Below are positions 1 to 64,000 of a stretch of 64,000 nt of DNA, in pieces. The stretch's first letter is position 1, and every line of letters starts with the position of its first letter. Source of the stretch: Octopus sinensis. Taxonomy: Eukaryota. Location: contig NC_042998.1 in assembly GCF_006345805.1 (NCBI RefSeq), positions 38,192,001-38,256,000 of the forward strand. The letters run 5' to 3'. The notes beneath the pieces were generated by a model. It had not been told where the DNA came from. It did no database searches and saw only the letters and a list, made by a program, of their open reading frames with translations. The translations under genes were made by a program, and so were the position numbers.

Positions 1-283
1 ATTCTTGCCCAATGACGGACATAATGATAAAAATTGATAATGCCAGCATTTAACAAAAACCAGCAAAGAACACCGACAACGACAGCAGCAACAATAATAT
101 GTTAAAACAAATTGAGAAAGATGTAGGCAGAATATACCTAGCCTCCACGCAAGAAGGACATGGTCTGAAACAGAGAAGCAAATATACAGACAGACGAAGT
201 AACGTAAAAAAAAATCCCCTTATAGGATATTATTATTATTATTGTTATTCTTCTTAACTCAGGTTTTATTGGAACTCCTGGAG

Positions 284-329
<46 letters not shown>

Positions 330-332
<3 letters not shown>

Positions 333-550
333 TAGTTTTATTTTTATATTGTGCTTTCATTTCACTACCGAGCGCAGCTCTGTGTGCCTTGGGTATGTGC
401 TGTGATTTGTTTTGATGCTCTGATGGTTATTGTATGGAAAGTGTTCTGCGTAGGATGTGTGCAGTGCCTAGTAGTGCAATTTTCTGTATGTTATATGTGT
501 TTGTAAGTCCTGGTGTTTTTGTTATGTATTTGTCTGAATATTTTTTTATC
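330..550 (-). mobile_element. R4/Dong-clade non-LTR retrotransposon 3' end (5'-truncated)
   Basis: Minus strand 549-427 reads IKKYSDKYITKTPGLTNTYNIQKIALLGTAHILRRTLSIQ*, the typical R4/Dong C-terminus. A short UTR then runs into (TAA)n. Confidence 0.85.
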
Positions 551-601
551 ATTATTATATAATGATTATATTTTTATTATATTTTATCATTATTATATAA
601 T

Positions 602-632
<31 letters not shown>

Positions 633-866
633 ACTGTTCAACATTTGGTCGATTGAGGCAAGTTTCTACTGCATCACCTGCTACACCTCCGTGTTGCTGG
701 TGTGTGTGTGCAGCGTTGTGTGGTCTTTTCTGCTGTTGGGAGGGTGCGAACTCTTCCCACTACTGTACGTGGTAACTTCTTTTCCTTGAGGTGTGGTGGA
801 GTCTTTTGTTGTGTTACTGCTTATGTTGTGTATTGAGTGTATAACGCTTTGGTTTTTTGGCTTTAT
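633..866 (-). mobile_element. R4/Dong-like 3' UTR-only fragment
   Basis: 656-700 is nearly identical to 1032-1076, the 3' UTR of the neighbouring Dong-like copy. Flanked by ATT/ATC repeats. Confidence 0.7.
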
Positions 867-891
867 CATCATCATCATCATCATCATCATC

Positions 892-1520
<629 letters not shown>

Positions 1521-3137
1521 TAGAACTAATTCCATCCCCTACCAACACCCTACACCTGGTTTATTCCACCCACATCCTCTCTCCAAAATTATTGATCTTC
1601 TGAATCTATTTTTCATCAATCAAAATTATCCCATTTTCTTTCAATTCTCTTCACTCATACATCCTTTCTCTCTCTCCCCTGTCTTTTACATATCCTTCTC
1701 TTCTTTTCTGATTTCTTCCTCTCTCTCCCGTCTCTTTTTCTCCCGTCTCTTTTTCTCTCCGTTCCCTTTGTATACATATTTATCCTCCTAATTTAGTAGT
1801 CAAGCTTCTGCTCTAAACACCTACATTGAATATGTTTTCATCAACAACTTCATATTTTTCAAATGCTTTAAGTGAGGAAGGTTTACATAACGGATACATT
1901 TCCTTTTATGTATTAAGCAATCATGAAACGTACGTATTAAATTATTTCAAAAGTTACTATTTAGTTTGACTTCAAGTAAGTACGATGAAAGATTTGTATG
2001 TAGTATCTCCATTATTGTAACCAATCTCTCTAGAGTTCTGGGATTGCAGGAAGCATGGATTCTACCCCATAATTTTCATTATTCCCAGGTCCGTTCAGAC
2101 CTGATACCTTAGACAATATATTTATTTTCAAATCCAAAGTATTTCAATCGGCTGCATGTTTATTTTCTTTCTTTTTTTCTGTGTCCTCTTTTGAGTTTTG
2201 TTCATTCAGTTGGTTTTTAATCGCATTTGGCATTAATTTTCATGTTACAAGGATTGTCTTGGATAATTAGGTATCGTGAAGAAGAACTTTGGTATGCTCG
2301 ATTTCTTCAATATTCGCCAAGAGAATAAACATCGGTGAGTTATAATGAAAGCCGTTGGTTTTGGCCTCTCATCAATATGTCAAAGCAATGAAAATAACAT
2401 ATTATTCTATTAACCATTATGTATAAAATAGTCCACAAAATTCAATAAAGATAATAAGTAACCTGTGAATATTAGTTAAGCGCAGGGTTTGGATTTCGGA
2501 GAGAAACAGGGATCAGAAAAAGCATTTTCAGTAATAGGTAGCACATTTTCTTTATCAAAGAATTTCATTATAAATAGTTATATGCCCGATTAAGTATCGT
2601 GTGTAAGTATCTGGAATACTTATTAAGGTTGCGCCTAAAAGCGAGGCATTGCAAGTATCAATGGTCGTGAAGAAAATCACAAGTTATCGAAAACACAATG
2701 TCAAACAAAACTTGACGCAAAACAGATATATCACTTTCGAGCTTATCTTCTTGGATGAATTAAGATTCTTCTTCTCATAAATTATATAATTTAAGGATGA
2801 TTGCTTACAATCAAAATAAATTATATTTACGATATCCTAACATAATGTTGTGGGTGTGTTTCATCAGTTGGTTTTGAACTTCTCATTATCTGCAATAAAC
2901 GTTTCGGTGCACCATATCACAAGACCGGCATTTTACACAGTCGACGCATTATACACTGGCCAGGACAGCGATATGTATAGAAGCACTACGTACAATTTGA
3001 TTTCTATTTACCACTTTTGGAATATTCTTATAAATTTTACATCTTTTGACCATGCTGTTCGGCTTTAGAAAAATGTCGACGCCGCCGATTGAGGTTCTCC
3101 TTTTTAAGTAACCGTTAATCGCAAGACTGCTACTCTT

Positions 3138-3549
3138 TTGTTTTACTCTTTTATTTGTTTCAGTCATTTGACTGTGGCCATGCTGAAGCACCGCCTTTAA
3201 TCGAGCAAATCGACCCCGGGACTTATTCTTTTGTAAGCTCAGTACTTATTTTATCGGTCTCTTTTTGCCGAACCGCTAAGTAACGGGGACATAAACACAC
3301 CAGCATCGGTTGTCAAGCAATGCTAGGGGGACAAACACAAACATACACGCACACACACATATGCATAAATATACATATATACGACGGGCTTCTATCAGTT
3401 TCCGTCTACCAAATCCACTCACAAGGCTTTGGTCGGCCCGAGGCAATAATAGTAGAAGACACTTGCCCAAGGTGCCATGCAGTGGGACTGAACCCAGAAC
3501 CATGTGGTTGGTAAACAAGTTACTTACCACACAGCCACTCCTGCGCCTA
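3138..3549 (-). mobile_element. tRNA-derived SINE family A, full length
   Basis: Head TAGGCGCAGGAGTGGCTGTGTGG (A box) and GGTTCAGTCCC (B box); CCTTGGGCAAGTG motif; internal TA/CA tract; tail GCGGTGCT..CATGGCC..GACTGAAAC+(GAGTAAAA)n. More than 10 copies in the window. Confidence 0.92.
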
Positions 3550-4724
3550 CACTTACTATTGAAGATCATTTATGAATGTATACAGAATATGTTCCTTTTC
3601 TAAACATTTCTAGATTTTACTATTTTTATTTTTCTCATCAAAGTTTCATACACAAAATATATTTAAACTGTACCCCCAGTGCATAGATTGGCTGATATGC
3701 GATCTATAAGTGGAAGCATTGCATACGAGACTTGTAGATGTCTAATGAGTTTCATGGTTACAAAAACTTTGGCAATTCAATCCATTAAAAATAAACCATT
3801 TAATGGCAATCCTACGGGATGACTGTAGTTATTTAACTCCGTGAACGGGTACAAAAGGATGCAAACATTGAATATATTCACTTCGTAGCAATTGTTTAAA
3901 CGAGAAAAAACACAAACTCAGCCTTTAGGTAAAATATATTATTGGTTATAGATCTATATATATAGCAATTATCAAAGATCCATCATTTGTTATGTCAACT
4001 ATGCTTAACCATTGGATAGAATTGGTTGTTTATGTTGTGAAAGTAACCGTTTGCCTACAAGGTTTCTGTATCAATGCATTATGTATTGTTTAATTGTATA
4101 TATTTGTACATTAAGAACAACAGCCGTAGGCATAATCATACTGAAGGAACCAAAGTAGGGACGTCTAAAAAAGGTCATATCACGAGCGAGAAATCAATGT
4201 CAATTGTTTCAAAATATTAAGAGGGAAAGAAAGTCCTGTCACATTTCAAGACAAGAAAGAAACAAAAACTGCTTTGATATATTTTATCAAGATTATATGT
4301 ATCGCCATTATCGATGACATAATAAGCATCTATTCGACAAATCGTTGTTCCTTCAAGTGTAAAATGATGTAGGTTCTGAAGCAAAGAAACACTCAACATC
4401 GTTTTACACTTTTGTCGCAATAGATACGCCGTTTCCTCTCTAGATGTTGCAATCTTTTGCAAAGATGATGGTCAGCAAGATCAGCAAGATTCTAGCGAAA
4501 AAGCAAAACTTCCATGTTTATTGCCATAATCTTTCCCTCAGCGACTTGGGCACAATGTGGTCTTATATAAGAGTGTAAGAGAAACACTCACAAATAATGG
4601 GTTGTTTCCCTTTGCACAGAGCTTCCAGTTAATGACAATGCTTCTTTGCATTAGCTGTATTGTTTTGGTTTAACATTTCACGAAAGACAACACCCTTCAG
4701 AACCCATAATACACAGAGAATGAT

Positions 4725-4726
<2 letters not shown>

Positions 4727-4802
<76 letters not shown>
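4727..4802. repeat. (ATAG)n + (AG)n microsatellite
   Basis: Read directly. Confidence 0.95.
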
Positions 4803-5238
4803 TGGGGGAGAGAGGGAGAGTATACATTTTGCTTCAAAAAGTGTTATCGTCTGAAAAATACTTGAATACCTTTGCACTTCAGACATTAGAAATGGATTAA
4901 ATATAAGTCAATATTGTCTGTGTTGATCGCGTCTTCAAAAGAAATAGCCTAAAATGTTAGTAATTGATGCAGCAGCAACACTAACTTATATTTCTTTATT
5001 TTTGTGATTTTAACAATTTTTGTGAGAAAATGCGCACCTGTCGTTGAGACAGATATATACTATAAGAAATTAAGACAATAATATTTAGGAATTTTTTTTT
5101 GCTGTATGTTTTTTTATTATTATTATTATTTTGTATTGTCCGCACTATTGTTTTACTTTTCTCTGAGTTTATTTACAATTGAATTTCATACTTTAAATCT
5201 CATTTTTCTAGCCAGCTGTTGTTTGTAAGATACTGGTG

Positions 5239-5283
<45 letters not shown>

Positions 5284-5547
5284 TGATTCTAGTTTCAGCT
5301 CACGAGCTGTGGCCATGCTGGGGCACCGCCATATATATATATCGTTTTTAAAAATCATAAATCAGAAAGAAGCACAAGATGTGGAGCGGTATAAATTAAA
5401 AATGGGGAAGGACGGTTTATGGAATTACTTTAGGGTTCCTGCCCATAAAGGCTTTCGCTTCATGGCGTATCGTCAGATCCCAAAAACAGGTTGGCCCATG
5501 GCCTCTTAAATATATATTTATTCTTAAATATATATATATATATAACT

Positions 5548-6390
5548 TTGAGAAGTTTCGGCCAGTATAGGCCCAGTCGATGCCTAACTTAATAGCACCA
5601 CCTAGTGAATTCTTTAATCATACATGGGGCACCATGGCCCACTCTAGCAAAGAGTTATTATTGTTGGAGACAATATCCAGGTGTAGGTGGTTGGTCCGGG
5701 ATTTTTTGAAGTAACTTGTCCAGTGAACATTTGAATTTTATGGGATCCGTCTCCGTTTTGACGTATTTTGGTATGGTATTAAAGAGAGATGGACCGGTTA
5801 AAGTAAAGTAGTTGTGACGTAATATTGTTACGTGTCCTGAGTTGGATTTTTGTAGTGGACAGATAGCACGGGGGCCAAGTCTTGGATGGAAACAGCAAAT
5901 GAAAGAACATTTTGGAATTGAGTTTTATTTCCTCAATGGCCCAATTCTTCTCGGCCGCTCTGTATTTGTTAATGATGGTTATCATGCTTTTTTAGAGGTT
6001 GTATTTTTTTTATTCGAGTGATCCAATGGCAGTCAAATGGGTTCGTTATTGTAGCCAATATTTAAGTCGGTTGATTTTCTTGTTAATTCTTTTTATTTTT
6101 CTGATAATTGCTCTTCTATTTCTAGGGATTGTGCACTGATTTGTACACTGATCTTAACGGAGTATGTTTGGCGTACATATTTGTTACACTATCTACAAAT
6201 GTCTGCCATGATGTATTTATGTTGGTGGGGTGTGTGTGTGCACGTGAGAAGGCCCAATCAGCTTGTGAAAGATCATGATTGATCGCATCCCAGTCTTCGT
6301 TATGAAGATCCATAATGTCAAATGGATGAGCTGCAGAGATGTCATTGGACTGGATCTTTGGGTGGTAGAATCTCAGATAGCATATGAACA
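5548..6390 (-). mobile_element. CR1/L2-group LINE relic with the RT region deleted and the 3' end retained
   Basis: Minus strand: [19 protein letters not shown] (post-endonuclease) and AIEEIKLNSKMFF (pre-RT) join directly to FHPRLGPRAICP..GPSLFNTIPK..LDKLLQKIPDQPPTPGY..NNNSLLEWAM (C-terminus). Tail is ..GGGCCTATACTGGCCGAAAC, then (TA)n. Confidence 0.8.
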
Positions 6391-6392
6391 TT

Positions 6393-6395
<3 letters not shown>

Positions 6396-6450
<55 letters not shown>

Positions 6451-6516
6451 TATATGTATATATATATATATGTACATATATGTATATATATATATATGTA
6501 CATATATATACATATA

Positions 6517-6584
<68 letters not shown>

Positions 6585-6598
6585 TATATGTATGTGTG

Positions 6599-6635
<37 letters not shown>

Positions 6636-6695
6636 TGTGTGTGTGTGTATATATATGTATGTATGTATGTATGTACGTATATAGATGTATATACA
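6396..6695. repeat. (TA)n-rich compound microsatellite
   Basis: Read directly; source of the YIYIYI ORFs. Confidence 0.95.
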
Positions 6696-8396
6696 GACAG
6701 GTAGATACAGAGAAATGAAGAGAACTAGAAAGAGAGGAATGAATGAATGGTCTTCCGGTTCTTTGTCGGCAGGATTTTTTTTTCTGCTACCGGGAAATCT
6801 AGGGTACTGACATACTACTCTTATCATATAGTACATTATGATTATGTTAATCCTACCCCAATCATTTAATATATTTCTTCCGCTTGAGGAATTCTGAAAT
6901 GTTTGGAATTGGCTCAAAGGGAGTTTGAAGTATCAGTCTCATAGATAGTATCTCTGTGTACCACCTGAGCTTGTATGCCAAGAAATATTACGAAGCCTGC
7001 CCTTCACTTGATTAGGTAAGTCAGAGAGCAATGGGTTATAGTTCCGCTAACGTTATCTAAAAACCGTATATATATCTACATTGTTGTAGTCCGTAACTAT
7101 CTCTACCAACCACGTGGCTATTCCGCCGACCTTTGTTGAAGAATACAGCATGTAACTACGAAAGTATGAAAACATATTCTATTAACATATTACAGAAAAA
7201 CGTATTTCGGAATAGAGCGCGTAATCTATAATTGCAGTACCTGTATATAAAACTCTGTAATTCCGTATCCAATACTGTGTATGCTTCACTTGTGCTTTCG
7301 AAATGAAAGGAAGGAGACGGAAGTTTTGCCTTGGTTCGAGAAGTATTCCCTTACTTATGACGAAGGAAACGAAACTTGGGAAATTCCATTGTTCTACCAT
7401 TCATTAGATGAAAGGCGATATGCATATCAATAGAAAGTCATGCATGGTTGTGTTGTGAGCCTACTTCAAAGCGACGGAAACGTAGTTAAGCAGAGCTGTC
7501 TCTAATGACCGGCAATCGGTAGATTAGCTCTCACTGTGTATGATATGCTTTTGCAACCCTACAACTGGAAATAAACAGAAATACCTAATGCGGGGTAGGG
7601 ATAAAAATGCAGGTGAGCTATGGAGGTGGGGCAACCGATAGGGACTCTGTGGGATCAGCGTGAAGATATTACTAATATCGTAAGCAGCTATTCGAAAATG
7701 TTATTAATATATTATTTTCATACGATATATGATGTCATGACCAAAATATTATACGATAAAATCAGAAGAAAGTAGACAAAGTTGAAATATACAAAATGAT
7801 TAGATTGTACTCCCCAATAATATGACAAAAGTACTTGAGAAATTTTCATATCAAAACCAAAGAAAGAGGCAGATGGCACTCAGAAAGGAAAGTAAGGACA
7901 ATGTGGCAGAGACTAGATGACTACTAAATAAATGTTAACATGTGAATACAAAAATGGAAAGGCAATATCTATGACCAATCACAACAAATGTGCATATACT
8001 CCACTCAAACTATAATTTTATATTCATATCTCGGATTACTTGTAAAAGTGATCTTCATGTCTTCGGCGCTCAGGGCGATAAAAGTACTAACGTAACACAT
8101 AGCTTTATATGTGGTTGGGCTGAAAGTACATACCACAAGACCTAGAATAAAACAGCTAAGTAAGAAATTAGAATTAGATGACACTAATAGGTGCCATGAA
8201 ATATTGTGAGACGTTTCAGATACTGAACATTTAATAAATTATTTAGTAGATATATACAAATTTGAATATGCACAGATATCACGCATCACAAGATGTGGAT
8301 CAATGATATCTATATCTGCACACGTACATGGATACTCGTGTTTTGTGTGTGTTCGTAGGTTTGTGAAAAGACCCGATATTTCGACCTTTCAAGAAA

Positions 8397-8501
<105 letters not shown>

Positions 8502-9192
8502 CTATATATATACATACAAAATGGGACAAGAACACAAAACATCCAGACAGTTAGGTGACAAGAAAGGGGCAACAAGACATCCAGATAGAGGATACAAAGA
8601 AAACAAGGACGAGTCATTTGGAATTTCCTTTCCTCAGTCGAGTTCCAGATTATCTTTGCTATTTCGGCTGGCTATGCTGAAGATTGCTCCAATATGGACA
8701 GCCCCAAAGAAAAACTGTGGCTGGAAATTAGGAATAAACAATGTCGTCTGTAGAATTTTAAAGGCTTTTGTTAGTTTCCCAGTAGAATTTTAAGAAAACA
8801 TAATAGTTTAGAAGACAAAACAATTTTTGTATATGTTTCTATGTTATCCCTTATTCCTCGTCAAATGTTTTATTTTATAAACAAAGAAAAACACCATGGA
8901 TCCATTATTTTAAAATCACCACGTGACGGTATTAAATGGAAGCCATTGTCGGATTCTGTGTGGAAAAACCCGTAGTTAGTGTCCAATATTTTTGACAACA
9001 GAGAATGATTTGTTTTGGCCTGTGTTATTGATCAGACCTATGACCAAAACTGTTCCAGCCAAGAATATCAATCTTTTTTTCAAACATGAAATGCCTAGAA
9101 TTATTACATGATTTGCCACTGGTGCAAAATATCGTTGTTATATATATATATATATATATACTCACATACACACACATACCACACACACACAA

Positions 9193-9231
<39 letters not shown>

Positions 9232-9232
9232 G

Positions 9233-9325
9233 TGAAGGCGCATGGGTTAATGTTAGGGTTTTGCACTCACGATTGCGAGATCGTGCGTTCGAACCCTCAT
9301 ACGTCGTCTAATGACAGAAGAGTCC
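9233..9325 (+). mobile_element. Short tRNA-like SINE head fragment embedded in (TA)n
   Basis: GAAGGCGCATGGGTTAATGTTAGGG...GTTCGAACCC resembles the heads at 37602 and 55791. Confidence 0.55.
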
Positions 9326-9331
9326 ATTATA

Positions 9332-9405
<74 letters not shown>

Positions 9406-9425
9406 CATATGTATATATACATATG

Positions 9426-9497
<72 letters not shown>

Positions 9498-10224
9498 TCG
9501 TATATATATGTATATGTATATATATATAATTATCGTATATTCCATCTTCCGCTTTTCATTTACTATATATATAATGCATTCATTTAAATATGTTTGTGTG
9601 TGTGTGCGTACGATTTAGCGCGTTAACAGAAAATATGCATTGCATTTCTCTGAACCATCTCCACGCCAGAAATTTTCATCACACTTATTAAATCGCTCGA
9701 GTTTGTGTTGAATCATGATTTGGACTGTTTGGTATTTTTACTCCTACACCTCGTATTATCTATTATACATTCGACATGCATATCCTATATACTGTACTTG
9801 CTTCGATGTTTTCAATATATTTGTGTTTATATTGCTAATGCGATCTGCCAGTTGTTTGGCCCTGCGTGACGTTGAATATTTACTGCTTGACAAAAAACAT
9901 TATCAGGCAGTTTTATCGAGGATGTTTTTGCCGGAGTCATTTGTTCTATTTTCTCTTTCATTTTTGACTCTCTGTACTGTAGAACTCTAACCTTAGGTTC
10001 TTTTATTCCTTTCAGTTAGTTTTGCCCGAGTTTTATACTACTTTCAATCATTACTACTCGAATTTTAGCTTTTAATCGCTTTTATTTGTACAGGCTTTCC
10101 CTTGGTGGGGAATGTACTTTCTGGGAGTCTGAATTATTACCTGGGTAGATTTGGGGTGGGGGGCGTTTAGACACTGCTTAGTAAGAAATTACATTTCGAA
10201 GTCATTAATGGGTACTGGTTAGCC

Positions 10225-10740
10225 ACCCACAAGCCCATTGTACATTTAAGATACCATTCCGGTCAGAGTGGGACGTTCGCATGAACGCATTCAGACGCCT
10301 AAACAAGCTCAGCCTTGTTACTCCTTGCGGAACATACACATGTTTCTAACCATGCATCCAGAACCAATAATTTACCATCGTGATCCCGACAGATTCTACG
10401 TACCTGAAGATGAAGGCCTTTCAAAAATGACGCTGCCCACCGCGCCAATAAATCAGGCTGATTAAGAGATATAAATATACTTCTTAACCATCGGAAGCCG
10501 GCACTAATGTCCGCATATCAGAAATTCTTCTATTGCAGACTTCTGCCATATGTATTTAATGTGACCGAAGTCGTTAAGCAAACTTTCTGGCGTCCAATCC
10601 AACGACAAACTACCTGCAGTTTATAGACCCTATTCAGATATTAGATTCGTTGTTCGGAAAAAAAGTAACTGAGAGAGGCCACCTACTTTAATCTAATGGA
10701 AAGTTATGTAACTTCCTGGTGAGCTAATGCTTTTTAGGAG
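10225..10740 (+). mobile_element. Possible highly degenerate Gypsy-type RT relic
   Basis: FRRLNK, YSLRNIHMF and SKMTLPTAP loosely echo the DYRRLN, YPLPNI and KTAxxTPFG motifs in the right order. Frameshifted. Confidence 0.3.
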
Positions 10741-13700
10741 ATCCTCCTAGAATACTTTGTTTTGGCATTGCTTTGCAAGATCTCGTGTCATTTAAGAACC
10801 TCTTCATATTTGCTTGCATTTTTTTTTGATAAAGGGCTCGATGAGAACTTCTCGAAGTTCAGCCTTTCAGTTCCTGCTTTTGTGTGAATATTTAGTTTAG
10901 AGTGGGAGGTATCCACGTCGCCACCGCTATGACGTCACCGTTATATCTGTACTGTTACAATATCAAACCTTCCTGATGCTCTCTTATTACTCTCCAACTG
11001 TGTATCTTCCACAAGCACTCCACGGTATCTCTATTCAATAATTCCTAAGACCTGTACAATATGACTATGTTTCTTTTATTCGCCACACAGGGATAAATGC
11101 AGACATCGTAGTAAGAACGCCTGATTCATTCTATAAAGCTTATATTTTTAGCAGTCATTTTGTTGTTCGGTAAAGTCTTTCAAAATTTTGCTGCCTTATA
11201 TTTCCCATTACACTTTGTTTCCCATGTACTTTTTATTCTCGATTCTTTCTTCAATAAAGACATATTCAGATAAATGGTGTTATATGCTCGTATTCTGCTT
11301 GGGTTGTGTGTCGAGGATAATGCGAAGATTTGAAAATATCTTAAAGTGTCTTTTCTTCTTTACATTTCCTGAATATCTATCAATTTCTGAATATCTATAT
11401 TTTACTCCGTTATCAATTAATGCAATTTTCAACTAACATTTTCTTTTAAAATTTCTGACGAAGTTTTAATATAGATATATTTTCACAGCCTCTTCAAACC
11501 TGACTGAATCGTACATTAGTTATTTGTGTGCTTTGGATGTCGAAAAGAAAATAATATTGAGTCTGTTTGAGGTAGATGTTGGTTTCGATTCCCCTGTTTA
11601 TTTTAACAATTTTGATATTGAGAGACATTTGATTTTTTTCCTTCTGTATATTTTGTTTGTACTCTTAATTAAAAACTTCAACTCATTAACTTCATTGAAA
11701 GTGAATAAACACAGGATAAAGCAGTCACTCAAATATCATTTTAATTTGTTTAATAAATATTTATGGAAGCGGTTACTTCAGTATCCTTATGTAGTTTGTG
11801 CGTTTATTAAATCGTCTAAGTTCGCTTTGACTAAATTTATGTGCGTGGTGGCCCCAGATATTCGTCTGTTAATGTTTCCATCGATATAGAAATAGCTATT
11901 TTACACGGCGCATTTTATTCCTTGAATAAGGAATGCTTCTCAATTTGTTTAGATGGACAGAGAATTTTCATGCAGTTGTCCGACGTTCTGTAATCCATAT
12001 TGACATACAACTGAATTTTAAAGCCCGTCTGTCAAATGAGAGGATAACTGTACCATTATTCATTTTCACGGGTTAGGCTGTAATGGCCAAGTTTATTTTC
12101 TTGTGAAATTCGGTGTTTCAAAATAGGTTTCAAAAGAAATTTCAGAAAGTTTCTGAGTCTATGTGATTCAGAGGACAAATCCTGCACAACCGATGAAAAC
12201 CTAAGATAATCAGGGTGTGGTTTCTCAAGACACCGAAGGTGTTAATCACCAGGTATGCTTTATTGTTTTGCTCCTGTTTAATTTAAGGAATGCAACAGAT
12301 ATTTATTTACCTTTAAATTTTATTATGCTTTTTGCTCAAGATTTTTGTTGCTCATAAATGAATATGATAATTTTATTCATTACATATGACTTTTGGTAAT
12401 GTTTTATTTTTCATAAGTGGTATCATTCAGTAAATTTAATGCAGCGTTTTATAAAATTCAAAATCTATAACGACGACAGAATTACTCTTATTATACTCGT
12501 TAATAACTTTATTATCATTATTTTAAAGTTTATAGACGATGTTTCCGTGTTTTTAGCCGGTGTTGACTTGACTTTTTTGATATGGTAATTCACTACGCGG
12601 GAAGGTGACTACATAAACACGAAATATTAGACACACTTCAGATATTTTCTACAGAAATTTACATCATTGCACATGTTTCTTTGGAATTAATGTTTTGTGG
12701 AATACTTTTACGAGAATTTCTTTCACAAATTATTTTCGATAGTTCACATTTGTTATGTGTTCTGTATTCTGGCAGCTGGGCCTCAACGAGACCCTTTATG
12801 TTCTGACCCATTGTATGAGCATTGCTCTATTTGTTCTAAAATTTGCATTCGTGTTATTTCTCTTTTACTGCAACTGTTTCTATTCGGTGGTCTCAGTCCA
12901 TCATTATCTTTTGTTTCCTTGTGTAAATATTTTGGAATTTACGCCATTGTTTTTCTTTTCCATGACGTCAACATATTTATCTTTTTGGGATTTGTTTTAC
13001 TTTTTACTGGTTTCTCTTCTCTTTGAGAACGAGCTATCTATATTATATTAGTTTTAAACTTGTTTTTCTAATTATTAAACCGATTGTCACTTTTCCCATA
13101 TTTGGAATGGTATTATTTCATCATTTTCAAGTTCTTCCAAAGCAGCCCTTTCATTTTTTTTTTTTTTGTAATTCCCACTTCCAAATGCAAATCAATTGAT
13201 TTTGAATTTCTTCTCATTGGCTTTTACCGTGATCATCGTATTTTGATTTCTATGCTGAATTTAGAGCAATTCTTTCTTAGACATTGTTGTCCGAGTACAT
13301 TAAGCGTAAATTCAAAATAAAAATGTTGAAAACGGGACTAGAAATGTAGAATTGCAATTCTTTAATATATTCTGAAATGTAAATTTGTAAATTGTGACGT
13401 TTTAGTTCTAAACCTGGATTAGCGAGATATAATCAAATCGGCTTAGCATTGCATATTTGCATTATGGTTATCTTCTCTCATTTCTTCTTTTGTTCCAGCT
13501 TCCGCAACGATGCGGTTTCAGTTGATCTGAATAATTTAAATATTATGAAAATACCTCAATTATATTTGCATTACCCTTTCTACCTGTATGGAAGAGACAT
13601 TTTTTCTACGAGGCGCAATCAAAAATACCGCCATGGCAATGCAATAAAAGAGAGATCAAAGTGATTAATAACGATCTGAAAGGGGTCAAACTAACTTCTC

Positions 13701-14016
13701 AATCTTGACAAGAAATGTTGGTAAAATCAATTGCTATTCCATCGGAATCAATCAGAAAGAAGAAAGACGTTCCAAACAGCGGAATTCAGTCAAACTCAAT
13801 AAACTATTAAAAGTTGCGAAAACCATAATATCTGAAAAATCTTCTCGACACAAGATATTAGGGATTTCTCCTCCCTCTAGATAAGAGGCACAATTGTGAC
13901 CATACTAAAATTATCCAATCCACTCGTAGACGATTCGTTGCCGCAAAACATTGTTTTAATAATTTAATGAATTAACCTTCGTCAGTCAGCAAAAACAGGT
14001 CTCTAAATGCTCCTAT

Positions 14017-14337
14017 GGAAGCACTCCGTCGGTTACGACGACGAGGGTTCCGGTTGATCCGAATCAACGGAACAGCCTGCTCGTGAAATTAACGTGTAAG
14101 TGGCTGAGCACTCCACAGACACGTGTACCCTTAACGTAGTTCTCGGGGATATTCAGCGTGACACAGAGAGTGACAAAGCCGGCCCTTTGAAATACAGGTA
14201 CAACAGAAACAAGAAGTAAGAGCGAGAGAAAGTTGTGGTGAAAGAGTACAGCAGGGATCACCACCATACCTGCCGGAGCTTCGTGGAACTTTTAAGTGTT
14301 TTCGCTCAATAAACACTCACAACGCCCGGTCTGGGAA
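14017..14337 (-). mobile_element. SINE family C, 5'-truncated, with 12-bp TSD
   Basis: Body matches 55850-55980 and tail matches 19875-20100. TSD AAATGCTCCTAT at 14005-14016 and 14338-14349. Confidence 0.88.
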
Positions 14338-14722
14338 AAATGCTCCTATACTGCATGAGCAAATAATTCTCGTAAAAATACATTAGCAGTAATTAATGAT
14401 TAACGTTACACTCGTTCGTTGAAAAGAAAAACTGGAATATCCGTGGTTAATATAATAACTACGACAAATTAACTGACAGATTAGTCCAAAATTCTGACAA
14501 ACTACCAAAGACCACGCGTAGACGAAAGAGCGCAACTCGTTGTTTCGTGATTAAATGACACGCCTCCTCTTATAGAAATAATTATCGATTCAACTCTATA
14601 CGTCACTTTATCTCATTATCTATCGATTAGTCTATCTGTCTATCCATACGTGTGTATATGAGTTTGTTATATACATATCTGTTTATATGGGCACGTGTAT
14701 ATATCTAATGTATTCATATATA

Positions 14723-14955
14723 TATTTCTTTATTGCCCACAAGGGGCTAAACATAGAGGGGACAAACAAGGACAGACAAAGGGATTAAGTCGAATACATC
14801 GACCCCAGTGCGTAACTGGTACTTAATTTATCGACCCCGAAAGGATGAAAGGTAAAGTCGACCTCGGCGGAACTTGAACTCACAACGTAACGGTAGACGA
14901 AATACGGTTACGCATTTCGCCCGGCGTGCTAACGTTTCTGCCAGCTCGCCGCCTT
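14723..14955 (-). mobile_element. tRNA-derived SINE family B
   Basis: Head GGCGGCGAGCTGGCAGAAACGTTAGC..GAGTTCAAGTTCC; central CCTTTCATCCTTTCGGGGTCGATAAATTAAGTACCAG; six copies in the window. Confidence 0.9.
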
Positions 14956-15170
14956 CAAAATGTATGTATTCATATATATGTATTCATATATATGCTCACA
15001 CAAAGGCTTCATTACGTATAATTATACACATACATACACATACACACATGCACACACGCACACACACAAAGATATATAGTATAAAAGTGTCGAATATTAC
15101 ATGTATACATATAAAGATATAGACATATGTATGCATATACACATTTCTATATGAGCATGCTTCTACATAT

Positions 15171-15226
15171 GATGCTATTAAGTTAGACATGGACGGGCCA
15201 ATCTTTGTCTGAAACATATCTAAGTT
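15171..15226 (+). mobile_element. Isolated 3' tail of the CR1-group LINE
   Basis: GCTATTAAGTTAGACATGG..TCTTTGTCTGAAACATATC aligns with the LINE tail at 44221-44274. Confidence 0.6.
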
Positions 15227-15420
15227 ATATATGTATGCAATGCGTGCATGTAATTTATATTATGGTTGAATATTGATTTCTATGGAAGAAGACGAAGCAT
15301 TAATATTTCTAAGGATGGCTGAAATATTAAAATATTGGAATTACTGCACATTTCGGTGATTAGTTGTCGTCACTGAAACGCAGTGGAGAAATACATTTGC
15401 GTAATTATAGACATCTGATG

Positions 15421-15600
15421 AGTTTGATAGGTTTCGGCCAGTATAGGCCCAGGCCATGTATAACTCAATAGCAGCACCTGGAAAAGTGTGAGCTGCTTAC
15501 AGTCCCAAGCGGTCACCCATCAAGTACTCACTAGGGTCGACGTTGCTTATCTTCGGTGATCGGACGAGAACCGGTGCTTTCAACGTGATATGGCCGTAAG
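15421..15600 (-). mobile_element. 5S-head + CR1-group LINE-tail chimera (SINE3-like)
   Basis: The 5S head, a 13-nt linker, then GGTGCTGCTATTGAGTTATACATGGCCTGGGCCTATACTGGCCGAAACCTATCAAACT, which matches the LINE 3' end at 5548-5604. Confidence 0.7.
15495..15600 (-). pseudogene. 5S rRNA: 5S rRNA-derived sequence (pseudogene or SINE head) with a deletion of about 10 nt near the 3' end
   Basis: Minus strand CTTACGGCCATATCACGTTGAAAGCACCGGTTCTCGTCCGATCACCGAAGATAAGCAACGTCGACCCTAGTGAGTACTTGATGGGTGACCGCTTGGGA-CTGTAAGC is recognisably metazoan 5S, with A-box and C-box regions retained. Confidence 0.93.
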
Positions 15601-16159
15601 ATCAATTTGCAGCTCAAAATTATACTATTTGAATTTAAAGTGTGTTTATAGATACTAAAACAGATCCCTTACTAAAATAAGTTAAGTGGCTGTTGTCTCT
15701 TTTCCAGTTTGTGTGAAATGGCATGGTAGTTCATAGGTATATTTTACCTTCTTATTCTAGAAATCGTTCAAATTTTAACGTTTAACCCCGGGAAATATGT
15801 AGTTCCATCCAGTACACAAGCTATTCGCTTCTTTTCTAGCATAACTCTATACATCTTGGTTCATATCATAAACTTAATTCATATCCAGGTTTATAATTTT
15901 TATTACATACATCTGCATTCATTATTCACTTCTTTTATCTTCATAGAACGAATGAGCTTCTTTTCTTCTAATAATGTTTTCTTTTATTTTCTCTACGAAA
16001 TTTAGAGAAATACATTGGGAATTCAAACAATAACAAGTGAAATAAAGATTATATCTCTTCAGCCATATTCTAATAACCTGCTTACATCTTAGAGAATTCG
16101 TCCGTCTATTGTGAAAATTAATCTTAATTCTTAAATTCTTAATGTGTGCGCGCGTCTCG

Positions 16160-16612
16160 TTTTTTTATCCTTTTACTTGTTTCAATCATTGGACTGCGTC
16201 CATACTGGGGTACCACCTTGAAGGGTTTACTCGAATAAGTCTATCGTTCTCTGTTGCTGAACCGCCAAGTTGCGGAGATGCAAAGACACCAACACCGTTT
16301 GTGAAGCGGTGGTGGTGGGGATAAAGTCACACGCACACACACACACACACGCACATACACGCACACACATACACACACACACATACACACACACATATAT
16401 ATATTTGTATGTATGTATGCATGCATGCATGTATGTATGTGTATATGTACGACGGGCTTCTTTCAATTGTACCTCACACTGACACTGAACTCGAGTCATT
16501 TGACTGCGGCCATACTGGAGCATCTAGCCGAACAAATCGATCTCTGCTTCGTACTTATTCTGTCTATCTCTTTTGCCGAACTGCTACAGGGCCATAAACA
16601 CACCACCATCGC
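16160..16612 (-). mobile_element. Two degenerate SINE family A 3' fragments
   Basis: Family A tail and body motifs at 16160-16465 and 16490-16612. Confidence 0.75.
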
Positions 16613-16971
16613 TATATATATTTGTGTGTATATATATATATATACACACAGAATATTTATCTTCAGTTGTATAAAATTTAAGACAAGAATATTGATATTC
16701 CATTCCTTAGAAAAAAGTAGTGAGTGTCTCAGCGAATTAGTTTTATTTACGCGAGAGTTTGTTGCCTTTTATCATAGAATTGATGACTCAACATTCCTCC
16801 TAAAAAAAACAAAAACACTGACTATAGAATACGGTGCTTGACCCCCTTATGGGTGCATATTCAAATGTCTCCATGACAAAATAAACTAAATGATGTTCCT
16901 GCAGCTTTGAATATCTCTCAAGCATCTTTAGTAATTAAGCAGTAGACTGATCATATTTGATTTCCATAATT

Positions 16972-17133
16972 GTGGCTGTGTGGTAAGTAGCTTGCTTACC
17001 AACCACATGGTTCCAGGTTCAGTCCCACTGCGTGGCATCTTGGGCAAGTGTCTTCTGCTATAGCCCCGGGCCGACCAATGCCTTGTGAGTGGATTTGGTA
17101 GACGGAAACTGAAAGAAGCCTGTCGTATATATG

Positions 17134-17172
<39 letters not shown>

Positions 17173-17393
17173 TTGTGTGTCTGTGTTTGTCCCCCTAGCA
17201 TTGCTTGACAACCGATGCTGGTGTGTTTACATCCCCGTCACTTGGCGGTTCGGCAAAAGAGACCGATAGAATAAGTACTGGGCTTACAAAGAATAAGTCC
17301 CGGGGTCGATTTGCTCGACTAAAATGGTGGTGCTCCAGCATGGCCGCAGTCAAATGACTGAAACAAGTAAAAGAGTAAAAGAGTAAAGAGTAA
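16972..17393 (+). mobile_element. SINE family A, near full length
   Basis: Collinear with 3138-3549; ends in (GAGTAAAA)n. Confidence 0.92.
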
Positions 17394-18942
17394 CCATTTT
17401 ATAAACAGGTTACCTATGTCGCTATTTTTCTTTTTCAAATTTATACTTCCAAATTTTGTGAAGAATATAAATCGCTGTAGAAATTATTTTCCTTCGTTCT
17501 ATTCTAAATTACGAAAACCAATGCATATCGTCAACAAATTCTTCCTTTGAGATACATAATGAATAATAACGCCAGTCGAAAATCTCCGTTTTTGCGATTT
17601 TAGAATTGCTAACTTTAGGTGGTCTTTTATTAGTGGCGGATGCAATCCTTTTTTTCTTTTAATTGTTTCAGTCATAAGACTGCGACCAGGCTGGAGCGCT
17701 GTCTATATTTTCTTTCAGTTTTGTTGTTTCATTCTGGATGGAATTTGGTCTGTGATTGACTTTGTACCTGCTGATCATCCCTGATTTTGTCTTTGTTGGT
17801 TTGTTATCGTCCTTTTGAGGTTATACAATATTTTTTGTTTTTTATATATATAATGCTTCGGTGGAAGTTTCTTTTAGATTTTTGATAGTTATGCAGTTGA
17901 GGATCTCTAAGAATCACACTGTTACAATAGAATGTTATAATAGAATACAATAGAATGTTTTGCTCATAATTTCGAAGCTGGTATGGTTGGAAGTTGGCAG
18001 TATCTGCCAGTTCGTGAGTTAAAGTTCTCTGCAATTCCGAAGTTCTGAACAAACCCCTCCAGGGTTTTCCATGAGTATATGATAGTATATCTCTCTCCTC
18101 GCAGTTCAAGGGAGTAGAGAGGCAGAGCTTTCAGACTTTCCCTGTAATTAAGGCTTTTAACCGAAGCTATGTTCAGAACCTCTAATTAACCTGAACATAA
18201 CTATAGAAAACAATTCCCCTGGTAGTTCATCTTGAATCCATACGACTCAAAGGCTTGCATTGCATTACTAACGTTAATTGAAAAGCTACAGCACAGCTGC
18301 GGCTGTGATGTCTATTGTAAGCTTGTCGTCCTTCAAAGTAGAAATGTGTTTTTATGCCGCGCATAACAGCTTTGTGGAAATACTTTATAAAGCACCGTTC
18401 ACCGATCTTTTATGAGTATCGATCTGAGTCAGCTGTTGAAGATGTATATTATTTCCTACAGATATTTACTCATGATTTTTTTTAAATGTTTTTAAAAAGA
18501 AACATTCTTATATGGAAACCACTAGATATTTTTCATATAAAGAACAATATCCTTTGTTTGTTTCTTCAATATATAAATATTTCTTGATTTTATGGGAACT
18601 TTTAACACATGGCCAATTGTATTGAGATATTTCGAGAGAAATTTGTCAGTTTTTCATGATACAATACCGAAGAGGAAAATAGATTGATAGGAGAAATATA
18701 TCGATGTCTTCATTCAATGTTTAACCTTTACCACTTAGGTCTTACACTCTATATACTGACTCTTCTTTCTTCTTTTTTTCTTTAACGTTTCTGTTAATCT
18801 TTATTTCTTTTCCTTCTCATTCGTTACTGCTTTTACAGCTCTTTATTTCGTTTATACTCATCAATTTGTTTAGCTTACATAAATATTTTTTGGTGAGTGA
18901 TTAACGCACATTCGACAATTATTTTTTTTTATCTCATATATT

Positions 18943-19638
18943 TTTTTACCTTTTACACGTTTCATTCGTTAAACTGCGATCATGATGGGGCAATGTCTTG
19001 AAAACTTTTAGTCGAACGAATCCACACCAGTACTTATATTTGTTTTACGCTTGCTACTTATTCTTTCGGTTGCTTTTCCCGAACTGCTAAGTTACGAGAA
19101 CGTAAACACAACTAGACCGATTAACAAGCGGTGTAGGAGCCAAACACAGACACAAAGACACACGTACACTCGCACATACACACATGCATACATATGTATG
19201 CATACATGCATACATACATATATACATACATATATACATACATATATACATACATACATACATACATACATACATACATACATACATTCATATATACATA
19301 CATACATACATACATACATACATACATACATACATACATACATACATACATACATTCATATATACATACATACATACATACATACATACATACATACATA
19401 CATACATACATTCATATATACATATATACATTCATATACATACATACATACATACATACATACATACATACATACATACATACATACATACATACATACA
19501 TTGATAAATGCTGTTTTACAGTTGTGAAGAAAGGAAAAACTATAGCAGAAGACATTTCGCCGAGGTACACGCAGTAGAACTGCACACGGAACCCCAGGAT
19601 TGGGAAGTAAACTTACTACCTAACTGCGACTGGGCCTA
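18943..19638 (-). mobile_element. Old SINE family A copy with an expanded internal (TACA)n
   Basis: Degenerate tail at 18943-19160 and head at 19540-19638, separated by about 330 bp of TACA repeat. Confidence 0.75.
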
Positions 19639-19643
19639 GATAG

Positions 19644-19676
<33 letters not shown>

Positions 19677-19874
19677 GTGTATGTGTGTGTGTTGTATGAC
19701 CCTGACAAATTCAGGGTGCAATTATTTCTCTGTGGTTGAATTTTAAAACTGCAAAATTTCAATAAAAAAGTTAGAAATGATAAACTTCATGGATTTTGTT
19801 ACTGAGGTTTTAAAATGTTCGAACATAAACTGCCAATCAGATAAGTAACGTCTTTTATCATATATTTGACTGAT

Positions 19875-20100
19875 TTCGCCACAACTTTCTCTCACTCTTT
19901 CACCCCGTTTCTGTTGTACCTGTATTTCAAAGGGCCGGCCTTGTCACACTCTGTATCACGCTGTTTCTCCCCGAGAACTACGTTAAGGGAAGACGTGTCT
20001 GTGGAGTGCTCAGCCACTTGTACGTTAATTTCACGAGCAGTCTGTTCCGTGGATCGGATCAACTGGAACCCTCGTCGTCGTAACCGACGGAGTGCCACGG
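19875..20100 (+). mobile_element. SINE family C 3' half
   Basis: Reverse-complement match to 14017-14245. Confidence 0.85.
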
Positions 20101-20547
20101 CGATGTTTTAGATGAAACTTTAATCAATATACATTGAATCTCTCTGCGAAAATAGTGGTAGCTTTGCTGTTTTAGCTGATGAATTCTTGCATCTCGAAGC
20201 TAAATTTATGTTTGCTGACGTAAATTTGCGCGAGCACATATGAGTGTGTGTGTGTGTGTGTGTATGAGTGTGCGCCTACGTGTATTTGTGTATGTGCGCG
20301 CGCGTTCGCGCATTTGCGTTTTGGTGACGTGGATAAACTTTGCAGTCACATTGAAAGCGTATTGTAGAACTCCCGCAAGAGTAAGATAACTTTAGAGAAT
20401 GTAGCAGAACTTTTGTCCTCTCATCCTTTCTTCTCAAGAAGCTTCAAATAATTTCAACTCAAGAAATTGGTTCTGCTGCAGAAACCGAGATCCTTGACAA
20501 GATTTACAATGGTTATGTCTGCGTGTGGTCGATGGTAGGAGATTAGG

Positions 20548-20777
20548 GCGGTGAGCTGGCAAGTTCGTTAGCACGCCGGGCGAAATGTTTAGCGGTATTT
20601 CGTCTGCCGTTACGTTCTGAGTTCGAATTCCGCCGAGGTCGACTTTGCCTTTCATCCTTTCGGGGTCGATTAAATGAGTACCAGTTACACACTGGGGTCT
20701 ATATAATCGACTTAATCTGTTTGTCTGTCCTTGTTTGTCACCTCTGTGTTTAGCCCCTTGTGGGTAGTAATGAAATA
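20548..20777 (+). mobile_element. SINE family B, full length with 17-bp TSD
   Basis: TSD GATGGTAGGAGATTAGG at 20531-20547 and 20778-20794; B box GAGTTCGAATTCC. Confidence 0.93.
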
Positions 20778-21439
20778 GATGGTAGGAGATTAGGAAAAAC
20801 AGTATGGACGATTAGAGAATATAAAGCCTCTAGATTTATTTTCCTCTATTGAGGTCTTTTCGAACTCCTTACCACCATGTTTGAAATTTACTCATTCAAT
20901 AATCGCACGTGGTTGCTTATTATTTATATATTTTTGCTCTTTCGTTTACACATTAGGCTGAATTATAAGATTAATTCTGAGGATTTTGTTGGCTTTAGTA
21001 GTCACTGATTAACGTCTGTATGCTTATAGCGAAATTTTGCTTCTGTTTCTTTATTTCCAGTTTTCGTTAAAGAGAGGTCAAATTTATTTGGCCGTTGAAA
21101 TTATTTGGCCCCTAGAAACAGATATCTCATTTCCTGTCCGTTTTACAAACGCGACGTTTATAGCCTTTGGGAATGACATGCGAAACACACACAATTGCGC
21201 ACACATCGCTGCTTCTATACAGATGTTTGTGTGTGCGCGGTTTGTGTAAGTATATATATATGTGAATATACATGTATACATGTGTGTGCGTGTGTAAAAT
21301 CAAAATAACGGAGAGGATATCAAAGTTGTGATGCAGTACGACCGTGTCAAGCAGACAGACAGACAGATAGATAGATAGATAGATTGATAGATAGATACAT
21401 ACATACATACATACATACATACATGGATAGATGCATGAA

Positions 21440-21481
<42 letters not shown>

Positions 21482-21485
<4 letters not shown>

Positions 21486-21685
21486 ATCCAAACAAGAAAG
21501 CACAAAAAAAACACAACAACGCGAGGACGTGGAACAAATATAGTATTATTGGACGCTCAGGAAAGAAGGAAAGAAGGAGGGTTTAACGTTTCGAGCGGAG
21601 CTCTTCGTCGGAAACATAGAAGGAAAGAACCAGAGAAGGGAAGACAGAGGGAAAAAAATCGCCAACGGTACACACGCGGTCACAT
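21482..21685 (-). mobile_element. PLE-terminus-like repeat with a minimal HHR motif (21581-21615)
   Basis: Minus strand GTTT-CCGACGA-A-GAGC tcc GCTC-GAAA-CG-TT-AAAC; abuts (TA)n; related to 22392-22557 and 60570-60645. Confidence 0.6.
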
Positions 21686-21699
21686 GTCTATTATAAATC

Positions 21700-21960
21700 T
21701 TTTATGTTTTACATTTAGTGGTTTCAGCAAGAGGCTGGGGTCATACTGGAGCACTGCTTTTCAGTGTTTTGGTGTCTCATTTCTGTATTGTTTTTGGCAA
21801 AGAAGTGAGTTGGACGAAGTTGCTCTTTTTTGTGACAGAAATTCATCCAGATGCTTTTTCATCGTTTCCACATCTACAAGTGGCCTCTCAAGAAAATGGA
21901 GGAAGAAAAGACTTTGATACTCTGTCAACAACAAGGGATTGTCAGCCTTTGATCGCTATT
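21700..21960 (-). mobile_element. CR1-group LINE 3' relic whose tail resembles that of SINE family A
   Basis: VETMKKHLDEFLS and RATSSNSLL, followed by GCAGTGCTCCAGTATGACCCCAGCCTCTTGCTGAAAC. Confidence 0.55.
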
Positions 21961-22170
21961 AATTGATTATGTTGGCGTGTGGGTCCGAGGTCGCAACAGG
22001 AATTTCCTGGAGTTCAAGCAGAGTCCGAAAACTTCCGACGACCCTTTCGCAGTAATCTTTATTAACACAGAAGGCTAATTCTCCGGTTATCGCTGGTATT
22101 ATACATGAAACACCATAATCCCGCTCTGAATACTACAGCTGTGATATAAAGAGCAGACCTGATGTCCGTG

Positions 22171-22351
<181 letters not shown>

Positions 22352-22391
22352 CACCATGATATATCGGTATGATATATCGGTAGCCACTACA

Positions 22392-22554
22392 CACACTTTT
22401 TTCTCTCCTTGTTTTTTTCCGTGTCCCTTTCTGTAGAAGAGCGTAGGCTTTGAACGTAAAATACTTTTTCAATTCCTGAGCGTTATACTAATACATCTGT
22501 TTGTTTTGTACACCACCTGTCTTCGTCTTCTGTTTTTTTTTTCGTGAACTCTCC

Positions 22555-22557
<3 letters not shown>
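22392..22557 (+). mobile_element. PLE-terminus-like repeat with a degenerate HHR (22428-22460)
   Basis: TTT-CTGTAGA-A-GAGC gtag GCTT-TGAACGT-AAA; shares TTCCTGAGCGT with 21482-21685; ends at (TA)n. Confidence 0.5.
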
Positions 22558-22627
<70 letters not shown>

Positions 22628-22635
<8 letters not shown>

Positions 22636-23732
22636 AATCATTAGAGAGTTAACCACTATGTGGATAACTCTAGTGCTAAAAATAGCTCCGATAGTAAAGC
22701 CACAGAAAAAAGATGTTTCCAACTAGAATCAACATACATTTAACGGAAGGAAAGTGAAATATAACGAATAAATAGATTGACCCTGAACAAATTGTTTCAT
22801 TACTAATGTAATATGTAGTTTTACTTACATACACATCTATAAATCTTCAGCAGAGGTTTGTCTTAAATACAATTAATTAGATCGACCCGAGCGTCAAAAA
22901 CACGAGCGGTCTAACGAATTGCATTTTTAGTTATGCCTCAAATTCCGCGCCAAAAGCATGCCAAGACTCCATTGGAAACGTATGCCGCATCAAATAAAAT
23001 AGTTACTGCCGCATAGTTGAATTTATAAATTTATAAATGAGGGTATGTTGATTCTAGTTGGAAACATCTTTTTTCTGTGGCTTTACTATCGGAGCTATTT
23101 TTAGCACTAGAGTTATCCACATAGTGGTTAACTCTCTAATAATTTATGTATAAATTTGTATTTTCTCCGTAGTTTTTTGTGCTAAGCCACTCGGTGTTAA
23201 ATTAATGGTATTATTAAATTAATATCAATTTTTCACCCTCATTTATAAATTTATAAATTCAACTATGCGGCAGTAAATATTTTATTTGATGTGGCATACG
23301 TTTCCAATGGAGTCTTGGCATGCTTTTGGCGCGGAATTTGAGGCATAACTAAAACTGCTCGTGTTTTTGACGCTCGGGTCGATCTAATTAATTGTATTTA
23401 AGACAAACCTCTGCTGAAGATTTATAGATGTGTATGTAAGTAAAACTACATATTACATTAGTAATGAAACAATTTGTTCAGGGTCAATCTATTTATTCGT
23501 TATATTTCACTTTCCTTCCGTTAAATGTATGTTGATTCTAGTTGGAAACATCTTTTTTCTGTGGTTTTACTATCGGAGCTATTTTTAGCACTAGAGTTAT
23601 CCACATAGTGGTTAACTCTCTAATAATTTATGTATAAATTTGTATTTTCTCCGTAGTTTTTTGTGCTAAGCCACTCGGTGTTAAATTGATGGTATTATTA
23701 AATTAATATCAATTTTTCACCCTCATTTATAA

Positions 23733-23734
<2 letters not shown>
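22628..23734 (+). mobile_element. Non-coding HHR-containing element: partial tandem (484-bp period) plus an inverted copy; retrozyme or non-autonomous PLE-like
   Basis: 23043-23250 is directly repeated at 23527-23734. 22628-23043 is the reverse complement of about 23236-23635. (TA)n on both flanks; no ORF. Confidence 0.8.
23409..23483 (+). ncRNA. Type I hammerhead ribozyme motif with long stem II (inverted copy at 22781-22855)
   Basis: Stem I CTCTG/CAGGG; core CTGAAGA; 45-nt hairpin; GAAA; stem III ACAA(T)TTGT; predicted cleavage triplet GUU. Confidence 0.65.
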
Positions 23735-23777
<43 letters not shown>

Positions 23778-23779
23778 TA

Positions 23780-24220
23780 CATCATCCTCATCTGCCAGAT
23801 ACCGTCGATTCTGTTTGCTTAGTAGGCATTCCAAGACTTCTGTGTGCACTGTGCTGTAATCCTATAATCAGCGAGGCTTCTGTTTTCAGTTCATCCCTTC
23901 ATGTCGTCACTCCACAAACGTTTTCGCCACCGAATTATTTTCTTCCTCGGAGCACTTCCTGCTGAATGATCTTGGCCTGTGACTTTAGCTCATTGTACTT
24001 CCAGAACATGATCGTCTTTTCGACTTGACTCTCAACAAAAGCTGTCTTTTTACTTTTAGATGTCTCTACTACTGCCGCATTTCTTACTCTGTCTTTCCAG
24101 CCACCTGCCCACTCTGCGAAGGATCCATATTTCAAAGTTTTCATTTGCACCATAGCTGTGATCTTTGTCCATATTTCTTCTCGTAGAGGACCATTAACAT
24201 AATATAAGTGTTTACTAGCC
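23780..24220 (-). mobile_element. RTE-clade LINE 3' relic
   Basis: WKDRVRNAAV...KIIQQEVLRGRK matches the RTE C-terminal pattern W.DRV.N..V / K.I.QG...G.R. Confidence 0.6.
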
Positions 24221-25547
24221 TCAATTTCAGATACAGATTGTATGTGTGTGTGTGTGTGTGTGGTGGGGAAAGGAGAGTGAGAGAGTGACATGACTGAATG
24301 ATATCTGTTTTATTAAGCACACATAAACACACAACTATGGTCCTGTTTTATCTCTTTTGTTAAAAATTTTATTAAAGTATTTCCGTAGAAGTCTTTTGTA
24401 GTATCAGTGACAAAACTGTGTGGGCATTGACGGTCTCCATGGAAGTAGAAGCATTTGTTTGATTCTTTGGTGTATATCAATGCAATTTATCTGGGTTTTT
24501 TCTCTTTGTCGATCACTATGTTTATGTCTAAAAACGGAATCTCATGTGTAATATTCTGGATATTAAATTTTAGTACGAATTTGCTTCATAGCTTTCTTTA
24601 GTTTCGCGACATTTAATGTTTCCATGACAACTAATATATTGTCTACGTATCCGGTGCAGAATATACCAAAACGGTATTATTCTGCTGTTTATTGTGGATA
24701 GAAAGAATGTAACAAACCTAAGTTCTAAGAGAACATACATGGCTGCTCCATCCACCTTTTTATATAAATTTACTTTTGTGGGCATAGAAAACGTACTTCG
24801 GTTATACAAGCCATCAGTAGTATTCTAATGTCTGCTGGTGTGGTGACTAACTTTATTTTTGTGCGCTTGTATTTGTACAGGCGCGTACATGTAAATGCAT
24901 GTATACATATGCATATAACATGCGTGTATCTGTACCGATGTGCATAGTTAGAAGAATGTTTATACCGGTATAGAATAATAGCAACGCAAATGAATAGATA
25001 AATCACAAGCGTTCTATTTTCCAATTCTCACTTTCTCATTACAAAAATAATCACTTCATTATTAGAAATATGTAAGATCTAATGCTCGAACATCCCGCAA
25101 TGAACCTTAAATACGAGGTCAAAACTGTTAAAGTAAATGAGAATGTGCTTTTAAATTCAAAGTAATGTTTTTTCATCTCATAATTGTCTCTTTTTTAGTG
25201 AAGTTATTTACTATTAAATATATCCAGATCCTGGAACTGACAGAGTCAAACGTTACACCTTTAGAGTTAATGATGTCATTATTTTCTGAAGAGAGTTACA
25301 AACGCCGAATCGTATTCTCTCATACTCGTTGGTCTATCAGCTGCTTCTTTTGATCTATCCGTGAAGAAGTCTTCTCCAGTCGACGCTTCAAAAGATCAAA
25401 AGCTCCTATCACATTATTAACAATGTTATTCTGGATAACATTATAGACAGACATTCTGTGTTTGTATGCAGAGAAGTATGTGTTCGTGTGAGTGTATCAT
25501 GTGTGAGCTATTCACATCTGTGTGTCACTGTCTTTATATATTTATAT

Positions 25548-25587
<40 letters not shown>

Positions 25588-26489
25588 ATCAGCATGTATT
25601 TATATAATATGCGTGTGTATCTGCCTATGTATGTATAAGTATGAATACATACATAAGTATACAATGGCGTTGAAAATTTCTAACTTTATTTAAGCATGCG
25701 TGTGTGTGTGTGTGTGCCCCGGTATCTCTATGTGCTGTGAGTGTATGTATAGAGTGTCCTGTTGTTCCCAATACTCAGCTGACTCACCAACATAGATTTT
25801 GCTATTATGTAACTGTTGTCGAACAAAACTTACCCATTCCACGTCCTTTTAATACTTTTTAAATAATATTTTACAGAAGCTCCAAAATCTATCCTTTTTT
25901 CGTGTAAAACGATGATAATATATATTCAATTTTTTTCACCAAATATTAGCTCTCTGTATTTGCCATTTCTTCGTCAGACATTAACAATATTGAGGATAAA
26001 AAATATCATTACAATATAAACTAAATAAACTAGACTTGTTCTAATCTGTAATTTATAATTTCATTTTCATTTAACACGTTACGGATCAAAGCTGAACTTA
26101 GTGTTTAACGACTTTACCAACAAGAAATTAATGATTATTATACATGATAAGAAAACTATTAATTAGTAAATCTTCCTCTACTTAATTGGAGATCGATATT
26201 ATAAAAAGAAAATAGTGTTTCACAATCAGAAGCATAAAATTAAACTCAAATGTAACATTTATTATAATTATGGCATTGCGTTTTGTGAGACTTTGCAAGA
26301 AATACCAGTGAAGTCTATTCAGGAAAAGTCTATTGCTAAAGACAAGATGGGTGAATATGGATTTCGTTGAGACGTGTAACATTACTGTCTAGTAACTGTA
26401 GTAACCGAGTTTTTGTATATTCCCGTATTTAGCTTCATGAAAGTTCAGCCTGGATAGGAGTCAAATGCTGCTAGTAGACAGCTTGTCAG

Positions 26490-26640
26490 CAATTTTCTTT
26501 GGACATATATACTGTTAGCTCTTTTACGTTATGATCCGAGAAAATCCTTTGGGTGGTGGGGGTCACCTTAAGATCATGAATGAGCACCGTGTTATTTGTG
26601 AAGCAGAAGTCCAGGAAACGTAGTCTATAATATTGATGTT
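26490..26640 (-). mobile_element. LINE apurinic-endonuclease C-terminal relic
   Basis: LDFCFTNNTVLIHDLKVTPTTQRIFSDHNVKEL matches the LDL.FTN...SDH motif. Confidence 0.65.
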
Positions 26641-27727
26641 GAGAGGCCACAAAAATGGTGGTCTCTTCCAGATCTATACAAGACATATTACTATCTCATG
26701 TACTGCATCAATAGATAATATTTAATTAAGTTTATCTGGTAAAGCACTAGAGAAGGGTCAGGTTTAAAATTTACTTCTGATAATGGACATCATCATAAAA
26801 TGTGGCTTTTGTTACATTCAAATATAAGTAAAATTATACACCCTTTTTAGATTCTCCACCTGTCAAGAAAATTTAAAAGAAACTTCCCATATATGCTTCG
26901 TATAAAATCAATATTTGTAGATGATGTGAGGAGGCTGAAGCATTGGTATGCGATGTCCAGCCTCCTTCCTCCCGTGTTGTTCTAACCTTATCGGATCTGA
27001 CTTTTCGACTAGTAGAGAAGAGTGACAGGTTAGAATGTACTTCAACTTGCTTCGTAAGATTTCAGTAGGCAGTAGTATTCTGTCAGCTCAGAAATAACGT
27101 GAGAACAATGGTGTGGTGGTTTTAAGGTGATCTACTTTTCACTACTAAAACATATAAATTTATCCTTCGTAAAGCGAAAGTATTTGTAATTTATACCCAT
27201 GAAGCAACGCTCTTGGTCACTTGTTACCCACATACTGTCCACCCTCTTCACAGCTCTTATGACTTCTATAAAACGTATCCAGTAATCTGCCCTCCCCTAA
27301 ATTTTAAAAAGTATAATTTATTTTCCTCCGACTTAAAACAAACAACTGATTAGGTTTCCTATTACATGTGCACATGGGAGTTTGCTATAAGTGTCAGAAG
27401 AAGACACTTCAAGTTTAACCACCCTACCAAGTCTTCCATTTAATATTTTTCCGACAGATCACCTTAAAAAACATATTATTTCCTTCAAAATATCAACTTC
27501 TGCTGCAACATTTTAATCTTCCACTTCTTGTACTGTAGTCTTCAAGTTTCAGTTAATTAAGACAGCTCTTACTCCAACCCTTCTGGTTGTTTGCCTGCTA
27601 CTTCGGTCAATTTTCAGTGATCGCTTTTCACAGATGAAAAAATCGCTCTGATACAATTGAAAATATATTCTCGAAAATCTGTTTAAGTTTTCATTTAAAA
27701 AGTCTAAAGTAAAGGCTTTTTTTTCAC

Positions 27728-28200
27728 GAATAAAAAGTAGATTAACAACTGCCACAACCTTGAAGCATACAACACTCTCTTTGGTGTATCATCTGACCAT
27801 CGAGTGGTAACATCTAAGCTTCAGGTAAGCCTCCGAGCAAACAAGATAAAAGGAACCACAAGACTGCCCTACAACTGGGTTATTCTGACGTACGAGTAAG
27901 TTCGAAATGGTTTCACGATTAAACTCAGAAATCGCTTCGATGCAAGCGAAGATCCCACACCAAACACAATATATCTCAAACTCATTATGAGGCTGCCGAA
28001 AAATGCATCCCTTTGAGAGCAAAAGTGACACGAAGAAAGTACGACAGCAAATATGAGTTAACAAGTTTCAGGCAAAACCGATCTCACTACATCCAAATTC
28101 TGGAGATACACATCAAACACAGTATGACGACAAAACAAGCATCAGAAGGTCACCTTCATCAGAACTTGACTGTTGCCATATGATAGAGTGCTAGGCGTTT
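27728..28200 (+). mobile_element. RTE-like LINE relic (end of endonuclease plus linker)
   Basis: NKK*INNCHNLEAYNTLFGVSSDHRVVTSKLQVSLRANK...LRNRFDA...EAAEKCIPL, with in-frame stops. Confidence 0.75.
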
Positions 28201-29499
28201 CCCTTACTGTGTCCTTTACAGCCCTTTCTGGTCAAGATATAATGATCAGCAGGTGAATAATACAATATGCAATGCAAGGTTAATAGTAACCAGAAAGGAA
28301 TTTACATTTTAAATAACAAATTAGCAACAGCAAATATAATTTATACTAAATTTTCAGTATTTTTTTTTAATATATTGAATTTTTTTTTCATTGATATTCA
28401 AATACAAATAATCATTTCTGAAATCATTTAAATATAAGAAATAACTTTTTATGACATAAATTTTGCAATGATAAATTTTTAATGCTCAATTCCATTAATG
28501 TATCAAATTTCAGAGTACGTTCGTATCTTTTTGAATATTTACTATCTTTTTGTAATTTTGGATATTTCTGCCAGAATAAATAATTGGTTACTTTGATATA
28601 AAATACTATTTTGTTACTTAAGTTTAGTTACAAAGCTTTCCATGTTACTAAATTTGTTAGTAATCATTCATTCATTCGCATTCATTCTTCGTAAGATTTT
28701 TCTACCTTGTCAATTTTCTGTCCTGCCAGTTCTTGCTATTAGATTTATTTCCCTCATTTACATCTATAAAACGAGCCGAAGTATACTAAATTTTCTTTTG
28801 CTTTTTTTTCTATATAATTTAAAGCCAATATCAGGTGTTACTTCCTTTCCAATTAGACAAGGTATTCCTTTCTCCCTTCCATTTTAACAAAAATAGACTT
28901 CTTTCATTTTGATCATTCAAATATGCATAATTTTACGAAATGTGTTCAAAAAATTGCAAAGATTTTATGGATTTAACATGAAATTAGGCCGAACGATCAT
29001 TCGCGTTCAAGCGCATTTTACTACTCTACAATTTTCAAGAGACTTGCAGAATTAGATTCCTCTCAATAAGACTTTTTATCAAGACGTAATAAAAACAAAA
29101 TGTTACAGAAAAAAGGAAAACTTTCTTGCTTAGATTTTGAAACTGTTGAAACTGTGAATCACAAATCTTTTAACACATAATGGTTGCCTTTTATTTTAAC
29201 AAACAATTTTCTATTACAATACCTCAAAACGAGGTTAAACACTTGTCCTTTTCACTGAACGTAATGGCATTACGATTGCTGAAGACCTGAGATTGCTAGA
29301 GCGCTTACTATTAGCAGAGTAAGCAAATGTTATGGTGGTTGTAAGTACATTATGCAGCCACTGTAGTTGCTGATTAATGTGTGTGTGTACGCGCCTGTGA
29401 GTGCATACGTGGATGAGTGTGTGTGTGCGAGCGCACGCCTACGTGCGTGTTTGTGTGTCAGCTGTATAACTTCTATCACCAGTATCGACCAAATTATAA

Positions 29500-30420
29500 G
29501 ATGATGTTCTACACCATCTGGTCACGATGCGCTTTTAATTCTTTCTTGGTTGCACCATCCTTTTCTATGTTGGCCCATAACGTTTCGCCAATACATGTCA
29601 CCGTCCTACTGGAACCTCTCAGGGGTCTTTTTCCGATTTCTTGAATACTACTCGGTAACCGAACGGGTCCAACTGCTGTCTGTGATTCTTGCGACGTGTC
29701 CATCATAGCGAAACTTACGCTTTTGGTACTTAATACGAGTTGCTTCAAACTATTTATTGAATTACAAATTATTTCCTGATATTCTGATTTTGAATGTAAA
29801 TATATTGCTTCCTAATCATCTGTTCCTTCGCTGCCATTGGTGATTTATTGCTTTTTTTTTTGTAGTTTTCCTTGGAAACATGCCTGTTGTTTTTTTTTCG
29901 AATAGAGGAATTCTATATTTTATAATGACTCATTCATTTATTATTGAGTAAGGAACGCTTATCCTTAGTGTTCTCTGATTTCAGTTCTTTATTGTTTTTC
30001 GTATTATTCCCCCATGTTTTTTGTGTATTTTGGCTGTAAATCTCATTAAGTTTTCAGACATTTTTTTTTAATTTCATTTTCTTTCATTCCCTATAAGTTA
30101 TTGTTCACGTTGTTAGTTTTCTATGATGTTTCCGTACGAAACGATTCGGTGATATATCTAGTCTAGAGTATTGCTTGTGTGGCTTCTACATATATTAGTT
30201 AATTTAATATCGTGCTTTTAATATCGTTCGTATATGTTTCCAGACTGTCTGTAGCAGCCCAGATTCTCTTCCTCATTATTGTTACCAATTTATCAGTTTA
30301 ATATTTTTCTGGGTGTTTCGTTGTTCTATATTAGTAAACGATGATTCAAATATTCTCCTTTTTCCAGCTTTAGATTATATTTACATTCACAATGTTTTGT
30401 TTTAGGTCTCTCTTTACATT
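29500..30420 (-). mobile_element. RTE-clade LINE relic
   Basis: YDGHVARITDSSWTRSVTE*YSRNRKK matches the WAGHVAR..RWT..VTEW.PR motif. Upstream extent is uncertain. Confidence 0.6.
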
Positions 30421-31344
30421 ATATCGATTTTATACTCATGAGTGATCAAATACTCAATGGAGCGATCTTTGTTCTAATTTGCTGACTGAGTCTATAACAG
30501 AAATGTTTGGCACCTAGGAGTTGAAACCGGATGGTTACGTTTCACCAAGCAGGATTTTTCTCAGAGATTGATGACGTTAGCACACGGCTGACCAATCAGA
30601 TGTCTAGCAAAGATCCCTGTATCAAGAGGAATGTGATTCGCTCAGTTGCTGATGATGTCAGTAAGGAAATGGCTACTCTGATATCTTGGAGAACAAATTC
30701 TCAGTAAGTTGCTTTTTCGCGCTTGTTTCAATGACTGAAGTTTCCACTATAAATAGAATGGACTTTCAAGTATCAGCCAATGTACCCGTCACCCAGCCAG
30801 AAACATTGCTGCAATGTTTAGGACAACACGACCACAATAACGGCAATGTGGCTGTAGCATCAACACCAGTCCATGATGATGATGATGACGACGACGACAA
30901 CGACGACACAGCTTAACCACCTAAATACTAGAATCAACAAAATTGTTCCAGTGGTGACATACACCTGTCAAACCTCTACACAAGCTACTCTCATTCTGTC
31001 CTTCTCGGTCGTAACAGAATCTCATACAAATCGTTAGACTATTTAACTGGTGTATTTTCTGCCGTTGCTAGTAACAACAATACATAAATTTTGTTGGTGA
31101 TAAAAATAAATATTTCTTTGTATTTAATATCTCAAACGAAATTTGTGTTCCTGCATTCATCGACATCCATTCAGTCCAGCCAAATCTTTTCACGACCAAA
31201 ACAGAAACATTCTTGTCATAGTTCTTTCCACGTATGTTAGGGTTCAACTGAAATATATTTTGCTATTTACGTTAGTTACATTCTTTCTTTGCACCGAATC
31301 TTTACTATTGATATATATTTTCAACATTTAGTAGTGTTTAATAG

Positions 31345-31655
31345 GACGGCGAGCTGGCAGAATCGGTAACACGCCGGGGAAAATGCTTGGTGGCATTTCG
31401 CCCATCTTTACATGCGGAGTTCAATTTCTGCCGAGGTCGACCTTGCCTTTTAGTTGTTCTAGCTCCATAAAATAAATACCAGTTGGGCACTGGAGTTGAT
31501 ATATTCGGTTTAACCCCACCCCCGAAATTGCTGGCCTCGTGCTAAATTTGAAACCAATATTTGTGTTTGTTGTATTTTTTTGCTATAATTATTTATGGGC
31601 TTTATTTACAGCCTTTGCTATGATGCCCCAGCATGACCGCAGCTTTGAAGTTGAA
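31345..31655 (+). mobile_element. Degenerate SINE family B variant ending in a family A-type tail
   Basis: GGCGAGCTGGCAGAATCGG head and GCCGAGGTCGACCTTGCCTTT centre; tail TGCCCCAGCATGACCGCAGC. Confidence 0.75.
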
Positions 31656-31659
31656 CGTG

Positions 31660-32205
31660 CCCTGAGGACAGCGAATCTGTTTCAAGAAGAAGAAACTTCC
31701 AACGGCTATTGGGAGGTGACTGCAGATTCACCAGGGTACCAGGGACTCTTTCCCATCCCAGTTACAACAAAAAACGGACATTCTAATGTGGTGTGAAAGA
31801 AAGTTGTGAATCTAGTCGAGTCAACAGTTCCTCATGAAGATAACATGGACGCCGCTCGGGCTCGAAAGATTGGCCGTTATGTAAACCTCCTCGAGGAATG
31901 TGAAGAAGCAGGCTGAAATGTCGGATGTAGAGGATTTGAGGTGACTGTTGTTATCGTTAGGCCTAACTCATCGTAACGTAAATACCACCATGAACGATAT
32001 CCAAACTACAGCGGAAAAGGCTAGCCACTGGATTTGGGTCAAAAGAGACGATGAGCGATGGCTAGAAGAATATTGAGCTTTATTTGATAACCAGTTGATC
32101 TAGCAAGCGGGGGTTCATATCAGGGAGGCTGGGTCGGTGTGCATTGGTGCCGTCGACAGGTGGGCCCCGAAACGGCACACATTCTCTCCTGATGACCCCA
32201 TAAAC
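31660..32205 (+). mobile_element. HERO-like (RLE) non-LTR retrotransposon 3' relic
   Basis: DILMW..VNLVESTVPHEDNMDAARARKIGRYVNLLEECEEAG*..VGCRGF..AEKASHWIWVKRDDERW: PD..E.TVP.E nuclease plus the HERO-type AEKAS.W.W.KR end. Frameshifted. Confidence 0.8.
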
Positions 32206-32859
32206 TTGCTGGCTTCCGGTATGCGGAGCCTTCTACTGGTAGCTTTTGCATGTTCAAGTTCTTTGCAAAACATAGCATTTTTGTTCCCAAGTCAATCACA
32301 GTTAATTTTTCTCAAGGTGCTATATTCTATTAGCATGGTTTATTGAAAGTGTTTAATTATAGAATATGAATCTAGAATACAAAACTCTTTCTCTGCAGAT
32401 TGTTTGTATATAATTGCAATTTTTTCAAAGTGCCGTGGAACAAATTTTCTCTTCCTTATTTAGATTCGAATCCATTTCATTTTGTTTTGTTTTGCTTTCA
32501 TCACTGCTCCTCAAAATTATTTCGCACTCTATCTTTCATGTTCTAAGGCACTTCCGTTTTCATTGACACATTCTCTTTAGCGACGTAGAGATAGTTGAAA
32601 ATATCTGCAATGCGACGTTTAATTTATTCTTTTTACACTTAAGCTTCCGATGGAGTATGCTTTGAAACTATTTATGGCTAGTCTAAATGCACATTGGTCT
32701 CGATTTGATTCGAACAAAATATTTAAGTATAATTTTTATGTATTAGAATTAGCAGAGCTATTATAGATTTTGTATTTATTTCTTATTTGAAAGTTTTATA
32801 TTTTAATTTCTATCCACACTTCTCTTAAATGACATGTTATCTTCTTTATAACTCTGCAG

Positions 32860-32967
<108 letters not shown>

Positions 32968-32983
32968 TGTGTGTGTGTGTGTG

Positions 32984-33028
<45 letters not shown>

Positions 33029-33060
33029 AAGGGTGGAAAGGAACACACGAGTTGATATAT

Positions 33061-34156
33061 ATGAAAAAACAAGTCAAAAATAGAAAATGCTAAGATAATT
33101 TATAGTGAATCTTTCAGTACCGGTTTCGGTCATTTTGAGACCTTTTCAACTGTAACGATTAAATAATTAAATTTAGAAAAATTAGAAGAAAAGTTTTTTT
33201 AAGGGAATATTTCTATAGTAGTGTTCAGATATAAGTGGCATTCTTCCTTTCTCTGACTCCCTTGTTTGCACTTGTGTGTTCGAGGTCGTTGTGAGTTCTT
33301 GGTAGGGTAGGAGGGAAGCAGAAGGCTGATGTGGAGAGGGGGTGGGGGGAAATCTGGGAATGCCTTGATGGTCGTATTTGAATGGTCAGTGGCGGACAGC
33401 AGTCGCAGTTCAATTCAGGAATTGTTTATGGAATTTGCGTAGGCGTTATACTGAAAGGCATTAGTGACAAGGTTAAGGGGTAGAAGGTGGAGAAGTAGAA
33501 GAAGAAGAAGATGAGAAGAAGATGACGATGTGATGATGATGATGATGAAGAAGAAGAAGAAGAAGAAGAAGAAAGAAGAAGAAGAAGAAGAAGAGAGAGA
33601 AGAAGAAGAAGAAGAAGAAGAAGAATGAGATGAGATGATGATGATGATGGTGGTGATGATGATGACGACGATGATGATGATAATGATGATGATGAAGAAG
33701 AAGAAAAAAACAGAGAAGGGAGAATATGAATGGGTGAAAGTATAGCTGTGATGGGGCTGATTAGTAATGGATTCTATGGAATGTAATATTTGTGTGTGTA
33801 TATATTTCTTTTATTCTAAAGTTGAGGTATATTAATTGTTTGTCGTAGACCCGTTAAGAAGTGGCCTGTATTTTGTAATAAATCCACATCGGCCTTCTGC
33901 TTCTCCTACCCTACCAAGAACTCACAACGACCTCGAACACACAAGCGCAAACAAGGGAGTCAGAGAAAGGCAGAATGCCACTTATATCTGAACACTACTA
34001 TAGAAATATTCCCTTAAAAAAACTTTTCTTCTAATTTTTCTAAATTTAATTATTTAATCGTTACAGTTGAAAAGGTCTCAAAATGACCGAAACCGGTACT
34101 GAAAGATTCACTATAAAATTATCTTAGCATTTTCTATTTTTGACTTGTTTTTTCAT
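33061..34156 (-). mobile_element. Truncated Penelope-like element with an inverted terminal duplication
   Basis: Inverted arms 33061-33335 and 33883-34156; minus-strand FITKYRPLLN (GIY-YIG C-terminus) at 33882-33853; one HHR per arm; internal (GAA)n/(GAT)n at 33495-33705; (TA)n flanks. Confidence 0.82.
34064..34101 (+). ncRNA. Minimal type I HHR, U3-A8 core variant (mirror copy at 33115-33152, minus)
   Basis: CAG-TTGAAAA-GGTC tcaaaat GACC-GAAA-CCGG-TA-CTG; palindromic ACCGGT in place of stem III. Confidence 0.7.
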
Positions 34157-34166
34157 ATATATATAT

Positions 34167-34199
<33 letters not shown>

Positions 34200-34234
34200 G
34201 TATGTATATATATGTATATATAAATATATATAAT

Positions 34235-34286
<52 letters not shown>

Positions 34287-34316
34287 CATATATATATACA
34301 TATATATATATATGTA

Positions 34317-34675
34317 CACTCTTTTACTCTTTTACTTGTTTCAGTCATTTGACTGCGGCCATGCTGGAGCACCGCCTTTAGCCGAGCAAATCGACCCAGG
34401 GACTTATTCTTTGTAAGCCCAGTACTTATTCTATCGGTCTCTTTTGCCGAACCGTTAAGTGACGGGGACGTAAACACACCAGCATCGGTTGTCAAGCAAT
34501 GCTAGGGAGACAAACACAGACACACAAACACACACACATACATACATATATATATATATACATATATACGACAGGCTTCTTTCAGTTTCCGTCTACCAAA
34601 TCCACTCACAAGGCATTGGTCGGCCCGGGGCTATAGCAGAAGACACTTGCCCAAGATGCCACGCAGTGGGATTGA
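34317..34675 (-). mobile_element. SINE family A, 5'-truncated
   Basis: Collinear with 3138-3490. Confidence 0.9.
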
Positions 34676-34717
34676 TGTATGTATATATGTATATATATAT
34701 ATATATATAATTATATA

Positions 34718-34751
<34 letters not shown>

Positions 34752-34801
34752 ATAATATATATTATATATATATATATATATTTTATATATATATATATAT
34801 A

Positions 34802-34972
34802 TAGGCGTGAGGCTGTGCAGTAAGAGGTATGCTTCCTAAACACATGGTTCCCTGTTCAGTCCCACTGCGTCGAACTTTGAACAAATGTTTACTGCAATAA
34901 TCCTAGGCCGACCAGAGCTTTATGAGTGTATTTGGTAGAGGGAAAACTGAAAGACGCCTACTATACATAGAT

Positions 34973-35008
<36 letters not shown>

Positions 35009-35310
35009 ACATACATACATACATACATACATACACACCTACATACACACACACACACGCACACACACACAGATACATACATACATACATACATACATAC
35101 ATACATACATACATACATACATACATACATACATACACACCTACATACACACACACGCACACACACACACATACATACATACATACATGCAAACATGCAT
35201 ACATGCATACATGCATACAAGCATACATGCATACATACATACATACATACATACATACATACATACATACATACATACATACATACATACATACATACAT
35301 ACATACATAC
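34802..35310 (+). mobile_element. Degenerate SINE family A head followed by a (CATA)n/(CA)n expansion
   Basis: Head at 34802-34965; about 345 bp of repeat sits where the internal microsatellite normally lies. Confidence 0.7.
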
Positions 35311-36444
35311 GTAGGAAAAGTTAGAGATTTGGGGAGAAAACAGCTGAAGAAATCCACTTCATGTTCTTCCCTATACTTCATTTTAAGAACCCAGGAACAA
35401 ATTATAATTCCGTTGGGTTTGAACTCAAAATGCAGTGAGCTGCAATATATACCGCATTGTACATTTTCGTTGCTTCAACTGCAAATGCGACAACCTTGCG
35501 TTCGTTTGAATATCATATTCTATGCTTAGACGTTGCACTTGCCGTTAAGAAAATATCGCTTCTTATCCATTTCATGCTTCTAGAAACACTTAACTGAGAG
35601 TCATAATTCTTCTTTTTAAGAACATATTTTGTATATTAAATGAGCTTAAGGTATTTCGAGATGTGACTCATGTTTGGAACAAACAAAAGAAAACAACTTC
35701 ATAAGAACCATGTAAAGATGATAATACTGCATACTTTTCGAAACTGTCTACACAAACTGCAAAATTTACCCCGAAGATACAGCAAATTGTATTGATGTGG
35801 CTTCTGATTAAAAACTATTCTATCAGCGAAACATTTGTACTGGGATATATATACTAATTCTTAATGATTATAAGAATATATGGCATGCCGTTTTTACATG
35901 CCATAAGGTTTCCGGAGAGAAGCCATATTCTGAAGCTAGTATCACTTCAAATGATCTAAATAAAATTCAGTAATTTTCCCTAATATTAACACTAAATGTT
36001 CCTGTGTATGTTCTTAAACCCGGCATTAACAAAGTTAAGCTAATTATCTCATCTTAACAACATATTAAAACGTTGTATGAAGATTAGTTTTCTCTTTGTT
36101 ATTACTCGCTGTTATAAATATCTCAGAACGTAATTCTGTTGTGTGAGAATTGCTGATGCAAATCTGAAGTCGAAGAGGAAACTTAGTTTGGAGAATATTA
36201 GCCTTTACTAAGTTTACTAAGTACCTAATGGATTTGTCGAAGTATATTACCGCAAGTCAGATATGCACGATAAGATCAGTTGATAGAGATTATTGGATAA
36301 TCTAGAGAGCACGGGCTTTCAAGGACCTAGTTTTAAGACCAAATGTTGGAAGCATGGCACGACTTTTGGTTTTATTATGTTCCTAAGAACCACATTGTAT
36401 TTATTCAGGTGTTGAATTTAAGAGATACAGTATATGTGTGTATA

Positions 36445-37018
36445 AAACACACACATACATACATTCATACACACACATACATACACATACACATATACAT
36501 ACATACATACACACATACACACACATACACACATACATACACACACACACATACACACACACATACACACATACACACATACATACATACATATATACAC
36601 ACATGCAAACACACACACATACATACATACACACATGCATACACACATGCATACACACATATACATATACATACATATATACACACATACATACATAGAT
36701 ATACACACACATACACACACTTAAACACACATACATATATACACACATACATATATACATACATACATACATACATACATACACATGTACATACATACAC
36801 ACACACATGCATTCATACATACGTTCATACATACATACATATATACACACATACATACATATATACGCACATACATACATAGATATACATACACATACAC
36901 ACACTTACACACACATACATACATATATACACACATACATACATACATACATATAAAAAACTGCACATACACACACACACATACATACACACACACACTC
37001 ACACACATACACACATAC
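36445..37018. repeat. Degenerate (CA)/(CATA) compound microsatellite
   Basis: Read directly. Confidence 0.95.
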
Positions 37019-37154
37019 AAACCCGAAGCATGTCCGTTACGTTCACCAGTTTTCTTGATCGAACCAGAACTATTCCAGTCAGCATCGACGATTTTGTCAA
37101 AAACTTTTGGTTTCCCGATCTTCTTTCTCTCTCATGTTACTCATAAATCTTAAA

Positions 37155-37319
37155 TAGGCGCAGGAGTGGCTGTGTGGTAAGTAGCTTGCTAACCAACCAC
37201 ATGGTTCTGGGTTCAGTCTCACTGGGTGGCATCTTGGGCAAGTGTCTTCTGCTATAGCCCCGGGCTGACCAATGCCTTGTGAGTGGATTTGGTAGACGGA
37301 AACTGAAAGAAGCCTGTCG

Positions 37320-37358
<39 letters not shown>

Positions 37359-37572
37359 ATGTTTGTGTGTCTGTGTTTCTCCCCCTAGCATTGCTTGACA
37401 ACTGATGCTGGTGTGTTTACGTCTTCGTCACTTAGCAGTTCGGCAAAAGAGGCCGATAGAATAAGTACTGGGCTTACAAAGAATAAGTCCCGGGGTCGAT
37501 TTGCTCGACTAAAGGCGGTGCTCCAGCATGGCCGCAGTCAAATGACTGAAACAAGTAAAAGAGTAAAAGAGA
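37155..37572 (+). mobile_element. SINE family A, full length
   Basis: Complete from head to (GAGTAAAA)n tail. Confidence 0.93.
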
Positions 37573-37601
37573 TCGAAATGCAAGTTTTGTCATTCCATCA
37601 G

Positions 37602-37850
37602 ATGGCTTAGTAGCTGGCTATTCCGCTCACGATCTTAAGGTCGTGAGTTCGATACCCGGCGTGTCCTTGAGCAAGACACTTTATTTCACGTTGCTCCAGT
37701 TTACTCAGCTGGTAAAAATGACTTGCATCTAACTTATCACATTCTCTGTCTCGCTGAATCTCCGTGAGAATTACGTGAAGGGTAGGCGTATTTGCGGAGT
37801 ACTCAGCCACTTGCACGTTCATTTCACGAGCGGGCGGTTCCATTGATCGA
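37602..37850 (+). mobile_element. SINE family D (tRNA head, GTGTCCTTGAGCAAGACACTT centre, family C-type tail)
   Basis: B box GAGTTCGATACCC; the 3' part matches 19945-20055. Confidence 0.75.
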
Positions 37851-37994
37851 ATACACTGATTATTATTTCCAATAAGGGTTTATACTACACACAGTGAAAC
37901 AGTTAGAAAGGTTCTCAATAATTATATATTTATCCCTCTTTCAGAATAAGGTTTTGCAGTAAAATAGTTTATTAATTTCTTTCCATTTGTTGAA

Positions 37995-38145
37995 AGTGGC
38001 GAGCTGGCAGAATGGTTAGCACGCCGGGCGAAATGCTTAGCGACAAATTCCACCGACATCCACTCTGTCTTTCATCCATTAGAGATCGATTAAAAGAAGT
38101 ACCAGTTCATCATTGAGGTCTATGGGATCGACTTACCCCCTCCCT
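37995..38145 (+). mobile_element. Degenerate SINE family B
   Basis: GGCGAGCTGGCAGAATGGTTAGCACGCCGGGCGAAATG head and TTTCATCC..GATT..AGTACCAG centre. Confidence 0.75.
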
Positions 38146-38371
38146 CAAATTCATTCCCGTTACCGTTATTTCCCCCATTAAATTTATAAATACTACAAGT
38201 TCAGTTTTCTATTTCCCCATTCTTTTAATCCTTAAGTCTGTTTATCAAAAATACTCCTGAAATTTTGGTATCAACTATTTTCTAAGTGGAATGAAATATT
38301 TTTCGCTTATTATAATATTTCTTGCCAAAACCTTTCTTCTGTTTTAGTGATTGCATACTTTTAAAATATTC

Positions 38372-38477
<106 letters not shown>

Positions 38478-39743
38478 ATAAAAGCATTAATCTGTTTGGT
38501 CTTTCCGGAAATTCTTCTTAGTCGTCTGCAATACATCCATGAGTGCTTCATATTCAACTGAACTGTTGCAAATTAGCTCTCACTTACAGGCAAGACAACC
38601 ACGTTGACCTTCATACACGACCCGTGGGAGTGGGGCAGCAAGAGATGATAACTCTAATCTGAAACTATTATTACTGAAGCGACTTTTTTCACGTTTATAG
38701 TGGAACATAGACTACGCACTGCCAGCTCATTGATGTTTCATTAATGGCACATAATGGCACTGTGCGCTGGTACCGCTTCCACTACAACTTAAAAACATCT
38801 CAACAGACATTGATGTAAACTTAGAAAGTTAAAAGGTGTATGCAGTCAGTAGTATGATACATTGGGGGGTAGCTGTGTCACTAAATCCTGTTGGCAAAAC
38901 TAATAAAGTTCATTGTTAAACTACGTTTAGTTCTTTGTTAAGCAGAAAATAAATATCTTCTGTTTCTTTCCTTCCTGAAACCAATATAGATTTGCAGTGG
39001 CAATAAAACTGGCAACATCTTGCTTCTTTGTTGGGAAATAATCGTGTTCAGTAACTATTTATTATTTTACTGAAATAAAACAAAAAAAACACAATGCCCA
39101 CTTTAGTAAATTACAGAACAATTCAGAGAAGATACTTTGCGCAATATGGCTCTCGAATGAGGTTAAAGAATTTTCTGGAAGCAATTCTTTTCTTAATTCT
39201 CAAATTTGGTAAATAATTCAAAAAGAAAGGAAGAACAATTTCTAAACAAATAGATTAACTAATGATCATGTAAAGAATAATGGTTTCAAACGTGTCTCCT
39301 TGGCCTTCTTCAATTATATAGCTTCATATTTCTGTCATAATTTCAGCAGTTAATTTGTAAAAGCATAACTAACAATTGTTTATTAATTGTTCTTCTCAAG
39401 GTGTCAAATTACTAACGATTCACACATAAACAATATACAGGTAAAACTACACTACGTCCATCTGTGACCATCATTCATCTTCTCAGAGCTGTTTTCTTTA
39501 TATCTTAATTCCTTCTGAAAATCTACCCTTCGACACTTTGCTTACAAATTACACCAGTAATAGGATTTCAGGGTCTCCTCTTTCACTTTTTTCACAATGT
39601 TTCTCTGTTGTAACAGAAATCCCTTTATATGAACCAGTATTCAGAGGCCATAAACACTGACCTCTACATTGGTTACATTCTTTCGGTTACTTCATCTTAA
39701 AGTTGTAAAATACTGGGGGAAGGGGTTTCCTGATACTCTCAGA

Positions 39744-40146
39744 TTACTCTTTTACTTGTTTCAGGCATTTGACTGTGGCCATACTGGAGCACCGCCTTTA
39801 GTCGAGTAAATCGACCCTAGGACTCATTCTTTGTAAGCCTAGTACTTATTCTATCGGTCTCCTTTGCCGAACCGCCAAGTTACGGGGACGTAAACACACC
39901 AGCATCGGTTGTCAAGCGATGTTGGGGGAGGAAACACAGGCACACAAACATATACACACACACATACATATATATATATATGCACATATATACGACGGGC
40001 TTCTTTCAGTTTCCGTCTACCAAATCCACTCACAAGGCTTCGATCGGTACGAGGCTATAGTAGAAGACACTTGCCCACGGTACCACGTACTGGGACTGAA
40101 CCCGGAACTATGTGGTTGGGAAGCAAGCTACTTACCACACAGCCAC
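39744..40146 (-). mobile_element. SINE family A
   Basis: Collinear with the other copies. Confidence 0.9.
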
Positions 40147-40648
40147 ATTGTGGCATATATGTGATCGTTTGTACATACAGTTTTCTCTCTCTTTTCCTCT
40201 CCTCCTCCTCTCTGTAACCAATGTATATGCATGTGTGAGCGTGCGTGTTAAGGCATATGGAAACACGACAAATAATTCCAATTAGGGATTCTCTCTATGC
40301 TCTCCTGACATGCTAAAATAGCAGCCAGTTCGCTCACTTACACTCCTCTTTATAATATACATAAAGAAGCAATGATCATAGCAAAAATAGTTTTCAAATA
40401 GATCGGTCCTATCAAAGTATACAATTTTAAACAAAAACGTTAAAAATGGAGACCACATCTCCCTGTGGGATGAAGTTAAAATAATAGACAGAGAACATCA
40501 CTGGAAAATATAAAAGAAGCAGCACATATGCTAGGACACAACAAACCTCCTAAGCAGACCGAGTGCAGATATGAATAGCATATGGGAACCGGTATTAAAG
40601 AAGGATAGGAAAATATATTAGATTTATAAGCCCTAAAATTCACTCCTC

Positions 40649-40717
40649 GGGCATATGGCGTAGTGGTTAAGAACGCGGGCTACTAGCCCCAAGATTCGGA
40701 GTTCGATTCCAGGCCTG
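40649..40717 (+). promoter_or_regulatory. tRNA-like Pol III type 2 internal promoter
   Basis: A box TGGCGTAGTGG and B box GAGTTCGATTCC; anticodon-like arm GGG-CTACTAG-CCC; no complete acceptor stem. Confidence 0.7.
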
Positions 40718-40811
40718 AATAATAATAATAATAATAATAATATCAACAACAACAACAACAGGTTCGAATAATAATAATAATAATAATAACCCAGGTTCGA
40801 AATTTCCCCAA

Positions 40812-40857
40812 GACACCTGAAGAAGGCTGGAGGGTATATCAGCTGAAATGTTGTGTT
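40812..40857 (+). ncRNA. Minimal type I HHR motif, slightly decayed
   Basis: GACAC-CTGAAGA-A-GGCTG gagggtatat CAGCT-GAAA-TG-TT-GTGTT. Confidence 0.65.
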
Positions 40858-41352
40858 GACAACAAACAAGATGGGGACAAATACGTCAAATGTAAATAAT
40901 GTACATAATTCCACATCTCTTAAATATAGAACTGAAAAATGTTAAATATCTAAAGAAGCAGGCGATAAGGAGTTTAAAGGAAACCTATATTAATTACTAC
41001 TTCATTATATTTATCATCTCTCAGAATAATTTTGCGAGAGTGATTTTCGTCACGCGTTACATTGAATGTAATTCTTCTCTTATTGTGTATATAGTTTACT
41101 GAGTACGTTTGTTAAGATGACAGATTTTGATTTCAAGAATTTATGACTACTATTGCAAAGAGGTAAAGTCACCATGCTGAGAATTTCTCGTTGCTTCAGG
41201 ATGTATGTGCCTGTATCTGTGTGTTACAATAAGATATACATGGATATATTGAGAGACAGGGAAATTCGTATTAAAGAAGAAAAAGAGTTTACTAGATACA
41301 AGATATTTTAATTTAGCTAGATACATAGACATATGTGTGTGTTAGTGTGTAT

Positions 41353-41394
<42 letters not shown>

Positions 41395-41729
41395 AACGTA
41401 TATAGCAGATGCATAAACACAGCTAATTTAACTATTTATCCGTAGAGTGGAACAACTATAAACAACCTTAATCTAGTTTCGAACCTTATTGAGTTCTCAT
41501 CAGTACTATCTACATCAATTTTACCAATCCATATGCATGTATTCATACATGTATGCTCGTGTAGGTATATATATATATATATACATACATACACACACAC
41601 ACTCACGAGCTACTATTAATTTCATTCGATGAAAAGAGTTCAGACAGCATTTTTAACACGTCTGGTGCCTTAATGTAATCCTCGGGCTATGAAGGCACCA
41701 GACGTGCTAAAAGTGCGCAATTGACAATT

Positions 41730-41858
41730 AATTTATCGACCCCCGAAAGGATGAAAGGCAAAGTCGACCTCAGCGGAATTTGAACTTAGAACGTAGACAG
41801 ACGAAATACAACTAAGCATTTCGCCCAGCGTGCTAATGTTCCTGCCAGCTCGCCGCCC
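41730..41858 (-). mobile_element. SINE family B 5' part
   Basis: Matches 14825-14953. Confidence 0.85.
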
Positions 41859-41968
<110 letters not shown>

Positions 41969-42512
41969 TATGTACCGAGCCTGCAATGATAGAGAGCAAA
42001 TTTGGTTTCGGTTGCACCTGAACTCCGAATGGAAATTATCATAGCTAAGCAATTTTCGTCTCGAGATACCTACATATAAATGTACTTTCGCATAATGCAG
42101 TGGGAATGAATTTTGAGTAACCGTTAACATAATTTACTTTAAGGTATGGATGGCTTGAGTTTACATTTAACTTCCCCATTCTTACAAACACTAAGTAGAT
42201 AGTTAACTCGCTTTTTTTTATCATGAGTTCACTCACGTGTGTGTATGACCATATTTTCGCGGATGCTTGTATGAGCGAGTGTACTCGTGCCATACAGCTT
42301 TTCCCAGGGCCTTTATACATCCATGTTTGCTAACGGTTATTATTAATACTTTTCTCGTTGTATTGCCTGTTCGTTTCTCTCTTTTTCCCCTTTGTGATTT
42401 TAGTTTTGGTCTTCTATATAAATGAAGATATTTCCTCCGTCTGGCTGCTTCTCTCTCTACAGAACGGAAAGTTACATTGAAGAACAGTCATTTTAACGAG
42501 TTGTATTTATTT

Positions 42513-42618
42513 ATCACCCGACGAGATACATCTGCACCACCGGATGCTCCTGAACCAGTTGTTGAGTGTTCCACCCATAAGGAATCAATGCTAAATGCGT
42601 CGAAACAACTGTCGCGAT
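42513..42618 (+). ncRNA. Decayed HHR with long stem II inside a repeat ending at (TA)n
   Basis: ATCAC-CCGACGA-GATAC...GCGTC-GAAA-CAACTG-TC-GCGAT. A few transition-type changes would restore all three stems. Confidence 0.5.
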
Positions 42619-42659
42619 TAATAATAAATTCTCTTATATTCCATCTTCTGTTTTTCATT

Positions 42660-42704
<45 letters not shown>

Positions 42705-43603
42705 TTATATTAAGCCCGTTCCGTGGTAAATATTTTGGATAGGCAGCTTTTTGCGTGATTTAATAAATTGTTTAATTGTTTGCTTGGTGCTGTTGAATTA
42801 TTATATGCAGTATTCCGTAAATTAACCAATAACTCATCCTAGTAACATTGGTACAACACTCGCCACAGCTACAAAAGTATGTTCTTAGAAATTAGTACTT
42901 TGCATCTAGAAATATTTTTCATCTTCTTTCAAGCTGAACTGAGACTCCAAGGACCAAATATTAAACAAATAAGCATTTGAATCACATTACCCAATATCGG
43001 AACATGAATTTATTAGGTAAGACTACAAAATCGTGAGCTCGGCAAAACTATAAAAAGCAACCTAAGAACATAGCAATCGACGGAATGGTAATACAGCCTA
43101 TACAGAGAGGTGTAAACTGTTATTATATTTGAGAATATGAGAAGGCGCTGAGGTTGATGGATCAATTAATTACAGAGCAAGAACTGAATAGCTGAAGAGG
43201 TTGAAAGAAATATGGTCATATCGTATCCTCATACATGCTTTTGTTCTCCTGAACTGGTTTATAAACAACCTGCTCAATGTTATGAGAAACTACAGAATGT
43301 GACAGGATAATTCAACGTAAATTTGGATTGGGAACAAATTATATTCCTACGCAAAGCAGTCAGCGCTCGTGTTAAATCTGTTGTACAAACAAATGGGATG
43401 AGGAAAGTAACAGTGAGCCAACTTCCCGAGCAGCGCATAATTTTGCACATAGCCTACCGGAAGTTTGTAAAAACAAAAATATAGTTTTTCTTTGTTTGTT
43501 TTTTTTTTACAGCAAAGCTTTATTCTCTCCACCGCCGCCGTGCGCGCTACATCATTTACACAATGTGGGAAAGAAACCATCAGCATTGTCGAAAGGACCT
43601 TAT

Positions 43604-43671
43604 ACTATAGCCTCGAGCCGACCAAAGCCTTGTGAGTGAATTTGGTAGAGAGAAACTGAAAGAAGCCCGTC

Positions 43672-43761
<90 letters not shown>

Positions 43762-43975
43762 CTGTCTGTCTTTGTCTCCCCAACAGCACTTGAAAACCGA
43801 TGCTGGTGTGTTTACGTCCCTGTAACTTAGCGGTTCGGCATAAGAGACCGATAGAATAAGTACTGGGCTTACAAAGAATAAGTCCTGGGACCGATTTTCT
43901 CGACTAAAGGCGGTGCTACAGCATGGCCACAGTCACATGACTGAAACAAGTAAAAGAGTAAAAGAGTAAAAAAGA
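43604..43975 (+). mobile_element. SINE family A, 5'-truncated
   Basis: Body and tail match the other copies. Confidence 0.9.
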
Positions 43976-43984
43976 GACGCATAA

Positions 43985-44274
43985 ATTCACTGTAAGACAA
44001 ATTCTTTTCCTCAACAAGGCCTGCCCTGTTTAACATTATCCCAAAACAAATCAAAGAAGATAAAGATCTCCCTCACCTTCAAACGAAACCTGGACAAATT
44101 TGTTCAAGGGACACCAGATAAACCACCTATATGTGGATACATTTCAGTCGACAATAACTCCCTGCTTGAATGGGCCATGATACCACAAAGTCTTCAAAAT
44201 GCCTTAACAGATCCTATCAAGTGGTCCTATTAAGTTAGACATGGCCTGGACATAATCTTTGGCCGAATCATATC
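43985..44274 (+). mobile_element. CR1-group LINE 3' end, same group as 5548-5890
   Basis: PALFNIIPKQIKEDKD..FKRNLDKFVQGTPDKPPICGYISVDNNSLLEWAMIP, then tail CTATTAAGTTAGACATGGCC..GGCCGAATC. Confidence 0.8.
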
Positions 44275-46132
44275 TTTTTTTTTTTATCTTAGTAATTGAA
44301 ATTTGTTTCATAATTTTTATTTCCACTTTTATTTGTGCCGACATAATCTGTCTTAACAAAAGTTTATTGATTTTCAATTCCACTGCTAACTTCGGTTTTC
44401 TTCCGTTCTGATAATGCACGAATATTCTCCATTTCATGCTGAGTTGCAAACCGATTATTGTGAAGCCCATAATCTTCACACAGGCATCAACCAGGTATGG
44501 AAACCATGTCTCAATGTTTGCTTTAAGTCTCACTCTAAAGTGCAAAATTGTTTACTCTTAATGTATAATTGATAAACGTGATAGACTAAATACTGTTTCC
44601 ATCCTCAACTCATATCCTATTTTAATAATATTTTTATCCAGTTCGGAAGAAACATCATTCGTATAATTTTTCCTTACCTATAAGCTTCAGAAACGTCTGG
44701 AGAATTCTATTGTCGTGTTATTGAATAAATTTTTCTTGCATTCGCACAAGAAGCAATAACAGACCGAATCGTTGTCAGCAAGAGATAGTCTGTTTGGCAA
44801 TATATGATGATATCTAATTTCCAATATCTTCTTTTATATACAATTTGATAATATATTTTAAACTTTATTTAAAATTCCGTTAAATCAATGTTTATTTTAT
44901 CAGTATTTCCCTTCCAATTTAAACTTTTCTCCATAGTTCAGTGTTTCTTTTAATTGTTGCTATAAAGTATATCAATAGCTCATAAGTTTAGAGGTTTCGA
45001 TCAGCACAATGGTCGTAATATCAATACTGACTTTCTTCGATTTTACTTGACAGCTAACTATGAGATCATGAAGTGCGTGCGTGATTTTATTTATATAACA
45101 GTCTCAGGCTGATTCTGCCAAGATGACTTGAGGTGTTTTTCATAAATCTTATCTAGCGAATGATTCACAAAACCATTTAATAAAAGATAAAATCTCTAAC
45201 TCCATAGAGTGTCATGAACTTAGAAGCACATCACCTTCTCAATAACAAACTATATGTCTCCGTTACATCTCATGATTCGACATTTCTATTTTCCTTTAAT
45301 GTCTGTCATAGGTGACTGGAAAGTCTTTGAATTTCCTGCCATATGTTTCACTTTGATCTTGTTTCACTAACATACAAGAAACTGTTTCTTTTCAATCGTT
45401 TATTCCCTTATGCAGTCTGTTAGGATTTTCGATAGGGTCTTACAATTGTTTTACTTGAAAGCAATATCGCTACAACAAAATGCATTCAAAGCCGGTTGCA
45501 TTCTAGCAAACGTAGCACATATGGAAAAGGATGTCATATAAAAATACAGATGCTTCTTTTAAATGTGCTAGAAGACATATTTTCATTCATAACTTTTATT
45601 GATTCTTCGGTTGTGACAGCTGTTCCTATTTTTCGTAGAGTGAATGAAAGAAGAAAAGAGTCACAATGGGATTTTCATGTTTGCTTATTGACTAAAGTTC
45701 TACAGTTGGCAGCAACACACATAACAAATTTCTAATTTTCTGTTCAGTTTTCTTTTTACCCTGTTAGCGCATTGTATCATTTAACACAGAAATAAAATAA
45801 ATTTGAATGCAGGTTAAAGAAAATAGCAGGTGTTTTACATAAACATAATTATTAATTTTTCTAAACTCACTATAAAATAATGAACATTAGCAAGATAATT
45901 CCACAAGAAAACACTCCTTGCCTTAGCATCCTGAATCTTAGAACGTGTACTGTTAATATTTAAAACTTTTATTGGCATGCGCTTCAATATCATTTTACAT
46001 CATATGGTGCTTTTATGTGGTAAATGTATGTAACAGACAAAATCAGGGACACACAAGAAGTAGCATACAAGAATCCGTCAAATCAAACATTGACAGTTTC
46101 GCAAATAGAATTACCACTCCGTTTCTTTATAT

Positions 46133-46185
<53 letters not shown>

Positions 46186-46190
46186 TATAT

Positions 46191-46317
46191 ATGGTTCCGG
46201 GTTCAGTCCTACTGCGTGGCACCTTGGGCCAAGTGTCTTCTACTATAGCCTCGGGCCGACCAAAGCCGTGTGAGTGGATTTGGTAGACGGAAACTGAAAG
46301 AAGCCTGTCGTATATAT

Positions 46318-46348
<31 letters not shown>

Positions 46349-46557
46349 CGTGTGTGTTTGTGTGTTTGTGTTTGTCCCCCTAGTATTGCTTGACAACCGA
46401 TGCTGGTGTGTTTATGTTCTCGTCACTTAGCGGTTCGGCAAAAGAGACCGATAGAATAAGTACTGGGCTTACAAAGATTAAGTCCCGGGTCGAGTTGTTC
46501 GATTAAAGGTGGTACTCCAGCATGGCCGCAGTCAAATGACTGAAACAAGTAAAAGAG

Positions 46558-46559
<2 letters not shown>
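46191..46559 (+). mobile_element. SINE family A, lacking the A box
   Basis: Starts at ATGGTTCCGGGTTCAGTCC, between (TA)n tracts. Confidence 0.9.
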
Positions 46560-46609
<50 letters not shown>

Positions 46610-46922
46610 AAGAGTAAATAATAGTTTTAATGGTTTTAAAAAAACAACAATTATTTACGGGTAGGTTTCGGCATGTAAATATACCATTAACGGTAGGGAC
46701 CTATATAAAAAAAGTTCAATATATTATTTGTATATAAATAAAATGGGCAGGCAACAGGTTGCTTAGCCACATACCGAAAAATTAGAAATAGCACTCTATT
46801 TTCTACAAATAAAACTACACATAGGACATATCCCTGTAATTCACATATGCAAAACAGAAGGAAGAAATAACGAAAACATATGTGGCTAAGAAGACCTGTT
46901 GCCTGCTCCTTTTATTTTATTA
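46610..46922. repeat. (TA)n-flanked element with an internal inverted repeat of about 38 bp
   Basis: 46737-46773 versus 46879-46920 (GCAGGCAACAGGT..CTTAGCCACATA). Confidence 0.6.
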
Positions 46923-46926
46923 ATAT

Positions 46927-46994
<68 letters not shown>

Positions 46995-46995
46995 T

Positions 46996-47040
<45 letters not shown>

Positions 47041-47168
47041 AAGAGATAGAACCTGCATAAAGTAATTCAATTAATACTGAAAGATATTATATAAATATAT
47101 ATATATTTTTAACATTTTACTAAAATTTTCTATACTAAATAATATACAAAAAAAATACATATTAAAAC

Positions 47169-47271
47169 GACGACGCGCGTTTCATGACTATGTATACAAA
47201 TCTATAATATCTAAATCGATAATCAAAAATTAATATTTCTTCGATCCAACGATACAGCCACTTTTCAGGTC
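47169..47271 (-). ncRNA. HHR motif with long stem II and a G8A core change, within a repeat at about 47036-47330
   Basis: GAC-CTGAAAA-GTGGCT...AGTCAT-GAAA-CGCGCG-TC-GTC; palindromic stem III; GUC site. Confidence 0.55.
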
Positions 47272-47442
47272 TCAATATCATAAAATAAATTTACAACATA
47301 AATTAAGACGCTATAATTACGCTATAAGATATATATATATATATATATAATTGTTTTATTTATACACTGTGTTTTCATGATATTTATGTAGAAACAATGT
47401 CTGTCCAATCAACAACCAATTTGGAAGTGCATTATTATTGGT

Positions 47443-47652
47443 TTCAAATATTGATACAAGGCCAACAATTTCGTGGAAGGGGGGTTAAATCGATTACATC
47501 AACCCGTGTTTAACTGGTACTTATTTTATCGACCCCAAAAGGATGAAAGGCGAAGTCGACCTGGGCGGAGTTTGAACTCAGAGCGTGAAGACGGACGAAA
47601 CGCCGATAAGCATTTTGCCCGGCATGATAACGATTCTGTCAGCCTGTCCCCC
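47443..47652 (-). mobile_element. SINE family B, degenerate
   Basis: Central and head motifs match the other copies. Confidence 0.8.
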
Positions 47653-50169
47653 TGAAGCGCATTATTAATGACAAAGGAAATTATACTAAATAAGTGTTCG
47701 ATTATAATCAAACATTTTGAAAGATGGGACACGTAAATATAAAGTATCAACGAATTTAACAGGGGAACTCGCTCCAACTACATCAAAATGATTATCCTGT
47801 TTTGTAAAACTCACACTGCCAAATATGTTTTTGCGTATGCGTGTATTGAACAAGTCTTTGGATAGGCACCCAACTCTACATTTTTCATTAGTTATAAAAT
47901 TTGTTGAAATATTTCTCTATTTAACCGACTTTTCTTCATACCAACCGACACGTTGCCGACATATATTCCTCTGCTGAAGCTAATTGCCTTCTTTTTGGCT
48001 GAAGGCAAAACTCACGAACTTCAAATTTTCCTTCCCTCTGTTTTTCTTGATTTTTTTTCAAGACAGTCATTAACTACGCCTTACTCAAAACGAAATAATA
48101 ATACAAGAATAAAAAAAATGAATTTATGGGAATTAGCATAATTTACACTTAAACTGCAAATACGATTGCTTTAGAGTAAGAGCTTGTTGCACGGTTAAAG
48201 AAAATACTGAATATCACTATAAAATAAAGCCTTGATTTTGATTTTTATTTAGGTATAAAAGGACATTTTTTAAATCTGAGGTCGACATGAAAATTCATGA
48301 ATAATTCACAAAGCGCTACCTGGTATATATTACTTGAATACATCTTAGAATAAAAATGCTAATAGAATACATCGTTGACCATAATATTTCATTTGCTACC
48401 GAATTTCGTCAATAAAAATCATACATTCCTAGCTGTTATATTTCGTCTCACTTTCTTCGTAATTCCCTTTACTTTTGCTCATTACGACACGCATGCAATG
48501 ACGGGTACAAGTAAACTGAAATGATTGCAATCGGACATTATTTCATTTGTGTCATGGCTTTAGTTTCGATGCAGAAGATCTCCTTTATCATTTATTGAAA
48601 CCGATTTCTTCGAGTGTGTTCGATGCTTCTATATATCAAAATAGGAGATGATAGAGTTTTTTCTTTTTCTTAGAACTTTAGAACGAGAAATACAATTGCA
48701 CAAACTTACATTTGCACACTCAAAACATAGCTTTTTGGCTACACATTATTTTCCATGTTTCTTTATGTCTATTATTCTTTATTCTCTTTATTATTCTTTA
48801 TTTTTGTTAAATGGTTGGTGTTTCGTTTCTTCATTATTGAAACAATTAAATTGAAACCGTGTTTCGATTATATTTCACTAATACAAGTATACTTGTATGC
48901 TTATGGATTAAGACACATGTTTAGCATTCAGTATTTGCTTTTTATGGCTATCAGTATCATTATACATAGACTGGGCGAGACAGGAGATTATTAAACTGTA
49001 GATGAAATGGTCTGTTACTTTCTATGCTCTCACTAGCATCATATACAGCTTAGGCCGGGTTTACAGCAGAAAAGTTGTGAGAACACTGCATGTTTAAATT
49101 TAAAATAATGTATATCTATCGCATAAAGCACGACAAACTTTTCTGAACGAAACTTAGCTTCATGTATTCTCGCTACTTCTTGGTGCGAAGCACACATTCG
49201 CAACAGCATAGAATCAGAAATGTAAGTGCATGTTTAGAGTGCACCTGAAGTCAAGATTCATACACTGCTTTGTACTGGATTGAAACTCTTTTTAGTGTTT
49301 ATCGCACTGATTGACCTAGAATCTGTTAAGCATTTAATTTCCGTGCTTTAAACACGTTCTACGAGCTCCTTCATGATTCTCACAAAAATATAATATGAAG
49401 CAAGTCAATACGTTTTCGCCAAGCTGCTGGCGAGTGTCATGACACTGCTGAGTCTGTATCGATATCGCTCTTCTTTTGCCTTTTGCGCTCATATTTATGG
49501 TAAACTGTATTCTCTCGCAAACATTTCCTCTTAATGGAGATGAACCCAAGTACTAGCATTCATCACATATGCTTTAGATCTTCTTCCATCAGCTTATTCA
49601 TTAGGTTAAATAAGGAAGGATGCAGTTTTCACCGAACAGCCAAAGAGAAAGGTGACTATACTTTCAAGTTTGGCCTTCCTTGAAAGAATATACCAGGAAT
49701 ACAAATATAAATGTGGAAGACATTTTACTCAAAGAAGGAAAGTTTTAGACGTTCGCCCATTTATATTGAACAATGATACTGGAAACACAGCAGACTCTAG
49801 TAATCCAGTTTGCATCTTAACAACCACTGTTAATATACTACACGTAGTGAAAGAGCTTAACAACAGAGTTTAGCTTCGCACACTGAAAGCTCCTCGAAAA
49901 AGTTGGTATTGTTGTTTATGTTAAACTTGATATAGGCGACAGAATGCATTATTTATGTGCATGAGCCAGGCTTCTGGAGTAGTTCATTACAATTGTGATC
50001 TGTAAGTATATACACTTCAAAAAAATCAATTTTCCTGTATACGACATTATCCAAACAAAATATAATTCTTTATCCAAGCAAACAATAATTCTGAAAGTAG
50101 CATGCGTTAAATTCTTTTAAGCAATACACTGAACAATAACTGTGAAAACTGTGAAAATTGTGGAATTTC

Positions 50170-50424
<255 letters not shown>

Positions 50425-51439
50425 CCGAGCAACAGTGTGCCATTTTTAATAATATCTTTAATATAAATCTATCATCATAATACGGAATTCAAAAGGCAGC
50501 TAAATATATATAATCTTTTCTCAAATATTTCCTTAGTTGTCTAACATCATCGCAACATGTATAGAATTTACAGCAAAAAGTTAACCTTGAATGCCTTTGA
50601 ATAGCCACCAAGTATGAACTATAATCTAAGTTGGAGAATGATTGGTTATAGTAAACAGCTGTTGGTTTCCAAATCCCAGTGCAAATTAACATAAACTTCA
50701 CAACTGGGTGAAACTTGAATGTGCGCTAAATTCATTAGGTCAGTTTCGGAGTCAACTTTGTAATGAGAAGACTATAAATGCAATATTATGGTTAATCTAC
50801 TTAATTTAAGTGAATATATAGTCACATATAAATATACAACAAAGTAAACGGAAGTTGAAATGTCAGACCAAAACAAAAGTTATGTCACCAAAGCAAATAG
50901 ATATCGAATATAATCCAACAATATTTTAATCAATAGCAAACTTTCTCACAATAACATATATTTGCATTTGTTTGTTTACAGCCATTTTATATGACTAGTG
51001 ATTATTTCATTGACTCTGAAATAAAAATAAAGTGAAGTTGACCATAACAGTAATGGATGGCGTAATGTGAACAGATAGGAAGTAAAAGATCAAGGCTTTC
51101 GGTATTGCACATTAATACATCTGTCGTTTTGTCCCCCTAATAATATTTTGTCACACATTACAACAATCATTACTCAAACAGGATATCAATATTTGCTTTA
51201 CATCCTCAATATCTACAATTTTTAGCCTGAATGAAAGCACATATCGATACCAAACAACAATATCCTCCTGTATTTTAAAGTCCATTTTACATTCGTGCAC
51301 AAAATTCAGCTTTCATTTATATATCTGTATTATAATAATTATACATAATAATTACATGTAATACTGCATTAAGACGAGTGATTGTTTATTATGATGGTAA
51401 TGTTTAAATAATGATGAAAACTGCTTTGCGTTTCTCGCT

Positions 51440-51503
51440 GAGTTGCGTAAACATCAACACCGGTTGTCAAGCATGGTGGGAGACAAACACAGAAAGAAAG
51501 ACA

Positions 51504-51558
<55 letters not shown>

Positions 51559-51777
51559 ACACACACACACACACACACATACACATACATGCAAACATAC
51601 ATACATATATGTTCGACAGGCTTCTTACATTTTCCATCTATCCAATCAACTCACGAGGTCTTGGTCGACCCAAGGCTATAATAGAAACCATTGCCTAATT
51701 CACCACTTAGTGGAATTGAACCCCGAACCGTGTGGTTAGGAAGCAAGCTTCCTTCCACACCACTACGCCAGCGCCTG
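51440..51777 (-). mobile_element. Degenerate SINE family A
   Basis: Head and body motifs flank a (CA)n tract. Confidence 0.8.
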
Positions 51778-51979
51778 TTATAGTAATACAGCATAAATAC
51801 CAAGCAAACATTGACCTCTCGATTAAGACGATGAAGAACTATATAGTGCATATCATATTTATGTGTTTAGAATTATGCATGACATATATTACGTATCTAA
51901 TAAACATTATTTGGATAAGATATTACTTACATGTGACAGTAACGATCAGCCAATTATTTGCACTTTTAGAAATCGTTGT

Positions 51980-52460
51980 CAATCTTCAGCAGAAGTCTCA
52001 GAGCCCTAGCAGTTTCGCTCATTAACTTGTTTTCTTTGCCTGATTGGTATAGAGAGTACGAAATCCTCAATCCATCTGCTCAAATCTTTTGGAATAGTTC
52101 TTAATCCACTTTACAGGGATATATTTTTACCCGCACTTTCCTTAGTCTTTGTAACTCAATGGCTAGCATTTGGTACTTTGCTATTTTCTCTAAATCTCTC
52201 AGATTGACTTTCTCATCATTTGCTACTGTAAAGACAAATATCTGGCACTTTTTATTCTCCTTGTGAACTTAAATCAGACTTTCTAGCTTCTATTACTCCG
52301 CCACTCTAAATGTTAAAATCCCACAGCTTTTATCTCTTACTTTCTACCACTTTATTGCATTCATATTCATGTTCACTTGTTAGTATAATCAAGTCTTAGC
52401 TTTCTACATGACTCTCAATGGATTGTTCTCCCTAGATTGTCATAATTTTTCCCGTATTCT
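51980..52460 (-). mobile_element. R4/Dong-like RLE nuclease relic
   Basis: LWDFNI*SGGVIEARKSDL..HKENKKCQIFVFTVANDEKVNLRDLEKIAKYQMLAIELQRLRKVRVK matches the LWDF.IQTD..I.ARRPD..EK..KY..L..E pattern. Confidence 0.75.
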
Positions 52461-53245
52461 TTCTACGTAACAAGATATTTTAGTCCTGGGACCAAAACTG
52501 AATGTTTTTCGTTGCAATAAATTATCATCAGATATTAAATAGACTGACAAATGAAGGTGGTTTGATCACTGGGAGACTTAATTACTGATTGGCAGCATTT
52601 CACATTATAAAGTCTAAAATGATATCTAAATTTATATATATTATTCAACGAATAAATGTGAATTATTCTAAAATTGCTCACAGTTTTATCCAGTTGTCGA
52701 TGCATAAGGTAACCATTTTTATTGTTACTTTTGGTATTCTTTTAGAATAATCAGATACATTAAACATAACTCACCTTGGTAAAAAAAAAAAAAGCGTCCA
52801 AATGTTACGTTCTGCATCTTGCGATGTTTGCATTCGAGCGTGAGAAGAGACAAATATTACTTGTTTTTTTTACAGGAGAATTTACAAACGATCGACTGTA
52901 AGCTATTGTCTTAAGGTTAACACCGATCATATAGTCATTCTGACAATTTACTTCTTTGTTGCTCGGTTTTGTAATGAAAAATAACATGGCACATTGTATC
53001 TAGACAAATATTATTTGGATATGAATTAGAATTCGATATTTTAAACTAATGAAATGTTGTTTTATTACACGTCTTCCCTGCGTCAAGTAGATCAGTTTCA
53101 TGTAACACTTCAAATTTTACTCATGTTTCTACCAACAAACTGTATGTGTGGATATGCTGTAGTATTCAAATCTGATGTGTTTTGCCTTAGAATTGGTTTC
53201 ATACATTTTTGTGGTTTCCGAGTTGTATCTGATATTCATCCTATG

Positions 53246-53633
53246 TTCTTTTACTTGCTTCAGTCATTAGACTACGGCCATGCTGGGGTGCCACTTTCAA
53301 CAACTTTAGTCGAACGAATCGATCCCGGTACTTTTTTTAAAAACCTGATACTTATTCTATCGGTATCTTTTGCTGAAGCGCTAAGTTGCGGGAAGATAAA
53401 CACACAAATACCGGTTGTGGCGGGGGGGGGACACAAAGACATCGACACACGCACACATATATATGTAAATAAGTATACGACGGGCTTTTTTCAGTTTCCG
53501 TCTTCCAAATTCATTCACAAGCGTTAGGTTGGTCCGAGGGCATAGTAAAAGACTCTTGGTCAAGTTGCCACGCAGTGGGAATGAACCCAGAACCATGTGG
53601 TTAGGAAGCAAACTTCTTACCATACAACCACCT
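53246..53633 (-). mobile_element. Degenerate SINE family A, full span
   Basis: Collinear from tail to head. Confidence 0.85.
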
Positions 53634-54756
53634 ATATATACGTGGAAAATATTTCTCTGATAACTAGATCCCTATCCTGAATGAAACTAGTCTTACAACG
53701 GTGATATCTTCTGCAATGTTTCCGCAGGGTTATCTCTGATTATATGGTTTATTGTGACAATTTACTTCATGCATTTCTCTATCAACAGTGAGATCAATCC
53801 CACCTCCTAAATCAATTAGCTTCATTGTCGCTACTTTGTAAAATGATATAAGTATCAGGTCAACCGATGTTTTAATATCTAAGACAAAAATTTATTATAT
53901 GCTTGTATTTTCATATCTGTGTTTGATATAAAACCATAATATATTCAAGTTCCGTAGGGCGCTAAGCTTCCAGCAAGAAAAGGAACGCTTCTCTACACCG
54001 TACATCTAGAAATCATTCTAGATAAAGCCAAAATATAGAGAGGTACGAGTTCTAAAAAACAAATTTATTCTGACATAAGTCAAGAATGTAACACATAGGC
54101 GGCAAGTCAAAGACCAAAGTTTCATGAATGTCGTTACATCAGAGAATTTTGAAGATATTGTAAGATGGTTCTCGAAGAAATTTGAAATACTTGTCCTAAT
54201 TGTGTCTTCTTCTAAAGTCACCTGACAACAATACTTTGCAAATGTCACAGGAATTTTATTTTACATCTAATTAAAAATTTATAAATTTTGTTTTATGCAT
54301 TTGTCTTTACGAAGAGACTTAGGCCGTGACTGAAGCATGTGACCTGTATATCAGTTTTTATAAGCTTCTTCTTACGTTACGTGTGCATGACAACGGTTTT
54401 ATCTCAGCAGAATTCATTTTTAGTTTCGTACTGTCATTAAAATCACATTAGTATAATAAACTAAAAAAAAAAGCAAAGACCATAAGCAATGCGACACAGT
54501 TTGGCTATGTTTCCGACACGTACTAATCACCTCCTAAAAACGTGATCTCCAAACTTGTTCACAAATATCAGTAGTATGGATGCACTTGAAGCTAAATGTG
54601 TGAAACAGTTTTTTTTATAGACGAACGAAAGGAAGCAAATATAAAATTGAACCCATCAAATCGCTATGAAAGTATTTATATAGAAATTCAAATGAAAGCA
54701 TACACACACAAATACATACATACATACACACATACATACATACATACATACATACA

Positions 54757-54792
<36 letters not shown>

Positions 54793-54797
54793 TATAC

Positions 54798-54872
<75 letters not shown>

Positions 54873-55469
54873 ATATATATATAAACAACTATACGTGTGT
54901 GTGTGTGCTCGTGTATGTGTAAAGAAGTAAATTTCTCCGTACGGATCACTCAGGAAAATACATAACCTTATAATCAAATACACGTAATTACGATTATACA
55001 TGTGCATGTGTCATGTATATATGCGTGTGTGTGAGAGAGAGAGAGAGAGAGAGTGTGTGTGTGTGTGGTTGAGTGTTAATGTCATGATTGAAATATTTTA
55101 ATAAAATATACAATGATATTCCTACCATGTAAAGAGAAATAAGGTAATGTTTGTTATTTGTGTAGATATTCACCTAAAGGTCAATATGTCATCCGGCTCC
55201 GAAGATATTAAACTTGTGTACTGCCATGGTTTTTGAGGATGAATCACATCTAATTACGTTTAAATCATACAACCTATATTTAGGTATTTTGAAATTGGAG
55301 ACGTTACACCAATTGAAATGCAGATTCCAATGATGGGAAATATAGCTGCATCCATATTTAGTATGTATTTCCGATACGAATTTAGACATTTAATTCACTC
55401 GTTTAAGATCAGTGATGTTGATAAGATTTTTGGAACCAGATCGTTACTTCTTTTTATAGGAACCGTTTA

Positions 55470-55718
55470 CCATTTACTTCTTTTAGTCGTTAGACTGCAG
55501 CCATGCTGAGGCACCGACTTGAAGAATTTTTAATCGAATGAATCGACCCCAGGACTTATATCAATATTTCTAAGCCCGGTATTTATTCTATCGGTCTCTT
55601 TTGCCGAGCCACGAAGTTACAGGGACATAGATATACCAACATCGGTTCTCAAGCAATAGGATGGGGGAATAACAACACAGACACAGACAAACAAATACAC
55701 ACACATACATACATATAA

Positions 55719-55792
<74 letters not shown>

Positions 55793-56233
55793 AGGCGCAA
55801 TGGTCCAGTGGTTAGGGCAGCGGACTCGCGGTCGTAGGATCGCGGTTTCGATTCCCAGACCGGGCGTTGCGAGTATTGATTGGGCGAAAACACCTAAAAG
55901 CTCCACGAGGCTCCGGCAGGGGGGGGGGGCTGATCCCTACTATGCTCTTTCACCACTCTTTCTCCCACTCTTTCTTCTGTTGGCCTGCTCACTTAGCCAC
56001 CGGGGTGGCGTTATTCGAAGGCTAAAACAATGCGAATGCATTGTGACCATCGATGTGTAACAACATCTGATGGTCTGGTCAGTCACATATATATATATGT
56101 GACGGGCTTCTTTCAGTTTCCGTTACCAAATCGACTCACATTGCTTTGGTCGGCCCGAGGCTATAGTAGAAGACTTAACCCGGAATCCTGTGGTTGAGAA
56201 GCATCCTTCTTACCACACAGCCAGGTCTGCGTC
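55470..56233 (-). mobile_element. SINE family A interrupted by a nested SINE
   Basis: Tail half at 55470-55740 and head half at 56095-56233. Confidence 0.82.
55791..56086 (+). mobile_element. SINE with a family C head and a different 3' tail, nested in (TA)n
   Basis: GGAGGCGCAATGGTCCAGTGG (A box) and GGTTTCGATTCCC (B box); 5' body matches 14220-14337; the tail differs. Confidence 0.85.
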
Positions 56234-57059
56234 CGGAAAGATTATAAAAATTAGCAAAAGCAAGACACAACCTTCCACACGTTACCAGTGGTAGTCTTCG
56301 ACAAGTATCAGCGATATTTTTCAGATGTGATCCGGATTGAGATTTGTGTCTTGTTCATGTCTTGCAGACCGAAGCCAGACAATATAATATTGACAAAACC
56401 AAACAATAGAAACACCATTTTGTTCTCTTAAATTTTAAAATGATTCCTATGAAATGGCATATACGTTTTCAAAACCATTTTTTCTTTAGTTAAATAAGAA
56501 GTTTGTAGCTTTGGAATAAACATAATATCAGTTATTTGCCTACTTGTTGCAACGAACGGTTAAACTTTACTTGCCACTCATTTCTTGTTTTATAAAACTC
56601 TGCTAATTTGTAAAACTGAAACCAATTACAGCTTAAAATATGACTCCGGGAAATTCACATATTTGTTTTTGTTGTTGTTTATACATTAACGTAAATCCTT
56701 AATATATTTGGGTAACAACAAAAATGACATTTTTTCTTCAGTTTTTTTTTCCAATATTCACAAACCAACTACAGACAAGAGAAACAAAGAACTTTGTGGG
56801 GGCACTTATTCTCTATAATCAACAGAATGAAATGAGGCGATGCACGTAGTTTACGGAACCCTACTCTTCGATACGGGTAAATATTGGATTCGCTGAGGAG
56901 TCTCTTTGGATTTTGTCAGCATTAGACATCAAGCACTCTAATACGTAGCTAACTTCAGTCTATCCCTTGCGCATGCACACTCCTTAATCACTTAATATTT
57001 CAACGTATTTCGACACGAACTTGCCATGAAACGGGATGTATTTTGTGTGTTTGGGATCA

Positions 57060-57240
57060 ACCGGAAGATAGCGAACCAATACAAACCTTATCGACATCTC
57101 TTGCTTTATTTTATTTTGCTAAAAGGCAAAACGGTGCCAGAAACCTTCAGCAACATATAAGAAGATGCTTTTAGGGAAAGTGCGTACCAGAGGTGGTTTT
57201 CAAGATTTCGATCTGGAAGTTTTTCAGTTCCGGCCAACTG
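57060..57240 (+). mobile_element. Mariner transposase N-terminal relic
   Basis: YRHLLLYF..EDAFRESAYQRWFSRFRSGSFSV matches the mariner HTH pattern HFRH.LLF.F..QRWF.RFRSG.F. Confidence 0.72.
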
Positions 57241-57392
57241 AGATTAACGGAGACACTAACACCAATTATGTGCCCAAGATGATTGAAGATATTTCCTAAA
57301 TTGCAGATATTTCCTAAATGTCCAAACCGTGAATTGAAAATTATCTGCTTGCTGCTCCCAGTGTTTTGCGTATCTCGTCGTGTTGAGTGAAG

Positions 57393-57444
57393 TTAATCCC
57401 ACCAGTATATGGCACCACGTAATGCCATATACTGGTGGGATTAA
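57393..57444. repeat. Perfect 22-bp hairpin with an 8-nt loop
   Basis: TTAATCCCACCAGTATATGGCA ccacgtaa TGCCATATACTGGTGGGATTAA. Confidence 0.9.
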
Positions 57445-57463
57445 TATACATATATTCAATGCA

Positions 57464-57535
<72 letters not shown>

Positions 57536-59403
57536 TATAGATATATATACATATATATATATAATATATATATATATATATGCATACATGTATGTGTGTG
57601 TATGCGTATATATACATATATATATATATATATATACATATTATTAAAAAGCAGATTGAATCTTGCTTGCTTGCAATGTTACTCAGCCAAACTGGCGCGT
57701 AATTGGAAAATATTCTTCATCCTGAAAGGGAAGAACCTCTTATCTTTCTATTAGACACAGCAGTTGATAACGAAAAAAATACGATTTTTTTTACATTAAA
57801 CTTTTCTATTTTTGCTTTTGTTAAACACAATATTTTCATCATTTAGAAAACATCATAAGAGAATGTAATTTCAAAAATTCAATTTGTTTGTACAGTAAGT
57901 ATTTATATTTTAGCTTTCTTTAATCAGACAATATTTTAATGTTTTTTAAATTATTTTCAAGTGAATACAATTCAAAAATTGGGTGGGGGAGCAAATTTAA
58001 AATATATTCTAAAGTGAAAATGACTCTAAAAATACGGTAAATATAGCGTAAAAGACCCGTTCGTAACCTCAATGTGAAATAGTTGGGGCTTTTTTCCATA
58101 GGCGTTTTTCGAGTGCATTCATTGTATCTCACTTCCAAAGATTTTGCTGCTATTTCTAGCACGCTCTGTTATCATGTAACAGCTATTTGCGATAAAGGAC
58201 CCGAAATATCTGCTACGCAGTAGCAGAGTGTGCAAGAAATAGCAGCCAAATCTTTCGGGGGGGGCGCCATTTACGCGTGATTTCGATGTTACTTTCGTTG
58301 GAAACATGTGAAATAACCTGGAAAAGAAAACAAAACCCACGAAAGAAAACTTCGTTGCTGGAAAACTCAGAGTTTCCCGGTGACTCAACGGGTCGTGGAT
58401 AGTCTAGTATATATATAGAGAGAATTATATATATATATATGTCTGAGTGCTCGTAAAGAATCGATATATGTGTAAGACTTGTTTGTCTTTGATGTATGTC
58501 GTGTAACATATATATATATTTAGATCGTGATATGTATGTGTGTGTGTGAGAAGGAGAGAGAGAGAGAGGGGATATGCGTGTCTCGTAAGTTTGTGTCACA
58601 GCATGACTTAAGCCCAATAAGAAAATGTAGCAAAAAGTGTTAAACGATCTCATTCAAAGGTAGAGACTTCGATGCTGCTAATAGACATTGAGATATTACT
58701 TTACTTAAAACATGAAGAACTCGTAAATCTATTAGTTTGTGTTAGAGTGACAAGAACGTTGATAGGCTTTGATACGACTTTTATCCTGAATTAAATGCGC
58801 AGCAATATATATGTATTCGTTTCCAAACCACCGGTACTTGTAAATAGTTTATTCATTGCACAAACATAAGGGATTATCTTTAAATTTATGTATTAGACTT
58901 TTAGACAGGAACATTTAAATATACCGAAGCAAAAGCCACACTATTTGTCTTTTTACATTTTCTGTTACTGACTTTTTGAAAAGTTCCCATTAAATCACCA
59001 TCAAGTTGTTGTAACTAACCTACTGTCAAAAGGATATGAATATACGTGGTAAATATAACGTGTGCAATTAACGATTCCATTATTGCAGTAACTTTACTCA
59101 AATAATTGATTACTTTTCACTTCTAACGTACAACTTGCCAATTATTTGTTAAACTTTTTTTCCTTATTTCTGAGGGCGTATGTGTTCGTTTGCGAGTCTG
59201 TGTAAGTGTGTATGTGTGCGCGTGTCGATCGTGCGTTGGCGTAAAATGCTTGATTTGAAGGAGACGGTTTCAGTTTCCATTCCGTTAAGCGGCACATTCT
59301 GGTTGTTTAGATAATGCCATATAAATGAAACTTGGTTGAGTGAAATGAAGTTAAGTTCTTCGAGTACATAGATAGACACACAAGCACATACAAAAATGCA
59401 TAC

Positions 59404-59466
<63 letters not shown>

Positions 59467-59511
59467 CAAGTGTATGTGTATATATACATACACACACGCA
59501 CACACACACAG

Positions 59512-59605
<94 letters not shown>

Positions 59606-59613
59606 ATATATAT

Positions 59614-60460
59614 AAATAGTAAAAAGTGAAGAAACTACAGAAGGCTTGTTTTAAAAGGTTAAAAATATATATTTGAGTCATTATGTCAGAAGAATGTTAT
59701 AAATTTTTTTCATACTATAACATAGTTTTTGAAGAAATGACCGGTTTCGTGTTCAGCTTTTCAAATTTCTTACATCGTTATGATTTCGTTGAGAAGTGTA
59801 AAGGAGAGTTCCAGGTAAGAGGAGGTAACAAGTGATTTCTTCCGGTGTAAGGGAGATAATCGCTTAATATTTCTTGCCTTTTTTGCGGGGTGAGTTTCTC
59901 TGTATAAGAATGTTGGAGTGGTTAAGTTTGGGCTTATATTTTTCAATGAAGAATGTTTCCTTGTTTAGTCTAATTTGTGTTGGTGTTCCGATAGCACATT
60001 GGTAAAATGGAAAGATTAAAAATTGTGGTAGTAGTTGTTTTGCGCATTTCTCAATGTGCTCACTAAAGGGTATCATTCTGTATTCTGGGAATGCAATCTG
60101 TTGTCGATGCAAGGAAACATTCTTCATTGAAAAATATAAGCCCAAACTTAACCACTCCAACATTCTTATACAGAGAAACTCACCCCAAAAATATGGCAAG
60201 AAATATTAAGCGATTATCTCCCTTACACCGGAAGAAATCACTTATTACATTCCCTTACCTGGAACCCTCCTTTACACTTCTCAACGAAATCATAACGATG
60301 TAAGAAATTTGAAAAGCTGAACGCGAAACCGGTCATTTCTTCAAAAACTATGTCATTGTATGAAACAAATTTATAACATTCTTCTGACATAATGACTCAA
60401 ATATATATTTTTTAACCTTTTAACACAAGCCTTCTGTAGTTTTTTCACTTTTTACTATTT
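59614..60460 (-). mobile_element. Truncated Penelope-like element with 350-bp inverted arms
   Basis: Arms at 59614-59963 and 60110-60460. Minus strand LHRQQIAFPEYRMIPFSEHIEKCAK..RLNKETFFIEKYKPKLN is the GIY-YIG C-terminal half. One HHR per arm; (TA)n flanks. Confidence 0.87.
60302..60341 (+). ncRNA. Minimal type I HHR, U3-A8 core variant (mirror copy at 59732-59771, minus)
   Basis: AAGAAAT-TTGAAAA-GC tgaac GC-GAAA-CCGG-TC-ATTTCTT: 7-bp stem I, GUC site, ACCGGT palindrome. Confidence 0.72.
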
Positions 60461-60490
60461 TCTATATATTCAACCACGTGCTTTCACACA

Positions 60491-60575
<85 letters not shown>

Positions 60576-60654
60576 CAATTTACAAAACAACAAAAGACAG
60601 ATGTGTAAACAACAAACAGACATATTAGTTTAACGCTCGGGAAGAAATTTGTGC

Positions 60655-61120
60655 GGGAGGACAAGGGTTCGGGCCTTAAGGCTACTGGTCCTCCTTGTCC
60701 TATTCTGTATTGTCCGGGCCCTTAGGAACCACCTGATCTCTTTTGATACCAGGACGTTTCACAGGATCACCGATTACCATTGGGCGGATTTTGTATTCAA
60801 CCAAAGACTCTACTCAAAAACACCGATGCGTCTTATTATTACTTGTATGATTTGGGACACCAGCTCAGACTGTTTGGTTATGTTGTTCGTTTTTTCCGAG
60901 TTCGATCCGGCGTATCGTGTGCTTTTCTCGGCGGATCTGGCTGGGGTGACCGATTGTTTTGGTCGACCAAATACACATGGACACAGTAGGATGGGGAAAG
61001 TATCTCGCAGAGATGAGAATTGACTAGGACACTGCTCAGAGTGGTGCCAGGAACAACCTGAGCAAAAACCAACAAATGGCGGATGTAGCGACACGCTGCA
61101 ATGTCACGTGTCCCCATCCT
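60655..61120 (+). mobile_element. RTE-clade LINE 3' relic
   Basis: HRITDYHWADFVFNQRL..HQLRLFGYVVRF..DPAYRVL..GRPKYTW matches the RTE C-terminus. Frameshifted. Confidence 0.8.
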
Positions 61121-63284
61121 ACGTAGTTCAAACCTTTCTGGAATTATAGCTAAGGAAATAACAAAATCCATTGCTGCGAATTTTCTACTTTACAATGAAT
61201 TCTGTTTTAATAAATCCCTTTAAAATAACTTTTCAGTTGCGGTTCTGATGACAGATATGCCTCACCACACCAATTCTGGCTGTGATGGCTGTTTTTCAAT
61301 GTATACAGTTACAATTCTCCTTCCTCTTCATTAATGGACTACTTGCTAACAGAAATGTAAGAACCATGACTTGGTCACTACAATAGCTGGGCATAGTATT
61401 AAACTCTTTCTTAAATCACACCTTACGCTCTTTGGAAAATATTCATTATAGGACAATATATACAACAAGACATTATCGTTATATTGCCATCAACATGTTG
61501 CTTTTCTCTTTTTAGACGTAAGCCAATATTAAGTTTAATGATATTTAAATATGATGAAAATTGACATCATTTCAGCTTTAAAATAGTATCATTTCAACAT
61601 TAAAATGAAATTATTTGTAATTAGGAAATATTTCATTTCAAACATGTCTCATTGCATTTCGATTATTTGTTCGTTTTCTTTTTTTACCTCTTATTTTATC
61701 CTATTTATTGTTTGTTGGTTTTTTTTCTTCTTTGTGCTACATAATTATGTTTCCGATGAGCAAAGATCTGATACCTTTGATGCAGATTCTAGATGACGCC
61801 GTTTATTATCAAAATGCAAAATTGGATGCTCAGCATCAACGTTACCGCAGGCATGTAAAGTTATGATACAAAAATTATCGAGGAGCTAAACAAACAACGA
61901 AATTTCTTCGTTATACTCATGAAATACTGTACAAATACTGCTTCGTCAAACAAATGACGATATTGAATTTAGCTACGTCGGCTCTTTCTTTTTCTTTCAT
62001 CTCCATTAACCCACTAAGCTGCTAACTGATTCCACGTTCTTCATTGTGCTTTAGTATAATTGCTTGCGCGTTTGTCTTTACCCACAGAAATTAAATACAA
62101 ATAAATTTAGTATCAGCTAACAAAAGAAAATTATAAAGAAATTCATTTGACTAGCATATCAGTACAGATCTAATTGTTATACAGACGTTATGCGAGAATG
62201 CTTTTCGCCTGAATCTCAAATAAATTTTCTATATTATATTTCATTCAAAAATAATTTTTACCCTTGAGTAACAAAATAATGATTTCTTTGCAGTGTCGTG
62301 TCACACCATATCTAAATTGTCGGCTTTTCTAATGAATCTATTATAATTAGGAAGAATTGGAACGCGTCGTACTTTCAAAGCAAGTGTCACATGACTTGGT
62401 AGCATGCTATTGTTTTCTTAGTGGGAAATGATTAAAGGAAAGTCATTAACTGATTTTAATTTCTGATATAAAAGTATAAATTACAATTTGTTTAAAATAG
62501 ATAAGGCATCGTTTCAACTCCCTTTATTGAACTGGCGGAACTAGTGTTTATTTCCTCTCAGCCCGAGACTACTAGAGCACGTGTTTCAATCGGTAACAAA
62601 TTATGTCAATAATTAAGTAAATAAAGATTGGATAACGAAGAGGTAAATTAAATGACTTGGTCAATGAGATTCACTTTCCTATTCTTATTTTCCTAGTTTG
62701 CCAATAAAGCATTTAAATCTTTCTAATAATGCGATCTAAACTTTAGATCAGCAAAATCTTTTCAACTAATTATTATAAATTGGGTTTTTCTTTTAAATTA
62801 TTTTGCATAAAAGAACTTTACCTCGGATATAACTCGTCGAATAGTACCTAAACACTTCAGTTAGCATATTTTTACAAAATTGATTCTTTCCACCATTATT
62901 TGGCGATTATTTCTATTTCCTCACATTCATTTACCTTCAACGTATGTTCCGAATTTCATTTTTCGAACCACACCTTATCACTATTTGTCAATTCATACAT
63001 GATTTACAAGTCAAGTGAATGAAACACAAATACAATTTTCGTCCATTATTTACTCAATTCTCCCTGTAATGGTAAATTGCGTTTGCATCGTCATTAGTGA
63101 ATTTGCTGTTCAGCAATAAAAAATAATGATAGTTATGTATCGTTGTATTGTGCTATAAGAATATACAGCTGAAGAATCTATTCGTATGGGTTACTGGAAT
63201 GATTTCGTTGTACTATGTCTTATGCATTAAAAATTTACCGACTCAGTTATTTTCAATTCTTTTACAATATGATGGCACATTATT

Positions 63285-63340
<56 letters not shown>

Positions 63341-63471
63341 TACATGGAAAGAAAAAGATATATGAAAACAAATTTACTGAGAAACAATAAATTTTCGACT
63401 ATATCACAGTTAATGAATTCAAATATCATATTATTGATCAATTTTCAACCAACTCCGTATCAGTATTCGAT

Positions 63472-63590
63472 TTTTGGTTGGCCCCAAGATAGACTACAAG
63501 ACACTTGCCCAAATCAGCACGCTATGGGACTGAACCCAAGACCATATGGTTAGGAAGCAAGCGTCTTACCACAAAGCCATGCCTACACCT
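63472..63590 (-). mobile_element. SINE family A head fragment
   Basis: AAGACACTTGCCC..GGGACTGAACCC..CTTACCAC. Confidence 0.75.
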
Positions 63591-63729
63591 GTTTCCATAT
63601 ATATATATATATATATTTAATCATGTCAAAAGGAAATGGAATTTAATTAAAATTTTAAAAAATTTAATCAACATTTACATTTCCAGTGGTTTAACGTGTA
63701 AAAAAATTTAGTCAAAAAGAATATATATT

Positions 63730-63895
63730 AGTTATACGATATAGTGTATATTTAAACACATAAGGAATCCACTTATAGGCATTCTACACGCTAGAAAGAA
63801 CAGATAGGTTCTGTACCCTAGCTGTTCTTTCTAGCGTGTAGAATCCCTATAAGTGGATTCCTTATGTGTTTAAATATACACTATAGCGTATGACT
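63730..63895. repeat. Near-perfect fold-back, 79-bp arms with an 8-nt loop
   Basis: 63730-63808 is the reverse complement of 63817-63895 with about 4 mismatches. Confidence 0.92.
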
Positions 63896-63931
<36 letters not shown>

Positions 63932-64000
63932 TATATTAATTAGAGACAAAACCACTATTATGCAAATCAAACAAAGAAAGACTTTGTCTCTAATTAATAT

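What the first reader, a model, noticed from the sequence alone, without database searches (positions are those of the whole stretch)
15421..15600. 5S rRNA head fused to a CR1-group LINE tail: candidate cephalopod SINE3
Seen: a 106-nt 5S copy retaining the internal promoter region, with about 10 nt deleted before the 3' stem. It is followed 13 nt later by a 60-nt sequence matching the LINE 3' terminus at 5548-5604, including 20 identical nt (GTTTCGGCCAGTATAGGCCC), and resembling 44221-44274. Established: SINE3s are 5S-headed retroposons with LINE tails and are rare; LINE RT template switching also makes one-off RNA-LINE chimeras. Inference: a minimal SINE3 of about 180 nt whose partner LINE lies in this window. 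Caveats: the linker contains TTTT, a possible Pol III terminator, and I see no TSD.
Basis: partly seen in the sequence, partly recalled or inferred. Interest (0 to 1): 0.72.

Follow-up and report, generated by a model that had tools for sequence, protein, structure and literature searches.

The report
One-off 5S rRNA–LINE tail chimera
A decayed copy of a variant 5S rRNA transcript is fused to the last ~80 bases of an abundant LINE at a junction found only once in this genome, so it is most likely a one-off by-product of LINE reverse transcription and not a new SINE family.

Summary
Window 15601-15494 (minus strand) is a 5S rRNA copy (Rfam 71.9 bits) lacking 11 nt. It is followed by a 12-nt trailer ending in TTTT, then by about 80 nt that match the 3' UTR of an abundant APE+RT LINE.

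Two exhaustive pattern scans of the 2.72-Gb genome found only four 5S+LINE-tail copies. Each has a different 5S type, trailer, LINE breakpoint and LINE subfamily.

The window's head is a "type II" 5S variant. Of 22 genomic copies with its diagnostic 20-mer, 1 (the window) carries this LINE tail. The other 21 are joined, after trailers of variable T-run length, to other retroelement 3' modules or SINEs, or in 3 cases to none recognised. For another partner, 27 copies show 26 different junctions.

Best reading: one of many independent chimeric retrocopies, likely made when a LINE reverse transcriptase switched from the LINE 3' UTR to the oligo-U end of a 5S primary transcript. The insertion is old, because contigs from four other organism labels carry its outer junctions. 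This is a new member of a known kind, of modest interest.

The parts
15494..15601 (-). 5S rRNA-derived head. It is a 'type II' variant, lacks positions 81 and 101-110, and has T in place of G at its first base.
   Evidence: Rfam RF00001, 71.9 bits, E = 3.3e-13. Alignments to array and dispersed 5S copies. The diagnostic 20-mer is shared with 21 other dispersed copies.
15482..15493 (-). 5S 3' trailer GCTCACACTTTT ending in T4 (15485-15482). It is read as the end of the Pol III primary transcript.
   Evidence: The same trailer (..CTCACAC + T0-T10) follows the type II head in most of the 21 other copies, before unrelated partners. LINE contigs of other runs diverge from the window just beyond 15481 (table 7).
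15431..15481 (-). LINE 3' UTR part with two predicted hairpins (CCAGG...GAAAC).
   Evidence: 84-95% identity to 39 other LINE 3' ends. Alignment A2. RNAalifold gives 15 pairs, 2 of them with compensatory changes.
15401..15430 (-). Three decayed 10-nt terminal repeat units of the LINE tail (CTATCAAACT, CATCAGATGT, CTATAATTAC).
   Evidence: LINE copies of the same subfamily end in 1-3 units of TATCAAAGT before (TA)n. The third unit is my reading of the sequence.
15601..15610 (-). Candidate 5' target-site duplication GCAAATTGAT. Its last T doubles as position 1 of the head.
   Evidence: 8 of 10 identical to 15400-15391. Empirical p about 0.04 per offset. Not decisive.
15391..15400 (-). Candidate 3' target-site duplication GCAAATGTAT.
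5544..6385 (-). Defective LINE fragment of the subfamily closest to the element's tail. It is internally deleted and ends in a (TA)n run.
   Evidence: tblastn with ORF2 of an intact relative: aa 250-410 map to 6385-5902 and aa 916-1003 map to 5891-5627. Tail alignment.
43515..44274 (+). 5'-truncated LINE fragment of another subfamily.
   Evidence: tblastn ORF2 aa 882-1005. Tail alignment.

Best explanation
Window 15601-15401 (minus strand) is a single-copy fusion of a variant 5S rRNA copy, its own T-run trailer and the 3' UTR of an abundant LINE. It was most likely made in one insertion event, when the LINE's reverse transcriptase switched template from the LINE RNA to the 3' end of a 5S primary transcript.

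Shown:
- The three parts and their order.
- The uniqueness of the junction in the genome.
- The same 5S variant with the same trailer, cut at different T-run lengths, joined to at least four other kinds of retroelement 3' partner at other loci.
- The element at the same locus in contigs of four other organism labels.

Inferred:
- Reverse transcription started at the target on the LINE's 3' repeats and copied the roughly 80-nt 3' UTR module.
- It then jumped, at or near a 4-nt microhomology (ACTT), to the oligo-U end of a nascent type II 5S transcript and copied that to its 5' end.
- The product was dead on arrival, or nearly so. The T4 between head and tail would be expected to stop most Pol III transcripts before the LINE recognition module.
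- It then decayed: 11 nt are lost from the head, two stem pairs in the tail are broken, and the tail is about 10% diverged.
For: (1) Parts: Rfam 5S hit. The tail matches LINE 3' ends at 84-95% identity. An intact relative has ORF1 (385 aa) and ORF2 (1005 aa) with APE and RT domains, and its stop codon lies about 8 nt before the stretch that the chimeras retain.

(2) Uniqueness, first scan: an exhaustive pattern of the 5S 3' end plus the tail core, at most 1 mismatch, gave 87 hits and 0 in the reversed control. Only the window, L002 and L003 have a 5S copy. I BLAST-checked 37 of the 87 and judged the other 50 from the printed strings, which are LINE-internal or unrelated sequence.

(3) Uniqueness, second scan: an exhaustive pattern of 5S box-C-region 15-mer plus tail 14-mer, at most 3 mismatches, gave 21 hits and 0 in the control. 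They are the window, L002, L003, one further copy L133, and 17 copies with another partner.

(4) The four 5S-LINE-tail copies differ throughout.
- Window: type II head, trailer GCTCACACTTTT, LINE from CCAGG.
- L002: canonical head, trailer ATTCC, LINE from ACTTC, and a tail 98% identical to a young subfamily.
- L003: canonical head, trailer ATTCCATTACTTT as in array genes, and a different LINE subfamily.
- L133: type III head, trailer ..GTCTTTT, breakpoint further upstream.

(5) Of 22 copies with the exact type II 20-mer, the partners are: this LINE tail in 1, the tail module of the abundant tRNA-like SINE in 8, a full tRNA-like SINE in 6, a third SINE in 4, and other sequence in 3. Trailers end at CACAC, CACACTT, CACACTTT, CACACTTTT, CACACTTTTT or CAC+T10.

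(6) For a different tail module, 27 exact-pattern copies show 26 different junction strings. The one repeat is a pair 557 bp apart. Recurrent formation is therefore the rule here.

(7) L002 sits as one unit inside a (TA)n run and starts at 5S position 1 preceded by an extra G.

(8) A candidate TSD of 8/10 flanks the whole composite.

(9) 5 of 29 LINE copies of the window's subfamily are 5'-truncated within about 12 nt of the same point. This suggests a preferred place where the RT leaves the template.
Against: - No empty site was seen, so a single insertion event is not proven.
- The TSD is imperfect and only marginally unlikely by chance (p about 0.04 per offset).
- All four 5S-LINE chimeras keep a similar tail length (about 72-85 nt), unlike the variable L1 parts of mammalian U6/L1 chimeras. 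I explain this by a switching hot spot at the 5' edge of the 3' UTR, which is inferred.
- The 9 nt just upstream of the head (CAAATTGAT) equal the upstream flank of one array 5S gene type, which could hint at a DNA-level copy. A profile of array upstream regions found nothing there, and a Smith-Waterman control gave p = 0.022.
- T4 may not be a full terminator in this organism, since array genes carry T7-T20. Read-through is therefore not excluded.
- The DNA-mode searches scored only 40 of 837-1906 candidates. By my binomial estimate, the pattern scans would catch about 67% of copies at 90% identity and about 35% at 85%. A few very old siblings could have been missed.
Confidence: 0.72

Rival explanations
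1. It is a member, or the founder, of a low-copy or extinct SINE3-like family. The fusion would be transcribed by Pol III from the 5S internal promoter, read through the T4, and be mobilised by the LINE through the shared tail.
For: It has the right architecture: 5S head, then LINE 3' UTR with both predicted hairpins and terminal repeats. The internal promoter region is largely kept. T4 may leak, since array genes use longer T runs. The partner LINE lineage is abundant and partly intact: 32,975 first-look candidates, and open frames up to 1166 aa.
Against: No second copy has this junction in two exhaustive scans. The three other 5S-LINE-tail copies differ in head type, trailer, breakpoint and LINE subfamily. 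The same head and trailer occur with other partners at 18 of 22 loci. No RNA contig bridges the junction, although that is not evidence of absence.
Confidence: 0.1
2. The chimera was made in one event, but by ligation of a 5S transcript to a LINE 3' RNA fragment before reverse transcription, and not by template switching during it.
For: Both routes give the same DNA product. The preprint 10.1101/2025.02.02.635956 (passages read) names RNA ligation as a proposed route for U6/LINE-1 chimeras. The constant start of the LINE part near the 5' edge of the 3' UTR could reflect a discrete RNA fragment.
Against: Nothing here separates the two routes. The 4-nt overlap (ACTT) at the window's junction and the untemplated-looking bases at other junctions are more usual for template jumps. 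That is my inference.
Confidence: 0.1
3. Two-step chance adjacency: a dispersed 5S copy (a DNA-level orphon or a retrocopy), and later an independent 5'-truncated LINE insertion at its T run, or the reverse order.
For: Tail-only LINE copies are common (5 of 29, and many strings). The LINE ends in (TA)n, and the young LINE-A copies, like L002, mostly sit in (TA)n runs. The 9 nt upstream of the head resemble one array gene's upstream flank.
Against: 19 of 22 type II heads have a recognisable retroelement partner directly after the trailer, far beyond chance adjacency. The partners always have the same orientation and start at their 3'-module boundary or at their own 5' end. The candidate TSD flanks the composite and not one part. 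The array-upstream profile found no match at the window's flank.
Confidence: 0.06

Closest known systems
U6/LINE-1 and 5S/LINE-1 chimeric retrocopies of mammals (attributed to Buzdin et al. in passages of PMC4758252; census in preprint 10.1101/2025.02.02.635956, passages read)
   Same: A small Pol III RNA lies 5' of a LINE 3' end in one insertion. Each locus has its own junction. The copies do not propagate further. In U6 chimeras the small RNA is full length and in sense orientation.
   Different: The enzyme here is not L1. It is a two-ORF APE+RT LINE with a hairpin, short-repeat and (TA)n 3' end and no poly(A). The LINE part is nearly constant in length, about the whole 3' UTR. The preprint reports that mammalian 5S/L1 chimeras are mostly antisense and truncated, whereas these are sense and full length, with the 5S trailer retained.
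SINE3, 5S rRNA-headed SINEs (Kapitonov and Jurka 2003, seen only as a citation; lepidopteran SINE3 families in PMC10886601, passages read)
   Same: A 5S-derived head with the internal promoter region, and a LINE-derived tail. The size is about 200 nt.
   Different: There is no amplification: the junction is unique. A T4 lies between head and tail. There is no body. The same head is joined to many different partners elsewhere.
Chimeric retrogenes of Magnaporthe made by the MGL LINE (PMC2104539; search listing and start of abstract only)
   Same: A non-L1 LINE produces fusions of cellular RNA copies with LINE or SINE 3' parts, interpreted as template jumps.
   Different: A different host kingdom, and a different acceptor RNA (a non-coding RNA of unknown function instead of 5S).
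Composite 5S + tRNA SINE heads of Deu-SINEs (Nishihara et al. 2006, as cited in PMC4758252 and PMC4824008; passages read)
   Same: [quoted passage not shown] The 6 of 22 type II copies joined to a full tRNA-like SINE look like this.
   Different: Those became amplifying families. I did not test whether the 5S + tRNA-SINE composites here amplify.

Membership tests
SINE3 (5S-headed SINE) | Head derived from 5S rRNA that keeps the internal Pol III promoter region | tested here: met
   Rfam 5S_rRNA 71.9 bits. The region of 5S positions 50-99 is kept apart from one missing base and a few substitutions. The box names and positions are recalled and come from no call. Promoter activity was not tested.
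SINE3 (5S-headed SINE) | 3' tail shared with a partner LINE | tested here: met
   15481-15401 matches LINE 3' UTRs at 84-95% identity.
SINE3 (5S-headed SINE) | Many dispersed copies with the same head-tail junction and different flanks (amplification) | tested here: not met
   Exhaustive scans give four 5S+tail copies in 2.72 Gb, all with different junctions. The window's junction occurs once.
SINE3 (5S-headed SINE) | Transcribable as one unit, with no Pol III terminator between head and tail | tested here: inconclusive
   TTTT lies at 15485-15482 between head and tail. Array 5S genes use T7-T20, sometimes after a first T4, so the efficiency of T4 here is unknown. No RNA contig bridges the junction.
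Template-switch chimeric retrocopy (U6/L1-like) | 5' part is a small Pol III RNA in sense orientation that ends at its natural, oligo-U 3' end | tested here: met
   Head plus trailer end in T4. The same trailer, with T0 to T10, precedes other partners. Canonical-head chimeras carry the trailers of array genes.
Template-switch chimeric retrocopy (U6/L1-like) | 3' part is the 3' end of a LINE or SINE, including its terminal repeats | tested here: met
Template-switch chimeric retrocopy (U6/L1-like) | Each locus has its own junction, and the same RNA recurs with different partners | tested here: met
   Four different 5S-LINE junctions. 22 type II heads with at least five partner classes. 26 different junctions in 27 copies for another partner.
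Template-switch chimeric retrocopy (U6/L1-like) | One insertion event, shown by a TSD around the composite or by an empty orthologous site | tested here: inconclusive
   Candidate TSD of 8/10, p about 0.04. Contigs of four other organism labels already carry one or both outer junctions, and no empty site was seen.
Template-switch chimeric retrocopy (U6/L1-like) | Joined by an RT template jump and not by RNA ligation | not testable with these tools
   Both routes give the same DNA.
Functional 5S rRNA gene | Full-length 5S with intact helices, gene-type upstream region and a long T-run terminator | tested here: not met
   11 nt are missing and the first base is changed. The profile of array upstream regions has no hit at 15602-15671.
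   No reference RT set was at hand. Pfam gives RVT_1, Exo_endo_phos_2 and Exo_endo_phos. None of the 88 homologues carries a clade name, and one is auto-named 'mobile element jockey' at E = 4e-24.
   Two predicted hairpins, 9-10-nt repeats, then (TA)n. This feature is shared with other clades, so it does not decide membership.

The most novel reading that the evidence does not exclude
This genome shows SINE birth caught in the act. At least three LINE or SINE tail families repeatedly hand their reverse transcriptase over, right at the 5' edge of the 3' recognition module, to nascent 5S transcripts of several gene variants. This builds hundreds of independent minimal '5S head + LINE tail' units. 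The few whose trailer lost its T run would be ready-made SINE3 founders, and the window's copy is one old, failed attempt.
Probability: 0.2. Interest if true: 0.6.

Novelty: new member of a known kind. Interest (0 to 1): 0.3.

Why it matters
For the finding itself, the result removes a candidate 'cephalopod SINE3' and files the locus as an old, inert chimeric retrocopy.

For the wider picture, the searches show that dispersed 5S-like loci in this genome are largely chimeras. They join 5S primary transcripts (canonical and at least three variants) to LINE or SINE 3' modules, and the junctions differ from locus to locus.

This bears on statements such as the one in the giant squid genome paper (PMC6962438, passage read) that about 24,000 5S-derived loci are 'likely SINEs'. 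Here they look like recurrent by-products of LINE activity and not like amplifying families.

It also gives a non-mammalian, non-L1 example of chimera formation, with a sharply placed switch point. Such chimeras are the raw material from which SINE heads are thought to be recruited.

Tried and rejected
1. DNA-level 5S orphon with gene upstream region. The 9-mer CAAATTGAT abuts the head, as it does in one array gene type. An nhmmer profile of 23 array upstream regions found no hit at 15602-15671, and only E = 4-8 noise elsewhere. A Smith-Waterman score of 18 was reached by 2.2% of random 70-mers. BLAST of 400 nt upstream gave nothing better than E = 0.019. I read the 10 nt as a candidate TSD instead.

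2. Paralogous flank with L107. The similarity stops 46 nt into the tail and flank at 78% identity. Rejected.

3. Expression or read-through. No run kept as RNA contigs bridges 15486-15498, but neither does the DNA run X1, because contigs break in the repeats. No verdict.

4. Empty site in relatives. Runs X2, X4 and X9 carry both outer junctions, X8 only the 5' one, and no empty allele was seen.

5. Fold of the whole 197-nt element: z = -0.78, nothing special.

6. Pfam on three short ORFs: the 162-aa C-terminal ORF of the LINE copy in locus L152, and two ORFs in or near the window's LINE fragment. No families were found.

7. LINE clade. It could not be named from Pfam or from 88 homologues.

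8. Earlier notes of this scan: nothing by words or by place.

9. Literature. The searches were '5S rRNA + SINE + octopus' (14 papers), 'chimeric + 5S rRNA + template switching + LINE' (21 papers), 'chimeric retro / template switch / cephalopod' (42 papers with at least 2 terms) and 'SINE3 + mollus' (9 papers). None of the listed papers, as far as titles, abstract starts and the passages I read show, describes a cephalopod 5S-headed SINE or 5S chimeras in molluscs. Repbase and Dfam could not be consulted, so 'not catalogued' is not established.

Full report
**What is there**

On the minus strand, Rfam's 5S_rRNA model matches window 15601-15494 at 71.9 bits (gathering score 38, E = 3.3e-13). It is the only Rfam hit in the 64-kb window. 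I aligned it to this genome's own 5S genes. The copy lacks base 81 and bases 101-110, and it has T instead of G at position 1.

It is followed by GCTCACACTTTT (15493-15482). After that comes a stretch (15481-15431) that aligns to LINE 3' ends. Last come three decayed 10-nt repeat units (15430-15401).

**The tail donor**

The window lies at G000:C2:38192001-38256000 in a 2.72-Gb assembly. The tail query hit 39 other loci at 84-95% identity. There were 837 first-look candidates, of which 40 were scored.

Most of the 29 loci I inspected continue upstream into LINE coding sequence. Five of the 29 are 5'-truncated within about 12 nt of the point where the window's LINE part begins.

A related, very young subfamily gave 150 scored hits at 96% amino-acid identity or more, from 32,975 first-look candidates. 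Its open frames reach 1166 aa. One full copy (locus L165) has:
- ORF1 of 385 aa, with a sub-threshold Myb/SANT-like match;
- ORF2 of 1005 aa, with Exo_endo_phos, Exo_endo_phos_2 and RVT_1 domains.

The ORF2 stop lies about 8 nt before the ACTTC..CCAGG motif. The part kept in the chimeras is therefore almost exactly the 3' UTR. That UTR holds two predicted hairpins (15 pairs, 2 with compensatory changes), 9-10-nt tandem repeats, and then (TA)n.

None of the 88 homologues carries a clade name, so 'CR1-group' remains plausible but untested.

The two LINE pieces inside the window are defective. One is internally deleted (5544-6385, minus strand). The other is 5'-truncated (43515-44274, plus strand).

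**Is it a family?**

The whole element as query found only two other loci that cover head, linker and tail: L002 on C7 at 84% and L003 on C18 at 82%. That call listed 44 matches, with 40 of 1906 candidates scored.

DNA mode scores few candidates, so I ran two exhaustive pattern scans.
- 5S 3' end + 4-30 nt + tail core, at most 1 mismatch: 87 hits and 0 in the reversed control. BLAST with 5S found a head only in the window, L002 and L003 among the 30 hits that came as loci. None of 7 further fetched hits had one. The other 50 I judged from the printed strings alone.
- A 15-mer of the 5S body + 35-65 nt + a 14-mer of the tail, at most 3 mismatches: 21 hits and 0 in the control. These are the window, L002, L003, one new diverged copy (L133 on C7), and 17 copies with a different partner.

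By my binomial estimate, the second scan would catch about 67% of copies that are 90% identical and about 35% of those that are 85% identical. A large family is excluded. A few very old siblings are not.

**The four 5S-LINE-tail copies are not siblings**

| Copy | 5S head | Trailer | LINE part |
|---|---|---|---|
| Window | Variant type II | GCTCACACTTTT | From CCAGG; a fourth subfamily |
| L002 | Canonical array-type | ATTCC | 83 nt from ACTTC; 98% identical to the young subfamily |
| L003 | Canonical array-type | ATTCCATTACTTT, as downstream of array genes | A different subfamily; starts about 12 nt later |
| L133 | A third variant type | ..GTCTTTT | Breakpoint further upstream |

L002 lies as one unit inside a (TA)n run.

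Contigs of LINE copies in other sequencing runs diverge from the window just beyond 15481 (table 7). This places the breakpoint at the T4/CCAGG border. ACTT is shared by both sides.

**Where the head comes from**

Among 57 distinct 5S copies that I collected, 23 lie in array loci and 34 are dispersed. The dispersed ones fall into canonical, type I, type II and type III heads.

The window's type II head is marked by two substitutions and by the trailer ..CTCACAC + T run. An exhaustive scan for its 20-mer gave 22 exact hits, and 289 hits with at most 1 mismatch. The control gave 0 and 2.

In those 22 copies the trailer ends after CACAC, CACACTT, CACACTTT, CACACTTTT, CACACTTTTT or CAC+T10. The partners that follow are:
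- the roughly 55-nt 3' module of the abundant tRNA-like SINE: 8 copies;
- a whole tRNA-like SINE from its 5' end: 6 copies;
- a third SINE from its 5' end: 4 copies;
- this LINE tail: 1 copy, the window;
- something else: 3 copies.

For a further tail module, 27 exact-pattern copies have 26 different junction strings. Their trailers are of array type or type I, cut at many lengths. The single repeat is a local pair 557 bp apart.

Variable trailers on a fixed partner start, and one head type on many partners, are what recurrent independent joining predicts. Amplification from a master does not predict them.

**Mechanism**

The best-supported reading is the one known for U6/LINE-1 chimeras (passages of 10.1101/2025.02.02.635956; PMC4758252). 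The steps below are inferred.
1. Reverse transcription primes on the LINE or SINE 3' end at the target.
2. It copies the 3' recognition module.
3. It then switches to the oligo-U end of a nascent Pol III 5S transcript and copies that to its 5' end.

Features that fit this reading:
- Many chimeras start exactly at 5S position 1, often with one extra G.
- The partner is always in sense orientation and is either a 3' module or a full short SINE.
- A 4-nt overlap lies at the window's junction.
- A candidate 10-bp TSD (8 of 10; p about 0.04 per offset) flanks the whole composite.

RNA ligation before reverse transcription would give the same DNA and cannot be excluded.

It would be expected to keep most transcripts of the new copy from reaching the tail. 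That agrees with the lack of daughters.

**Age**

Contigs of runs under four other organism labels carry the element's outer junctions at the same locus.
- X2: 15100-15452 and 15573-15900.
- X4: 15228-15422 and 15571-15900.
- X8: 15571-15900.
- X9: 15170-15478 and 15566-15897. The latter piece has 25 differences in 332 letters.

No empty site was seen. The tail is about 10% diverged from its subfamily. The head is a median 87.8% identical to the other 21 type II copies. The insertion is therefore old and shared.

**What remains open**

- The 9 nt upstream of the head equal one array gene's upstream flank. The controls were weak or negative.
- Four type II-like copies (window, L170, L171, L188) have internal deletions of different length that all end just before ..GTAAGC. 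This may point to RT skipping inside the 5S template.
- Whether T4 terminates here, whether any 5S chimera with a T-less trailer is transcribed and copied, and the clade of the LINE were not settled.
- The literature searches and the passages read showed no description of cephalopod 5S-headed SINEs or 5S chimeras. Repbase and Dfam were not available.

**Verdict**

The locus is an old, single-copy chimeric retrocopy. It is one of hundreds of independent 5S chimeras in this genome and a new member of a known kind.

Noticed in passing
G000:C4:131.88-131.98 Mb and C4:135.79 Mb (loci L005-L015, L028-L030): Tandem 5S rRNA gene array with units of about 500 bp in both orientations. It has a conserved AT-rich upstream block (..TATAGAATAAATA..) and terminators of T7-T20, some preceded by a first T4.
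   Followed up: partly
Dispersed loci L010, L018, L021, L022, L027, L137, L142, L143, L145, L147-L149: A 'type I' 5S variant (three diagnostic substitutions, trailer ATAGCACATTGTTT..) is over-represented among the chimeras: 12 of the 34 dispersed copies sampled. One solitary copy (L021) has a proper T10 terminator and may represent the source gene type.
   Followed up: partly
27 loci listed: 5S joined to a third tail module (GGTGGTGCCCCAGCATGGCC.., ending in ATTTAAGG repeats). 27 exact-pattern copies show 26 different junctions, with both array-type and type I trailers.
   Followed up: partly
L166-L187; held loci scanned: The roughly 55-nt module that follows many 5S heads is the 3' end of the abundant tRNA-like SINE (..CTCGACTAAA then GGCGGTGCTCCAGCATGGCC..). 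In the chimeras it starts right at that boundary. The switch point at the 5' edge of the terminal module thus recurs in a second element family.
   Followed up: partly
L002/L033, L023, L026, L027, L139, L141, L147, L168, L189, L192: Many chimeras begin with one extra G before 5S position 1 and often lie in (TA)n runs. This may be an untemplated base added at the template's 5' end.
   Followed up: no
window 15494-15510; L170, L171, L188: Four type II-like copies carry internal 5S deletions of different length (about 7 to 25 nt) that all end just 5' of ..GTAAGC. This may reflect RT skipping within the structured 5S template.
   Followed up: no
L165 (G000:C9:76546000-76551500) and the 150 places listed: A very young and abundant LINE subfamily: 32,975 first-look candidates, 150 scored hits at 96% identity or more, and open frames up to 1166 aa. 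ORF1 has a sub-threshold Myb/SANT-like match and a Q-rich region. Its copies end in, and mostly sit in, (TA)n microsatellites.
   Followed up: partly
window 15100-15234: Very high summed contig depth in all runs laid (thousands, against 4-55 for the unique flanks). Another repeat therefore lies about 170 nt downstream of the element (table 2).
   Followed up: no
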